From: an uncultured Bacillota bacterium | GTDB lineage: Bacteria > Bacillota > DTU025 > MWDF01 | Length of the DNA: 64,000 nt | Reading direction: 5' to 3' | Assembly: GCA_963823655.1 (NCBI GenBank) | Contig: CAWGMK010000004.1 | Span: 1 to 64,000 of the forward strand | Part shown: piece after piece, positions 1-64,000 of the stretch | Layout: each line of letters opens with the position of its first letter | How positions within the stretch are numbered: the stretch's first letter is position 1 | Program-made: the position numbers and the translations under genes | The notes under the pieces: generated by a model | What the model was told of the DNA's origin: nothing | What the model saw: the letters and a program-made list of their open reading frames with translations, nothing else | Database searches by the model: none

Positions 1-532
1 GTTCAGGTCCACAATCGTATTGAAGGGCAGCTCATCGTCGCAGATAAGCTCCATTTCCGCAACCAGCGCGTCGTAGAAGGCCTCCCCGATTACCGAGCTT
101 AAGTCCAGTTCGACCGGCGCCAACGCCGCTGTGCTACCCGAAACGTGCGGCAACAGCTCCCAGAACTCTGGGATTTCTATCTCCTTCTCAATCCAGAATG
201 GATCTCCCGTGGAAGTGCTTCCGCTATAAGAATCGAAATCGAGGTGGTCATACATCGTCCCTGACAGCAAATCAGCCAAAGTATCTATCTCCTCTGCGGT
301 CCTGGTTAAGTTAGTTACATCGCCCAATTCGTAAAATCAGGACATCCGGCCATTTCGGGATGAAACCGCTCATCGAGACAAGCACCTTTGCCGGCCCGCC
401 TTCCAGTCCGGCCACATAAACGTTGTAATCTTCCTTGCCAACTATCGTGAACCTTATAATGCAACCGGCCAGCGACAATGCAAGAAAGACCGCTGTTGCC
501 GCCAAAACTGCCCTTACAAGCCTCTTTTTCAT
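1..532 (-). CDS. Putative acidic lipoprotein, frameshifted near 330, 3' end beyond window start
   Basis: GAGGAGG RBS, MKKRLVRAV...LAGC lipobox; a shifted frame continues (…EIPEFWELL…ELDLSSVIG…) and aligns by eye with the paralog at 741-1393. Confidence 0.6.
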
Positions 533-649
533 GTCCCCAACCTCCTCACGCTTATTATTCGGCAATTAGACTATTCTATATTCGCAGTATTAATCCTCCA
601 GAGGTTGCCATTTCATCGTTCGATACTCAAGACATTGACCATTGACGCA

Positions 650-692
650 AATAAAACGGCCTGACTCGGACTTAAGTCCAAATCAGGCCGCC
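650..692 (-). terminator. Intrinsic terminator
   Basis: CGGCCTGA…TCAGGCCG inverted repeat with a T-rich tail on the minus strand. Confidence 0.6.
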
Positions 693-740
693 ATTTCGTT
701 ATTGGGTTATCTTAGTTCTTGTTTATCTGCTCAATTGAAC

Positions 741-1393
741 CTACGGCAACTCTACAAATGAGCCGTTGAGGAAGAAGGTTATAGTCATATCGCCGACTAG
801 CTTGTCCTTCTCTACGTTCACCAGCTCGCCGTCAAGGGTAAGCTCGACTACATTACCATTTGGTATCTGCGAGCAAGCCTGCTGGAGGCCTGCAACTACC
901 TGAGCGTACTGGTCCTGGCCAATGAGGGCGCTGAGGTCCAGGTCGGTGAAGGCGACGGCGGTTGATGCTCCGCCACTTCCAAGCATTTCCTTCCAATCGG
1001 GAACTGCGATAACGGCAGTGACTTTGAACATGTTGTCCAGCCCTAGTCCGTTTTCCTCCATCTCGATGCTTTCAAAATCATTATCGTCGTCGTTATATAA
1101 AGCATCATAGAGTTCCAGTTCTATTGTGTTTGCAAGCTCAGCGTTCGGATCGGCTTTCAAAGGCAGCGAAATAGTTACTGTTCCGGACAGCGCTACGGTG
1201 AGATGGTCCGGCCATACAGGCCACGGGCCCTTGATGCTCACATCGACCTTTATCGGGCCGTTGGTGATGGCTATGCTCGTAACATTGTATTCATCCAATG
1301 CGGTTACGTGGAATACCAGGTTGCACCGACCAGAGACATCCTCATGATCAGGACTACTGCAACGGACAATGCGCGAACCATATTCTTCCTCAT
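741..1393 (-). CDS. Putative acidic lipoprotein (paralog of previous gene), 1-nt frameshift at the lipobox
   Basis: GGAGGAGG RBS, MRKNMVRALSVAVVL…; restoring one base gives LVGC-NLVFHVTALDEYNV, joining ORF 741..1298. Confidence 0.6.
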
Positions 1394-1432
1394 CGTCAAA
1401 TCCTCCTCCGCTACGCTTAGTTGAATAATCTT

Positions 1433-1457
1433 ACGGGAGGCAAGCTATGCCTCCCGT
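1433..1457 (-). terminator. Hairpin/terminator after trxA
   Basis: ACGGGAGGCA…TGCCTCCCGT inverted repeat. Confidence 0.55.
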
Positions 1458-1469
1458 TGAGTCTCGTAT

Positions 1470-1796
1470 TTACTTAAGCAGGCCCTTTGCCTTGAAATCA
1501 AGCGTCGTCGCGGGCGTTACGCCCACCATCTTGTCGACTGCCTTGCCATCCTTGAAGTAGATGAGAGTGGGTATGCTCTGCACTCCGAACTGCTGGGCGG
1601 TTGTTACATGATCGTCCACGTTAATCTTGCATATCTTCACATCCGCGTTCAATGTTGAAAGCTTGTCGAGCTCGGGTGCTTGTATACGGCAAGGGCCGCA
1701 CCAGGGTGCCCAGAAGTCCACCAGGACGAGTCCCTTGTGGTCCAGAACTTCCGCCTTGAAATTGCTGTCATTGATCTCATGTGCCATTCGTATCAC
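1470..1796 (-). CDS. trxA: Thioredoxin
   Basis: DFWAPWCGPCR active site, SIPTL cis-Pro loop, about 105 aa. Confidence 0.97.
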   Translation of the reverse strand: MIRMAHEINDSNFKAEVLDHKGLVLVDFWAPWCGPCRIQAPELDKLSTLNADVKICKINVDDHVTTAQQFGVQSIPTLIYFKDGKAVDKMVGVTPATTLDFKAKGLLK

Positions 1797-1851
1797 CTAT
1801 CCTTTCTTATTAACGGTTTATTTAATGATTATATCATTACTAGTTTACAAA

Positions 1852-2592
1852 TTATACTTTGCAGGCATCCAGTTCTCCTGCTACATACATCACTGCCGCC
1901 CCCGCCGCGACTGGCGCCATCTCCGTTCTAAGTATCCTCGGCCCGAGGCTTAGTCAGCGCTCCCAGAGACCTTGGCATATCAGCCTCTTTCGGGCTAAGG
2001 CCGCCTTCAGGGCCTATTGCCAGGCATATTCGCCAGCGTTCCTGATGTCATCCTCAATATTGCGAAGCGATCTCACCTCTCATCTTCCCCAGAACATTGG
2101 GATCAGCGCGCCTCGCTTCGATGCGGCGACTGGAGCTTTGCCCAGCTCAACGACATCCTCGACCGCGGGCGCCTTCATACAGCCGCTCTGTCGCCGCTTC
2201 AAGTGGCCAGCTTCCTCCGTCTGGAAAGCTTTCCTTCTGAAACGTCCCGCCAATGCACTTTTCCGTGAGTGCCGGTTCGAAGGATGCGAAGCCTAGCTCT
2301 GTGCACTTCTCAATGATGTAGTCCATCTTCTGGCCCTTGGGCAGACCCTGAACGAGTGAATATAACTTGGAGGTCTCAGTGAAAAACCCCGAACTTGCGG
2401 CTTTTCCAGCATGACCGAGCCGTCCTCGAAACCAACTATCGCACAAGTCGCGGGCTCGCCCTCCGGAAGAACTATATCGAGCTTGTCTCCCGGCTTCTTC
2501 CTTAGGACCATCTGTATGTGCCTGGCATCCTCGCCCTCTATGGCAAGCCTGCCGCTATGATCCTTTGCCTTTACAGCGAAGAACCTCCTCAT
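1852..2592 (-). CDS. rsmE: 16S rRNA m3U1498 methyltransferase RsmE (several frameshifts)
   Basis: MRRFF…EDARHIQMVLRKKPGD, QGLPKGQKMDYIIEKCTELG, LSLGPRILRTE motifs across frames; follows prmA. Confidence 0.88.
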
Positions 2593-3528
2593 TTGCCGGG
2601 CTTCCTTGCTACAAGGCACACCCAGTCGCCCTCTTGCGCCCTGTCTACTATCTCAAGCCCCGAGCCCTCCATTGCCGATCTTACATCAGGCTCCGTCCTC
2701 TGGATGTAACCGGAAGTGATGAAGATTCCGCCTGGGCTTAAAAGCAACGACGCCGGTCCCGTCATATCGATCACGGGCCTGCCAGGATGTTCGCCACTAT
2801 GATGTCGAACGGGCCTGCCTGCCCTTTCAGAAGATCCCCTTTGCTGACCTTGACCTTGTCCGCAACCTTATTTGCGCTGACATTGTCAGAGGCGCACTTG
2901 ACTGCCACCTGGTCGATGTCAATTGCGACCACTGCTCCTGCTCCAAGCATCGCGGATGCAATTGCCAGTATACCTGTGCCAGTGCCGACATCAAGGACCC
3001 TATCGCCGCCTTTGATGTACTTTTCAGCATGTGGGCGCACCCTGCGGTAGTGGCATGCTGCCCGGTTCCGAAGGCCTGGCCTGGGTCTATCCTGATTACT
3101 AGGTCCTCAGGCAGGGCATCGGGTTTCTCCCATGTAGGGCTCACAAGCAGTTTGGATCCTAATCTGAAGGGTTTGAAGCTCTGTTTCCACCCCGACCATT
3201 CGGCTTCGTCAACCATGCGCACATTAATGCTTATTACATCCCGACCCGTGCTGCTGCAGTTTACCTCTTTGTCCAGCCTCTTTCTCATCTCGCTCAGAAG
3301 GGCTGCAAGCTCCGCCTCATCGTCCGGCGCGAAGAAACGCACGATCGCGTTGCCTTCCCTCTTCAAGCCCCCCAGCTCCAAATCAGAAAGCCCGCCGTCC
3401 CTCTTTGCCTCGTCTATAAGGGCCGGGTCTAGAACTGCAACTCCCGCCGGGGCGTAATCCGATGCGATCGACGCCACTTCCTCGGCCGCATTGCACTTGA
3501 CCTCTATGCTAATTTCTGCCCATCTCAT
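2589..3528 (-). CDS. prmA: Ribosomal protein L11 methyltransferase PrmA (two frameshifts)
   Basis: IDPGQAFGTGQHATT, VLDVGTGTGILAI, DIIVANILA, SG motifs in three consecutive ORFs; after dnaJ. Confidence 0.92.
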
Positions 3529-3533
3529 CTCGG

Positions 3534-4671
3534 TTATCTCTTCTTCCTTCCTAAGAGCCTGTCCAGCACGCCCTGCTCCTCGTTCACCGAGTAGCCGCCG
3601 GCCTGTGCAAGCTGCCTGTATAGCTCCTTTTCCTTCGCGTTGAGCTTATCAGGCGTCCTAACTTTTATAAGAACCCGCATGTCCCCGACGGCCCCGCCGC
3701 GGACATTGGGCAACCCTTTTCCCTTTATATTCAGCACTTTTCCGGTTTGCGTCCCGGACGGCACTTTCAGGTCTACATCGTCTGTGAGCGTGCCCACTTT
3801 CAACAACGCGCCGAGCGCAGCCTGGGGGAAGGAGATCTCCTGCTCCTGTACCAGGTCATTTCCCTGGCGCGTGAACTTCTCGTGCGGCTTGACCTTTATA
3901 TGCACCAGTGCGTCGCCCGCGTTGCCGCCCCTGGACCCTGCGTGGCCCTGGCCTGCGGCCCTTACAACCATGCCGTTGTCTACGCCTGCGGGTATCTTCA
4001 CATTTATCGTGGCGCTGCGCCTGAGCCTTCCCTGGCCGTCGCAATCGGGGCATGGCTCCTGTATGAAGCTGCCGGTGCCCGCGCACTGCCCGCAGGGCAT
4101 CACGCTCTGCATAGTGCCAAGGAAAGTCTGCTGATAGCTTCTCACCTGACCGGTGCCGTTGCACTTCGGGCATTTCTGCGGCTTGGTGCCGGGCTTCGCG
4201 CCGCTTCCGGAACAAGTGGCGCAACTTTCGACCCTGTTAAGTTCGAAGCTCCTCTCGGTTCCGGTAAGCACCTCCGACAAAGTGAGATCGGCCAGCACTT
4301 CTATGTCCGCGCCCTCGGCCGGTCCTCTCCTCTGGCCTCCACCGAAGCCGCCGAAAGCTCCTCCGAATGCGCCGCCGAAGAACTGGTTGAATATGTCGAA
4401 TGGGTTGACGTCGGAGAAGTCGCCGTTGCCGAAACCTCTCTCCGAATGGTCCCGTACTGGTCGTACCTGGACCTCTTCTCGGGGTCCGATAGTACGCTGT
4501 AGGCCTCGTTTATCTCCTTGAACCTCTCCTCTGCGCCCGGGTCCCCGGGGTTCGCGTCCGGATGGTGCTGCCTTGCAAGCTTTCTGTAGGCCGCCTTTAT
4601 GTCCGTATCCGCGGAAGTTTGTCGACGCCTAATACCTCGTAGTAATCCCTCTTGTCAGCCGTCTTGAACAC
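3534..4671 (-). CDS. dnaJ: Chaperone DnaJ (frameshifted)
   Basis: [10 protein letters not shown]…HPD J-domain, G/F-rich linker, four CxxCxGxG repeats, C-terminal domain. Confidence 0.95.
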
Positions 4672-4739
4672 CGCCTGTCGAATATTCTTGAGCACCGGGG
4701 GCATGATAAAGCCCAAATGCTCCTTATTGATTATCGAAA

Positions 4740-5781
4740 CTACTTTTCGAAGCTCGCCCTTTCGAGCAGCTCGCTGATGCCCTCGGCCATGAACCTTACC
4801 AGGGCGATCGCCTTTGAGTAATCCATCCTGGTAGGCCCGACCACGCCAATGGTGCCAATAACCCTGCCCGGCTGGCCGTAGCTTGCCGTCACCAGCGAAC
4901 AGTCACTAGCTCCTCAAGCCCGTTCTCGGAACCGATCCTCACATTTATGCCCGCCCTGTCTCCCGACATACGTTTAGCAGGTGCGCTTGCGATTCCAAGA
5001 GCCTTAGCACCGGCCTTGCGCGTTCTATCTGCTTGAACTCGGGCTGGTCGAGGAAATAGGCGATGCCTTCGGTGTGGACCCTCTCCTCAGGCTGGCACAT
5101 GCCGGAGCTGGTTAGTATCTCCAGGGCCTGGCTCACAAGGTCCGAATAGGCAGAAAGCTCTGTCCTGATGTTCCTTATGACCTGCCTTGTAAGCTCGGTG
5201 AACGACAAGTTCCTCAGGTGCTTGTTGAGTATTGCCGTGACCCTGTCCAGATCGTTCTGGCTGAGGGAGTTCTCCACGCTCAGGAGCCTGTGCTCGATTG
5301 CCCCCGAGGATGTAACCACTATCATCATTATGTCCGCGTCGCTTATGGTCGCCAGCTGGACATGCTTTATTATCCCGCATTGCATGCCGGGCGAAAGCAC
5401 CACTGCCGCGCAGTTGGCAAGCTCTGCCAGGACTTTCGCCGCCGCCCTGGACAGGGACTGTATTTCTCCCCTGCGCCTGGAGTATTCGGCAAGGACCCTT
5501 TGCATGTCGTCTTTCGCAAGGGGCCTGTCCTTCATAAGAACGTCTACGTAGAACCTGTAGCCCTTCTCGGAGGGCACCCTGCCGGCGGAAGTATGAGGCT
5601 GCTCCAAGTAGCCCTCGTACTCCAGGTCCGCCATCTCATTCCTGATCGTAGCGGCGGACAGCTCTGTCAGGTATTTCCTTGAAATTGTGCGCGAACCTAC
5701 AGGCTCTGCCGTGGATACGTAATCCTCGGTAATAGCCTGGAGAATGCCCTTCTTCCTGCTGTTCATCCCTGTTTCCGGCAT
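4740..5781 (-). CDS. hrcA: Heat-inducible transcription repressor HrcA (frameshift near 3' end)
   Basis: EPVGSRTI…SAATIRNEMADLE…QPHTSAGRVPS…GYRFYVD; GVVGPTRMDY C-terminus. Confidence 0.95.
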
Positions 5782-5801
5782 TTCGCGCCTCCACTGGGGC
5801 T

Positions 5802-5828
5802 TTGGCACTCTGCCTTGCCGAGTGCTAA
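5802..5828 (-). promoter_or_regulatory. CIRCE operator
   Basis: TTAGCACTC-N9-GAGTGCCAA on the minus strand (one mismatch) upstream of hrcA; TTGACA at 5857-5862. Confidence 0.93.
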
Positions 5829-5873
5829 ACATAAACTACAATAACACGGGGTAACATGTCAAGAAGACGGGGG

Positions 5874-7044
5874 CTACACGAGCTTGCAGAACAAGGAGTT
5901 GGAGAGCATAAAGCCCTTTTCGGTAAGTGTAATGTTGCCGTTGTCCCTAACATAAAAGAAGCCCGTTGGCCTTCCCCCAGGCGAGGGCTTTCATGTTTTC
6001 GTCGCTCAGTCGCTCATGGTACCTCTCCTCTATCTCGGAAAGGCTTGCGCCGGCTACAGTCCTTAGCGACATGATGAGCGCATCAGACATCGCCTTCGTC
6101 CTGTCGAGGGCCTCAAAGCCCTCCTCGCAGGATAAGCCCCGCCATCTGCGAGCCTTATATAATCGTCCGGGTCCTTGATATTCCAGGATCTGACCAGCTT
6201 CTCGGGGTCGTAGGAGTGTGCCGCAACGCCTATGCCAAGATAGGGCATATCGGACCAATAGGCCAGGTTGTGAAGCAATTCGAAGCCGGGTTTGGCGAAA
6301 TTGGACACTTCATATCTCAGAAGCCCCATGCCCTCCAGCCACTCTCGGGAGATATCTAGAAGGTCAGCTACGGTGTCATCATCAGGGACCTGTATAAGCC
6401 CCGCTTCCACCTGGGCTTTCAACGGGGTGCTATCCTCAAGGCTCAGCCCGTAACAGGAGACATGCTCAGGCCCAAGGGCCGCTATGCCCTTGAGGGTCTC
6501 GATGAGGCTGTCCGCATTCTGCCCGGGCAGGCCGACGATGATGTCGACGGAGACCGATCGGGGCTTCGCACACCTGGCGGCGGCGAAGGCTAGCTCCGCG
6601 TCCTCCGCAGAGTGTATCCTGCCAATCGATTTAAGCTCAGAATCCACAAGGGACTGCACCCCTATGGAGAACCTGGTTATGCCCGATTTTACGAGGCTTG
6701 ATGCGCTTTTGTGGTTAAAAGTGCCGGGGTTGGCCTCCACGCTTGCTTCAAGGGGGGCGCCCCAGCCAAGAGACGACATGCGGGAAATGGAGCCGGATAC
6801 GAGCCTTTCAAGCTCGCCGTCCTTCAGCATTGTGGGAGTGCCCCCGCCTATGAAAAGGGTCCAGCCCTCGAAGCCCTCGGGCCTCTCATAATGCCCTGCG
6901 GCCCAGCTCCGAGAGGGCCGCCGTTACATAGGATGCGGCAAGCGCGGCGTCAGGCCTGCCCGGGTAGGAAATAAAGGCGCAGTAGCTGCATTTTTTGAGG
7001 CAGAACGGCACATGTATGTAGACGCCAAGGCGCCTTGGGCTCAC
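5874..7044 (-). CDS. hemW: Radical SAM heme chaperone HemW (frameshifted)
   Basis: [36 protein letters not shown]…HNLAYW; position between lepA and hrcA. Confidence 0.9.
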
Positions 7045-8853
7045 TCCTCGTCCTCCCCTGCCGATAGAACAGCCATGAAGGCCTCCTGAGGAATCTCGAC
7101 GTTTCCTACCTGCTTCATCCTCTTCTTGCCCTCCTTCTGCTTCTCCAGCAGCTTCCTCTTGCGGCTGATGTCGCCGCCGTAGCACTTGGCCAGGACGTCC
7201 TTCCTCATTGCCTTTACAGTCTCCCTGGCGATGACCCTCGCGCCGACTGCCGCCTGCACGGGCACATCGAACATCTGCCTTGGGATGATCTTCCTCAGCT
7301 TCGATACCAGGATCCGTCCTCTGGACACGGAGGATTTGATATGGACAATCGAGGAAAGGGCATCCAGCGGCCTTTCGTTGACAAGCACGTCAAGTTTTAC
7401 CAGCCTCGCCGCCCTGTATTCCATCAGCTCGTAGTCCATCGAGGCATAACCTCTCGTCTTGCTCTTGAGCTTGTCGAAGAAGTCGTAGAGTATCTCTGCG
7501 AGAGGCATCTCGAACTGCATGCTTACCCTGTTTGGCGAAAGGAAGCTCATGTCCTTGTATATGCCGCGCCTTTCAATGGCAAGCGTCATGACAGCCCCAA
7601 TGTATTCCGAGGGAGTCAGCACAGTAAGCCTGACTATGGGCTCCGCTATCTGCTCGATCTCGGCGACTGAGGGCAAAGCTGCGGGGTTATCTATCCAAAT
7701 CTCACCCCGTTGGTCTTGGTCACCTGATAGATGACCGAAGGGGCTGTGGTGATGATGTCCATGTCGTATTCGCGCTCAAGCCTTGCCTGCACAATTTCAA
7801 GGTGAAGAAGGCCTAAGAAGCCGCATCTGAAACCGAAGCCGAGTGCCGCCGAGCTTTCAGGTTCGAAGGAGAGGGCCGCATCGTTTAGCTTCAGCTTCTC
7901 GAGCGCCTCTCTTAAAAGGCCGTATTCGTTGTTCTCGACGGGGTAAAGCCCTGTGTATACCATAGGGTGCACCTGTCTGTAGCCGGGGAGCGGATCTATG
8001 GCAGGGTTTGCCGCAAGCGTTACGGTATCTCCAACCCTTGAATCTGGACATGGTCTTTATCTGCGCCGCTATATAGCCTACCTCGCCTGCTCCGAGGCTC
8101 GAGCATAGGCTTCATCTCGGGTATGAATACGCCGACTTCAATCACATCGAATTCCATGCCGGTGCTCATCATCCTGATCTTGTCGCCGGGCTTCACTGTG
8201 CCTTCCATCACCCTGAGATATGTGATGACGCCCTTGTAGGGGTCAAAGTGGGAGTCGAATATCAAAGCCTTTAGCTTGTCGTCCTGGTCGCCCTTCGGGG
8301 GGCTTACGCGATCTACTATCGCCCTTAAGACCGCCTCCACGTTCTGGCCGGTCTTCGCGCTTATCCTTATCACTTCCGAGTCATCTATTCCGATAAGCTC
8401 GCAGATTTCCCCCGCCACCCTGTCCGCGTCCGCGTTGGGCAGGTCGATCTTGTTTACCACCGGGATTATCTCAAGGTTGTGATCGAGCGCAAGGTAGAGG
8501 TTCGCCAGCGTCTGGGCCTCTATGCCTTGTGTTGCGTCCACGACCAGAAGCGCTCCTTCGCAGGCTGCAAGGCTCCTGGAGACTTCATAGCTGAAGTCGA
8601 CATGCCCCGGAGTGTCGATGAGGTTCATAACGATCGGGCCTGCATCCTCGAAGAGGTTGCAGTCGATTCTCACCGGCTTAAGCTTGATGGTGATGCCGCG
8701 CTCCCTCTCAAGGTCCATCTTGTCCAGCACCTGCTCCATCATCTGCCGCGAGCTCATTGCTCCAGTCATCTCCAAAATCCTGTCGGCAAGCGTGCTCTTG
8801 CCGTGGTCGATATGTGCGATTATGCAGAAGTTCCTGATCATGGACCTATCCAT
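7041..8853 (-). CDS. lepA: Elongation factor 4 LepA (two frameshifts)
   Basis: [56 protein letters not shown]. Confidence 0.97.
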
Positions 8854-8939
8854 TAAGCACTTCACCTTTCCGTTCACATACGTTACCATCTTATTATCAA
8901 TGCTGCGGGCCGTCTGCGCAAGGTAAGCCCAAAAAGCGG

Positions 8940-8969
8940 TTGACTTAATGATGCTGTTGAAAATATAAT
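8940..8969 (+). promoter_or_regulatory. SigA-type promoter of rpsT
   Basis: TTGACT-N18-TATAAT. Confidence 0.6.
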
Positions 8970-9029
8970 TGTAATGTTAAATTCCCAGAGATATGTGATG
9001 ATGTATCCTTTCAAGGAGGTGAAGAACCA

Positions 9030-9302
9030 GTGCCCCGCAATATACAAGGTGAGAAGCGCAACCGCACTAACCGCGTTCGCGCATTGAGGAACGCTTCTAT
9101 AAAGTCCTCCGTGAAGACAGCAGGTCGTAGGGTCAATGAGGCAATCGCAGAGAACAACGTAGAGCTATCTGCAGAGAAGCTCAGCGCAGCCTACAGCGCC
9201 ATCGACGTCGCGGTCAAGAAGGGAGTCATCCATCCCAACCAGGGCGCCCGCCGCAAGTCAAGGCTTGCAGCTAAGGTGAACGAGACCACGAAGACCGAGT
9301 AA
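9030..9302 (+). CDS. rpsT: 30S ribosomal protein S20
   Basis: KKGVIHPNQGARRKSRL; AGGAGG RBS; convergent with holA. Confidence 0.96.
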   Translation: MPRNIQGEKRNRTNRVRALRNASIKSSVKTAGRRVNEAIAENNVELSAEKLSAAYSAIDVAVKKGVIHPNQGARRKSRLAAKVNETTKTE

Positions 9303-9315
9303 TTAAAAAGTTTAT

Positions 9316-9352
9316 CGAAATCCCCGGGGATGACCCGGGGATTTTTCTTTTC
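9316..9352 (+). terminator. Intrinsic terminator after rpsT
   Basis: AAATCCCCGGG…CCCGGGGATTTTT. Confidence 0.8.
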
Positions 9353-9373
9353 TTCATCATATCTTCATTCTTT

Positions 9374-10416
9374 TTAGCGCTTCACCATTGCGCATAAGTC
9401 AATTACTGCCGCCTCAAATGATGCGTCCTCACCCAGTGCCGTATCGGACAGGCCTGTGCCGCCCTTCATCTGCCGGTCTGCCTCGCCCAGTCGGATTAGC
9501 ATCTGCATCGCCTTTTCAGGCCCAAGGCGCTTTGCAAGGTTGACGGTTCGCTCCAGTATGAATTCCGGGGTCCTCAGCTCCCTTTCGGTTTTCACTTCCC
9601 TGACTGTGTCGAGAATCGAGCATCCTTTGGACAGCTTCTCCTGTATCGCAATCATAAGGCGAGTTCGGATGATATTGCGGCCAGCATGAGCTGATTGGGT
9701 ATCCTCGGTTCGGAGCTGTCCCGAAACTGCCTGACAAGGTGCATCGCCCGGGAACCGCCACCTGAGATTATTGCAGTTATCAGGTCCGATACGCCCTCGT
9801 GCGCCGCCTCGCCGATCGCCCGCCTGACATCCTCGCCAGTGGCCCTTGCAGTGGCATCCCCCAAATATGTGATAAGCTTGTCCACCTCTGAGGTGATAAG
9901 GGAAAGGTCCGTGCCCAGCCTTGAAATCAGCGCTGACACGCCGTCTGCGGTAATCTCCAGCCCCTTGGACCTGGCGTAATTCCAAAGGAACTCCTTGGCG
10001 TCCCTTTCGTAGACCTTCTTGCACTCCTTAAGCTCGATCCAGCGCGCCGTTTTAGGGATCTTCACGCCCTGAGGCGGGAATTTCTTATCTGCCCAGCTTA
10101 CCGACACATAAGTGCCTTCAGGCAAGGGGCAGTCGGAGCCTTGGGCAAGTTTTGCAACAAGCTCCTTGGCTTCAGCGGCTTTGAGCTCCTCGGCCCTTCT
10201 AATCACAACATGCCTGGCATTGCTGAAAAGAGAGCCTGTCATAGCCTCGCTGATGGCATCGGCTGCCCCTCCGTCGGAAGAGTCCTTGGAGACAAGCTCG
10301 GCGTCACCCAGAGATGATACGAAGGAGGAGACCTTCGCGATCTCCTCCTCACGGCGGAAGTCCTCCTCGCCGTATATGAAGCTTACCCTTGCGGGCACTG
10401 CCGTCGTCTTTAACAT
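9374..10416 (-). CDS. holA: DNA polymerase III delta subunit (frameshifted)
   Basis: YGEEDF, SLFSNARHVVIR, GTDLSLITSEVDKLITY, ADRQMKGG; next to rpsT. Confidence 0.82.
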
Positions 10417-10420
10417 TTGC

Positions 10421-11371
10421 TTAGCTCTTCAGCCCGGTTCTTGCGATTCCCTGTATGAACTGCTTTTGAGCTATGAAGAACAGCACGAGCAGCGGAACAA
10501 TTGCAGTTGTTGAGGCTGCCATGAGGAGATTCGGTTTCGTGCCGAACTCCTGATTAAAAGACGAAAGGCCTACTTGTATGGTCCTCAGCCTGGGGGAGTT
10601 CGTAACAATAAGAGGCCAAAGGAATGTATTCCAGCCGCTTATGAAGGAGAACAGCCCGGTCGTAATAAACACGGGAACGGCAAGCGGGATCATAACCCTC
10701 CACAGGTATTCGAACCTGGTGCATCCGTCTATCTGCGCCGCATCCCAGAGCTCGTTGGGAATGGTCATGAAGAACTGCCTCATCATGAATATGCTGAAAA
10801 CGGAGGCGATCCATGGGATTATCAGTGCTTTATACGTATCAATCCATCCGAGCTTGGCCACAATGACGTAATTGGGGACGAGGGTGACCTGCCCCGGAAT
10901 CATCATGGTGCCCAGGAAGATCATGAAGACTAGCTCTTTCCCCCTGAATTTCATGGTGGCGAACGCATAAGCCGCAAGTGCAGATGTGATCAGCTGCAGG
11001 ACCGTAGTGCTTATCGCGATTATGAAGCTGTTCATGTAATACCAGGGGAAGTTCGGATCCTCCCGCCAGGCATCGCCATAGCTTACCCAAAGCGTAGAGG
11101 CCAGCTTCTTGAGTTCACCCGTTACCGGCAGTCCCAGCTGCGCATTCTCCCTGTCTATGTTCCAGGCCTTTATGTACTCGGTTATCTTCCAGTTCTTCGG
11201 CACCCAGACAAGTTGGGCCGTGAAAGTCTCATCGGCGGTCTTGGTGGATGTCGTGACCATGTAATAGAAGGGCAGAAGCATGATAATCGCGCCTGCGATA
11301 AGCAATGCGTAGACTGTTGCCTTGTTTATCCTGACAGCCAGGCTTGGCTGGTTCCCTTTTAGCTTTGCCAT
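10421..11371 (-). CDS. Carbohydrate-type ABC transporter permease
   Basis: Several TM segments, EAA-like loop IPNELWDAAQIDG. Confidence 0.9.
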   Translation of the reverse strand: MAKLKGNQPSLAVRINKATVYALLIAGAIIMLLPFYYMVTTSTKTADETFTAQLVWVPKNWKITEYIKAWNIDRENAQLGLPVTGELKKLASTLWVSYGDAWREDPNFPWYYMNSFIIAISTTVLQLITSALAAYAFATMKFRGKELVFMIFLGTMMIPGQVTLVPNYVIVAKLGWIDTYKALIIPWIASVFSIFMMRQFFMTIPNELWDAAQIDGCTRFEYLWRVMIPLAVPVFITTGLFSFISGWNTFLWPLIVTNSPRLRTIQVGLSSFNQEFGTKPNLLMAASTTAIVPLLVLFFIAQKQFIQGIARTGLKS

Positions 11372-11387
11372 GCCGCAAACCCTCCTT

Positions 11388-12329
11388 CTATTGATAGTTT
11401 ACCCTGCTGCCCAGAGCTTTCCTCTGTATGAGGGTCAGCAGGAAGATTACGAAGAAAAGGAAATACCCTATCGCCGAGGCGTACCCGAAACGGAACTCGC
11501 CCCAGCCCGCGTCATAGAGGTATTTTACGACGACGAGCGTGGTCTTCAAAGGCCCGCCGCCGCCGCCAGGCCATAGTACATATGCCTGGGTGAATACCTG
11601 GAATGAGCCGATTATCGATATTATCGTAAGGAAATATGTAGTGGGAGACAGAAGGGGCCAAGTAATGTTGGTAAAAAGCTTCCAGCCCCGGGCGCCGTCG
11701 ATAGCGGCGGCATCGTAGTATTCCTGCGGAATGTTTTGCAAGCCTGCAAGGAAGATGATTACATTGTATCCCAGATGCCTCCAGACGCTCATCAGCACAA
11801 GGGCGAACATGGACCATTTGGGATCCATCAGCCATCTTTGGCTGGAGCCTCCGAAAAGGTTGATTATGGAGTTTAGCATTCCGGCCGAATCTTCCTTGTA
11901 GATCCACATCCAGACGATGGAGATGGCAACCACGGGCGTGACGTAAGGCAGGAAGTACGCTGTCCTGAAGAAGCCGGAGCCCTTAATCTTCTGGTTGAGA
12001 AGGTAGGCGACGGCCAGCGCCAGGGCAAGCCCTGTAGGCACTGTACCCAGGACGTATATGATAGTATTCGTTACGGCTTTCCTAAAATCGGGATCCTGGA
12101 ATAGCTCCAGGTAATTGCCCATGCCTACGAACTCCCAACGCCCTAACAGGTTGGTGTTGAAAAGGCTTATATAGGCGGCATAGAACGCGGGGAAGAAGTG
12201 GAAGACTATCAATACCGCCGTCGCCGGCAGAATGTACATATAGGCACCCAGGTCCTCCAGTATGCCGTTCCTCTTTTGTCCTGCGATCTTGCTGCCGATC
12301 ACATCGGCCGGACGGCTTTTGCCTGCCAT
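11388..12329 (-). CDS. Carbohydrate-type ABC transporter permease
   Basis: LAGLQNIPQEYYDAAAIDGA, TM helices. Confidence 0.9.
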   Translation of the reverse strand: MAGKSRPADVIGSKIAGQKRNGILEDLGAYMYILPATAVLIVFHFFPAFYAAYISLFNTNLLGRWEFVGMGNYLELFQDPDFRKAVTNTIIYVLGTVPTGLALALAVAYLLNQKIKGSGFFRTAYFLPYVTPVVAISIVWMWIYKEDSAGMLNSIINLFGGSSQRWLMDPKWSMFALVLMSVWRHLGYNVIIFLAGLQNIPQEYYDAAAIDGARGWKLFTNITWPLLSPTTYFLTIISIIGSFQVFTQAYVLWPGGGGGPLKTTLVVVKYLYDAGWGEFRFGYASAIGYFLFFVIFLLTLIQRKALGSRVNYQ

Positions 12330-12333
12330 TAAC

Positions 12334-14395
12334 CTACCACCTGCCCTCAAAAAGCCATTTTAGGATCGCCTTTGCCAGGCCGGAATTGTCAAAGCCTGAT
12401 TTACCCAGCTCATAGTCCGAAATCGGAACCGATCCCAAGAGCATGACCCTGCCCTTGCCTATCTGCCTGCCCGCGGCAATCACCGGGTCCTTGAGTGAAG
12501 GCTTCTCAGCAGCTTCGGCTGAGTAGCCTTCGGTCTTCGAGACGAAGGCCAGCGATGATTCGACCCCATCTCCTACAGATTATCGACCCGGCTTCCGTGA
12601 AGCTGGCCTTGTACTTGCCCGAAGGCAAAACTATGTGCGCGAACAAGGCAGCAGCGCCATCTGAAGTAATCATGTCCTGCCCGAAGCTCAGTCCGCTTTC
12701 CATGAGGCCAAGCAGCGCATTGAAGTCCTTCATGTCGCGTGTGCCGTCCCCGTTGTCGCCCCAGCCCAGAAGCAACAGGCTTCCTCCGCTTTGGACCCAA
12801 TCGGCGATGGCCTTCAGCTCGCCCTCTTCATAATACGTCGGTTTGAGCGCGAATCCCTGCTCCGGAAGAGGGATAATAAGTACTTCAAGGCCTTCGAGCG
12901 ACTTTACCGATATGATATCATCTAGGACTTTCCCCTCATATCCCAGGCCCTTGCCTAAAGCCACGAGCCCTCCGTAATACGAGGTAAGCCTGTTGTTGTG
13001 ACCTTCATCCACCGCGAAACTCATTGGGGCCTGCTCAAGCACTTCGTACTCGCCGGCCATGAAGGACTGTTCTCCCTTGGATGAACCAAGCACCAGTTTA
13101 ACTGCTGCTTTACCGCCTTTGTCCGGAACCCATGGCACCAACAGATGAGACCACCTGCCGGACTGGATGTCGATGGTTCCTGATGCTTCTTCGACGAAAC
13201 CGTCTCCATAGTCTGCCAGGAGCCGGAAGGGTGCCTTCACATCTGCCAGGCCGTTCCTGTCAGCGACTCTTGCATAGAAAGTCGCCTGGTTGCCCTTGCT
13301 TATGAAGACGTCCTCCATCCTGAAGTCGGATGCCACAACGCCGGATCCCGTCTCCACCCATATAGGAGTCGTGATAATCGTATCTCCGTCGGCTTGCACC
13401 AGCTTCGCATAATAATAGTTGTAGTCCAGATCGGGCTCAACGTTGAAGCTGCATGTGCCGCCTGTAAACTGCCCTATGCTTGCGGCCACTTTGCCGCCGT
13501 TTGTAATGAGCTTAATGCTGGAGAAAACCTCTCCGTTAGGATCTTGAGCATATATGTCGAAGTCGAACTTGAGGCCCAGGCCGCTGCCCATGAAGATGAT
13601 GGTGTCGCCCATTATGCTAGCGCCGCTGCTGATCATCACCCTGGCGTTTCGATCCTCGGTCGAATACGTGCGCATGTTGCGCATCGCATCCATTACGGAC
13701 TGCCTTGTCAGCTCCTTGGCGATCAAGCCCGTCCTGACATTGGCAGCCTTGCCCCAGTCGTCCCTGTGGTTGTCCTGATTGTTGACAGCCCCTATCTTCC
13801 AACCCCTGTCGAGCGCCTTAATGTATGAGGGCTCATTCCTTGTGTTGCGGTAATACGCGCCGCTGCCCACTTCCAACATAGTGACTACATCGTCAGCGTA
13901 GCTCCAGTATGAAAAGTCGTTCCAGTTGGGCTGTATTTCCGGATTGGGGTGGTTGAATGTGGCGAAGCCGCCGAATTCGTGAAGGTAATTGATAAATGAC
14001 GTAAGGTCCCTCTGCGTATCCCTGGATGCGGCCTTGGGCGTGCCGTAGCCGTTCATGTGGCCCTCTGAATGGGTCCACTCATAGCCAACGAGGGAGACGA
14101 ATTCGCCCTCCTTGTAAAACAGGTCAGCCTCTTCGATCGATTTGTACCAGAGGTGGATGTTAGTTATCTCCTGGAAGTAATAGCCGTGTTCGGTCAGTGA
14201 GAAGAAGTCCATGTCCCCTTGCGTTGAAACCTGCGAATAAGCATCGCTCGGGGTCCCCATGCCGTCGGAATATGAAGTATGCGCATGCAAGTTGCCGAAA
14301 TAGAAGTTGAAGCCCGGCTCTGCGGCGTTTACCGCCGGGATCATGCAAAGGGCGATTATCAAGGCGAATACGCCAGCTAGCGTTTTTTTGCGCAT
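12334..14395 (-). CDS. Secreted PHP-family (CehA/McbA-like) metallohydrolase with extra C-terminal domains; frameshift near 12550
   Basis: Signal peptide, GNLHAHTSYSDG, SLTEH, GYEWT…GHMN, FNHP, NQDNH; shifted frame ends …GKGRVMLLGS…LKWLFEGRW*. Confidence 0.75.
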
Positions 14396-14421
14396 TGGTA
14401 TCCCTCCGACATTTCGATTCG

Positions 14422-14470
14422 AAAACCAGCCCAGGGGCTTGGCCGCAGCCTTGTCCCTGGGCTGGCGTTT
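14422..14470 (-). terminator. Intergenic stem-loop after solute-binding protein gene
   Basis: CCAGCCCAGGG…CCCTGGGCTGG inverted repeat. Confidence 0.6.
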
Positions 14471-14494
14471 GCTATCGTTTGCTAATGGTTCTAA

Positions 14495-15766
14495 CTAGAA
14501 GCCAAGCTTCTTATTGCCGACTGTTACGGCTTCTGCCAGTGCTTCCGCCACTGTGGCTTTGCCAAGAATGGCCTTCTGTACCGCAGTGCTGATGTCCCCA
14601 CGTATGCCGTTCCATGCTGATAGGTTGGGATCATACTTGATGTAGTTGAGCTGCTTGAGGCTCTGCTCAGCCTTAGGGTTCTTCGCGAAGTACTCCTTCA
14701 TTATGTTCAGATAGAGCGCCGACTTCCTTACGGGTATATAGGACGTGCCTATTGCCCACTTGGCTGTCTGCATCGGCTCTACCATCCACTTAACGAACGT
14801 CCAGGCAGCGTCCTGCTCGGCCTTTGTGGACTTGGAGTAGATTGCAAGGTCAGTACCGGCGACCGGCGTGCCCTTGTACTTGGCCTCAGATGCCGGTAGC
14901 GGGGCTACTCCCCACTCGAACTTGCCGGCAACCGCGCTCTCGGTGTAGCTTAGACCGGGTGAGCTGGTGAAATACATGGCAGTCTTGCCTGCGCCGAAAT
15001 CGGCGTCCCAATATCCGCTCATGTATGCACCGACCTTATGCTTGTTGATCAGATCAACCATGAACTGGAGGGCTTTTTGGCCGGTGGTTCCGCCTATGGC
15101 AAGCTTGCCGTCCTTATCGAGCCATTCGCCGCCGGAAGTGAAGTAGAAGCAGGCGTATATGTCGATGTTGTCCCTGAGGCCGACGCCCGAGCGGACGAAC
15201 TCGCCCTTATCGTTCTTCTTGGTCAGCTTGCTGGCTGCGGTTAAAAGCTCCTGCCATGTGGCCGGAGGATTTGCTATTCCAACTTCGGCCAGGGCGGCCT
15301 TGTTGTAAACGAGTACATAAACGCTCTTGTTGAAGGGCATCGTATACCATTTGCCGTTAATTACGGATGCTTTCCTCAGGCCTTCGTAGATGTCATCTAT
15401 TTCCAGCTTGGTCATTCCGTTGGGCCCATAGACGAAGTTCTCGATCGGCACAAGGGCGTTGCTGGTTATGAACTCTGCTGCCCAGTTGCCATATACCTGG
15501 GAAACGGTCGGGGGCTTCTGGGCGACAAGGGCGCCTGTCAGCTTCTGCTGGAGCGCGCTGTAGTTGCCCTGATACTCCGCCTTAACCACTATGTCGGGAT
15601 GTGTCGCGTTGAAGTCGCTTACTAATCCATCAAGGGTCTTGCCGAGCTGTGCGCCCATGGCATGCCAGAAGGTCACTGTTACCTTCTCAGCCGCGAAGCT
15701 TGCGCTTACGAAGGTCATTGCCAGTACGATCGAAAGTACGACTAATACAAATGTTCTTTTCCTCAT
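14495..15766 (-). CDS. ABC transporter solute-binding protein (family 1, UgpB-like)
   Basis: Signal peptide ASFA-A, VTFWHAM, MPFNKS…YNK, AAWTFVKW. Confidence 0.88.
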   Translation of the reverse strand: MRKRTFVLVVLSIVLAMTFVSASFAAEKVTVTFWHAMGAQLGKTLDGLVSDFNATHPDIVVKAEYQGNYSALQQKLTGALVAQKPPTVSQVYGNWAAEFITSNALVPIENFVYGPNGMTKLEIDDIYEGLRKASVINGKWYTMPFNKSVYVLVYNKAALAEVGIANPPATWQELLTAASKLTKKNDKGEFVRSGVGLRDNIDIYACFYFTSGGEWLDKDGKLAIGGTTGQKALQFMVDLINKHKVGAYMSGYWDADFGAGKTAMYFTSSPGLSYTESAVAGKFEWGVAPLPASEAKYKGTPVAGTDLAIYSKSTKAEQDAAWTFVKWMVEPMQTAKWAIGTSYIPVRKSALYLNIMKEYFAKNPKAEQSLKQLNYIKYDPNLSAWNGIRGDISTAVQKAILGKATVAEALAEAVTVGNKKLGF

Positions 15767-15829
15767 TCGTTCCCCGACGAGCAGGACTCGCCGGGTGCCC
15801 TCCCTTCATATTCGGTTTAAACTCGCTTA

Positions 15830-18243
15830 CTATTTTACATCATGGGCGGGGCTAATTCTACTGTCATAAGCGGCCGCAACCGTTCTGAAAAAGGGCATTT
15901 GACTCCACGTTTGCGAAATCGCCGATATTTCGATTGCCGAATTTCCTATTTTTGCCTCGATCATGCCATCCTTATCCGTCCTCATAACCGTTGTCGATGA
16001 GGCTTCCAGCCTACCCATCGTCGCCGGGTTAGGATGCCCATAATTGTTCCTTCCCACCGAGACTGCCGAAGACACAGGGGCGGCCTTTACAAGGAAGGCA
16101 GATGTGGCCGATGTAGCCGCGCCGTGATGGCCGACTTTGAGGAAATCAATCCTTCCCTCATCGTACCCTGCCTCGAATCCTGCGCCGGCATCGGCTGCCA
16201 GTATTGCCTTTTGCTGCCCATATTCGATAATCGCGACTAAAGACTCTTCGTTCAGGTCCTCGCCGGGTCCGATTCTGTCCTTGGGGTTCACGAATGCCAC
16301 AACCACCCGGCCGGCGCATATTCTGTCGCCTGCCATTACCTCGATTGGCTCAAGCATTGCCTCCCTAACAAGCATATTTGCCGCAACATCCCCTGCTGGG
16401 ATAAGCACCTTTCCGATCTTTATGGCAGATGCCAGGGCTGAAAGCCCCGATGAGTGGTCCATATGCCCGTGCGTGATGACTAGAACATCTATCCTGCTTA
16501 TGCCAAGATGGCGAAGAACGGGCAGTATCCTTTGATCCATCGCGCTGATGCCTTTGTAGGCCGGGCCCGTGTCGAATAGCATGCAAAGATCCTTCCCGGC
16601 GGTTACAAGTATCGAATCCCCCTGTCCCACCGAAAGCACCTTTATGTCGAGCTTTGGGCTTGCTGTAAGCGAAGCCAGCAACAAGGCTGACAGGGTGATA
16701 GGAAGGATGGGCCCTGTCCTCAAAGCAAGCCCCTTAAAGAGCATCCTTGCCGAGATAATGCCCTTGAATGAAAGAAATGCGAAAACTATGACCATATAAT
16801 ACAGAATGCTGAAAAAGCCCTGCTTTATGCCTGTAGGCAACATGAACATGTAAAGCCCAGATAACAACCTCGCAAGAAACAATATGATTTGCAGGAAGGG
16901 CCTCACCGTGATTGCTGCAAACGATCCTAGCGCAGGCCAGAGAAGGCTCAGGGCAAATGATGCCAGCGCAAGCGTCAAGGCGGCAGAAGCCGCGGGTATA
17001 GCGATGATGTTCGCCAATGGGGAAAGGACGCTCATGCTGCCGTAGAAGCCCATGATAACAGGCAGCATGGCGGCATTTATGAAAAGCGAGATGCCTATCG
17101 CGTTCTTGATGAAGTCCAGGACTTTTTCCGCCTTGTTGCTTCTTATCAGGCCCCTTTCGAACCGCGCTTGTGAATGCTGTAAGCCCGATTATCGCAAGAT
17201 ATGACATCTGGAATCCGGAATCGAACAGGCTCATTGGAGATAAGACAAGCTGAAAGAATGCCGCCAGCAGGAGCAAACTAAAGAGGCTGGGCGGATTTTA
17301 TCCGCAGTGCCTTGCAAAGGGCGGATATGCTGCCCATCAAGGCGGCCCTTATTATCGAAGGCCTGGAACCGGCCGCAATGGAGTAGACCGGCAGAAGAGA
17401 AACAACTGTACAAGCCCTCAACCAACTCGCGATGCCCAGCCTTGATAGCAGCCATACTATGGCGCCTACCACAATGGATACATGCAGCCCTGAAGCGGAC
17501 ATGATATGGGAAAGTCCCCCCGCTTTGAAGGCGGAATTAACCTCAGGATCAAGTTCCGATTTGTCGCTTAAGGCAATGGCGTCCATTAGCGATTTCTCAT
17601 CACCTGCACCGAAAGCCCTTTCCGTGAACCTCTTAAATCGGGAGAGGAATGCCCAGGCAACCTCAGTGTACAACCCCGCCCATCCTGCCTCGCTTGATGT
17701 GACTTCAAGCTCGTTGGCATAGGCATGCACGCCCCTTCCGAACCAATAGGACCTCCCATCGAACGCTCCGGGATTCACGGGCCCATCAATAAGGGAAACC
17801 TCAGCAGTCGCTATGATCGCGTCTCCGGGATCTGCCTCCAGGCCGCTTCCGGGAGCAAAGGAATCGCCGTCGATGAGCAACCTCCCATTAAGCTTGCCAC
17901 GGCCTTTTACATTAAGGGAACCTAGCAGGTATTGCCTTCCGAAGGCCGTTTCGAAAATCCAATGGATTCGCCCGCTGACGGCCACCTTCTCCCCGGCCAA
18001 AGTGGCTATTGAATCTTTCGCCGAAACGTCCACCCTGATGACCGCAAGAAGCCCAGAAGTCAGACCAATTAATACAAGCATGCACAGACCCACTATGCGG
18101 CTGAAGTCATGCCTCTTTCTGGCTTTCCTGATTATTACCGGCGCAGATACTACTGCCGCGGCCAATACGGAAACGGCGAGGCCAAAGCCCAGCTTGCTGT
18201 ATGTAACAATAATGATTATCAATGAGACGACCAGGGCCACCAT
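15830..18243 (-). CDS. comEC: DNA uptake channel ComEC (frameshifted)
   Basis: GLSHIMSASGLHV, PSIIRA, GFQMSY, VGQGDS, THGHMDH, KVGHHG, NNYGHP. Confidence 0.9.
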
Positions 18244-19122
18244 CAGCGGACTACCACCATATCCTTCATGGCGGCGAATTTCGCAGGCCCTATTCCGGAT
18301 ACGTCCATCAGCCCCTCAATGGAGGTGAAAGGACCGTTGGACTCCCTGTACTCGATTATTTTGATCGCGGTTGATGGGCCTATTCCCGGCAGCTGCTCGA
18401 GCTCTGCCTGCCCTGCGGCATTTATATCGACTTTCAGGATTGCATCTTCTGCGGTAGGATCCACGCCTGGCTGTTCAGGCTTGTCAGCTGTAACATCCAA
18501 CCTTCCTTGAGGTTCAGGAGCCGCTGCTGTTTGTGTTACGCTTGCGGTTTCCTCAGTTTTCGTTGCCTGCTTCGGCTCTGCTGCCACAGCTGTCGAGCTC
18601 TTTGAAGCTGTGATAGTCGGAGCTTGCGGCTTCAGCGCCGGAATGAACACCTGCTGACCGTCACTAATGGGCAGCGCTATGTTCACCGAATCCCTGTCGG
18701 CTTTCGATGTCATGCCTCCCGCCGCTTCAACTGCCTGGTGAACGCGCGAGCCCTCGGGCAGCCCGTAGAGCCCCGGTTTTGCCACCTGGCCGGTCACATG
18801 GACATATATCAGCCCCTGCAGTGCGGCGTTCTCTCCTAGGCCTTCCGAGCTTGTTCCAGTTGCAGTTGGATTGTCGTCCTTGATATCGGACGGGCTTACG
18901 TTCGCTGCCGTAATGGTGGCCGATTTCTGAGCCTTCGCTCGCGTTTTGCCAGGCAGGCGCGTCGCTTTCCTCCGCCTGAACCACTTCAGCTCCTCCTGCT
19001 GCTTCAATGATTACCGCGGGAGGACGGCGGAAGCGGAACATGAGAAGAGAGGCCGCAAGAATGCACGAAACTGCGAAGTAGACAACTCCGGCATGCCTTC
19101 CTAAGCGGATTCTCCTCAACAT
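18243..19122 (-). CDS. comEA: Competence protein ComEA (frameshifted)
   Basis: N-terminal TM, SLBB domain VHVTGQVAKPGLY, HhH INAA…LPGIGPSTA…VSGIGPAK. Confidence 0.9.
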
Positions 19123-19219
19123 GTCACACCTCCGGCGTCCTTGCCCGGACCGTATCCCAAGGATATGACAAAGGGGCGCAGTTAGCGCCCCTCAATGAAC
19201 CTAGCCTATGTATGATTTG

Positions 19220-21646
19220 CTACCCTACAACGATATTTACCATCTTGCCGGGCACTACAACGGTCTTTCGTATCGTCTTGCCCTCTACCGCAGCTGCCAC
19301 CTTCTCGCTGGCCATTGCCGCCTTGAGCATTGCGTCTTCGTCCGCTCCGGCCGGAACCTTCACAACATCCTTCAGCTTTCCGTTCACCTGCACCGGGAAT
19401 TCGATCTCTTCCTCCTTGGCCTTCTCCGGGTCGAACACAGGCCAGGGCTCCCTTGCAAGCCCCTTCTTGTGACCCATGGCTTCGAAGAGCTCCTCGCAGA
19501 TATGCGGTGCGAAAGGCGAAAGGAGCTTGATGAACGTCTCCCAGTGGGAGGGCTCTATGCACTCCTGCTTTCCGAACCAGTTGCCCAGGCTCATCAGCTG
19601 CGCCAGCGCCGTATTGTACTTCATCTCCTCGAGATCTTCGCCTACCTTCTTAATAGACGCATGCACCAGCCTCTCGGCAGCTGTGAATGACTCGGATCCT
19701 TTGCATGAGCGCACCTTGCCTTGAAGCTCCCACACACGGTAGAGGAACCTTTGCATGCCGACAAGGCCATTCGTGGACCACGGTATCGGCTGGTCGAATG
19801 CCCCCATGAACAGCTCAATGAGCCTGAAGGCATCAGCTCCGAATTTGTCGACCATCTCATCAGGGTTTACTACATTGCCCCTGGATTTGGACATCTTCTC
19901 ATTGTCCTCACCCAAAACCAGCCCGTGAGAAGTCCTCTTGGTGTACGGCTCCGAGGTGGAGACCACGCCGATGTCGTAAAGGAACTTGTGCCAGAACCTT
20001 GAGTACAGAAGGTGCAAGGTAGTGTGCTCCATCCCACCGTTGTACCAGTCGACCGGCATCCAGTAATCCAGGGCCTTCCTTGAGGCCAGTGCCATGGGGT
20101 TCTTCGGGTCCGTATACCTCAGGAAATACCACGAAGAGCCGGCCCAGTTGGGCATGGTGTCCGTCTCCCTTGTTGCGGGTCCGCCGCAGCTGGGGCACGT
20201 CGTATTCACCCAGTCTTTTATCTGCGACAATGGCGATTCGCCGGTATCGGTAGTCTGGTACCGCTCCACTTTGGGAAGCACAAGCGGAAGCTCGTCCTCG
20301 TGCACAGGTACCCAGCCGCAGTGCTCGCACTCGACCATGGGTATCGGCTCGCCCCAATATCTCTGGCGGGAGAACACCCAGTCCCTCAGCTTGTAGTTGA
20401 TCTTCTCCCTGCCTATGCCCATGCTGCCAAGGCGGCTTATCATCGCGGCAACTGCCTCATCCACCGACATGCCGTTCAGGAAACCTGAATTGACCAGCAC
20501 ACCCGTATCTGTATCGGTATAGGGCTCCTCCTGTACGTTTCCGCCTGCTATAACTTCGATGATGGGAAGCCCATAATGTTTCGCGAAGCGCCAGTCCCTT
20601 TCATCATGCCCCGGGACTGCCATGATCGCCCCTGTTCCGTAGGAAGCCAGCACGTAATCCGCCGTCCATACAGGTATCTTCTCCCCGTTGGCAGGGTTGA
20701 TGCACTTAACGCCCTTTATTTCGCAGCCGGAGACCTCCTTTGCGACCTCAGTCCTTTCGAAGTCCGATTTCTTGGAGGCCATCTCGCAGTATGCGCGCAC
20801 TTGCTCCGGGTTTTCGCACATGGCGAGGAATTCCGGCAGGAGCGGGTGCTCAGGGGACACTACCATGTAAGTCGCCCCGAACATCGTGTCCGGCCTGGTC
20901 GTGAATATCTTGAGGCTCATGTCGCCTTTCGGGCTGTCCACCGCAAAATCGGCCTCTGCCCCCGTCGATTTGCCTATCCAGTTCACCTGCTGCATCTTTA
21001 TCTTGTTCCAGAAATCGACGGTGTCCAGATCCTGCAGGAGGCGCTCGGCGTAATCGGTAATCTTGAGCATCCACTGCTTCTTCACCTTGCGAACAACAGA
21101 GCCGCCGCACCTTTCGCAGACTCCGGCTACGACTTCCTCATTGGCCAGGCCTATCTTGCAGCTCGTGCACCAGTTGATGGGGATTTCGGCCTTGTATGCC
21201 AGCCCGTTTTCCCAAAGCTTGAGGAATATCCACTGCGTCCATTTGTAATACTCGGGGTCGGTTGTATCGACTTCCCTGCTCCAGTCGAAGCTGAAGCCCA
21301 GTTTCTTAAGCTGGGTGCGGTACCTGGCGATGTTCCTCTTAGTTACCACCGTCGGATGTTCGCCGGTTTTTATGGCATGGTTCTCCGTCGGAAGGCCGAA
21401 GGCGTCCCAGCCGATCGGATACAGCACATTATACCCTTGCATGCGGCGCTTCCTTGCGAGAGTGTCCAGGGCAGTATAAGATCTAGGATGCCCGACGTGA
21501 AGCCCTGCTCCCGATGGATAGGGAAACTCTATCAGCACATAGTATTTCGGAAGGGAGTAGTCCTCAAGCGCTGCGAAACAGCCTGTCTTCTCCCACCTGT
21601 CCTGCCACTTGGCCTCAATGGACTTGAAATCATACCTGTCGGTCAA
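19220..21646 (-). CDS. leuS: Leucine--tRNA ligase
   Basis: FPYPSGAGLHVGH (HIGH), FTTRPDT editing motif, KMSKS; TTG start at 21646 with GAGGAGG RBS. Confidence 0.97.
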   Translation of the reverse strand: MTDRYDFKSIEAKWQDRWEKTGCFAALEDYSLPKYYVLIEFPYPSGAGLHVGHPRSYTALDTLARKRRMQGYNVLYPIGWDAFGLPTENHAIKTGEHPTVVTKRNIARYRTQLKKLGFSFDWSREVDTTDPEYYKWTQWIFLKLWENGLAYKAEIPINWCTSCKIGLANEEVVAGVCERCGGSVVRKVKKQWMLKITDYAERLLQDLDTVDFWNKIKMQQVNWIGKSTGAEADFAVDSPKGDMSLKIFTTRPDTMFGATYMVVSPEHPLLPEFLAMCENPEQVRAYCEMASKKSDFERTEVAKEVSGCEIKGVKCINPANGEKIPVWTADYVLASYGTGAIMAVPGHDERDWRFAKHYGLPIIEVIAGGNVQEEPYTDTDTGVLVNSGFLNGMSVDEAVAAMISRLGSMGIGREKINYKLRDWVFSRQRYWGEPIPMVECEHCGWVPVHEDELPLVLPKVERYQTTDTGESPLSQIKDWVNTTCPSCGGPATRETDTMPNWAGSSWYFLRYTDPKNPMALASRKALDYWMPVDWYNGGMEHTTLHLLYSRFWHKFLYDIGVVSTSEPYTKRTSHGLVLGEDNEKMSKSRGNVVNPDEMVDKFGADAFRLIELFMGAFDQPIPWSTNGLVGMQRFLYRVWELQGKVRSCKGSESFTAAERLVHASIKKVGEDLEEMKYNTALAQLMSLGNWFGKQECIEPSHWETFIKLLSPFAPHICEELFEAMGHKKGLAREPWPVFDPEKAKEEEIEFPVQVNGKLKDVVKVPAGADEDAMLKAAMASEKVAAAVEGKTIRKTVVVPGKMVNIVVG

Positions 21647-21667
21647 TTTAAACCCTCCTCGAGTATA

Positions 21668-21976
<309 letters not shown>

Positions 21977-22004
21977 GTTTCATATTTCGATGTCAACAAC
22001 GAGA

Positions 22005-22033
22005 ATTATACTAACGCCCGAGCCCTCCGTCAA
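22005..22033 (-). promoter_or_regulatory. SigA promoter for T-box/tRNA-Ala/leuS transcript
   Basis: TTGACG-N17-TATAAT. Confidence 0.85.
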
Positions 22034-22100
22034 TATAAGTTCGAAGGGAAACCTGTAAGGGGTTTCTGATATCGCTGCAAACAGAGCTCCTTTGAAGCTG

Positions 22101-22457
22101 CTAGCCCTCGAACCTCATCAAAGGCGCGTCTCCCCATGTACGCTCGAGATTGTAGTATTCTCTTTCATTTCTCAGCATCAGGTGTATGACTACATCCCCG
22201 CAATCCAGAAGAACCCAGCCGGATTCGTCCGTGCCCTCTTTCCTGAGCATCGTACCGCCAGCTTCCTCCACCTTATCCGCAATCTTCTCCCTGGCGTTTC
22301 TTAGGTGCGTTGGTGTGTTCAGCGTGCATATTACGAAATAGTCGGTGACTGAGGATTTGCCCAATAGGTCTATCCTTACGATCTCGTTAGCCTTGGCCTC
22401 CATCATCGCCTCAATTGCCTGTTCTGCTACCTGTTCTGCGTTTATTGCCTCCGCCAT
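22101..22457 (-). CDS. rsfS: Ribosome silencing factor RsfS
   Basis: DYFVIC, WVLLDCGDVVIH, REYYNLERTW. Confidence 0.93.
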   Translation of the reverse strand: MAEAINAEQVAEQAIEAMMEAKANEIVRIDLLGKSSVTDYFVICTLNTPTHLRNAREKIADKVEEAGGTMLRKEGTDESGWVLLDCGDVVIHLMLRNEREYYNLERTWGDAPLMRFEG

Positions 22458-22471
22458 ATTCGCCCTCCTTC

Positions 22472-23056
22472 CTAATTTAGACCCTTGGCCCTTGTCGTCA
22501 GCTCATTTAAAATCCAGTTTCTGGCAAGGACCGACTCAGGAGCGATCTCCCTGTTCTTGGCCAATGTCCTTGCAATCTTCCTGTTTAATATCATGAGAAT
22601 GGCGCTGTCCAGGTTGAATTCCAGTTCTCTTCTTATATCGTCCATATTGAAGCTTCGGCCAAGCTCGCAATAATCCGATGCGAACACTATCTTCTCCTCT
22701 ACGCTCATCTCGGGCCTTCCCAGCGTGTGGCTGGCCACGGCCTGCAGCACCCTTGGGTCATCGACTTCGAAGATGACCTGGGCGATCACAGCTCCTACCA
22801 GAGGATGGAGCAGATGCGGGTTTCGAAGCAGTGTCTCCGAGTATACGAGCTCGTTGGCAACAGCCATTGCCAGCAGCTCGTCGTTTGGCATCTCCTTCGC
22901 GCAGTCATGCAGTAAAGCCGCCTTGGATACTACCTCTTCATCGGCATTGTAGGCTTTCGCCAGCTTCAGGCCCATCTCTTCCACATTAAGGCTGTGTTTC
23001 ACCCTGGTGGGGGTAATCATAGCCGATAGCCTGCCGATTAGTTCGGTCCTCTCCAA
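22472..23056 (-). CDS. yqeK: HD-domain Ap4A hydrolase YqeK
   Basis: RVKHS, LLHDCAKE, LLH, HT.G, SDYCE.GR; nadD-yqeK-rsfS synteny. Confidence 0.88.
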   Translation of the reverse strand: MERTELIGRLSAMITPTRVKHSLNVEEMGLKLAKAYNADEEVVSKAALLHDCAKEMPNDELLAMAVANELVYSETLLRNPHLLHPLVGAVIAQVIFEVDDPRVLQAVASHTLGRPEMSVEEKIVFASDYCELGRSFNMDDIRRELEFNLDSAILMILNRKIARTLAKNREIAPESVLARNWILNELTTRAKGLN

Positions 23057-23073
23057 GCGCCCTCACCTCGCGA

Positions 23074-23676
23074 TCACGGAATGTAAAGCCGGTTCTTCAT
23101 AATATAGCTTATCACTTCTCCGGGCAGAAGGTATCTTACGGGCCTGCCCTCTCGCATCCTCTGCCTAATATCCGTGGACGAGATGGCAAGCGCCGGCACC
23201 TCGAAGAAATCCAGCCTGTCCGCGCCGAATGCCTTCACCGATTCTATCAGCTCATTAGATACAACGTATCCGGGCCTCGTTGCGGCAGCGAAACGGCACA
23301 AGGAGAAAAGCTCCTCGGGGTTCTTCCAGGTACATATCTCGATTATTGCATCGGCACCGGTTATGAAGAACAGCTCCGAATCGCTGAATTCCCCTGCCTT
23401 CAGCTTCTTTAGCGTATCGACCGTATATGTCGGTCCGTCCTCATCCACTTCTATCCTGCTCACATCGAAGTGAGGGTTAGTGATGGTGGCCATCTGAGTC
23501 ATTATGAATCTGTGGGAGCCGTCGGACACCTTCTTGTCGGATTTATGCGGGGGCTTTCCCGAAGGGATGAATATCACCTTGTCCAGGTTGAACCTGACAT
23601 AAGCCTCCTCGGCGGTTACAAGATGCCCGTAATGGATCGGATCGAAAGTACCTCCCATAAGGCCTATCCTGCTCAA
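23074..23676 (-). CDS. nadD: Nicotinate-nucleotide adenylyltransferase
   Basis: GGTFDPIHYGH, PPHK, ISSTDIR. Confidence 0.96.
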   Translation of the reverse strand: MSRIGLMGGTFDPIHYGHLVTAEEAYVRFNLDKVIFIPSGKPPHKSDKKVSDGSHRFIMTQMATITNPHFDVSRIEVDEDGPTYTVDTLKKLKAGEFSDSELFFITGADAIIEICTWKNPEELFSLCRFAAATRPGYVVSNELIESVKAFGADRLDFFEVPALAISSTDIRQRMREGRPVRYLLPGEVISYIMKNRLYIP

Positions 23677-23679
23677 TTA

Positions 23680-24999
23680 CTACACTCCTATCCCGGCGCT
23701 TTCCGAGTAATCGAATTCGTAGTTGAGTATCCTTACCAAATCGCCTTCCTTGATTCCCATATCCCTCAGCCTCTGGATGATGCCGGCTTTAATGAACATG
23801 CCGTACATCCTCTTCATGGCCTCCTCGTTGTTCGTATCCGTCCTCAGCAGGAGCCTCTCAACGCCCTCTCCGGACAGCACAAAGGCGCCTCCGAAGTGGA
23901 CGATCTTTGCGTCTCTTAGCTTCTGGCCCCTCAGGACATAGACTCTCTCCCCGCCCTGCTTCACAATGACTTCGGCGGCGACTCTTCTCAGCCTGTCCTC
24001 TTCCTCGTAAAGCATCTTCGTTACAGCTGACATCAACGCCCCGATGCCCTGCGTCGTAGCAGCAGAGATTTCGTACACATCGGCGCCGGAAGCCTGCTTG
24101 ATCCGGTCAAGTATAGACTTGTCCTCCATGATGTCCGCCTTGTTTGCGGCAATTATAAACGGCTTTGTCACCATCACGGGATCATAAAGGCTGAGCTCAT
24201 TTCTTACCTTATGGAAATCATCCACGGGGTCGCGCCCTTCGGACCCGGCTGCGTCTATCACATGTACCAGGACCTTAGTCCTTTGCACATGCCTTAGAAA
24301 CTCATGGCCGAGGCCTGCGCCCTGCGATGCCCCTTCTATCAGGCCCGGTATGTCCGCCACGACAAAGCTGTCGTCCTCGTGCTCGACGACGCCAAGCACA
24401 GGAGAAAGCGTTGTGAACGGGTAGTTGGCAATCTTCGGCCTTGCGGATGTAATGACCGATATAAGCGTGGATTTTCCCGCATTGGGATAGCCCACAAGGC
24501 CTACGTCGGCAAGCAGCTTAAGCTCAATCCTTAAGGTCTTCTCCTCGCCGGGAAGCCCCTTTTCCGCATATCTCGGAGTCTGGCGGATGGGCGTTGCGAA
24601 TTGGGCATTGCCCCTGCCGCCGGTACCCGCTTTCGCTATGACTACCGAGACGTCCTCGTCCACGAGGTCAGCTATCAGCTCCCCCGTCTCATCGTCGAAT
24701 ATCATGGTTCCTGCGGGGAATTTCAGCACAGTATCGTCTGCGCTCTTGCCGCTCCTGTTCCAGACTTCGCCGTCTGCGCCATTATCCGCTTTGATGACGG
24801 TTTTGTAGCGATAATCCGCCAAAGTCCTGAATGACGGGTCTACGGTCGCGATGATGTTGCCACCCTTGCCGCCGTCACCGCCGTTGGGGCCTCCTCTGGG
24901 GATGAATTTCTCCCTGCGGAAGCTCACGGAGCCGTTTCCGCCTTTACCGGCTGTTATCTTAATCTTCGCGCTATCGACAAACATGTAGTCTTTGCGCAC
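23680..24999 (-). CDS. obgE: GTPase ObgE
   Basis: MFVD, Gly-rich Obg fold, GYPNAGKST, YPFTT, DIPGLIEGA, NKAD. Confidence 0.97.
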   Translation of the reverse strand: MRKDYMFVDSAKIKITAGKGGNGSVSFRREKFIPRGGPNGGDGGKGGNIIATVDPSFRTLADYRYKTVIKADNGADGEVWNRSGKSADDTVLKFPAGTMIFDDETGELIADLVDEDVSVVIAKAGTGGRGNAQFATPIRQTPRYAEKGLPGEEKTLRIELKLLADVGLVGYPNAGKSTLISVITSARPKIANYPFTTLSPVLGVVEHEDDSFVVADIPGLIEGASQGAGLGHEFLRHVQRTKVLVHVIDAAGSEGRDPVDDFHKVRNELSLYDPVMVTKPFIIAANKADIMEDKSILDRIKQASGADVYEISAATTQGIGALMSAVTKMLYEEEDRLRRVAAEVIVKQGGERVYVLRGQKLRDAKIVHFGGAFVLSGEGVERLLLRTDTNNEEAMKRMYGMFIKAGIIQRLRDMGIKEGDLVRILNYEFDYSESAGIGV

Positions 25000-25058
25000 C
25001 TCTCCTAGAATCTATCCATTATTTCGATTAGCTATAATATAATACACTTCCATATGCA

Positions 25059-25734
25059 TCACAGTATACCTTCATTATTGCCCAACTTTGCCCTCCAGAC
25101 GGCCGTAATGTTAAGAAAGGCGTGCACAAACGCCGGTCCGATTATGCTTGAGCTGCCGATAAATAGCATCTGCAGGGCCATCGCGCACAGGAATGGGAAT
25201 ATGGATGCGTACATTATCATGCCCCTGCGATGCCTGAGAATGGCGGCGGGCGCTGCATGGACGAACGCAAAAGCTGCTGCCTGACCGATATTTGCAGTCA
25301 GCGGGCCGAGTCTAGTATTAAGCGCTGAGAACAGAAACCCTCTGAAGACCAGCTCCTCCAGAAATGCCGCAGGTATGCAAAACGGTATTGCAAGGACCAT
25401 GGCGAGCCTGCTGTTCATAAAACGGAGAGAGCGCGACGCCCCTCCGGCGCTAACCCCCTTCAAGTTCTCCTTCCCATCCATCCCGAATATTGCCGCAAGG
25501 GCCCTTCCTGTCAGGAAGAGCCCCGCAAAGCATATTAAAATCAAGTCCTGTCTGGCCGGATTCCGGCATGGCGAGCATGCTTTCGAATCTCGCGTCCTTG
25601 CCCAACGGATAGAATATGTAAAGGATCGCCAGAAGAAGCAGGTCTCCGATGTCTATGGCAGGCCCGCTCCTAGTTGACGCCCTGATGATCGCTTTCATGG
25701 CAGCAAGGCACGCCAATGCAATCCTTATTTGCAT
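25059..25734 (-). CDS. CPBP (CAAX/Abi) intramembrane glutamic protease, frameshifted
   Basis: EELVFRG, FAFVH, HAFLN motifs; hydrophobic segments. Confidence 0.8.
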
Positions 25735-26968
25735 CTTCTGTCATCCTCCTGATGTTCTCGGACACCTTAAGGGAATCATCCCAGTTCCATGCAAAGGCCG
25801 AATAGACCGCCTTATATGTCGCGCAGTTCGGGTCAAGTCCGCCGTTCGCCATAGCTGCCGCTTTGCAGCCTCCCCCGCAAAGATACCTTACATCGCAAAG
25901 GGCGCATACAGGGTGCCTGTCCACGTCAGCTAACAGCTCGGCATCGGACAAGGGCCTGTCCCACAATAGATGGCAGGGGTGTAGCTGCCCATCCCCGGTG
26001 CAGGAGATTATCCTGCTACCAGCGCCGCACGACGCCTTGGAAAGCATGGGCATTATGTCCTCAAGTATGGATGAATCATCGATCTCCCCCCGTTCAACGC
26101 ATTTGCCGAGGTATTGCGCAATTGACGCAAGCAGGCCGCTTTCATCGTGCGTTCCCTGTTCCTTGCCCCTGCCGACATTCACCATGAGACTGCCGTGGCA
26201 ACCTGTGCCAAGGCTTCCCGCAAACCTCAGCATGCGGTCTATCTCAAGTTTGGAACCCGGCGTAATGGTCGGGACTATCTCCACATCTATGCCGAGGGCC
26301 GCCGCCTTCGCCGCCAATTCCGCGGCGATCTTATGGCAGCCCGCTCCCCTGATGCCGTCGTGCTCAGCCGCTATACAGCTTTCAACCGAGATCTGCAGTC
26401 CCATGCCCAATGATTTTAGCAGCTCGTACGGTATTCGCTCGGGCATGGTTCCGTTCGTGCACAACACGGCCTTAATCCCCTTAAGCGCAGATATTATCGA
26501 AGGCAGATCTTCCCTTGCGCATGGCTCCCCGCCCGTTATATATACCTTTGCCGGCTTTAATAACCTGAGCTTGCCAACTGCGGATAGTATTGAGCCAAGC
26601 GTATGATCGGAATTTGCGCTTTCGCCCATATAGCAGGAAGGGCAGTTCAGATTGCACCTTCTGGTCACTATGAGGTAGGCTTTTGAAATCCGCTGCTTTG
26701 CCGATTTGCATTTGCTCCCCTTCTCCACCAGCATGCCTGTATCGGCCAGCTCCGCTGCCATCCTAAGCATTCCGACCGCCTCGCCGTTTCCCATCACGGC
26801 GGCCTCCCTTGCCAGGCTTATACCTTCCTGCCTTGCGAAGAAATCCGCCGCGAAGCCGGATACCCTGCACCACGAACCGTTGGCGATGTTGTGCATCAGC
26901 GCATCATCGCCCCTGACAACCGTCCTTACGTCCTCTGAAAGGACCGCCAATCTCTGCTCAACACCCAT
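25670..26968 (-). CDS. Radical SAM/SPASM peptide maturase with probable N-terminal RRE
   Basis: CNLNCPSC, TGGEP, TNGT, HDGIRG; SPASM CGAG…HPC…CALC…CGGGC…C; about 90-aa N-terminal extension; AGGAGG RBS. Confidence 0.85.
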   Translation of the reverse strand: MGVEQRLAVLSEDVRTVVRGDDALMHNIANGSWCRVSGFAADFFARQEGISLAREAAVMGNGEAVGMLRMAAELADTGMLVEKGSKCKSAKQRISKAYLIVTRRCNLNCPSCYMGESANSDHTLGSILSAVGKLRLLKPAKVYITGGEPCAREDLPSIISALKGIKAVLCTNGTMPERIPYELLKSLGMGLQISVESCIAAEHDGIRGAGCHKIAAELAAKAAALGIDVEIVPTITPGSKLEIDRMLRFAGSLGTGCHGSLMVNVGRGKEQGTHDESGLLASIAQYLGKCVERGEIDDSSILEDIMPMLSKASCGAGSRIISCTGDGQLHPCHLLWDRPLSDAELLADVDRHPVCALCDVRYLCGGGCKAAAMANGGLDPNCATYKAVYSAFAWNWDDSLKVSENIRRMTEDANKDCIGVPCCHESDHQGVN

Positions 26969-27027
26969 GCCGCACCTCCTAGAATAGGAAGGCGGAGCCC
27001 ATTTTCAAGGCCCCGCCGGCTCAATTT

Positions 27028-27129
27028 TTACCCTAGCGTAATCGAAAAAATCCATATCGGGAAATTGATGCAGTAACCGTCTATTGCGATATCCAGCCTG
27101 GCAGTTCTTCCCGTCCTTTTCTTGAACAT
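27028..27129 (-). CDS. Putative RiPP precursor, 33 aa: MFKKRTGRTARLDIAIDGYCINFPIWIFSITLG
   Basis: GGAGGT RBS 7 nt before ATG; directly upstream of the rSAM gene, separated by a GC hairpin (26991-27017). Confidence 0.7.
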   Translation of the reverse strand: MFKKRTGRTARLDIAIDGYCINFPIWIFSITLG

Positions 27130-27262
27130 TTCCGCCACCTCCGTTATTTCGTCAAACGTACTTTGCTTAGGGGAGACAACCCTCGAAAGTACCGCCTGCG
27201 AAACAATCTTCACATGCCGGAGGCGCCGGCTGGAATCGGGCGGAAGTATGATTGGTGCCGCA

Positions 27263-27730
27263 TCAATCGGAGCATCCTGCTAATCCCATATCGAGGGCCT
27301 TCCTTACGGCAGCGCTGCGGCAATTGACATTGAGCTTCTGAAAGATGGACCTAACATGAGTCTTGATCGTATTAACCGATACGAACATGTCCGATGCGAT
27401 GATCTTGTTGCTCTTCCCCTCGGAGAGCCTTTCCAGCACGCACGTTTCCGTTGCCGTCAGCTTGGACGCCCCGAAGTCCATCTCAAGCCTTCTGGCTTGC
27501 GCAGTTTTGTACCCCTTAAGCTGCCCTGTCGCCTGGCCCGAATTCAAGTAAAGGTAGATGACGCCCCTTCCTATGCTGCCGTCGTCTCCGGCCGCCTTGC
27601 CATAGGAACCGTTCTGAAGAACAGGCGTGCTGCCCGCAGGCATAAGAAGCGCTTCCATTACACAGGTGATCTGCTCGCCTCTCGGAGGGGTCGATCCGCT
27701 GAACTCGACTTCCATTGTCTCATTCTCCAT
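27263..27730 (-). CDS. LuxR-family HTH transcriptional regulator
   Basis: LTATETCVL…GKSNKIIA…VSVNTIKTHVRSIFQKLNV; no recognisable receiver domain. Confidence 0.85.
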   Translation of the reverse strand: MENETMEVEFSGSTPPRGEQITCVMEALLMPAGSTPVLQNGSYGKAAGDDGSIGRGVIYLYLNSGQATGQLKGYKTAQARRLEMDFGASKLTATETCVLERLSEGKSNKIIASDMFVSVNTIKTHVRSIFQKLNVNCRSAAVRKALDMGLAGCSD

Positions 27731-27837
27731 GGCATGTACCTCCCGTAAAGAAATTGTTTACTACCATATAATTACCAATATTTCCAATATGATGCCACTA
27801 GAAAAATGGGCTAATCATTCTGGGATTCCATAAGCTA

Positions 27838-27874
27838 AAGGGGCGGAACGGCTTAATGCCGGCCTCGCCCCTTC
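27838..27874 (-). terminator. Hairpin after scfB
   Basis: AAGGGGCG…CGCCCCTT inverted repeat. Confidence 0.5.
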
Positions 27875-27900
27875 GTGTAATATCCTTTTTTTGCCTTTTC

Positions 27901-29250
27901 CTAAATTCCTGCTTGAAGCCTTAACGCGCATTCCAGCCTTTTCCTGGTAATTGCGCAACCGATTCCATATGGCTCAAGAATGCTCCCATTGGATGAGAAG
28001 GCGTTCGCATGGCAGCCTCCGCTGCAGAAGAACCTCGCCCAGCAATCGGAGCAGCCCCTCTTTGAATAGATGTTTGCGGCGGAGAAATCGCCCACTACTT
28101 CAGGGTGTTCTATCCCGCTTCCAGACATCGCCCAGCTTGAATTCGGGCTTGCCTACGAACTGGTGGCATGGGTAGATATCCCCCTCAGGAGTAACCGCCA
28201 CGTAATCTGCGCCCGCGCCGCAGCCGGAAAGCCTCTTTGCCAGGCAGGGGCCCTTTGCCACGCTCATGTCGAAATGGAAGAACAGGAACGGCCTGCCCTC
28301 CTTCTGCCTTTTGAGCATGAACTCCACAAGCCTGTCATATTCCTCGAATATCCTGGGAAGGTGCTCTTCCTTTATCTGCATCGGCGTACCGTCGAAAAGG
28401 ACCACAGGCTCGAAGGATATCCTGTCGAAGCCAAGGTCCGCCACATACTCTACGTCCTTCTGGAAGTCCAGGTTCAGGGCGGTGTATGTGCCCCTTGCGT
28501 AGTAATCCTGCCCGTCCCTGGTCTTGACGAATTTGAGGGAGTTTTCGGAGATCTTACCGCTCGTCCGGCTGCCGTCGTCAGCCCTTCTTACCCTGTCGTG
28601 CACCTCGGGCCTTCCGTCCATGCTGAGCACCACTGCCATGTCGTTGTCGTTGAGAAACTTCATGGAGGCCTCGTCCATGCTCAGAGCATTAGTCGTGAGC
28701 GTGAACTTCATCACCTTGCCGTGCTGCTTCTCAAGCTGCCTGCCGTAGGCTACGACTTGAGCCACCGCGTCCATATTCATAAGCGGTTCCCCGCCGAAGA
28801 AGTCGATTTCAAGGTGCTTCACATCGCCTGACGCCTTTACAAGAAAGTCCAGACCCGCTTTTCCGACCTCCGGGCTCATGAGCTTCCTCATGCCGCCGAA
28901 GCCGCCCTGGCCTGCGAAGCAGTAGGCGCAACGCATGTCGCAGTCATGGGCTATATGCAAGCAAAGGGCCTTAACAACCCTCTCGTGGGACCAGCTGACC
29001 TCGGGGTCCTTCGTTTCCGGGTCGGTAAGCAATCCCTCTTCCATCATGCTTTTGAGCTCTTCATAGGCTTCGGCAAGGCCTTTTCCGCCGGCCGCCCGCT
29101 CCTCGTCCAATGCCGCAGCAAGCCCGCCATCCGCCATGCGGTCGACCAGAACGGCCGCATCCTTGTCCAGGATATGAAGGCTTCCTGATATTACGTCGTA
29201 AAGAAAATCCGCCCCTTTCGCCGAGAACCTGTGCCAATTCCTCTTCAGGC
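27901..29250 (-). CDS. scfB: SCIFF ranthipeptide radical SAM maturase (frameshift near 28120; start approximate)
   Basis: KALCLHIAHDCDMRCAYCFA, DFFGGEPLMN, GPCLAKRLSGCGAG, CWARFFCSGGCHAN; follows scfA. Confidence 0.92.
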
Positions 29251-29289
29251 TTTCGGACGCGGGGCGGATGGCGGCGTTATTTTCCTTAA

Positions 29290-29439
29290 TTATTTGCGGC
29301 AAGCCTGGTTACCCAATGTGCATGAAGTCTTGCAAGCCGACTGGCAGGATGTCTGGCACTCCCTGCAGCCGCCGCCGGTGGCCTTGGACTTAAGATCGGA
29401 TGCGATCACCGTGCGGAAATGCTTCTTGTTGTTCTCCAT
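29290..29439 (-). CDS. scfA: Six-cysteine ranthipeptide precursor SCIFF (49 aa; absent from ORF track)
   Basis: MENNKKHFRTV…GGGCRECQTSCQSACKTSCTLGNQACRK*, GGAGG RBS. Confidence 0.95.
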   Translation of the reverse strand: MENNKKHFRTVIASDLKSKATGGGCRECQTSCQSACKTSCTLGNQACRK

Positions 29440-29525
29440 AGTAGTCCTCCGTTCATGAAGGTTATTTTACCCGGTAATTATATCACTGTCGGGGGGCGTC
29501 GTGAAGACGCCCCGCCAATAAGATC

Positions 29526-30533
29526 CTAAAGGTTCGAGAAGTCTGCGTTCATGAACTCGACCGTAAGCTTTATGGCTGCCTCGTAGTCTGACATGTCGAT
29601 CATCTCGGCCGGGGTATGAAGATTCCTTGTCGGCACCGAAATCGTGCCGGTGGGCACTCCCATCCTGGTCAGCTGTATAGCGGCAGCGTCCGTGGCCCCG
29701 CCGTCTAGCACTTCCATCTGGTAAGGTATGCCCTTCTTCTCCGCAAGCTCGATGAGCAGGTTCTTTATGCCGGGATGCGCTACGGCGCCCGAGTCCTTCG
29801 CCTTAATTGCCGCGCCCTTGCCCAGCTCCATGTTCATCGGCGCGCTGTTCGGGGTGTCGCCGGCGCCTGTTACGTCCAGCGAAAGGCCTATCTCAGGGTC
29901 GATGCCGTAGGCGGCTACCCTTGCGCCTCTTAGGCCCAGCTCCTCTTGGGTGCTGAACACGCAATAGAGCTCGTTTTTCGGGTTCTTGACCGCCTTCATG
30001 GCCTCTATTAGGAGCGCGCAGCAGGCCCTGTCGTCCATGGACTTGGCGATGCAGCGGTCCCCGTTGTCGTAGAAGTATGACACATAACCGCATATGTCGC
30101 CGACTTTGACCTTCTTCAGGGCCTCTTCCTTGGTTTTGGCGCCGATGTCTATGAACATCTTGGAGAATGCCAGGTCGTTGGGGCCCTCCTGCTTCTCAAG
30201 TCCGAAGTAGCCTATAGTGCCGTTCTCGAAGACTACTTTCTGCCCTACCAAAGTCATCGGCTTGTGGCCTCCGATGTTGGAGAAGCGGATGAAGCCTTTG
30301 TCGTCGATATGCATTGCCGCGAATCCTATCTCGTCCATATGGGCCGAGATCATTACCTTCCTGGTCTTGGCCGTAGGTTTCGAGGGCCTCTTTACACATA
30401 TGAGATTGCCAAGGCTGTCGACTTTGAAGTCGTCGCAGTGCTTGGCCACCTCGCTGCTGATGATATCCCTGATGCTCTTCTCGGCACCGGACGGCCCGAA
30501 TGCCTCCGTCAGCTCCCTGATAAGTTCCTTCAT
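29526..30533 (-). CDS. M42 family aminopeptidase
   Basis: AHMDEIG, DDR, QEELGLRGA, TDA, H. Confidence 0.92.
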   Translation of the reverse strand: MKELIRELTEAFGPSGAEKSIRDIISSEVAKHCDDFKVDSLGNLICVKRPSKPTAKTRKVMISAHMDEIGFAAMHIDDKGFIRFSNIGGHKPMTLVGQKVVFENGTIGYFGLEKQEGPNDLAFSKMFIDIGAKTKEEALKKVKVGDICGYVSYFYDNGDRCIAKSMDDRACCALLIEAMKAVKNPKNELYCVFSTQEELGLRGARVAAYGIDPEIGLSLDVTGAGDTPNSAPMNMELGKGAAIKAKDSGAVAHPGIKNLLIELAEKKGIPYQMEVLDGGATDAAAIQLTRMGVPTGTISVPTRNLHTPAEMIDMSDYEAAIKLTVEFMNADFSNL

Positions 30534-31555
30534 CTTGGCAATCCCCTTTCATCTATGCTTTCGAGGAAGGCTTCTACCAGCTTCCCCGTATTTTTAAAGT
30601 CCTTCTCGTCTATCACGCTCACAGGTGAATGAATATATCTGCAGGGGACCGATACCGCAGTCGCGGGAAGCCCCGCCCTGCTGTGGCGTATCTTGCCGGC
30701 ATCGGTGCCTCCGCTTATCGTTGTCTTGTGCTGATAGGCGATCTTCTTAGCCTCGGCGACTTCCACAAGCCTTGCGACCAGCTTCAAGTCGGCGAACATG
30801 CTCCCGTCCATCTGAACGATGACCGGGCCCTTGCCCAGGAAAGTCGAGCTCTTGTGATCCTCCGTTGGGAAGACGTCGTGAGCCGTCGTGCCCTCGATAA
30901 CAAGCCCTAAGTCGGGCTCTATCGCCCATGTGGCGACCTGCGCTCCCCTGAGGCCTACTTCTTCCTGCACAGTGAATACGCCGTACAGGTCGAAGTCATG
31001 CTGCTTCTTGAGAGCTTCTACTATCGTTGCGCAGCCGACCCTGTCGTCGAGCGCCTTGCCCTTGATCTTGCCGGCGCCCAGCTTTTCAAACGGCGTATCG
31101 AAGCAGATCTGCTCGCCCGGTTCTACCATCTTGGCCGCGTCTTCCTTGCTCTTGGCGCCGATGTCCACATACAATGCTTCCATAGGGATGGGTTTGTCCT
31201 GTTCATCCTTGCTTTGCAGGTGGATTGGCTTTGCACCGATGACTCCGGGCAGCTTCTTTACGCCCACTTTTACAGTCTTCGAAACAAGCACCCTCGGATC
31301 CACTCCGCCGCAGGATATCACCTTGATCAGTCCGCTGGCATCGATGGACTTAACTAGAAGGCCTACCTCATCCATGTGGGCCGCAAGCATGACCTTGACG
31401 CCGCCTTTGCGCCCCTTGCGAAGGGCTATGAGGTTTCCTATGGAGTCCACCCTGATCTCATCCGCGTGGCTCATTATCTCGGCGGCTATGGCATCGCGGA
31501 CCTCGTCCTCGTGGCCTGACACGCCAGAGACCATGCTTAACCTTTCAAGCAGCAT
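30530..31555 (-). CDS. M42 family aminopeptidase
   Basis: AHMDEVG, LDDRVG, QEEVGLRGA, GGTDAG, RYIHSP. Confidence 0.92.
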   Translation of the reverse strand: MLLERLSMVSGVSGHEDEVRDAIAAEIMSHADEIRVDSIGNLIALRKGRKGGVKVMLAAHMDEVGLLVKSIDASGLIKVISCGGVDPRVLVSKTVKVGVKKLPGVIGAKPIHLQSKDEQDKPIPMEALYVDIGAKSKEDAAKMVEPGEQICFDTPFEKLGAGKIKGKALDDRVGCATIVEALKKQHDFDLYGVFTVQEEVGLRGAQVATWAIEPDLGLVIEGTTAHDVFPTEDHKSSTFLGKGPVIVQMDGSMFADLKLVARLVEVAEAKKIAYQHKTTISGGTDAGKIRHSRAGLPATAVSVPCRYIHSPVSVIDEKDFKNTGKLVEAFLESIDERGLPR

Positions 31556-32598
31556 GTCAATCCCTCCTTGAACTCTTTGTCGACGGCTGCGCAGAAGTAG
31601 GCCATGAGCCTTCCGCACTTCTTGACGTCGTCCACATCGAGGGTCTCAACGCTTGTGTGCATATTCCTCACAGGAAGCCCCAGGATGGCCGTAGCCACGC
31701 CCGCTCCCGTCACTTGCATCGGGAATGCGTCCGTGCCGCCCGGCCTTCCGCTTACTTGCATCTGCAAGGTTATATTGTGATCCGCGGCCGTCTTCTTAAT
31801 GAGGCCGAGGACTTTGGGGTTCACATCAGGTGCCATTTCCGAGCCGGGGCCTCCGCCAAGAGGGCTTCCCTCATCTTCAGAAATCCCAGGCATCGTGCCG
31901 AAGCCGACGTCGACTGCGATTCCGATGTCCGGCATTATGCCGTACGTCGCGGTGTAGCCGCCGCCGTAGGTTATCTCCTCCTGGACCGTCGCCACGTAGT
32001 ATACGTCGGCATCATGGTCCATCTTCTTAAGCTCGGTCGCGCACTGCCATATGGCGGCCAGGCACACCCTGTCGTCCATGGATTTGCCTGCTATCCTGCC
32101 GTTGGCAAGCTCTATGCTCTTCCTTCTGAAGCTAACGATGTCACCAACGCGTACAAGCTTCCTGAGCTCCTCTTCCGAGTAGCCGCAGTCGATGACTAGC
32201 TCTTCCATCTTCCAGGCTTTCTTCCTGTCCTCATCCGTTTGAAGATGCGGGGGGCATGCCGAGAACACTCCGAAGATGTCCTTGCGGCCGTGGACGACCA
32301 CTTCCATGGAAGGCAGTATGCGCTGGTCAATGCCGCCTACCTGTGTCACCCTCAGGAACCCGCCCTTTTCGATCCTTTTTACAATCATGCCGATCTCGTC
32401 ATAGTGTGCGGCCAGCATTATCTTGGCCGTCCCGGGCGTCCTGCCCTTTTTCAGCATTACGATGCTGCCAAGCTTGTCCACCCTTACCTCGTCCACATAA
32501 TCCTTGAAAAGGGATTTGACCAGCTCTGCCGAGTTGGTCTCGTGGCCGGACACGCCGTAGGTGTCCGAGAGCTTCATTACTACTTCTTTAAGCTCCAT
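31537..32598 (-). CDS. M42 family aminopeptidase
   Basis: AHYDEIG, DDR, VQEE, GTDA, RNMHT. Confidence 0.9.
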   Translation of the reverse strand: MELKEVVMKLSDTYGVSGHETNSAELVKSLFKDYVDEVRVDKLGSIVMLKKGRTPGTAKIMLAAHYDEIGMIVKRIEKGGFLRVTQVGGIDQRILPSMEVVVHGRKDIFGVFSACPPHLQTDEDRKKAWKMEELVIDCGYSEEELRKLVRVGDIVSFRRKSIELANGRIAGKSMDDRVCLAAIWQCATELKKMDHDADVYYVATVQEEITYGGGYTATYGIMPDIGIAVDVGFGTMPGISEDEGSPLGGGPGSEMAPDVNPKVLGLIKKTAADHNITLQMQVSGRPGGTDAFPMQVTGAGVATAILGLPVRNMHTSVETLDVDDVKKCGRLMAYFCAAVDKEFKEGLTCCLKG

Positions 32599-32677
32599 TT
32601 CCGAACTCCTCTCTGATGAGCTGGAATATACATTTATAATTCTACAATTATTCCCGTTCTTTTTCACCCGTAAGTGC

Positions 32678-32765
32678 AAAAAAGCAGGCAGCCCCGCTCG
32701 CTGCCTGCTTTAAGGGAGGTATTCGCATGTCTTCGCATTTACTCGTCTTGCCCGTGCTTGCTCTT
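32678..32765 (-). ncRNA. Candidate small RNA with anti-SD motif
   Basis: ECF-like promoter at 32774-32799, ACCTCCCTT motif, terminator AAAGCAGGCAGC…GCTGCCTGCTTTTTT. Confidence 0.35.
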
Positions 32766-32824
32766 ACTTAATAGAACGTGCGGGGTCAATAAAAGTTCCA
32801 TAGAATCTTTTTGGAAGGCAGCGG

Positions 32825-33493
32825 CTACTTGAACCTCTCTCCGCATTCGCTGCAGAAACGGGCTCCCGGCTGCGTCTTAGCTCCGCAGGCGGGGCATGTG
32901 TCCATCACGGCGCGCGCTCCGCAGTTGCTGCAGAACTTGCCTTGCGTAACAGGCTTGCCGCATTCGGGGCAGACAATCGCTTTGGATTCGATCTTGCCCT
33001 CGAACACCTTGGTATCCTGAGCCTTCTCCTCGATATCCTGCACCATCTTCCTGGATTTGGCAGCAGCCACCTCTATATTTAGCCTGGGGGCGCACTCGGT
33101 GCACAGGCCTTCTTCCTCGTTGAAATCTGATTTGCACACCCAGCTGCGGCACCTCTGGCAGCGCTGGAAGTGGCCCTTGGCCTCGTTCATCGCGATTTCG
33201 AAGGCGCTTTCGTGCTCTTTCTGCCACTCGGGCGACATCCCGTGGAAACGCTCCGAGATCACGTCGGCCCCTCTTTCGATGCCCCAGCCCAGATTATGGC
33301 CGCGGCCTAATATGGAGGTTCCGATCGATATGCCGCGCGAAATCCCCCTGAGCATGCTTCCCTTCCTGTAAGTCTGGGATTCCACGAAATTGGTTTTGAA
33401 GCCGTCATTGCACTTGTCGCAGTAGAAGGTGAACTGGAAGCCCGCTTCGGTGCTGTTATCCTCGTAATTCCTTGTGAACGACTGCATAGGCAT
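32825..33493 (-). CDS. Zinc-ribbon (double zinc ribbon) protein
   Basis: Seven CxxC pairs, including C-terminal CPECG…FCSNCG…CPACG…FCSECG. Confidence 0.75.
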   Translation of the reverse strand: MPMQSFTRNYEDNSTEAGFQFTFYCDKCNDGFKTNFVESQTYRKGSMLRGISRGISIGTSILGRGHNLGWGIERGADVISERFHGMSPEWQKEHESAFEIAMNEAKGHFQRCQRCRSWVCKSDFNEEEGLCTECAPRLNIEVAAAKSRKMVQDIEEKAQDTKVFEGKIESKAIVCPECGKPVTQGKFCSNCGARAVMDTCPACGAKTQPGARFCSECGERFK

Positions 33494-33505
33494 GTTTTTA
33501 CCTCC

Positions 33506-33838
33506 TTATCTGACTACCTTGCTTTTGCATTTGATACAAGTGGTTATTGTGTAGAGCTGGGTATTGCCGCACTTCTTATTTGTGCATGTGCCGAGCATCG
33601 ATGCCCCGCATTCAGGACACACTCTCAGGTGCGCTGCTACAGGCTTCGAACATGAGGGGCAACTCGCCTTCAGGTCAAGGCCGCACGAGGGGCACTTCAA
33701 GTAACCCTTCTCCAGCGGGCCCCGGCATTTGGGGCACCTCTGGACGAATGGATCCTCTGCGCCGCAGAACGGGCAGACCCTCGCGTCCCCGGGAACAAGT
33801 TTGTCGCAGTACATGCAGAAGTGCTTATAGACCGCCAT
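33506..33838 (-). CDS. Small multi-zinc-ribbon protein
   Basis: About 110 aa made almost entirely of CxxC knuckles. Confidence 0.75.
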   Translation of the reverse strand: MAVYKHFCMYCDKLVPGDARVCPFCGAEDPFVQRCPKCRGPLEKGYLKCPSCGLDLKASCPSCSKPVAAHLRVCPECGASMLGTCTNKKCGNTQLYTITTCIKCKSKVVR

Positions 33839-33839
33839 T

Positions 33840-35039
33840 TTAAACACCTCCGGAAATCGGAGCGGCTCCTGCTTCGGCCAGAAGCCTATCCACCCATTTT
33901 CCATCCTCCGTATGAGCTATCCTGCCCTTAAACATGCTCCTGACCTTCACAAGCTCCGGCACGTCCTCCAGGGCCTGGAGGTAGCTTTCATTCCCGGGCT
34001 CCTTAAGTTTCTCCTCGCTTAGGTAAATCGGCTCCCTGCGGAATCCGATATTCGTTAGGCACCAGTTTAAATCCTCGACGAAGCCTGCAAAACCCGTTCC
34101 TTCGCACTTGAAGATGTATGCCGCCCTTGCGGCCTGCTCAGATGCCGAAATTGCGTCCATCACGCCCGTTTCGCCGATTTTGGCCAGCACCCATACATAA
34201 TCCCCGTCCAGCTCGCCCATCAGGCCCTTCTTGATGCCGAACGCCAATTCTTCGGCCGAACGGACAAGAGGCGCCAGCTTCGAGGAATTGACGAATCTCA
34301 TCATCGCGTCGGCTAAAGTCGGGGCCTTCTCCCTGAGCTGCCCCAGGACCACGGCCCTTCCATCGCGAAAGACCGCCGAGACCTGTTTGATGTCCGAATC
34401 GGATTCGAGGCCCAGCATCGTGCCCGCCATTTCGGCAAGCTCCTTGGAAAGCTGAGCCATAAGTTCAGGCATACGCCTCAGGAGGTGGTCCTTGCGCCTT
34501 CCCAGCATTGATATCGCAACATCCGGGCCCTTTTGCATCCTTATGTTAACTGCCAGGCCCTCATCGAGTATGTCCCTGACATAGGTATAAGGCAGCCTTT
34601 TCACTTTGCCGCTTCTTGAATCGGTTATAGAGGCATGGGTTGCATAAAGCCTCAACGTGCCGGGCCTTCTGCCCCTTCTAGCAAGGTCATACTCTATCTC
34701 TTCGAACGATTCCTGATGCTTCTCCAGTATGACGCTGTCTGAAAGCTTCCCCTTCTTGTACCACAGCCCTATCGTCTCAGCGGCCTTGTCGAACCTCCTG
34801 CCGAACTTGGACAGCCTGATCTGAGCCGAATTCGTAGAAAGCTTAATATCGCTATCGCCTGTTTCGAGCTTGCTTACCTTCCTTGCCGTCAACAGGATTT
34901 CCTTATCCGAGCCCCTTCTTATGGAAAGCAAATCTCCAGCCACCGTCACGATCGCAGCCTCGCTGCCCCCGCCGTCAAGTTCGCAGGCGCACTCGAAAAC
35001 CTCTTCAACCTTGCCCGCCGCAGCCGTTTTCTTATCCAT
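33840..35039 (-). CDS. Hypothetical protein (399 aa)
   Basis: Long ORF with GGAGG RBS, coupled to the zinc-ribbon genes. Confidence 0.7.
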   Translation of the reverse strand: MDKKTAAAGKVEEVFECACELDGGGSEAAIVTVAGDLLSIRRGSDKEILLTARKVSKLETGDSDIKLSTNSAQIRLSKFGRRFDKAAETIGLWYKKGKLSDSVILEKHQESFEEIEYDLARRGRRPGTLRLYATHASITDSRSGKVKRLPYTYVRDILDEGLAVNIRMQKGPDVAISMLGRRKDHLLRRMPELMAQLSKELAEMAGTMLGLESDSDIKQVSAVFRDGRAVVLGQLREKAPTLADAMMRFVNSSKLAPLVRSAEELAFGIKKGLMGELDGDYVWVLAKIGETGVMDAISASEQAARAAYIFKCEGTGFAGFVEDLNWCLTNIGFRREPIYLSEEKLKEPGNESYLQALEDVPELVKVRSMFKGRIAHTEDGKWVDRLLAEAGAAPISGGV

Positions 35040-35215
35040 GTCGCCCTCCTATCTACCTAGATTTTAATTCTACTGACGACAATGAAACTCCTGCTATTGT
35101 GAAGTTAATTACTATTAGTTAATGTATTATTTTTAATACAATGCCGCGTAAGTATTTAAAAATATTATGCATTTCTGTTATTATCTCATTTGTGGAATTA
35201 AAAGGAGGATACCAA

Positions 35216-35647
35216 ATGCAGTCTACCGATTCACAGCAGATCATAGGTCTAATCATGAGATTGTCCGATAAGATCGAGAAGTCCTATGTCAAGAAGGCCC
35301 TGGACAAGAACATGGGAGACCTGACCCTCGGAGAGGCCCGGACCATTGACGCAATAAGCGATGACGGCTTCAAGACGATGAAGCAGATAGCCAAGTCGAT
35401 TTCGGTTGCCCCCAATGCGGCAACTGCGGTCGTCGACAGGCTTGTTGCCAAGGGCATTGCCGAGCGCAAGCCCGGCGAGACGGACAGAAGGCTTTGCCTT
35501 GTGAAGTTGACCCCCAAGGGAACTGACGTCCTCAAGAAGATCAACGTTACGATGAAGGCCGAAACGAAGGACTTCTTCCATTACCTGAGCGAAGAAGAGG
35601 CCAACTCCTTCTATCTTACGCTCGAGAAGATTCACGAGAACATCTAG
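35216..35647 (+). CDS. MarR-family transcriptional regulator
   Basis: TMKQIA…ATAVVDRLVAKG…DRRLCLVKLTPKG; AGGAGG RBS. Confidence 0.9.
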   Translation: MQSTDSQQIIGLIMRLSDKIEKSYVKKALDKNMGDLTLGEARTIDAISDDGFKTMKQIAKSISVAPNAATAVVDRLVAKGIAERKPGETDRRLCLVKLTPKGTDVLKKINVTMKAETKDFFHYLSEEEANSFYLTLEKIHENI

Positions 35648-35676
35648 CTCGCGATAGGCCGACTAGACAGCAAGGG

Positions 35677-35710
35677 CGAACCCGTGGTTTTCCACGGGTT
35701 CGTCTTTTTC
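35677..35710 (+). terminator. Intrinsic terminator
   Basis: CGAACCCGTGG-TTTT-CCACGGGTTCG followed by a T run. Confidence 0.8.
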
Positions 35711-35775
35711 ATTTTTGATTGTCCTCTTCACCGACTGTCTGTCAAGGCTTAGTGCCGGCGAAGCAAAGGCATGTA

Positions 35776-36453
35776 CTAGGGCGTCGGAAGAGGCATCGGT
35801 GACATGCTGCCCTTATAGGTTACCTCAATGCTTTCAAAAGTAGGCCCGTAGCCATAATCGATGCCCTCATCGTTGCGGGCTACCAGGTTGGGGCCCAGCC
35901 AGTCGGCATCATTGAATTGCAGGTCATAATCTGCGAACTCCACGTCATTCATGGAAAGCGTAATGTTCTTCCCGACCTTCTTCAGGACGTAGGTGTTATA
36001 GCCGTCCCTGTTCAGCCCGGGCACCGGTTCGTTGTGGGAAGTCCAATAGGTGGAACCGCTGTCATTATGGTCTCCGATATCGTAGTACTCCTCGTTATCG
36101 CCGATATTGTACATGTCCACATGAACGTCGCTTTCAGTAGTACCCCACCAGGTGCCGTCGCCAAGTCCCAGCCCTAGCCAGTAGTCGTGATCCTCGTCGG
36201 CATTGAGCCAGAAATTGACCGTCACCGTAAAGTCACCGGAGAATCTGAACGGGCAAGCCAGATTCGCATCCTGGATATTGACACCGTCTTCGTTAAATTG
36301 GTAACCGGCTTCTTCAGGGAACCAAGTGCCCTCGGCATTCGACAGGCCTTGCTCATCTGCAAAGCTGAAGAAGTAGACCTTCTCACCGCAGCCGGCAAGG
36401 GACAGGGCGAATACGAACACAAATATCGCTATACATAGCCTGAATGGCTTCAT
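35776..36453 (-). CDS. Acidic lipoprotein, probably beta-sandwich
   Basis: LAGC lipobox, D/E/aromatic-rich; similar to next gene. Confidence 0.7.
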   Translation of the reverse strand: MKPFRLCIAIFVFVFALSLAGCGEKVYFFSFADEQGLSNAEGTWFPEEAGYQFNEDGVNIQDANLACPFRFSGDFTVTVNFWLNADEDHDYWLGLGLGDGTWWGTTESDVHVDMYNIGDNEEYYDIGDHNDSGSTYWTSHNEPVPGLNRDGYNTYVLKKVGKNITLSMNDVEFADYDLQFNDADWLGPNLVARNDEGIDYGYGPTFESIEVTYKGSMSPMPLPTP

Positions 36454-36532
36454 GCTTACGCCTCCTTCCAAAACATCAGACTCCATTGCGGTTACAGGAT
36501 ATCCATATGCGAAATCGCAGGGATCGCTCCGT

Positions 36533-37195
36533 TCAGATTATGCGGATGGGGAATTCCTCGGAGATGCCCCCGTCGTGTTTGATAACGACTTCCAATATGG
36601 ATATCTCGCCGCCGTTTTCGCCCGTCCATATCGAGAAGAAGTTCTCGGTCCCATCGTAATAGCTGGCGTCAAACGACCTTAGTTTCCTCCCGTTCAAAGA
36701 TAGCGTATATGTGTTTCCATTTTTCTCAAGTACCATATTGTTCTCACCGTCGTATTCAATGCCGCTAATAGGTCCATATAGCTGCCAGAATGCGTCATCT
36801 TCCTCTGTGAATTCGCCGAAATCCCAGCCTTCGCTCCAGTCAGCGTCGCCAAGGCACCAAAAATCCGCCTCTATCTTGTGGTTTTCGCTCCAAAGCACAT
36901 CGTCTTCAATAGCGATGATCAACCTGGCATGACTGTCCAAATCAACATCAAGGTTGAACCTTACATTAACGCTGAAATCCCCTGTGAAATTGACTGGCGT
37001 CGTTATTGCAACGTGCGACATGCTCAGCCCGTATTCGTCCAAATCGTAAACACCGTCGGAATCGTCATAATACCAGTCGCTAATATCGGCTGAAGGATCC
37101 GTGAAATCATAAGACCAGGTCTTGTTCAGGCAGCCAGTCCCAAAGGCCGCCAGTAGGATCAGGAACGAAATTGCCATGATCCTTGATAATCTCAT
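36533..37195 (-). CDS. Acidic lipoprotein, paralog of previous
   Basis: GTGC lipobox; shared P..F.GDF.V.V.F.L and L.K.G…LS.N motifs. Confidence 0.7.
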   Translation of the reverse strand: MRLSRIMAISFLILLAAFGTGCLNKTWSYDFTDPSADISDWYYDDSDGVYDLDEYGLSMSHVAITTPVNFTGDFSVNVRFNLDVDLDSHARLIIAIEDDVLWSENHKIEADFWCLGDADWSEGWDFGEFTEEDDAFWQLYGPISGIEYDGENNMVLEKNGNTYTLSLNGRKLRSFDASYYDGTENFFSIWTGENGGEISILEVVIKHDGGISEEFPIRII

Positions 37196-37445
37196 GCTTA
37201 TACCTCCTTTTTCCTGTTGTTCACTTAATGTATTTGACGTTATGTTTGTGACTCCTTGTACTAATAAAAAATACTCCCAGCTAATAGTCATATAGATCCA
37301 TACGTGCTACAATACTGCCACTTATTGCCCCGGTTCAAGTTTTGCCTTACTGGAGCCATCCCCGCAAACTAAGGGGGCCAGTGGATAGACAGAATATTTG
37401 GGATGCAAAAGAAAAGGCCCCGCTTTCTAAGCGAGGCCTCATATT

Positions 37446-37530
37446 TGGTGCGGGAAGTGGGACTTGAACCCACACGGAGTAACCCATACGCCCCTCAAAC
37501 GTACGCGTCTGCCAGTTCCGCCATTCCCGC
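37446..37530 (-). tRNA. tRNA-Leu(GAG)
   Basis: 85-nt class II cloverleaf GCGGGAATGGCGGAACTGG…TTGAGGG…TTCAAG…CCCGCACCA. Confidence 0.95.
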
Positions 37531-37586
37531 AATATCGACTGCGAAAAAGATTATCCTATAATATCGGTCTTGCTGTCAATATGCGC

Positions 37587-38573
37587 TCAGGCTTTATCCG
37601 GTTTCCTAAGATGGCATGCGCAGAAGTGCGCGCCGCCGAGGTCTATGAAAGCCGGCTCCTCCACTTTGCAGATGTCCATCGCATAACGGCACCTGGTGTG
37701 GAACCTGCAGCCGGACGGAGGGGATATCGGCGATGGCACGTCCCCTTCAAGTATGATGCGGTTCTTCGTGTAATCGGGATCCGGTACCGGTATCGCCGAC
37801 AGAAGCGCTTCGGTATAGGGGTGCATCGGTGTTGCGAACAGCGCGTCCTTGGAGCACATCTCTACGATCTTGCCCAGGTACATGACCGCTATCCTGTTGG
37901 AAATGTGTTTTACGACAGAGAGGTCATGGGCTATGAACAGGTAGGTAAGCCCCATCTTCCTCTGCAGGTCCTGCAGAAGGTTAATAACCTGTGCCTGTAT
38001 GGACACGTCAAGTGCTGAAACCGGCTCGTCGCAGATAATCATCTGCGGATCCACCGCAAGCGCTCTTGCCACGCCGATCCTCTGCCTCTGGCCGCCTGAG
38101 AATTCGTGTGGATAGCGCCTGGCATGTGTCGCATTGAGGCCGACGGTCTCAAGCAGGTCTACGACCTTATCTTCCCTTGCCTTGCCGCTAGCCAGATTGT
38201 GGACGATGAGAGGCTCTGCGATTATCTCACCGACTTGCATCCTGGGGTTCAGCGACGCGTAAGGGTCCTGGAACACCATCTGGAGGTTGCGCCTGATTTC
38301 CCTCATGCGCTCGCGCGACATGTCGAATATGCTCTCGCCGTTGAACTCGGCTCTGCCTGACGTCGGCTCCTCAAGCCTGATGATGACTTTGCCGGTCGTG
38401 GACTTGCCGCATCCGGATTCGCCAACTAAGCCCAGCGTCTCGCCCTTATTTACGTAGAAGGATATGCCGTCGACCGCGCGCACGGCGGCAACCTGCTTCT
38501 TTCTTAGTATCCCCCTGGTTATGGGGAAATGCTTGACCAGGTTATCTACCTTGAGTAGAGGTGTAGTAGACAT
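37587..38573 (-). CDS. Oligo/dipeptide ABC transporter ATPase (OppF/DppF type)
   Basis: GESGCGKST, FSGGQRQR, DEPVSALD, C-terminal Cys motif. Confidence 0.93.
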   Translation of the reverse strand: MSTTPLLKVDNLVKHFPITRGILRKKQVAAVRAVDGISFYVNKGETLGLVGESGCGKSTTGKVIIRLEEPTSGRAEFNGESIFDMSRERMREIRRNLQMVFQDPYASLNPRMQVGEIIAEPLIVHNLASGKAREDKVVDLLETVGLNATHARRYPHEFSGGQRQRIGVARALAVDPQMIICDEPVSALDVSIQAQVINLLQDLQRKMGLTYLFIAHDLSVVKHISNRIAVMYLGKIVEMCSKDALFATPMHPYTEALLSAIPVPDPDYTKNRIILEGDVPSPISPPSGCRFHTRCRYAMDICKVEEPAFIDLGGAHFCACHLRKPDKA

Positions 38574-38575
38574 AT

Positions 38576-39580
38576 CTAAGCCTCCTTGCCAGCGGGGCTA
38601 GCATCTTTGTAGTCTGTAACCATCCAGCATGCTACTTCGTGGTTCTCCCCGACTTTTACAAGGGGCGGCTGCTTTTGCAAGCAGATGTCCTTGGCATGAT
38701 GGCATCTCGGATTGAACCTGCAGCCTTCAGGCATGCAGAAAGGATTGGGTACGGTCCCCTCGATGACGTTGAGGCGCTCTTTGGTCTCGTTCAGCTTGGG
38801 TATAGAACCCAGAAGGCCTAGGGTGTACGGGTGCGTAGGGTTCTTGTATATGCTCCTTACGGCAGCCTTCTCGACTATCTTGCCGGCATACATGACTATC
38901 ACATCGTCCGCAAGGTCGGCGACCACGCCCAGATCGTGCGTAATCAGCATGATCGAGGCGTTGAAGTCATTCCTGACCTTCTTCATCAGGTCGAGGATCT
39001 GGGCTTGTATGGTAACGTCAAGAGCCGTAGTGGGCTCGTCTGCAATCAGTAGCTTGGAGTTGCATGACAGCGCCATGGCGATCATAACCCTCTGCCTCAT
39101 GCCGCCTGACATCTGGTGCGGATAATCATCTATCCTGCGCTCCGCGGAGGGGATGCCGACCTTTTTAAGCAGGTCGATTGCCTGCTGCCTTGCCTGCTTC
39201 TTCGTGACCTTCTGGTGAAGCAATATCGCCTCGCAGATCTGGTCGCCGATTGTGAACACGGGGTTAAGGCTGGTCATCGGCTCCTGGAATATCATCGAGA
39301 TGTCGTTGCCGCGCACACTGCGCATCTCCTTCTCGCTCTTCTGGAGAAGGTCTGCGCCCTCGAAGACTATCTTGCCGGACACTATCTTGCCGGGAGGGCT
39401 GGCTATCAGCCTCATGACTGAAAGCGACGTAACGCTTTTCCCGCAGCCGGATTCGCCGACTATTCCTATTGTCTTGCCCTTGTCCAATGTGAAGCTTATA
39501 CCGTCTACGGCCTTAACAACCCCGTCTTCAGTATAAAAGTATGTCCTGAGGTCCTGCACCTCAAGAAGTCTTTCTGACAT
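38576..39580 (-). CDS. Oligo/dipeptide ABC transporter ATPase (OppD/DppD type)
   Basis: GESGCGKS, MSGGMRQR, DEPTTALDVTIQAQ. Confidence 0.93.
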   Translation of the reverse strand: MSERLLEVQDLRTYFYTEDGVVKAVDGISFTLDKGKTIGIVGESGCGKSVTSLSVMRLIASPPGKIVSGKIVFEGADLLQKSEKEMRSVRGNDISMIFQEPMTSLNPVFTIGDQICEAILLHQKVTKKQARQQAIDLLKKVGIPSAERRIDDYPHQMSGGMRQRVMIAMALSCNSKLLIADEPTTALDVTIQAQILDLMKKVRNDFNASIMLITHDLGVVADLADDVIVMYAGKIVEKAAVRSIYKNPTHPYTLGLLGSIPKLNETKERLNVIEGTVPNPFCMPEGCRFNPRCHHAKDICLQKQPPLVKVGENHEVACWMVTDYKDASPAGKEA

Positions 39581-39598
39581 GAAACTCCCTCCGAACTG

Positions 39599-40642
39599 CT
39601 AAATAAAGCGTATTAAGGCCGGATTCTCTATCCTGCCCGGGATTCTTCCCCTTTTTGCTATCGCCCTGTCACCGATCTCTTTGATGTCCATGGTCATATC
39701 TATCGGCTTCGCCGCGGAGATATAGCTGCCAACTCCAAAAGAATCGGCTCCCGCTTCGGCAAGCAACCTTATCCGATCCGGGCTTAGCCCTCCGGACACG
39801 AAGATCTTCACATGGTCGAAGCCTTCCTGGTCAAGCCTCGCCCTAACCTCACGCACGAGCCCCGCAGTGACTCCTCCGCGCTCGCCCGGCGTATCGAGCC
39901 TTATGCCCTGAAGCTTCTTTCCGAGCGCCCTTGCCACGTTTAGGGCCTCCTCGGCCTCATCTTTGAATGTATCTACCAAAATCGTCCTCGACTCCGAGGC
40001 GGGCATTATCTCATCGTACTTCTTGGCTACGGATACGGTGTCTCCTGCCACAAGGAAAACCGCGTGAGGGCATGTCCCTTTAGGGGCGAGGCCCATCAAC
40101 TTGGCTCCTAGTATGCAGCTTGCGCCGTCAGCGCCTCCGACTATCGCGGCCCTCTCCATGACAGGGGCCACAGCCGGGTGCAGATGCCTCGCCCCGAAGC
40201 TGATGAAAGTCTTATCGCCGGCAGCTTCCCTTATAACGCGGGCGGCGGTCGCCCATGCGCTGGAGCTTGCAAGCATTCCGAGAAGGGCCGTCTCATATAT
40301 GCCGAAGTCCGAGTATTTCCCGATTATGCGCATCACGGTATCCTTCGCCTTGAAAGGAGTGCCTTCAGGGATTGCCCAGACCTCTAGGTCCATGCCCTCA
40401 AACAGCGCAAGTACTTCCGGCAGCCCTGCGAAGATGCCGGTTTCACGGGGAAATACCTCGGCTGTGACAGGAGTGTCCGCTATGCCCATATCCGTGAGGA
40501 TCTCCTTCGTCTTCACGAAGTAAACGTCCGTAGTAAGGCCGTTCATAATTTCCTCATGGGTAGCGGAAAAAAGCCCTCTGTCTTTTCCCGGGTCGAAATC
40601 ATTGACTTCCTTGAGGGTGGATATGCGCTTTATCGTGGGCAT
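39599..40642 (-). CDS. pncB: Nicotinate phosphoribosyltransferase (short type)
   Basis: TDVYF, FGARH, GTCPH, LVDTF, RLDT, VSGGL, FGVGS. Confidence 0.8.
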   Translation of the reverse strand: MPTIKRISTLKEVNDFDPGKDRGLFSATHEEIMNGLTTDVYFVKTKEILTDMGIADTPVTAEVFPRETGIFAGLPEVLALFEGMDLEVWAIPEGTPFKAKDTVMRIIGKYSDFGIYETALLGMLASSSAWATAARVIREAAGDKTFISFGARHLHPAVAPVMERAAIVGGADGASCILGAKLMGLAPKGTCPHAVFLVAGDTVSVAKKYDEIMPASESRTILVDTFKDEAEEALNVARALGKKLQGIRLDTPGERGGVTAGLVREVRARLDQEGFDHVKIFVSGGLSPDRIRLLAEAGADSFGVGSYISAAKPIDMTMDIKEIGDRAIAKRGRIPGRIENPALIRFI

Positions 40643-40747
40643 ACTTGTTTCCCCCATAGCATTGATGAAGATAAACTATAAAAATTATACACTTTCCCAA
40701 ATACGATTCACAGTAGTTGCTATATAAGATATGCAAGCTTGCATACT

Positions 40748-41333
40748 CTATTCGATCGCGCCATAAGTCTTTGCATACATGTCCCATGCCTTGAGGACTC
40801 GCCTAACGAATTCCCGGGTCTCCTCGAAGGGTATGTCGGACAAATTGTCCGCCTCTCCGGACCAAGTATTGCCTTCGATCCAGCCGTCTACATTCCCCAT
40901 CCCTGCATTGTAGGCGGCAATCGCAGCTGCCGGCTGTTCGTAGTCGTCCAGCAGAGTACGAGATATAGTAGGACCCTATCATGATATTGAAGTCCGAGTC
41001 GAGCAGCATATTGTCGTAGTAGTTGCCGGTGCCAAGCGTTTCGGCAACCCATTTCCCTGTGTCCGGCATAACTTGCATAAGGCCTATGGCGCCGCTTTTA
41101 GACTTGGCAGCCGATCTGAAATTGCTCTCCACTTTAATCAGGGCCATTATCAAGTACGGGTCGATGCCGAAAGCCTCTCCGTATTGCTTGGCCTTGTCCC
41201 AATGAAGCTTAGGGTATGTCAGCCTGTTCGGCAGGTTCGTAAAGAAGAGAGCTGCGATCAGAATGGCCGCAATGACCCTGAAAGCCAGCAGCAGATATAT
41301 AGGTTTTGAGCCTTTTGCGGCTTTTGCCGACAT
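40748..41333 (-). CDS. Lytic transglycosylase, SLT domain (frameshifted)
   Basis: IKVESNF, GAIGLMQ; shifted frame AAYNAG…IPFEETREFV. Confidence 0.88.
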
Positions 41334-41334
41334 T

Positions 41335-41946
41335 TCATTTTCCTCCGGCAATTCTTAAAATCCTGTTTGCCCACATATCCATCTCTGCAGGGTCCCCCCT
41401 GGATATTACATTAACGTCCGCCAGCCTGCTCATCCTGTAGTCGCCGAGCTTGGCCTTCTGGGCCTTTATCCTCGAAAGGGCCTTTTCGGGTTCGATGCCG
41501 TCCCTTTTGGCGATCCTTTCGGCCGATGCCATCTCATCGCAAAATACTGCCACTACAAGGTCACAGAACTCATCCAATCCGGATTCGTACAGCACAGCCG
41601 CGTCGATCACTGCATAGTCCGGACGGCTTTTTGATCTCTCCAGATCCAGGATCATCTGCCTGATCTTCTCCCTGAATGCCGGGTGGACTATGCTGTTCAA
41701 CAGAGCAAGTGACCTGCTATTCGAGAAAACAAGGCTTCCAAGCTTGCCTCTGTCAAGGCTGCCATCGGCATTGAAGTAGGCATCTCCAAAGGCGTCATGC
41801 ACCGATTTCAGCAAAGGACTTCCAGGTTCCATGATACTTGCTGCTATGCTGTCACCGTCAAGAACCGCGGCTCCTTTATTCGCAAGGGCGGCCGATAGTG
41901 TTGACTTGCCAGATCCGCTCCTGCCTGTTATCCCGATTACTTTCAT
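41335..41946 (-). CDS. coaE: Dephospho-CoA kinase
   Basis: IGITGRSGSGKST, LDRGKLGSLVF, LNSIVHP. Confidence 0.93.
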   Translation of the reverse strand: MKVIGITGRSGSGKSTLSAALANKGAAVLDGDSIAASIMEPGSPLLKSVHDAFGDAYFNADGSLDRGKLGSLVFSNSRSLALLNSIVHPAFREKIRQMILDLERSKSRPDYAVIDAAVLYESGLDEFCDLVVAVFCDEMASAERIAKRDGIEPEKALSRIKAQKAKLGDYRMSRLADVNVISRGDPAEMDMWANRILRIAGGK

Positions 41947-42095
41947 GCGAAGCTTCCTTTCGCGCTGAAGTAAATATCATTCTTCCACAGCAGCCCGCCA
42001 TTTGCAAGCGAAGCGCAAATCCGGCAGCTTGACATATGGGGAGCATAAAAAGAAAGAGCCCCCCGAAGGAGGCCCTTTCATATCAGGTTCTAGGA

Positions 42096-43902
42096 TTAGA
42101 ACTTGATTGTGAAGTTGGCACCGAAGGTATCCCAGTACATATCACCAACGGTATTGAAGTACGGGCCCCAAGGCTTCTTGTACTCAGCATGGCTGGACGA
42201 TACGCTGGCGAGACCGCTGTTGCCCCAGTATACTGTCGCTTTGGCATTGTCGCTTACCTTTATGTCGCCCTCTAGCTTGGCGTATACGGCGTGTACCGGT
42301 GTCGTTGATGAAGGTATAAGGCCTGTAGCGCGATAGGTGACCGTACCTTTAACAGTGACCATGTCAGACGCCTTGTACGTTGCATAAACGCTGGCTATCG
42401 GCTCGAATGAGAGAGCGGGTGTCGTTGCTACGTTCTTGGTGATGAACAACAGACCGGCGCTCCAGAGTCCGTTGATGGTGGAGTCGAGCTTCAACATGCC
42501 GATGGCTTCCATCGTATGTATCGGAGCGAATTCCTTCCATGTATAGCCGAAACGGCCGGCGACGAGGGTCGTGAGGTCCACGACGTACGGAACTGTCGTG
42601 TATTTGTTCTCATACTTGGCATAGATGCCGGCTGTTGCGGTGTTGGTGCCCTTCTGCTCGTAGGAGCCATAGGCTTCTACGTGGAGCGGGAACACTGCGT
42701 CATAGTATACGCTGCCGTATACCTTGTCATAACCGGTTCCGAAACCGTATGTGGCTACGCCGTCCCAGTTGGAGTTATAGCCGAGCTTGCCGCCCAGTGT
42801 TCCAATAAGGCCGACATACTTTGCCCTGAGCTCAGCGATTTCGCCATGGGCGAAACCGGACTGCCAGTTGATCTTGGAGTCGAGGTTGAGTCCGAGCTCT
42901 ACGGGTCCGATTGTCGCCGATACGTCGAGGTTGGCGTTGTTGCCGCCAAGAGCGTTAAATGACTCGAACCATACGCCGTTCTTGAAGATTAACTTTACGG
43001 GGCCAAGAACTGCGGTGGCGTTGGTTGTTACTTCCTGGAGGTCCCTGGTGTAGAAGGAAGGGGTGTCCTCGTCGAGGAGCGCGTCGGCGACGCCGTCCAT
43101 GCTCATCTTATAGGATACTTCGTCGATCGTTAAGACGGTGCCAAGCTTGATTTCCTTGACGCCTGCATAGGCTGCGAACGCCCATACATCGTCAGCGGCC
43201 CAGAACTGCATGCTGGGGATGAGAGAGTTGTCAAGGTCGGCGAAGTTGCCTACTGCAACCTGGAACTTGCCGCCGATTACGGGGATGGCGCCGGTCAATG
43301 AGGTCGACAGGCCCATGAAATACTGCATCGCTCTCATACAGCCAACCGAAGTCGGAGGTGAGGGTGAGGCCGAGAGGCAGGGCGGCTACGAGCTGAGCGG
43401 AGATCTTATAGTCGTCTCCTTCAGGAGCTGCGCTGGGAACTGGAACGAGGCTGTCGGATGTGTCATCCATTACGACCTGCGCTGCATAGCTGAGGTTCGG
43501 GGTGATGTTGCCCCACACCTTGCTGTACCTGTTGCCTTCGTTGTCACATCATCATAATTGAAGGTGCTGTCCAGGTTGAGGCTGAATGTGCTCTCAAGGC
43601 CGGTCCAGTACACATCATCGTTGTTGTCGCTGATCTCGAAGTTCAAGGGCGCGGTTGCGAACTTTACCCACCAGCCATCGGTTACGGCCAAGCCGCCCGA
43701 AAGGGTGAGGGGTGCATAAGCGGTCATGATCCCGGCCTCGTCGAAGTTGAAATTCAGCGAGAGGCTAAGGGAGTCGGCTACCGGTCTCATTGGCGTACGA
43801 ATAGCCGCCAGAGAAGGTGCCGGAGAGCTTGTAGTTGGCTGCTGCTGCCGGTATGGCGAGCATCATAAGGGCCACTACTGCAAATGCGAATATCTTCTTC
43901 AT
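42096..43902 (-). CDS. Secreted, probable outer-membrane beta-barrel protein (about 600 aa, split by frameshifts)
   Basis: Signal peptide MKKIFAFAVVALMMLAIPAAAA, alternating aromatic/aliphatic strands, C-terminal FGANFTIKF. Confidence 0.6.
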
Positions 43903-44369
43903 TTTGTATCCCCCTACTTATAATTTGTAATCGAGGATTACCGCCGCTAGTCTTGTGCTTCCAGGGGGATCGCCTCAAGAGTTTCCAAGTTGCCTCCCAA
44001 GGGCTCTTCCCTCCATATGCACTTATTTTCACGGCGTTGCCATACAGCGCACATTGTGCGACCCTACAGCCTGGGCCCGACCCGGAAACATGCGGGGGAG
44101 CACCTCCTTTCTCGCTTCCAAACCGGCTGAAATACATATAACCGCTTTAGCTGTGCTTAAGCGGATCTATGCGAGGTTCTGCAAGTCACATTCTACACGA
44201 AATGGCTATATTCCTGCAAGTTATCGAAAATTATTTTAGAATCATTCATTTTTTCGAATATATTCTTAAAAAATCGATATATGCAAATTCATGCCTTCCG
44301 CAGAATTAATATAATTAAAGCACCTAGCTCCCCGCAATGCAATATGAAAAGGAGCCTCCTTGCTTTCCA

Positions 44370-47072
44370 CTATTTGGCTTCTTTCCAGTTAGGGCCCATT
44401 CCGGCATCGGCAACTAGCGGTACTTCGAGGCTCACTGCGCCTTCCATTATCCTTTTTACCGTGTCAGCGGCCGCCTGCGCCTCTCCAATCGGCGATTCAA
44501 GGACCAGCTCGTCGTGTACCTGCAATATCAGCCTCGTTTTCCAGGACCCGGACATGAGCTCTTCCAGCAGCCTTATCATCGCTACTTTTATTACGTCGGC
44601 CGCGCTTCCTTGTATGGGAGCGTTCATAACTATGCGCTCCCCGAACTTCCTGGTATTGAAGTTGGCGTTATAGAGCTCCGGCACTGCGCGCCTCCTGCCC
44701 ATTATTGTAGAGACATACCCGAGCTTCCTCGCCTGCTCTATCGTGCGGGCGAAATAGTCCTTCACGCTTACATACCGTTTGAAATATTTATCGATGAACT
44801 CCTTTGCCTCAGCCTGCCCTATGCCGAGCGTGCGGGATAGCCCGAACTCCGACTGCCCGTAGATGATGCCGAAGTTGACAGTTTTCGCCGCGGTGCGCAT
44901 CCTCCTGTCAACCTGGTCCAAAGGCACCCCGAAGACTTCAGACGCCGTCCTCGTGTGCACGTCCTGTCCCAGCCTGAAGGATTCTACCAGCAGCGGATCG
45001 CCGCTTAAGTGGGCTAGTATCCTCAGCTCTATTTGCGAATAGTCCGCGCTTACTATGAGATTTCCCTCCGACGCCTTGAAGGCGGCCCTAATCTCGAGCC
45101 CCTCCTCGCTTTTAATCGGAATGTTCTGCATGTTGGGATCGGAGGACGAGAGCCTGCCGGTTACCGCTCCGGTCTGGTTGAACAGCGTATGTATCCTGCC
45201 TCCCTGCTTTGCCGCAAGGTCGGGCAGTACATCCACATAAGTGGACTTCAGCTTCGAAGTCCCTCTGTACTCAAGTATCAGGCCGATTATCGGATTGAAG
45301 GGCATAAGCCCCTCAAGCACGTCCGCGTCTGTGGAATAGCCCGTCTTCGTCTTCCTTGAGGAAGGCAAGCCCAGCTTATCAAAAAGCACCGTGCCCAGCT
45401 GTTTGGGTGATCCAATATTGAAATCGCCCCCGGCAAGGGCGTATATATCGGTCTCCAGCCGCTTCAGCCGGCCACCCATATCCTCCGAGATCTCGCGCAG
45501 CCTTTCGATATCTACATTTACGCCTGCGATCTCCATTGCGGACAGCACTTCTACAAGCGGCATCTCCACTTCATTGAAGAGCTTGGCTGTGCCCAGCGTT
45601 TCCAGCTCCTCCCCCATTACGCTCTCAAGCTTGTCCATCATCGCAGCTACGGCAAGCTTTGGCCCATGCGCTGGGCCGCCCTCCAGCACTGAGGGGGTTA
45701 TGCCGAAATACTTGAATAGAAGGTCTGTCGGGGCGTCGGTCCTGCCCAGCGGGTTAATCAGGAAGCTTGCCAGCATCGGGTCGAAGTGCATGCCCTTGAG
45801 CTCAGAGCCGTACCTGCTTAATATGGTCCTGGACGATTTGATGTCCCAGCCCGACTTTAGTACCTTGGCGTCCGTAATGGCCCCGGACAGCTTCTCGAGC
45901 ACATCTGTTAGCGCAAGCCCCGCGCCTCCTATAAGTGAGCCCTCCACATCTATGGCAATATCGTATGCTCTGCCTTCAAGGCCCAGAATCAGCCTTCTAG
46001 GAACGGAGCCCCAGCCCTTCCCCTCATAGACGAAGTCGAGAGACATGCGCCCCTTTCCCTTGGCTTCCTCCACGAACTGGCCCAAGCTGCCCAGGTCCGC
46101 GACCTCCACCACCTCATAAGAGGAGGGCTGGGACGCCAATGGCTTCATGAAAGCCTGGGCGGGCATGGAGCCGAAAAGCTCCGTCTGGGGCTTCTGCTTC
46201 TTGGGCGGCTTCTTCTCCATCTTGGAAAGGAGGTTTTTGAATCCTTTGCTCGCAAGGAAGTCCTTAAGGGCGCTTTCATCCACGACCGGCGATGCCGCCT
46301 CCGGGTCGAAGGAAATCGGCGCATCTACGTCTATGATGGCCAGCTTCTTGCTCAGAAGGGCCATCTGCGTGCCTTCCTTTAGAAGGGTTGTCGTCCTGTC
46401 CTGCTTCATCCCCTCAAGGTTCTTTAGTATGTCTTCGAGGCTGCCATACTCATTTATAAGCCTGACTGCGGTCTTCTCCCCTATGCCCTTGACTCCGGGT
46501 ATGTTGTCCGAAGTATCCCCGACAAGCCCTTTCAGGTCCGGCACTAATTCGGGGGCCACTCCGCAGGCTGCCAGCACTTCATCAGGCCCCATGAGATCGA
46601 ATTCGGACAGCCCCTTCTTGTTCATCATAAGCTTGATCCTGTCCGAGGCCAGCTGGTAGGAATCCCTGTCGCTGGTGACAATGGTTACATCGAACCCCTT
46701 GCCCTCCAGCCTTCTTGCCATTGTTCCCAGAAGGTCGTCCGCCTCGTACCCGACAAGCTCGACCACCTCCACCCCGAAAGCTTCGCACGCCTGCTTGATT
46801 ACGGGTATCTGGTCCCTGAGGTCCTGGTCCATGGGCTTTCTTGTGGCTTTGTAGTCTGCAAAGTCGGCATGCCTGAACACCGGCCCCGGGGAATCAAAGG
46901 CGCACACGACGCGCTCAGATTCTTCCTGCTCCATTATTTTGACGAGCATGTTGCAGAAACCCAGCACGGCGTTAGTCGGCTTTCCTGAAGGGTCGGTGAG
47001 AGTCGGGGGAAGCGCATGGTAGGCCCTATGGGCAAGGCTGTGGCCGTCTAAAAGAATAGTCCTGCCGGACAT
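44370..47072 (-). CDS. polA: DNA polymerase I
   Basis: LLDGHSLAHRAY 5'-3' exonuclease, TGRLSS.DPNMQNIP, ADYSQIELR, KTVNFGIIYG, LQVHDEL. Confidence 0.98.
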   Translation of the reverse strand: MSGRTILLDGHSLAHRAYHALPPTLTDPSGKPTNAVLGFCNMLVKIMEQEESERVVCAFDSPGPVFRHADFADYKATRKPMDQDLRDQIPVIKQACEAFGVEVVELVGYEADDLLGTMARRLEGKGFDVTIVTSDRDSYQLASDRIKLMMNKKGLSEFDLMGPDEVLAACGVAPELVPDLKGLVGDTSDNIPGVKGIGEKTAVRLINEYGSLEDILKNLEGMKQDRTTTLLKEGTQMALLSKKLAIIDVDAPISFDPEAASPVVDESALKDFLASKGFKNLLSKMEKKPPKKQKPQTELFGSMPAQAFMKPLASQPSSYEVVEVADLGSLGQFVEEAKGKGRMSLDFVYEGKGWGSVPRRLILGLEGRAYDIAIDVEGSLIGGAGLALTDVLEKLSGAITDAKVLKSGWDIKSSRTILSRYGSELKGMHFDPMLASFLINPLGRTDAPTDLLFKYFGITPSVLEGGPAHGPKLAVAAMMDKLESVMGEELETLGTAKLFNEVEMPLVEVLSAMEIAGVNVDIERLREISEDMGGRLKRLETDIYALAGGDFNIGSPKQLGTVLFDKLGLPSSRKTKTGYSTDADVLEGLMPFNPIIGLILEYRGTSKLKSTYVDVLPDLAAKQGGRIHTLFNQTGAVTGRLSSSDPNMQNIPIKSEEGLEIRAAFKASEGNLIVSADYSQIELRILAHLSGDPLLVESFRLGQDVHTRTASEVFGVPLDQVDRRMRTAAKTVNFGIIYGQSEFGLSRTLGIGQAEAKEFIDKYFKRYVSVKDYFARTIEQARKLGYVSTIMGRRRAVPELYNANFNTRKFGERIVMNAPIQGSAADVIKVAMIRLLEELMSGSWKTRLILQVHDELVLESPIGEAQAAADTVKRIMEGAVSLEVPLVADAGMGPNWKEAK

Positions 47073-47226
47073 AAAATCACCACCCGAAGGTATTTTTTCG
47101 AAAGTATCCTCCAACGGGAACAGGAATATGTGTTTTTGGAGTCATATATAATAGTAGTAACAATTTTTTGTACTAATTAAGGATAACATAAAGCAAATTC
47201 GATGAAGAAAGACAGGAGATACCAAT

Positions 47227-48618
47227 ATGAAGAAGTATACAAGCCTAATTGCAATGGTAACGCTCGTTGCATTGCTGGCGATCGGCGGATCTGCGGCAGC
47301 TGCAGTAAAGGAGCAGCTGAACCTGACGGTATATAATTCGAACCTCGCGCTTGTGAACATGGTAAGGCAGATGGAGATTCCTTTGGGAAACGGGGAGATC
47401 CTCTTCCCTCACATTCCGTCGAGCATAATTGCCAATACCGTTACATTCGAATCGCTCTCCTTCCCCTCCAAGGTTTGGGTAAGGGAGCAGAATTACGAGT
47501 TCGACCTGGTGAGCGAGTACAAGCTGCTTCAAAAGTTCGTTGACCAGAAGATCACGGTGGTAACAAAAGCCTCCATAGTCTACACCGGATACCTTATGAG
47601 CAGCGGCAACAACCCGGTCATCCTTTCCGAGCTTGAGGGCGGCAAGGGCGAGATATACTCAGTACAGCTTGGCGATATACAGTCCATAAGATACCCCAGC
47701 TTGCCTGAGGGCCTCATCACGCGCCCGACCCTTCGCTGGCTGACTACCAATAACACGCTGTTCAAAAACCAGCAGGTCAGGGTCAGCTTCCTTACAGAGG
47801 GGCTTTCCTGGAGCGCTGATTACGTAGCCTTATTGTCCGATGACGATAAGACCATGAACCTTACAGGTTGGGTAACCCTTACCAACTCCAGCGGCACGAC
47901 CTATGAGAACGCAAACCTGAAGCTCGTGGCGGGAGATGTTAACAGGGTAGATACGAGGGCCGATTACGAAATGATGGCCAAGGTGTCGGCGATGCCTTCA
48001 CCAACACAGGCGTCCTTCGAAGAGCGCGGCCTTTTCGAATACCACCTGTACGACCTGCAGTTCCCCACGACGGTGAAGAACAACCAGACCAAGCAGATAG
48101 GCTTCATGGGGGCTACTTCCGTGCCGGTAACCAAGTACTACACTTACTTCGGAAGGTACGGCTCCACGGATGTGTCTACAATAATTAGCTTCAAGAACGA
48201 CGCCAAGTCCGGATTGGGCATCCCCTTACCTGCAGGCATCATTAGGGTGAATAAGCTCGATGTCGACGGCACGCAGCAGTTCATCGGCGAAGACAGCATA
48301 GAGCACACGCCCAAGGACGAGGAAGTCTCTTTGTTCCTGGGCAACGCCTTCGACATCAAAGGCAGCTGGAAACAGGATTCTTTCAAGGATGTCTCCAAGT
48401 ACATCAGGGAAGAAACATACTCCATAGAGATCAGGAACCACAAGGACGAGCCTGTAACCGTCAAGGTGCAGGAGGAGCTCTCCTACTGGTCGCAGTGGAG
48501 CATAATCTCCAACTCGCAGCCCTATACACAGCTGGATTCGACCACGATACAGTTTGAGCCCAAAGTACCTGCTAACGGAACCGTTGTCATAACATACACG
48601 GTGCGTTATACCAAGTAG
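47227..48618 (+). CDS. Secreted DUF4139-type protein
   Basis: Signal peptide, LTVYNSNLALV, EQNYEFDL, LSWSADY, GEDSIEHTPKDE. Confidence 0.72.
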   Translation: MKKYTSLIAMVTLVALLAIGGSAAAAVKEQLNLTVYNSNLALVNMVRQMEIPLGNGEILFPHIPSSIIANTVTFESLSFPSKVWVREQNYEFDLVSEYKLLQKFVDQKITVVTKASIVYTGYLMSSGNNPVILSELEGGKGEIYSVQLGDIQSIRYPSLPEGLITRPTLRWLTTNNTLFKNQQVRVSFLTEGLSWSADYVALLSDDDKTMNLTGWVTLTNSSGTTYENANLKLVAGDVNRVDTRADYEMMAKVSAMPSPTQASFEERGLFEYHLYDLQFPTTVKNNQTKQIGFMGATSVPVTKYYTYFGRYGSTDVSTIISFKNDAKSGLGIPLPAGIIRVNKLDVDGTQQFIGEDSIEHTPKDEEVSLFLGNAFDIKGSWKQDSFKDVSKYIREETYSIEIRNHKDEPVTVKVQEELSYWSQWSIISNSQPYTQLDSTTIQFEPKVPANGTVVITYTVRYTK

Positions 48619-48688
48619 ATATATTCTTGCTAGAACAAGTAGATATGCTCATTTCAAGTCTTTAAAGTAGCGAAGATTCAGTTTATTA

Positions 48689-48726
48689 TAGAACCGGACA
48701 CATTTTAAGCAATGTGTCCGGTTCTA
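48689..48726 (+). terminator. Perfect 16-bp inverted repeat, probable terminator
   Basis: TAGAACCGGACACATT-N6-AATGTGTCCGGTTCTA. Confidence 0.6.
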
Positions 48727-48874
48727 GATTTTCCCAGCATAATATGCATATTCCATGCCAATCGCAGGTAAACATATTCATAATATCGAATATGGCGGGC
48801 CAAAGGGGCCGCAGTTCAATAATCAACCCAAAGCGAACCTGCTGCTTTGTCTTCACTATAGGAGGGGTTTTCAG

Positions 48875-51502
48875 ATGATGGCCATACCTAAGGACCTGAT
48901 GGAAAGAAAAATGAACCTTACCCCGGATGCATTGACCATACTTGAAAGCAGGTACCTCCTTAGGGACAAGGAAGGCAAGATAATCGAAACACCTGAGCAA
49001 ATGTGCGCCAGGGTCGCATCAGAGGCGGCCAAGGCCGGCGCTGAATATGAGAGTTCAAGGGGAAGCTACCAGGAGAGGTTCGACCTCTTCTACTGGATGT
49101 TAATCGAGGGGCTATTCTCCCCCAACTCGCCCACCTGGATGAACGCAGGCACGGCAAATCCTCAGAACGCGGCATGTTTCGTCCTGCCGGTGGAAGATTC
49201 CCTGGACAAGATATTCGATGCCGTCAAGAACGCGGCTCTCATTCACCAAAGCGGAGGCGGCACCGGCTTCGACTTCTCATCCCTCAGGCCGTCCGGCGAC
49301 GTCGTACGCTCCACTGGAGGCGTGGCGTCTGGCCCGGTCTCTTTCATGGCGGTCTTCAACTCCGCCACTGAGACGATCAAGCAGGGCGGGAAGCGCCGCG
49401 GGGCCAATATCGGCATACTCAGGGTAGACCACCCTGACATAGAGCGCTTCATCACATGCAAAGAGGATAACAACACCCTCACGAACTTCAATATCTCAGT
49501 GGCGCTGACCGACGCCTTCATGAAGGCTGTGGAAAGCGGCACCGAGTACGAGATATTCAACCCAAGAGGCGGCAACCCCGTAGCCCGCAAGGACGCCCGC
49601 TCCATTTTCCGCATGCTCGTAGAGCACGCCTGGAAGAACGGAGAGCCCGGCATCGTGTTCCTGGACAGGATCAACCGCGACAACCCTACACCGAACCTCG
49701 GGAAGATCTCCGCCACCAATCCGTGCGGCGAGCAGCCCCTCCTGCCCTATGAGGCCTGCAACCTGGGAAGCGTCAACCTCCAGAAGATGCTCTCAAGCAA
49801 ACCTTCCCTCCTTGATGCGCTCAACAAGGAGTATCTGCCCTCGGAGCTCGTGGCCGAATGCAAAAAGGAACTGGCAACAGAGCTTCCCAAAGTGGATTGG
49901 CCCCTTCTTTCCGATGTGGTCAAAGCCTCCGTCGATTTCCTCGATTCAATAATCGACGTAAGCGAATATCCTATTAAAGAGATCGATGAGAGGGTGCGCA
50001 CTACAAGGAAAGTCGGGCTCGGGATGATGGGCTTCGCTGATCTACTGATCATGCTGGGCCTCCCATACGGTTCCAGAAAGAGCGAGCTGCTCGCCGAGCT
50101 CATATCGCGCTTCATCACGGGTGAGGCAAGGCAGGAGTCGGCGAAGCTAGGAGCCGAGCGCGGTCCCTTCCCCGCCTTCGTGGGCAGCGTCTTCGACAAG
50201 CCGGGCAGCCCCAAGATGAGAAATGCGACCGTTACGACCATCGCCCCTACCGGCACTATAAGCATGATCGCAAACGCCTCCTCCGGATGCGAACCCCTTT
50301 TCGGCGTCGCATTTACGAAGCAGAACGTTTTGGGCGGAATGCAACTTACCCAGACCAACCCCATATTCTTTGAGGACCTTAAAAGGCGCGGGCTGCAAAG
50401 CGACGAGCTGACGGCGAAAGTCGCAGCCAACGGTGGCTCCGTCCGGGGCATCAAGGAAATTCCGGCCGACATGCAGGAGCTTTACATGACCGCGATGGAG
50501 ATCCCATGGGAATGGCATGTACGACTTCAGGCGGCGGTTCAAAAGGGCACTGAAAACGCCGTATCGAAGACCATAAACCTGATGAACGACGCAACTATGG
50601 ATGATGTCGGGGAAGCTTACATGCTCGCCTTCAGGCTTGGCTGCAAGGGCATGACAGTATACAGAAGCGGAAGCCGGGAGATAGAGGTTATCTCTTCGAA
50701 GACGGCAAAGCCCGCAGCAAAGGCCGCCTGTGAGGATGAGGATGAGGCTGACAGGAAGCCCTACACCGTCTCCACAGCGCTCTGGGGCATGGTAAAACCC
50801 ATAGAAAGGCCCGAGGAGCTGGCGGGAGTGACCAGGCGCGTAGCGACGCCGTCCGGCACCTTGTGGGCTACCTTGAACATGTACGAGGACAGGCCCTTTG
50901 AGATCTTCTGCCAGATAAGCAGGGCGGGAACCGACATATACGCCTTCACCGAATCAATTGCGCGCCTGATATCGCTATGCCTTAGGGCCGGAGTCGACCC
51001 TTCTGAGATAGTTAAACAGCTAAGAGGCATCGGAGGAAGCGGCCATACGGGGTTCGGCCCCAACAAGGTCTTGTCCGTTCCGGACGCCATAGGACGTATG
51101 CTCGAGCAGGTAATCGGAAAGCGTTTCGTATATCCTCAGGGGATGGAGACCAACACCCCCCTCGCCCTAATGGAAGCGGGCCTTTTGTCCCCTGAGCAGG
51201 AACATAAGGCCGAGGAGCCGCATGACTACCCGTCAGGGACCCCTCCTACCGGCGCCCACTCCGACAACGGCGCCTCACACGAGCCTCTCGCCCAGGCTTC
51301 ATTCGACTTCCCGAACGCAAACGGCGAGGGCCTGGACAGCGATGAGCCCGACTGCAGCGAAGAGGACGATTGTCCGGAAGGCTGCGAGTGCAGCGCAAAA
51401 CCCGCTCCCAGGATGGACCTTTGCCCCCACTGCGGCAACAACTCGCTTGTCTACGAGTCAGGGTGCGAAACCTGTATAGTCTGCGGTTACAGCCGCTGCT
51501 GA
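48875..51502 (+). CDS. nrdJ: Class II (adenosylcobalamin-dependent) ribonucleotide reductase with C-terminal TSCPD/zinc-ribbon region
   Basis: FSPNSPT, ACFV, GGGTG, NPCGEQ…CNLGS, TIAPTGTIS, VSKTIN, C-terminal GCETCIVCGYSRC. Confidence 0.93.
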   Translation: MMAIPKDLMERKMNLTPDALTILESRYLLRDKEGKIIETPEQMCARVASEAAKAGAEYESSRGSYQERFDLFYWMLIEGLFSPNSPTWMNAGTANPQNAACFVLPVEDSLDKIFDAVKNAALIHQSGGGTGFDFSSLRPSGDVVRSTGGVASGPVSFMAVFNSATETIKQGGKRRGANIGILRVDHPDIERFITCKEDNNTLTNFNISVALTDAFMKAVESGTEYEIFNPRGGNPVARKDARSIFRMLVEHAWKNGEPGIVFLDRINRDNPTPNLGKISATNPCGEQPLLPYEACNLGSVNLQKMLSSKPSLLDALNKEYLPSELVAECKKELATELPKVDWPLLSDVVKASVDFLDSIIDVSEYPIKEIDERVRTTRKVGLGMMGFADLLIMLGLPYGSRKSELLAELISRFITGEARQESAKLGAERGPFPAFVGSVFDKPGSPKMRNATVTTIAPTGTISMIANASSGCEPLFGVAFTKQNVLGGMQLTQTNPIFFEDLKRRGLQSDELTAKVAANGGSVRGIKEIPADMQELYMTAMEIPWEWHVRLQAAVQKGTENAVSKTINLMNDATMDDVGEAYMLAFRLGCKGMTVYRSGSREIEVISSKTAKPAAKAACEDEDEADRKPYTVSTALWGMVKPIERPEELAGVTRRVATPSGTLWATLNMYEDRPFEIFCQISRAGTDIYAFTESIARLISLCLRAGVDPSEIVKQLRGIGGSGHTGFGPNKVLSVPDAIGRMLEQVIGKRFVYPQGMETNTPLALMEAGLLSPEQEHKAEEPHDYPSGTPPTGAHSDNGASHEPLAQASFDFPNANGEGLDSDEPDCSEEDDCPEGCECSAKPAPRMDLCPHCGNNSLVYESGCETCIVCGYSRC

Positions 51503-51533
51503 TAATCCGAAGAACCGATAAATGTAAACAGAA

Positions 51534-51568
51534 AACGGGTGCATCTGCTTTGAGGGATGCACCCGTTC
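51534..51568. terminator. Bidirectional terminator
   Basis: AACGGGTGCATC…GATGCACCCGTT between convergent genes. Confidence 0.7.
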
Positions 51569-51600
51569 GTTCTTCTTAGATGCCCGGATTTGTAGCTAAG

Positions 51601-53193
51601 CTAATATGCTATGGCAAGCCCGTCTTTCCTGGACTCCGTTCCTGCAATGTATACCCCATTCACATGATCCCTCATGATCATCTGCCCGCCGCCGAACATC
51701 GCATTGGAGTTTTCGGCTACCGCATCGTAGCCCATGGCCGCCATCTTATCGAGGACGTTCGAAAGGCCCTTCTCCAGGTGCAGCTTTTTCCCCTCCGATA
51801 CTCGGAACCTGGGCATGTCTATTCCTGCCTGAGGGTTCATACCCAGATCAACGATTGCCGATATCAGCTGGGCATGCCCCTGGGGCTGCATGTCCCCTCC
51901 CATTACCCCGAACGGGCCCACGGGGGATCCGTCCTTCATAAGAAAGCCCGGTATTATCGTGTGGAACGGCCTCTTGCCGGGTGCAAGCTCATTGGGGTGC
52001 CCTTCCTCGAGGCTGAAGCACGCTCCCCTGTTCTGCAGGCTTATTCCGTGCTCGGGCACGACTATCCCGCTGCCAAAGCCCATATAGTTGGACTGTATGA
52101 GGGACACCATCATGCCGTCGTTATCTGCGGCGCACAGGTAGACCGTACCCCCTTTATAAGGAAGGCCTGTCTCGGCAAGCTCCATAGCCCTTCCCGGGTT
52201 TATAAGGCGCGCGCTCTCCTTCGCATATTCCTTGTCCAACATCCGGGCGACCGGCACATCGCAAACCGACATGTCGCATACTCTGCTGTGCGCGTCGGCA
52301 AACGATAACCTTAAGGCCTCGGCGATCAGATTTACCCTTCTGGGATCATCTGCAGGAAGGCTTCCCATGTCATATCTTTCCATGAGGTTTAGCGCCATCA
52401 AGGCAACTATCCCCTGCCCGTTGGGCGGAATCTCATATACGTCATAGCCCCTGTAATTCACCGATATCGGATCCACCCACTCGTTGGAATGCCCCGCGAA
52501 ATCCTCCTTGCAGAAGTATCCGCCGCCCTTGTTTGAAGCTTCGACTATCGCATCGGCAAGATGCCCCCTGTAGAAGCATTCTCCCCCGCTTTCGCCGATC
52601 TGCCTGAGGCTTCTTGCGATGGCAGGGCTCTTGAAAAGCTCACCTGCCCTGGGGGCCCTTCCATCCCTCATGAATGTGCTTCTGAAGCCATCGTAGGAGC
52701 CAAGCCTTGAGGGCGCGAAGCCCCAGAAATAAGCAGTGACTGGAGAGACCGGGTAGCCCTCCTCCGCCATTTTCGCCGCAGGCTCCAGCACATCAGCCAG
52801 CCGCATCCTGCCGAACTTCGCATTGATGTCGGCCCAGCCCTTGACGACGCCGGGCACTGTTATCGGCTCCCAGCCGAGCAGCGGCACGCTCTTATGGCCC
52901 TTTGCCCTTAACATGCCGGCATTTAGCGCTTTGGGGGCCCTTCCTGATGCGTTAAGGCCGTGCAGCTTCTTTCCGTCCCAGATAATGGCGAAGAGGTCCG
53001 AACCCAGGCCGTTTGAGGTGGGTTCTGTGACCACGAGGGCGGCAGCCATGGCCAGGATCGCGTCCGCCGCGTTTCCCCCAGACCTCAATATGTCATATCC
53101 GGCAAGCGCGGCAGGCGCCGTGCTTGTCGCCACAGCTCCGTGTTTTCCCATAACCGCGCTCCTTCTGGACGGGAATTCCTGCGTGAAATCCAT
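51601..53193 (-). CDS. ggt: Gamma-glutamyltransferase family protein
   Basis: GGNAADA, GGT autoproteolysis site (GTVYL), SLIQSN, PGKRPFHT, GVMGG..QPQG. Confidence 0.9.
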   Translation of the reverse strand: MDFTQEFPSRRSAVMGKHGAVATSTAPAALAGYDILRSGGNAADAILAMAAALVVTEPTSNGLGSDLFAIIWDGKKLHGLNASGRAPKALNAGMLRAKGHKSVPLLGWEPITVPGVVKGWADINAKFGRMRLADVLEPAAKMAEEGYPVSPVTAYFWGFAPSRLGSYDGFRSTFMRDGRAPRAGELFKSPAIARSLRQIGESGGECFYRGHLADAIVEASNKGGGYFCKEDFAGHSNEWVDPISVNYRGYDVYEIPPNGQGIVALMALNLMERYDMGSLPADDPRRVNLIAEALRLSFADAHSRVCDMSVCDVPVARMLDKEYAKESARLINPGRAMELAETGLPYKGGTVYLCAADNDGMMVSLIQSNYMGFGSGIVVPEHGISLQNRGACFSLEEGHPNELAPGKRPFHTIIPGFLMKDGSPVGPFGVMGGDMQPQGHAQLISAIVDLGMNPQAGIDMPRFRVSEGKKLHLEKGLSNVLDKMAAMGYDAVAENSNAMFGGGQMIMRDHVNGVYIAGTESRKDGLAIAY

Positions 53194-53282
53194 CTGGCAC
53201 CTCCATTAAAACCTTTAACCAGATTGTATCAGACGGGCGCGGGCTAGGCATATGTTAGAATGGATTCACCAAAAGGAGGCAT

Positions 53283-54377
53283 ATGATGAGAGAAAGCCTC
53301 ATTACGCCGCATGGCCCGATAAGCTTCCCCGCCTTCCTGCCGGATGCGACATACGGCGCGGTCAAGGCGGTAGATTCGCAAGACCTTTTAGATGCCGGGG
53401 TCCCTGCCCTGGTAATGAACGCATACCATCTGATGCAGAAGCCCGGCAGCACGACGGTGTCGGCTTTGGGCGGCATACACGAGATGAGCGCATGGGACCT
53501 TCCTATAATGACCGACTCGGGAGGCTTCCAGGCATATTCCGTAATAAAGGACGACCCTTCCAGGGGAAGCATAACCAAGGACGGCATTACTATCCTGCCG
53601 GAGGGGGCCAAAAGGAAATTCGCCCTCACGCCGGAGAAGTCAATACAGATCCAGCTGGCTTACGGCTCCGATATATTAGTCTGCCTGGACGAATGCACCC
53701 ATCCCGATGATGACAGGCAAGTCCAGGAGGGCGCGGTAAAAAGGACCCTTGAGTGGGCCGCAAGGTGCAAGGCGGAGTTTGAAAGGCTGATGTCGCAGAA
53801 GCGCGCAAGATCCGGCAGGCCGCTGCTATACGCAGTCGTGCAGGGCGGCAACTACGAGGACCTCAGGCTTGAATGCTCAAGGGAGCTTTCATCCATGGGA
53901 TTCGACGGGATGGGCTTCGGCGGCTGGCCGCTTGATAAGGACGGAATGCTCATAAAGGATATCTTAAGGACAGTGCGCGAGGGGCTGCCGGAGAGCATGC
54001 CGCTTCACGCGCTCGGCATAGGCCATCCTGATTATGTGATTGAGTGCTGGAACCTGGGATATGACACTTTCGACTGCTCGCTTCCCACAAGGGATGCGAG
54101 GCGCGGCAGGCTCTATACCTCAAGGGCGCCTGTAACGGACGCCACATTCGACAAGCGCTGGTTCAAATACGCCTATATGCAGGATGAGAAGTTCATAAAA
54201 GATAGATCTCCGGTGCAGCCCGGCTGCGACTGTCCCGTTTGCAGGGATTACAGCGCCGGCTACCTGCACCACCTGATGAAAAACGGCGAAGCCCTGTTCC
54301 AGAGGCTCGCCACAGTCCACAATCTAAGATTTATGACCGCGCTCACAGAAGAGCTCGGCAGAAGGGGCAGGCCATGA
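53283..54377 (+). CDS. tRNA-guanine transglycosylase family protein (divergent)
   Basis: NAYHL, TDSGGFQ, LDEC, VQGG, FDCSLPTRDAR, CDCPVC…H Zn site. Confidence 0.88.
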   Translation: MMRESLITPHGPISFPAFLPDATYGAVKAVDSQDLLDAGVPALVMNAYHLMQKPGSTTVSALGGIHEMSAWDLPIMTDSGGFQAYSVIKDDPSRGSITKDGITILPEGAKRKFALTPEKSIQIQLAYGSDILVCLDECTHPDDDRQVQEGAVKRTLEWAARCKAEFERLMSQKRARSGRPLLYAVVQGGNYEDLRLECSRELSSMGFDGMGFGGWPLDKDGMLIKDILRTVREGLPESMPLHALGIGHPDYVIECWNLGYDTFDCSLPTRDARRGRLYTSRAPVTDATFDKRWFKYAYMQDEKFIKDRSPVQPGCDCPVCRDYSAGYLHHLMKNGEALFQRLATVHNLRFMTALTEELGRRGRP

Positions 54378-55199
54378 CCGAAATGGACATCAGGGAGGGC
54401 ATGGCGCCAACTACAGCGGAGAAGCTGGCAGATTCAGTGCTGGGGCCAGTCGCCAGGCGCTTCATCTCGAGGCCTCTTGTCGTGAGGCTCGCCGAACAGG
54501 AGCTATCCAAGAGAAGCGAAAAAGAAGCCTTCAAAGAGGTGAAGGGCAGGCTGCACCAGCTGCTCCTATCATTCGAAGCCAGGCCCGCTGAATACCTCAA
54601 GCTGGCCAATGACCTGGCTGTCGCGGCGGCCGTCTGGGCAAGATGAGCTTAGAAAGGTCGCTCACAAGGGGCTGATGCTGCATGCCAGCACAAGAGAGCG
54701 CCTCATTTTCATGGAAGATTTCTACCGCAGGGTTTTCGAAGGGAAGGCTTACTCCAGCGTCGTAGACCTCGCCTGCGGGCTCAACCCGTTGTCTTTGCCA
54801 TGGATGGGCCTGCCTGAAAACGTAAGCTATCTGGCCGCAGATGCTTCGGACGGGCCGGGCGCAGCTGTTAGGTCGTTCTTCAAAGCCTGGGGCACCGATG
54901 GAAGATTCCTCCACTGCGACCTGTCCCAAGGGCTTCCGGAGGGCCGCTTCGACGTCGCGCTCCTGATGAAGGCCCTTCCTACGCTGGACCGGATCAAGGA
55001 GGGGCTTGGAATCGAGTGCGTAGACGCAGTCGATGCACCGGTTGTCGTGGTGAGCTTCCCTACCAGGAGCCTGGGTGGCAAGCGCAAAGGCATGGGGCGC
55101 AGCTACGAAGAGGGCTTTTCAGTCGCCGCAGACAAGGCAGGCTGGTCATATACGAAAATCGAGTTTCCGGGCGAGCTCGCCTTCATAGTCAGGAAGTGA
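54374..55199 (+). CDS. 16S rRNA m7G1405 methyltransferase, ArmA/Rmt (FmrO) family; one frameshift near 54630
   Basis: HASTRERL, DLACGLNPL, ALLMKALP.L, VVSFPTRSLGGKRKGM…Y; ATGA overlap with the tgt-like gene. Confidence 0.85.
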
Positions 55200-55205
55200 T
55201 GCTAA

Positions 55206-55950
55206 TTGGATAAGGGCAAGCTGCATGTTGTAGCCACTCCTATAGGCAATATGGGCGATATTACCGCAAGGGCGGTTGAGGTGCTCAAAAGCGCGGACAT
55301 CGTCGCAAGCGAGGATACCAGGACCACCGGGATATTCCTAAGCAGGCTGGGCATAAAAAGGCCGCAGCTCTCCTTCCATTCTTTCAATGAAGAGGCGGCG
55401 GGCATGCGCATCGTTACGGAGCTGGAGCTGGGCAAGAACGTTGCTTTGGTATCCGATGCCGGCACTCCCGGAATATCGGATCCGGGCTATAGCATAGTCA
55501 AGCTGGCAGTTGAGAAGGGCTATGAAGTAACCATGGCCCCCGGGCCAACCGCGCTAATAATGGCCCTGGTACTATCCGCGCTGCCTACATCGAGCTTCAC
55601 TTTCAGGGGCTTCCCGCCGAGGACGTCATCGAAGAGGAGGAAATTCTTCGGCGAGGACATCAGAAAGCCCCCATACTCTGGTATACTACGAGAGTCCGCA
55701 CAGGCTGGTCGAATGCCTGCAAGATATGCTGCAGGCCCTTGGCGATCGCAGGATCGCATTGTGCAATGACCTGACCAAGAAGTTCGAAAATGTCATAAGA
55801 TGCAATATTTCTCAGGCTTTGGTCATGCTTGCAGGTGAGAAAGCCCTTTTGGGCGAATATGTTATCGTTGTGGAAAGCGCAGTCAAAGACAAAGTCAGAA
55901 AACTAAAAGGCAACAAATTCAGGCCGGAAGGTGATGCAGATGGCGAGTAA
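55206..55950 (+). CDS. rsmI: 16S rRNA Cm1402 2'-O-methyltransferase RsmI (frameshifted)
   Basis: VATPIGNMGDIT.RA, EDTRTT, LVSDAGTPGISDPG, YESPHR, LTKKFE, GEYVIVV. Confidence 0.92.
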
Positions 55951-57110
55951 TGGAGGCAATTCCAGAGGTATCCTCGGTTGGCTGGTACTTCTGATAGTAA
56001 TACTTGGCATAGCTGCCGCATTTTTCGCTTTCAACCTTGATGAGCTGGCCAAGTATGAGTATTACAAGCTTACCTACAAAGTATCGGACGACCCTGCCGC
56101 AAAGGACTTCTCCGGGTTTTATTCCAGGAAATCGGGCAGCATTAGCGTCTCCATGGATATTCGGGCCTTCACCCTCTATGCCTTCCTTGAGGGCGTCGCG
56201 GGATATGAGGACGAGTACGGTGCCACGAAAAGCAAGGAGAGGCAGCAGCTCGACAACGATATGGAATCGAGGCTTGCCGCAGTTCCTGCAAGCAGGATCA
56301 AGCGCTGGAAGGACTTCTACGACAAGCATCCCTACAATGTCTATACATACTTGCATTACGTGCTTGCCCTCGGGACGCCCGCCGGAGTTCGAGTACATAA
56401 TCCCCAAGGCCGACATCGATGAAAAGGATTTCTTCATGCTGGGCGGATTCAACAAGGTGCTAAAGGACTTCTACGAGATACTGAAGATCGACGAGCTCTA
56501 TGCCTGGCATAAAAGCGCCGGCTTCTTCAAAGTCGTAGATGCTTATGACCTGGCCAAATTGCTCGAACAGCAGAAATTCGTGCATAAGTATCTGAGGATA
56601 GACTCGAGCAGGACGTCCCAGATATCGCTTAATGTAATCCCCATGCCCTATGAATCGCACTATGTCGCCTATTCAGTGACGTATGGGCACATGGCCTACT
56701 TAATAGACGGGCCGGACGCCTCGGACGGGAACCTTAATTGGCATGAGTACCTGCATGTATTCGTAAGCCCTGCCGTGAAGAACACGATTTGGGCCTATCA
56801 GTCGAAGTTCAACGACATCTTCGAGAGGAACCGACAGAAGGAATACGTTAAGGGCAGCTATGAGAGGCTTGATTCCTTCGTGGCCGAGTGCATCATAAGG
56901 GCCCTGGATCACAAAATCCAGGTAGCTTACGCGCCGTCATGGGCTAAGGACTCCTTACTGAAGAAGCTCAATGACATGGAGAAGGCCGAGATACTAAACG
57001 GCTTCGCCCTTATCCCATACTTCTCGCAGGAGCTGAGCAAATTCGAGACCGAAGGTGCAATAGACATAACGTCCTTCGTGAAGAAGACTTTATCCGATTA
57101 CACGAATTAG
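55931..57110 (+). CDS. Membrane-anchored hypothetical protein with HExxH motif (frameshift near 56370)
   Basis: N-terminal TM helix; WHEYLH…E.IIRA. Confidence 0.55.
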
Positions 57111-57133
57111 GACAACCAAATATCAATATACAT

Positions 57134-57167
57134 AGGACAAGGGGCGCCGCTCGGCGCCCCTTGTCTA
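57134..57167. terminator. Terminator hairpin
   Basis: GACAAGGGGCGCC…GGCGCCCCTTGTC between convergent genes. Confidence 0.7.
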
Positions 57168-57204
57168 TTCTCAGCACTTATTCTATCGGCTGCGCCAATC
57201 CAGG

Positions 57205-58413
57205 CTACTCATACCTCAGCGCGTCCACAGGCTGCAGGGCAGCCGCCTTGTTCGCAGGGTAAACGCCGAAGAACAGCCCGATGCCGATGGAGAATGTCAG
57301 GGCAAGTGCCACCGAATACCAGGGGATTAGCCCGGGCCATCCGGCCAGGCTGCTAACAAGGTAAGCTATCCCAAGCCCGAGTATTGTGCCGACCGCACCG
57401 CCTGTGAAGCTTATCATGACGGCCTCCATCAAGAACTGCGCCAGTATGTCCTTCCTCGTCGCGCCCAGCGCCTTTCTTATGCCGATCTCCCTTATCCTCT
57501 CCGTCACGGATACTAGCATTATGTTCATTATGCCGATGCCGCCCACTACCAGCGACACGGCGGCAATCCCTGCCAAAAGGCTTGTCAGAGTGCCTGTTAT
57601 CGTACTCAGGGTATCAAGGATGTCGGCCTGGTTGGCGACGTTGAAGTTCTCAGCAAACCCCATCTTGGCCAGAAGCGTCTTCTCCACAGCGTTCTGGGCC
57701 GCGGCCATGTTCTTGGCCTCATCAACCGATATATAGATGGTGCTCAGCTCGTCGTTGCCTGTCATGCGCCGCTGGACGGTAGTTATAGGAAGCAGCACCT
57801 GGTCCATCCTGACGCCGGTCATGGCTCTAAAGAAGCCGATCTGCACGGCCGTGTAGGTGCCCGCCACCCTGTACGTGGAGCCTAATATGTTCACCTGTTT
57901 GCCGACAGGCTCTTCTCCTTCGAAAAGGTCCGCCGCCATTTCGTCAGTTATCAGGCAGATTCTGTCTCCCCTTCTGATCTCATCCTCGCTGAATCCCCTG
58001 CCCTTTACTATCTCATAGTCCCTAACATCCAGATAATTGCCGGTGGCGCCTATGACGCTTACGTTAAGGGAAACCTTTCCATACTTGACCGCAACCCCGC
58101 CCTTAGATACTTCGCCTGCCGCAGCCTCTATCAGGGGAACGGTGCGTATCAGCTCATCTAGCACCGAGTTGTCCAGGACAGGAGTCTGCCTTGGCGATGA
58201 CACCTGTTTCTCCTCGCCCGGCATCACGAACAGGATATTGGAGCCCAAGCCCTCGATACTGCTCACTACCTCGGCCCTGGCCCCTTCGCCGATCGCTATT
58301 ATGATGATCACCGCAGCGACGCCAATTACCACGCCGAGGCTGGTTAAAAAGGCCCTCAGGGGATTGGTCCTGATGCCGTTTATGGCGAGCTTCGAAGCCT
58401 CATTAATCCTCAT
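57205..58413 (-). CDS. MacB/FtsX-type ABC permease
   Basis: LGVVIGVAAV, GGIGIMNIMLVSVTERIREIGIRKALGA, ALRYE. Confidence 0.93.
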   Translation of the reverse strand: MRINEASKLAINGIRTNPLRAFLTSLGVVIGVAAVIIIIAIGEGARAEVVSSIEGLGSNILFVMPGEEKQVSSPRQTPVLDNSVLDELIRTVPLIEAAAGEVSKGGVAVKYGKVSLNVSVIGATGNYLDVRDYEIVKGRGFSEDEIRRGDRICLITDEMAADLFEGEEPVGKQVNILGSTYRVAGTYTAVQIGFFRAMTGVRMDQVLLPITTVQRRMTGNDELSTIYISVDEAKNMAAAQNAVEKTLLAKMGFAENFNVANQADILDTLSTITGTLTSLLAGIAAVSLVVGGIGIMNIMLVSVTERIREIGIRKALGATRKDILAQFLMEAVMISFTGGAVGTILGLGIAYLVSSLAGWPGLIPWYSVALALTFSIGIGLFFGVYPANKAAALQPVDALRYE

Positions 58414-59107
58414 CGCCGTACACCCCTTTGGTACGGACGGTGTCTTTTATCAGCAGCCCGTCTCGAAACTGCATGTTCCTGTCCGCGTACGCCGCGATGT
58501 CCTTCTCGTGGGTTATGAGCACTATGGTCCTTCCTTCCTCGTTCATCCTGCAGAAAGCCTTCATGATGTCCTCGCTGTTCTTGGAGTCGAGGTTTCCGGT
58601 GGGCTCGTCCGCAAGGATCATCTTCGGCTCGAGCACCAGCGCCCTTGCGATCGCAACCCTCTGCTGCTCTCCGCCTGAGAGCTGCTTGGGCTTGTGATGC
58701 GATTTGTTCTTGAGCCCCAGGGCATCAAGCGCCTTTTCCGCCTTGCCGCGCCTTAAAGAGGACGGTGTGCCCGCATATGCCATCGGAAGCATGACGTTCT
58801 CAAGCGCTGTTAGCCTGGGCAATAGGTTGAAGGCCTGGAATACGAAGCCTATGTCGCGGTTCCTGGTCCTTGCAAGCTCGGTGTCCCCCATGCCTGATAC
58901 CAGATTTCCGGAGAGGTGATACTCCCCTGAGGTCGGCCGGTCCAGACAGCCCAATATATTCATAAGGGTGGACTTTCCGGATCCCGAGGGGCCCATGATC
59001 GCCACGAACTCTCCCTCTTCGATGCCGAAGTTAACGCCGGCAAGCGCCCTTACGCAGCCGTCACCCATCGGGTACTCTTTAACGAGGTCCTTTACTTCTA
59101 TTAGCAA
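58403..59107 (-). CDS. ABC ATPase (MacB/LolD type)
   Basis: GPSGSGKST, LSGGEQQR, ADEPTGNLD. Confidence 0.95.
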   Translation of the reverse strand: MLIEVKDLVKEYPMGDGCVRALAGVNFGIEEGEFVAIMGPSGSGKSTLMNILGCLDRPTSGEYHLSGNLVSGMGDTELARTRNRDIGFVFQAFNLLPRLTALENVMLPMAYAGTPSSLRRGKAEKALDALGLKNKSHHKPKQLSGGEQQRVAIARALVLEPKMILADEPTGNLDSKNSEDIMKAFCRMNEEGRTIVLITHEKDIAAYADRNMQFRDGLLIKDTVRTKGVYGDED

Positions 59108-59111
59108 AGGC

Positions 59112-60218
59112 TCACCTCCCGCCCGTCATCCGGGACCTGAGGTTGAAAAGCCCGCCGCCAGTTTGCGCCTCTTCATCGCCGGGCGTCGTATCCTGGTAAA
59201 TCGTCTCGCCGTCGGTTAAACCCTCTAGCACCTCCACCGAATCATCGCCCTCTTCGCCCAGCACTACCTGCCTTGCTACAGGTTTGCCCGAGCTATCTAG
59301 CGCAATTACCCAGAAGCTGCCGTCCTTCTCATAGGAGTAGCCGTGGGGGATAATGAGCGCGCCTGCCTTCTCATAGGCATTGATGCTGATGTCGGCGCTC
59401 ATGCCGGGCTTCATCTTGTAGTTCACGCCATCTATATCGACGCGCACCATGTAGCTGACCATGCCGCCCGACTTTATCGGGTTCAGGATAATCCCGGTCA
59501 CTGTGCCTTCGAATTCCTGCTCTCCCAGCGCCGGCACTATGACATCAACAGTCATGTCCAGCTTCACCTGGTTGACATCGAATTCCGATACAGGCGCCAG
59601 CACATACCACGAATCCACGGCGATGACCTCGGCTAGCGGGTTCGATGCTCCCGTCGAGGAAAGCTCCTGGCCCAATCTGCCCTCCAGTATCGTGAGTATG
59701 CCGTCAAAAGGCGCCCTGTAGGTAAGCTTGCCCTGGGCGTCCACCAGTTTTTTATATGAGCTTTCAAGCTGGGCGGTGTCCTTTGCAGGAGAAGCGCCGA
59801 GGCCTGGCACTATCGATGAGAGCATCGACAAGTCCATTGACCCCGAAACCTGGCGTACAGCATCCTGCTGGGCTGAGCTAAGCTCTGCTTGCGCCTTGTC
59901 TACTTCCTGCTCAAGCCCCGAGCTTTCGTACTTTACGATAAGGCCGCCCTTCAGCACCGTATCCCCGGGCCTTGCCTTCATCTCCGTCACCTTGACCGGG
60001 TAGGGTATGTAAAGTATGTCGCGCCTTCCCGCCTTCAGCTCGCCTGATGCGCCGATGGACCTTGTTATGCTTCCGGTCGTGGCCTTACCCTCCAAAAGCC
60101 CTTCGAAGGGATCAGCCAGAGAGTCCAGCCTCCTCTGACGGAAATACCTAAGCCCTAATAAAACCGCAACTACCAGTGCGGCGATTATGATTATCCTTAC
60201 GGTCTTGCTCTTTAGCAA
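59112..60218 (-). CDS. Membrane fusion (periplasmic adaptor) protein
   Basis: N-terminal TM, lipoyl-like half motifs, RAPFDG, KPGMSA, VEVLEGL. Confidence 0.85.
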   Translation of the reverse strand: MLKSKTVRIIIIAALVVAVLLGLRYFRQRRLDSLADPFEGLLEGKATTGSITRSIGASGELKAGRRDILYIPYPVKVTEMKARPGDTVLKGGLIVKYESSGLEQEVDKAQAELSSAQQDAVRQVSGSMDLSMLSSIVPGLGASPAKDTAQLESSYKKLVDAQGKLTYRAPFDGILTILEGRLGQELSSTGASNPLAEVIAVDSWYVLAPVSEFDVNQVKLDMTVDVIVPALGEQEFEGTVTGIILNPIKSGGMVSYMVRVDIDGVNYKMKPGMSADISINAYEKAGALIIPHGYSYEKDGSFWVIALDSSGKPVARQVVLGEEGDDSVEVLEGLTDGETIYQDTTPGDEEAQTGGGLFNLRSRMTGGR

Positions 60219-60421
60219 TCGAAGCCCTCCATTCGTGGTCCGCGTATGCTCTTCATGTGTGCGCACTACATGCGATAGAGATAATTGTATGCTATTGTTA
60301 GTTCGAATAATATGAGACCTTTATATTAACGAATTCTGCTTATAGATATCACCGGGCGGAACATAAACGGTTCTGCAACGTCATCCGTAATAGGATTATT
60401 ATGCTTGAAAGGCGGAGTGAG

Positions 60422-61003
60422 ATGAGAAAGGTATTTTATTCGGTCATACTGGCCGCAATATTCATGGCGATGTTGATGCCCGCATCCATTCTCCGAGCAG
60501 CGGAAGCGCTGCCGGCCGGACCTTTCTTGCAGTCCAATCAGAAGGCTACGATCGGCGGCTGGGAGATCCAAGTCTCCAACGGCATCAAATGGACCAAGGA
60601 GATGAAGAACACCTCTTCCTCGCAAGCCGGCAGCACAAGCAACCAAGCCGGTAACCAGCAAAGCAACAGCGCAAATAAGCAGACGCAGACGGCATCGAAG
60701 AAATCCCAGGACGGCATGACTTTCGCGCTGATACCTGTGACTATAAAAAACGTCTCCTCGAAGACTTCAAGCCTGCTTGTGGGAGTATGGAACTTCTACG
60801 ATTACACCGGAAAAGCATACCTGATGCTCACTCTGGGAATCGACTTCCTGCCGACAGAGGACCAGCTTAACATGAAGGAGTTCAAGCCCGGCGAGAGCCG
60901 CAAAGGCTACCTTCCCTTCGAGCTGCCTGACGGCCTGGACAAGAAGGACAAATACATGCAGCTGATAATACCCCTGATAGGCAGCGCCACCTGGAAGCTG
61001 TAG
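60422..61003 (+). CDS. Secreted DUF4352-like (Ig-fold) protein
   Basis: Signal peptide, VTIKN, PGESRKGYLPFELP; ECF-like promoter GGAAC-N16-CGTCA at 60358-60383. Confidence 0.6.
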   Translation: MRKVFYSVILAAIFMAMLMPASILRAAEALPAGPFLQSNQKATIGGWEIQVSNGIKWTKEMKNTSSSQAGSTSNQAGNQQSNSANKQTQTASKKSQDGMTFALIPVTIKNVSSKTSSLLVGVWNFYDYTGKAYLMLTLGIDFLPTEDQLNMKEFKPGESRKGYLPFELPDGLDKKDKYMQLIIPLIGSATWKL

Positions 61004-61076
61004 CGCATCAGGGATTTCGATAGAAGACGCTCGGCCGAAACCGAGCGTTTTATTTTTGGACCCTAAATGGGCCATC

Positions 61077-61589
61077 CTATCTCCGAAGCAATGCCAGCAG
61101 CGCCTTAAGAAAAGCCGGCAGGTCGTCCGGCTTCCTGGACGTAACCAGGTTGCCGTCCACTACGACTTCCGCATCCTCCCAAAGCGCTCCCGCGTTCGTC
61201 ATATCGTCCTTGATGGCAGTATATGATGTCAGCTTCTTCCCCCTGGCCACGCCCGCCGACGCCAATACCCAGGGCCCGTGACAAATCGCACCCACCGGCT
61301 TGCCGGATTGGACCATCTCCCACGTAATGCGCTTCGCTTCCCTGTCCATCCTTATCTTATCCGGCGCGAATCCCCCTGGAATGACGAGTGCCGCGTAATC
61401 TGAGATGTTGATCTCCTGATATGTTTTACCCGCCATCGCCGGGTAGCCGTACTTGCCATTGTAGATCCTGCCCCTCTCGGCTCCTACTAGATCCACGTCG
61501 AATCCCGCCTCAAGGAATCTGTAGTACGGGTACATAATCTCCATGTCCTGGAACAAATTGTCCACAAATATCGCTACTTTTCCCGACAT
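61077..61589 (-). CDS. PfpI/DJ-1 family protein
   Basis: FQDME, IPGGFAPD, AICHGP, VVDGNLVTSRKPDDL. Confidence 0.92.
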   Translation of the reverse strand: MSGKVAIFVDNLFQDMEIMYPYYRFLEAGFDVDLVGAERGRIYNGKYGYPAMAGKTYQEINISDYAALVIPGGFAPDKIRMDREAKRITWEMVQSGKPVGAICHGPWVLASAGVARGKKLTSYTAIKDDMTNAGALWEDAEVVVDGNLVTSRKPDDLPAFLKALLALLRR

Positions 61590-61753
61590 ATGATCCCTCC
61601 TTTAGTCATGGCCGTATTGCTGCATTCTACACGCCTTGGCACATACCTTCAATGCCTGCTCGGCGCCGCAGATATTAATATTCGGAGGAAATCATGTGAA
61701 AAGGAACTAAAGCTGCTCACTTTAAGTTTCTTATAATGTAACTACAAACACTA

Positions 61754-61782
61754 TTGATATTTCTTGAGCAATATCTTAATAT
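61754..61782 (+). promoter_or_regulatory. Promoter with dyad in spacer upstream of MerR-dnaK
   Basis: TTGATA-N17-TAATAT; GATATT-N8-AATATC dyad containing CTTGAG. Confidence 0.45.
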
Positions 61783-61812
61783 ATTCACATAAATGAAATC
61801 AAACAGAAGGGG

Positions 61813-62112
61813 GTGATGCAAATGTCAAAGTTCCACGGACCGGATGAGCCGGTGTACACGATACAGGTGGCAGCAAGGCTGACATCCGTATCCCCTCCCA
61901 TGCTCCGATACCTCGAGAGGATGGGGCTTGTGCTCCCCACAAGGACCGAGGGCAACATAAGGCTCTACTCCGAAAACGACCTGGAACTTGTGCAGCGCAT
62001 CGCCTATCTCATCAGGGAAGCAAAGGTTAACGCCGCGGGCGTGAAGGTGATTCTCCAGATGGAAGTAGGCCGCGCAGTCATCATCAGCGATATCGATAAG
62101 GGCGATGAGTAG
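61813..62112 (+). CDS. MerR-family regulator, HspR-like
   Basis: EPVYTIQVAARL…LRYLERMGLV.P.RTEGNIRLYSEND…VNAAGVKVIL; directly upstream of dnaK. Confidence 0.82.
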   Translation: MMQMSKFHGPDEPVYTIQVAARLTSVSPPMLRYLERMGLVLPTRTEGNIRLYSENDLELVQRIAYLIREAKVNAAGVKVILQMEVGRAVIISDIDKGDE

Positions 62113-62179
62113 CCAAAACAGGCAACTCGAAATTTAAGAAGCAACAACTTTTACATATAAACCGAAGGAGAGGAATAAC

Positions 62180-64000
62180 ATGAGCAGAACAGTCGGAATC
62201 GACCTTGGTACAACAAACTCGGTAATAGCGGTAATGGAGGGCGGAACGCCCCAGGTTATAGTGAACACGGAAGGCACGCGCACGACGCCGTCTGTAGTGG
62301 CGTTCACAAAGAACAATGAGAGGCTCGTCGGCCAGCTGGCAAGGCGCCAGGCCGTATTGAACCCGGAGAACACCGTCTCATCGATCAAGAGATTCATGGG
62401 AAGGCGCTTCGACGAGGTCAGCTCCGAGCGCCGCAACATGGCATACAGCGTAGTGGCAGGCTCAAACGGTGAGGCTAGGGTAGACATACCGATAACAGGC
62501 AAGACTTTCTCCCCCGAGGAAGTATCCGCCATGATACTTGGCAAGCTCAAGGCTGATGCGGAGAAGTACCTCGGCGAGAAGATAACAAAGGCCGTCATCA
62601 CGGTGCCAGCCTATTTCAACGACTCGCAGAGGCAGGCCACAAAGGACGCAGGAAGGATCGCAGGCCTTGAAGTGCTCAGGATAATCAATGAGCCCACGGC
62701 GGCGTCGCTTGCCTATGGCATGGACAAGAAGGCCAATGAGACCATACTGGTATTCGACCTGGGCGGCGGCACTTTCGACGTCTCCGTACTTGAAGTCGGC
62801 GACGGCGTATTCGAAGTCAAGGCTACCAACGGCGACACACACTTAGGCGGCGACGACTACGACAGAAGAATCGTAGACTTCCTCGCCGACGAGTTCAAGA
62901 AGGCGAACGGCGTGGACCTCAGGTCCGACAGGCAGTCGCACCAGAGGCTAATCGAGGCGGCCGAGAAGGCGAAGATCGAGCTCTCACAGGTATTCGAGGC
63001 CTCCATCAGCCTGCCGTTCATAACAGCCACCGCGTCCGGCCCCCTGCACCTGGATACCAAGCTTACCAGGGCGAGGTTCGAGGAGATGACAAGGGATCTG
63101 ACCGACCGCTGCGTAGGACCGTTCAAGCAGGCCCTGACCGACGCGAAGCTTACCCCCTCCGACCTTGATGAGGTAATCCTGGTGGGCGGATCCACAAGGA
63201 TGCCGGTTATTCAGGAGCTGGTAAAGAAGCTAACGGGCAAGGAGCCTCACCGCGGAGTGAACCCTGACGAAGTAGTCGCAGTAGGCGCCGCAATCCAGGC
63301 GGGCGTGCTGGCAGGCGAGGTCAAGGATGTAGTCCTTCTCGATGTCACCCCCCTATCCCTTGGAATCGAGACGCTTGGCGGCATCAACACGAAGCTCATC
63401 GACCGCAATACTACTATACCTACAAGGAAGAGCCAGGTGTTCTCAACGGCGGCGGACGGCCAGACCACAGTCGACATAGTCGTGCTGCAAGGAGAGCGCG
63501 AGTTCTCCAAGGACAACAAGAGCCTGGGCCGCTTCCAGCTCTCCGGCATACCTCCGGCGCCGAGGGGAGTCCCTCAGATCGAGGTTACCTTCGACATAGA
63601 CGCCAACGGCATTGTAAACGTCAATGCCAAGGACAAGGGCACCGGCAAGGAGCAGAGCATAACGATTACGGCAAGCACGCAGCTTTCCAAGGACGAGGTT
63701 GAGCGCCTCGTGCAGGACGCAAAGCGCGCCGAGTCCGAGGATAAGGTAAAGCGCGAGCAGATAGAGCTCAAAAACCAGGCTGACCAGCTGGTCTACCAGG
63801 TGGAGAAGTCCCTGAAGGACACCGAGGGCAAGCTGTCCGCCGACGAGAAGGCCAAGGTCGAAGCCGAGATCGCAAGCCTGAAAGAGGCCATAAAGAACGA
63901 CGACTACGAGTCCTTGAAGCAGAAGATGGATGCGCTCCAGCAGGCCTCCTACAAGGTCTATGAGGAGATGTACAAGAAGTCTCAGCCCCAGGAGGGCGCA
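62180..64000 (+). CDS. dnaK: Chaperone DnaK (runs off window end)
   Basis: [51 protein letters not shown]. Confidence 0.98.

Follow-up and report, generated by a model that had tools for sequence, protein, structure and literature searches.

The window, a stretch of 64,000 nucleotides from an uncultured Bacillota bacterium, contains between scfB and obg a cassette of four genes that probably represents a self-contained and uncharacterised radical SAM (rSAM) RiPP family, in which a short precursor would receive a single sactipeptide-like thioether at Cys20 and be trimmed by a CPBP protease, in a layout resembling that of SKF. The cassette matches no described peptide family, and its product is most likely a new modified peptide. 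The original prediction had read this region as an rSAM-RiPP cassette with an unassigned precursor, and that part of it stands, whereas its argument that the protease releases the peptide, drawn from the absence of an exporter, does not. As it had also stated, the genes for the regulator, the peptide, the rSAM and the CPBP are co-oriented, all on the minus strand. The features of the region are the following.

27263..27730, minus strand: GerE/LuxR-type HTH regulator gene, 155 aa (PF00196; alignment of 15 homologues)
27130..27262, minus strand: conserved non-coding stretch from the regulator to the peptide gene (74% mean column identity)
27028..27129, minus strand: precursor peptide gene, 33 codons plus stop (RBS, conservation, predicted rSAM binding)
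26991..27017, minus strand: G+C-rich hairpin with T-rich tail between the peptide and rSAM genes (10 pairs)
25670..26968, minus strand: radical SAM/SPASM maturase gene, 432 aa, with fused N-terminal RRE-like domain (PF04055, profile hits, Foldseek)
26741..26947, minus strand: RRE-like domain, maturase residues 8-76 (AF2 model, CteB alignment)
26633..26656, minus strand: CxxxCxxC motif, Cys105/109/112, followed by invariant Tyr113 (homologue alignment)
25823..26029, minus strand: SPASM region with seven invariant Cys (alignment; matches the CteB SPASM region)
25545..25734, minus strand: N-terminal part of the CPBP gene, ATG at 25734 (out of frame with the remainder)
25059..25544, minus strand: C-terminal part of the CPBP (Rce1-like) gene, with all catalytic motifs (PF02517, conserved motifs)

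The peptide gene starts at the ATG at 27129 and ends with the stop codon at 27030-27028, giving 33 codons, and the sequence GGAGGTG (27136-27142) lies 6 nt 5' of the ATG, in agreement with the strong RBS initially claimed for this start. A longer ORF of 61 codons (27028-27213) was rejected, because three relatives (L002, L003 and L004) have an in-frame stop just upstream of the same conserved start. The N-terminal half of the precursor is basic and leader-like, and its C-terminal half is hydrophobic and aromatic, carries the sole invariant cysteine, Cys20, and ends in Thr-x-Gly. All 18 aligned copies are 33 residues long with zero indels and share M1, F2, G7, C20, F23, W26, T31 and G33. The search for conserved residues among homologues, which had been suggested with the original prediction, showed that six of these (G7, C20, F23, W26, T31 and G33) are conserved even in the distant copies, from 10 loci. 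Within the genus, synonymous change in the peptide gene amounts to 0.34-0.88 per site, against 0.03-0.16 for non-synonymous change. Judged from a pS far above pN and from the lack of indels in the aligned copies, the precursor gene is genuine and under selection. Neither Pfam nor NCBIfam contained a match to the precursor, consistent with the earlier failure to assign it to a known type.

The non-coding stretch upstream of the peptide gene (27130-27262) contains invariant blocks, its mean column identity of 74% being calculated over six genus-level loci. Rfam gave zero matches within 24500-30000 at E <= 0.1, and a scan for sigma-70 promoters yielded 4 candidates versus a shuffled mean of 2.8, which is no excess over expectation. 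The stem-loop noted earlier 3' of the peptide gene was found at 27017-26991 as a hairpin of 10 pairs, 8 of them G-C, followed by a T-rich tail, and it is kept in 6/6 genus-level loci. This structure resembles a partial terminator or attenuator.

The order regulator-peptide-rSAM-CPBP is intact in 11/11 loci of the first relatives. According to the original prediction, homologous rSAMs should have a conserved peptide beside them; the peptide adjoins the rSAM in all 15 public loci that include upstream DNA and whose rSAM is at least about 30% identical, and it was found in 10/10 distant loci as well. It was absent (0/23) from loci with more distant rSAMs (L031-L053, from Betaproteobacteria, Acidobacteriota, Olsenella and others). 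Within the window's class, 18 of the 21 species genomes carry the peptide in single copy. The members of this class are uncultured and come from digesters and wastewater. A sample of 401 genomes from the phylum yielded 13 more carriers of the peptide in three other families, and the counts for distant loci rest on 10 of those 13. The regulator, peptide and rSAM genes occur together in all 10 distant loci, with the CPBP gene directly 3' of the rSAM gene in all nine that have DNA there; in six of these nine the CPBP gene is directly followed by an ABC-2 ATPase gene, itself followed by a permease gene in 3/3 loci tested. No ABC-2 pair was found in the 12-42 kb part of the window. The cassette holds a fixed position by obg, amid housekeeping genes, and in one relative that lacks it a Spo0B-like phosphotransferase fills the slot by obg. 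The peptide and the rSAM are thus linked, and the cassette is nearly unchanged throughout this group of uncultured anaerobes.

The CPBP gene of the window is split by one extra base near 25545, which places its N-terminal part (ATG 25734) in another frame, and scfB is likewise split by one extra base near 28117. With comEC (15830-18243) also split, the cassette might be decaying in this genome, the CPBP and the adjacent scfB being true pseudogenes. This reading is most improbable. The base at 25545 is missing in the public contigs of 3/3 runs covering the site (X1, X2 and X3), its removal restores the CPBP frame, and the extra base at 28117 is absent in the one run covering it. Several split genes in a single assembly suggest indel errors, and the rest of the cassette is intact. 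The contigs used for comparison are 95-99% identical to the window and come from other assemblies, which leaves room for a strain-specific lesion.

The rSAM core of the maturase was recognised by PF04055 with 47.7 bits (cut-off 29.5). In an alignment of 10 homologues, the motif C105xxxC109xxC112 and the SPASM cysteines 314, 332, 355, 358, 364, 368 and 382 are all invariant. The Pfam SPASM model did not reach an E value of 0.01 with the window's rSAM, but the SPASM region aligns with that of CteB in the family profile. Residues 8-76 of the AF2 model form strands followed by three helices, which is the layout of an RRE, and in the family profile this region aligns with the N-terminal domain of CteB. 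Pfam's PqqD model gave no match. Judged from the model, the N-terminal domain is RRE-like, and leader binding is predicted for it. The alignment and the AF2 model thus bear out the CxxxCxxC motif, the full SPASM cysteine set and the N-terminal extension of RRE size that had been reported for this enzyme.

A search against the NCBIfam/TIGRFAM models, which had been proposed as a check, assigned the rSAM to no characterised family, as it reached the cut-off of none. The best match was StsB (NF045574), with 67.7 bits versus a cut-off of 625; MftC (TIGR03962) scored 39.3 bits (cut-off 265) and AlbA (NF012164) 32.2 bits (cut-off 850). TIGR03974, with a cut-off of 425, was not among the best 25 models, the lowest of which scored 28.7 bits. 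Among four other family members tested, StsB was again the top model for L069 and L025, and MftC outscored StsB for L019 and L075. StsB scores across family members ranged from 67.7 to 148.8 bits, against the cut-off of 625, and those of MftC in the relatives reached at most 129.4, against 265. When the structures were searched with a single sequence, only GDGT-MAS matched in the PDB, and a profile search was needed; this placed CteB first and SkfB second among the solved relatives and also matched PqqE. The top Foldseek matches of the rSAM model were SkfB, in first place, SuiB, TigE and CteB. The window's rSAM is absent from the ESM Atlas, in which a homologue (P0011) falls in generic rSAM/SPASM clusters only. 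On these comparisons, the nearest relatives appear to be the thioether-forming StsB, SkfB and CteB, plus MftC. As MftC scores match or exceed those of StsB in L019 and L075, the placement of the sequence does not separate thioether formation from other chemistry.

The complex of the precursor with the rSAM was predicted with ipSAE values of 0.90, 0.90 and 0.91, the best of three controls giving 0.00, and these values exceed a mark passed by 116/157 solved complexes and 2/215 mismatched pairs, a calibration that holds only roughly here, as the predictions were made with our own alignments and with riding ligands. The runs share at least 82% of contacts, with a partner pLDDT of at least 68. Leader-RRE complexes have already been solved for SuiB and CteB, so that part of the passing score may reflect likeness to them. 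In the model, peptide residues 2-7 and 16-33 contact RRE residues 34-36, 40, 66-67 and 70, and the peptide also touches barrel residues 113, 143, 145, 170, 257-261, 314-316 and 332-334; the contacts are best defined at peptide residues 23-32. The model thus puts the precursor in contact with the RRE and inside the active-site barrel of the rSAM.

In a Cys-poor peptide, a single invariant cysteine usually marks the thioether donor, and Cys20 is present in 18/18 aligned and 10/10 distant copies. The six 'catalytic site proximity' positions of Precord et al. 2023 (PMC10288494) were mapped onto the family by HMMER alignments and correspond to Tyr113, Thr145, Cys/Ala/Ser170, Ser194, His333 and Leu334. 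By this mapping of our own, which compares the family with four enzymes, four of the six positions are identical to those of StsB and four to those of SkfB, against two each for CteB and PqqE. According to the same source, StsB forms a Cys-to-Gly link (PMC10288494). The same cassette might instead perform a non-thioether reaction, such as an aromatic C-C or C-O cross-link at Phe23/Trp26, an MftC-like reaction at the C-terminus or an epimerisation, Cys20 being used otherwise. Phe23, Trp26, Thr31 and Gly33 are invariant to the same degree as Cys20, Phe23 and Trp26 are equally suited to an aromatic C-C cross-link, and the best-defined contacts of the modelled peptide include both. Moreover, in several family members the MftC score approaches or exceeds that of StsB, and the nearest folds or sequences include PqqE and SuiB, which forms a Lys-Trp cross-link. 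We nevertheless consider such chemistry unlikely, in view of the sole invariant cysteine, of proximity positions that are nearer to StsB and SkfB than to PqqE, and of a precursor that lacks the C-terminal Val-Tyr of the mycofactocin type. For the preferred thioether, the most likely linkage would be a sactionine to an alpha-carbon, with the invariant Gly33 or Thr31 as candidate acceptors.

The identity of the fourth gene product as a CPBP protease, claimed from the outset, is upheld by PF02517 (49.1 bits, cut-off 22.4), but the ORF to which it was assigned (25059-25544) covers just the C-terminal 161 residues. In the relatives the CPBP is encoded by one uninterrupted ORF of about 225 aa. The EExxFR, FxxxH and HxxLN motifs are invariant in 12/12 aligned homologues, and the protein would thus be an active-type glutamic intramembrane protease. 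The first 65 nt of its gene coincide with the end of the rSAM gene. The original prediction had inferred release of the peptide by the protease from the lack of a dedicated ABC exporter; the ABC-2 ATPase and permease that follow the CPBP in distant members indicate that it is no stand-in for an exporter family-wide.

The CPBP may act in leader cleavage, in immunity or in both, and the product may, as first proposed, be a signal or a membrane-active peptide. The name CPBP is short for 'CAAX proteases and bacteriocin-processing', and Abi/CPBP proteins are found beside many bacteriocin genes, where they have an immunity role. It is accordingly possible, if doubtful, that the CPBP serves mainly in immunity or self-protection, the leader being removed by another peptidase or kept. 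The ABC-2 genes behind it in the distant loci are consistent with this, being of the drug/lantibiotic protection type (DrrA-like). On the other hand, the catalytic Glu-Glu, Arg and His are invariant across deep divergence, translation of the CPBP gene is coupled to that of the maturase gene, and the CPBP is kept even in the distant loci that lack the ABC pair. The two roles are in any case mutually compatible.

The regulator was recognised by PF00196 with 59.8 bits (cut-off 23.5), and the LuxR regulator of the original prediction is therefore retained as a GerE/LuxR-type HTH protein. Among 15 homologues, conservation is confined to the C-terminal HTH (residues ~88-150), the N-terminal ~85 residues being variable. 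PF00196 was the only Pfam match, with no receiver or autoinducer-binding domain, and an assignment as an autoinducer-binding LuxR or as a NarL-type response regulator was rejected, as the N-terminus contains neither domain. The regulator of L069 has a partial REC domain and shares only the HTH with that of the window.

Taken together, we propose that the operon is under the control of the GerE/LuxR-type regulator and that the precursor would be produced in excess over the enzymes, because the hairpin behind the peptide gene would attenuate read-through. The fused RRE would grip the basic N-terminal part of the precursor, while the hydrophobic residues ~16-33 would occupy the catalytic barrel, where the enzyme would most likely close one thioether ring by linking the sulfur of Cys20 to a carbon of a residue further downstream. 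The translationally coupled CPBP would then trim the modified peptide at the membrane, and may also protect the producer.

The near-universal single-copy presence of the cassette in the class speaks for a role in physiology more than in warfare between strains. One could imagine a second 'housekeeping RiPP' beside SCIFF, vertically inherited in single copy and fixed beside the obg growth-control operon across the class-level lineage. Rce1 recognises a thioether-linked prenyl-Cys; the thioether on Cys20 might similarly mark the peptide for the CPBP, and the trimmed peptide would be an endogenous signal, acting via the orphan LuxR-type regulator, and not an antibiotic. This scenario is speculative and, on balance, improbable. 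Less probable still is a product that stays in the cell, as a peptide-derived cofactor or housekeeping signal like mycofactocin, PQQ or SCIFF. Such a product would fit the single-copy occurrence in 18/21 genomes, the fixed site by obg among housekeeping genes, the lack of an exporter in the window's lineage and the relation of the rSAM to MftC and PqqE, but genes for partner redox enzymes or additional tailoring steps are missing near the cassette, and the intramembrane protease, together with the ABC-2 pair of other lineages, points to the membrane and the outside.

rSAM RiPPs rank among the main sources of new peptide chemistry. The present family combines a very short, length-invariant, one-Cys precursor with a fixed aromatic pattern, a StsB/MftC-ambiguous enzyme and an obligatory CPBP. 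With a precursor of 33 residues and an enzyme with a built-in RRE, the system lends itself readily to co-expression tests, and its study would reveal the reaction of this StsB/MftC neighbourhood and the action of a CPBP on a cross-linked peptide.

The cassette was compared to known systems. A literature search gave no description of it, nor did a word search of the spreadsheet of Precord et al. 2023 (PMC10288494) give a match; the family may be among the 'six new sactipeptide groups' of that work (PMC10288494). Like StsA/StsB of Streptomyces sparsogenes (NF045574), the window's pair lies in the MftC-like sequence neighbourhood, with the 4/6 proximity positions given above, and the invariant terminal Gly of the window peptide recalls the Cys-to-Gly sactionines of StsB (PMC10288494). 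It differs in that the RRE is fused to the enzyme instead of being a separate protein, StsC, and in that StsA forms a hairpin containing three Cys and three Gly versus one Cys here; in the accessible part of that paper, a CPBP is not reported for StsA/StsB (PMC10288494).

Like MftC, which is among the top models for family members, the enzyme appears to be an RRE-dependent rSAM/SPASM protein acting near the C-terminus of its peptide. The MftC cut-off is not reached, however, and the precursor ends in Thr-x-Gly and not in Val-Tyr. No mftB-, mftD-, mftE- or mftF-like genes were found nearby; the genes around the peptide and the enzyme are those for the regulator and the CPBP, and obg.

With SCIFF/ScfB (TIGR03973/TIGR03974), the cassette shares an RRE-containing rSAM/SPASM enzyme and a short peptide, conserved lineage-wide and of enigmatic function. 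The true scfA and scfB genes are located upstream, at 27901-29439 (scfA, 72 bits; scfB, 447.6 + 85.3 bits, in two pieces), and together pass their own cut-offs, whereas the peptide and enzyme of the cassette do not. Furthermore, SCIFF has six Cys versus one here, and the proximity match to CteB is only 2/6.

To our knowledge, a short one-Cys precursor with an rSAM and an obligatory CPBP has been studied experimentally essentially only in SKF, whose SkfC we take to be a CPBP-family protein. The SKF locus of B. subtilis (skfA-skfB-skfC-skfE/F) encodes, according to PMC8172795, a small precursor, the thioether-forming rSAM SkfB with an N-terminal peptide-binding domain, a membrane 'putative protease', SkfC, and SkfE/F for export or resistance. 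The SKF product carries a single Cys-to-Met thioether. Differences are nevertheless evident. The window precursor, at 33 aa, is much shorter and has no relation to that of SKF, and SkfB has, according to PMC8172795, a twitch domain with a [2Fe-2S] cluster instead of the seven-Cys SPASM of the window's enzyme (PMC8172795). No thioredoxin-like or skfG-like gene was seen by the window's cassette, which includes a LuxR-type regulator. Of an SKF-type layout, the window has the precursor, the rSAM and the membrane protease but no ABC-2 pair in its 12-42 kb part, and the pair after the CPBP in 6/9 distant loci completes the SKF gene order in these members of the family.

The whole cassette, together with the scf genes that precede it and the obg gene that follows it, is on the minus strand of the window.

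Features of the cassette region, in order of transcription
29290-29439, minus strand: scfA
28100-29302, continuing in another frame at 27901-28128, minus strand: scfB
27263-27730, minus strand: GerE/LuxR-type regulator, 155 amino acids
27130-27262, minus strand: conserved 133-nt spacer between the regulator and peptide genes
27129 (ATG) to 27030-27028 (stop), minus strand: precursor peptide gene, 33 codons, with GGAGGTG 6 bases 5' of the start
27017-26991, minus strand: G+C-rich hairpin with T-rich tail, between the peptide and rSAM genes
25670-26968, minus strand: radical SAM/SPASM enzyme (rSAM), 432 amino acids
25734 (ATG) to 25059 (stop), minus strand: CPBP protease gene, with its start within the 3' end of the rSAM gene
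23680-24999, minus strand: obg, about 60 nt past the CPBP gene and followed by nadD, yqeK, rsfS and leuS

The identities of scfA, scfB and the GerE, Radical_SAM and Rce1-like/CPBP proteins were confirmed with Pfam and NCBIfam, in which the 33-codon ORF had no match. Three M42-family aminopeptidase paralogues lie in tandem directly upstream of scfA (29526-32679, minus strand). The spacer at 27130-27262 is unusually conserved (mean identity of 74% within the genus), with invariant blocks that include CGTTTGA ~15 nt ahead of the ribosome site; it gave no match in an Rfam search and may function as an operator or at the RNA level.

The original prediction took the ORF at 25059-25544 as the protease. 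The gene does code for a CPBP protease, but this 161-codon ORF is only its remainder, as the first 60-odd codons, from 25734, are in the other frame; in five same-genus relatives the protease is a single ORF of 219-227 amino acids. Similarly, scfB (27901-29302, minus strand) is split near 28117 by a 1-nt frameshift into pieces of 400 and 75 amino acids, which jointly span TIGR03974 end to end. By arithmetic on the sequence, deletion of the base at 25545 or 28117 restores the respective frame. When Logan contigs from four public runs were aligned to positions 24900-29500, the base at 25545 was absent in all three runs covering it and that at 28117 in the only run covering it, these contigs being 90-99% like the window and thus from close relatives rather than from the same assembly. 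A third gene, comEC (15830-18243, minus strand), is apparently also interrupted, in at least two ORFs (DUF4131 and the N-terminal part of Competence at 17278-18243, the C-terminal part of Competence and Lactamase_B at 15830-17068), which fits indel errors in the assembly. A strain-specific lesion is a possible cause of the frameshifts, assembly indels being the likeliest.

An rSAM orthologue was found in all six same-genus genomes and in most same-order genomes, and the order regulator-peptide-rSAM-CPBP was located by tblastn in all 11 loci fetched there, contig ends excepted. The peptide start is conserved as ATG or GTG after a Shine-Dalgarno site and always leaves 33 codons. A longer ORF reaching upstream of it was rejected, because three relatives carry an in-frame stop just before the start. 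Scanning one genome per species with the rSAM alignment yielded 41 loci, which were then searched with an HMM of the peptide made from locus coordinates. The conserved peptide anticipated beside homologous rSAMs was borne out at 15 of the 15 loci with upstream DNA included and an rSAM identity of ~30% or more, and there was no HMM match at any of the 23 loci whose more distant rSAMs belong to other phyla. No gap is needed to align the 18 distinct peptides, in which M1, F2, G7, C20, F23, W26, T31 and G33 are invariant and R11 nearly so; within the genus, the peptide gene shows 0.34-0.88 synonymous versus 0.03-0.16 non-synonymous differences per site.

In the genome collection used, the order of the window makes up its class, with 21 species genomes, 18 of which contain exactly one peptide copy. 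In two others (G002 and G017) the rSAM match is at the contig start, so that the peptide gene would lie beyond the contig; the last, G008 (96% complete), has neither the peptide nor an rSAM orthologue. In the cassette-less obg locus of this genome (L079, G008:C93 1401-2402, minus strand), a Spo0B-like kinase-fold gene (SPOB_a and HATPase_c) is directly upstream of obg, an arrangement known from Bacillus.

Among 401 genomes chosen evenly across the phylum, strong peptide matches numbered 24, of which 13 came from three additional families beyond the class; two more matches were weak and probably spurious. Loci were fetched for 10 of these 13; all 10 have regulator-peptide-rSAM, and a CPBP gene directly follows in the nine with downstream DNA. 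Beyond it, in these three families (loci L066-L075), is a DrrA-like ABC-2 ATPase (6/9 loci) or UPF0182 (3/9), with an ABC-2 permease after the ATPase in all three loci tested. The peptides again have 33 residues and keep G7, C20, F23, W26, T31 and G33, Tyr being allowed at position 2. A large TPR protein is encoded upstream of the cassette in L066 and L069. The peptide family is rare, as just 12 of 1.84 billion representative proteins matched its profile at E <= 0.001. Ten are small proteins of 33-72 amino acids with the motif at the end, one carrying a single-residue insertion, and two long repetitive proteins were taken as spurious. Judged by record titles, the family appears limited to uncultured Bacillota, as far as searched. 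Class-wide, single-copy, syntenic conservation beside obg is unusual for a bacteriocin.

No sequence in the rSAM alignment departs from C105xxxC109xxC112 or from a set of seven C-terminal Cys. In the AF2 model (mean pLDDT 72), the stretch ahead of the barrel (residues 8-76) folds into four short strands and three helices, and the best-ranked Foldseek matches were the RiPP maturases SkfB, SuiB, TigE and CteB (E 1e-12 to 1e-10). The family profile matched CteB at 2.7e-24 (N-terminal domain included), SkfB at 1.9e-19 and PqqE at 2.8e-19. In NCBIfam the window enzyme scores best with the sactisynthase StsB (67.7 bits versus a cut-off of 625), and other members score 99-149 bits with StsB versus 95-129 with the mycofactocin enzyme MftC, all under the cut-offs. 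This competition places the family in the StsB/MftC neighbourhood described as polyfunctional by Precord et al. 2023 (PMC10288494), where StsB is described as MftC-like overall, yet forming Cys-to-Gly sactionines. Three rSAM/SPASM enzymes 28-33% identical to that of the window, from a betaproteobacterial MAG (L031), an Acidobacteriota MAG (L032) and Olsenella sp. An270 (L033), had no cassette-type peptide beside them. They too scored best with StsB (97-182 bits) or with the model of a heme-pathway rSAM, and therefore probably work on other precursors.

The enzyme (alignment A1) was co-folded with three 4Fe-4S clusters, SAM and the peptide (alignment A2). The complex scored 0.90, 0.90 and 0.91, whereas none of three controls exceeded 0.00; the runs had at least 82% of contacts in common and a partner pLDDT of at least 68. 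In the calibration of the tool, 116 of 157 solved complexes and 2 of 215 mismatched pairs attained the mark used. This calibration applies only roughly here, given the self-supplied alignments and the riding ligands, and likeness to the solved SuiB and CteB leader-RRE complexes may contribute to the score. Modelled contacts involve peptide residues 2-7 and 16-33, RRE residues 34-36, 40, 66-67 and 70, and barrel/SPASM residues 113, 143, 145, 170, 232, 257-261, 314-316, 332-334 and 367-368. The model supports binding of the peptide with its N-terminal end on the RRE and its C-terminal half threaded into the barrel.

Six active-site positions, named by sequence landmarks in Precord et al. 2023 (PMC10288494), were mapped here from HMMER alignments rather than by the scoring of those authors; CteB chain numbering is their number + 3. 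Five of the six are among the modelled peptide contacts, and five are invariant in A1, the third (170) being variable.

Residues at the six active-site positions
Cassette rSAM family: Tyr113, Thr145, Cys170 (Ala or Ser in other genera), Ser194, His333, Leu334
StsB: Y, T, I, S, K, L; 4/6 same as the cassette family; residues from PMC10288494
SkfB: Y, T, F, S, Q, L; 4/6 same; read from alignment
CteB: F, F, T, S, H, Q; 2/6 same
PqqE: S, S, I, S, H, A; 2/6 same; read from alignment

By our own mapping, the comparison with these four enzymes tentatively favours a sactisynthase-like active site.

Alignment of 12 CPBP homologues from all lineages shows no change in three motifs, Glu-Glu...Phe-Arg, Phe...His and His...Leu-Asn, and almost none in a Pro-Gly-Gly turn ahead of them. 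Such a pattern marks an active-type glutamic intramembrane protease rather than one in decay. Against NCBIfam the protease has weak matches only, led by an ABC-permease/CPBP fusion and the Mrt sorting proteases. Only the GerE helix-turn-helix of the regulator is kept, the N-terminal ~85 residues being variable even within the class; a partial receiver domain in one distant lineage (L069) is not common to the window protein, and no histidine kinase gene adjoins any locus examined.

Sequence and comparison show the operon content, the obligatory peptide-rSAM-CPBP linkage, the hairpin after the peptide gene, the residues that bind cofactors and an undamaged set of protease motifs. The RRE would take the N-terminal end of the peptide while the C-terminal half enters the barrel, as modelled, and hydrogen abstraction would be followed by formation of one thioether from Cys20, to which we give roughly even chances; the most specific guesses for the acceptor are Gly33, joined to the sulfur through its alpha-carbon, or Thr31. 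The leader would then be cut by the CPBP protease at the membrane, and the LuxR-type protein would control the cassette.

No curated Pfam or NCBIfam model covers the peptide or the enzyme. The literature searches returned no description of the cassette, and an earlier, purely bioinformatic listing of the family may exist, for example among the unnamed predicted groups of Precord et al. or in the Clark et al. atlas. The rSAM RiPP cassette is known as a kind; here it combines an apparently new precursor family with an enzyme that falls in no defined family and an obligatory CPBP partner. The peptide-rSAM-CPBP(-ABC pair) order is that of the Bacillus subtilis skf operon, the ABC pair being a feature of distant loci. 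The skf product is described as having a single Cys-to-Met thioether, and skfC as a 'putative protease' (PMC8172795). The class-wide single-copy conservation of the cassette recalls SCIFF, whose genes adjoin it in the window.
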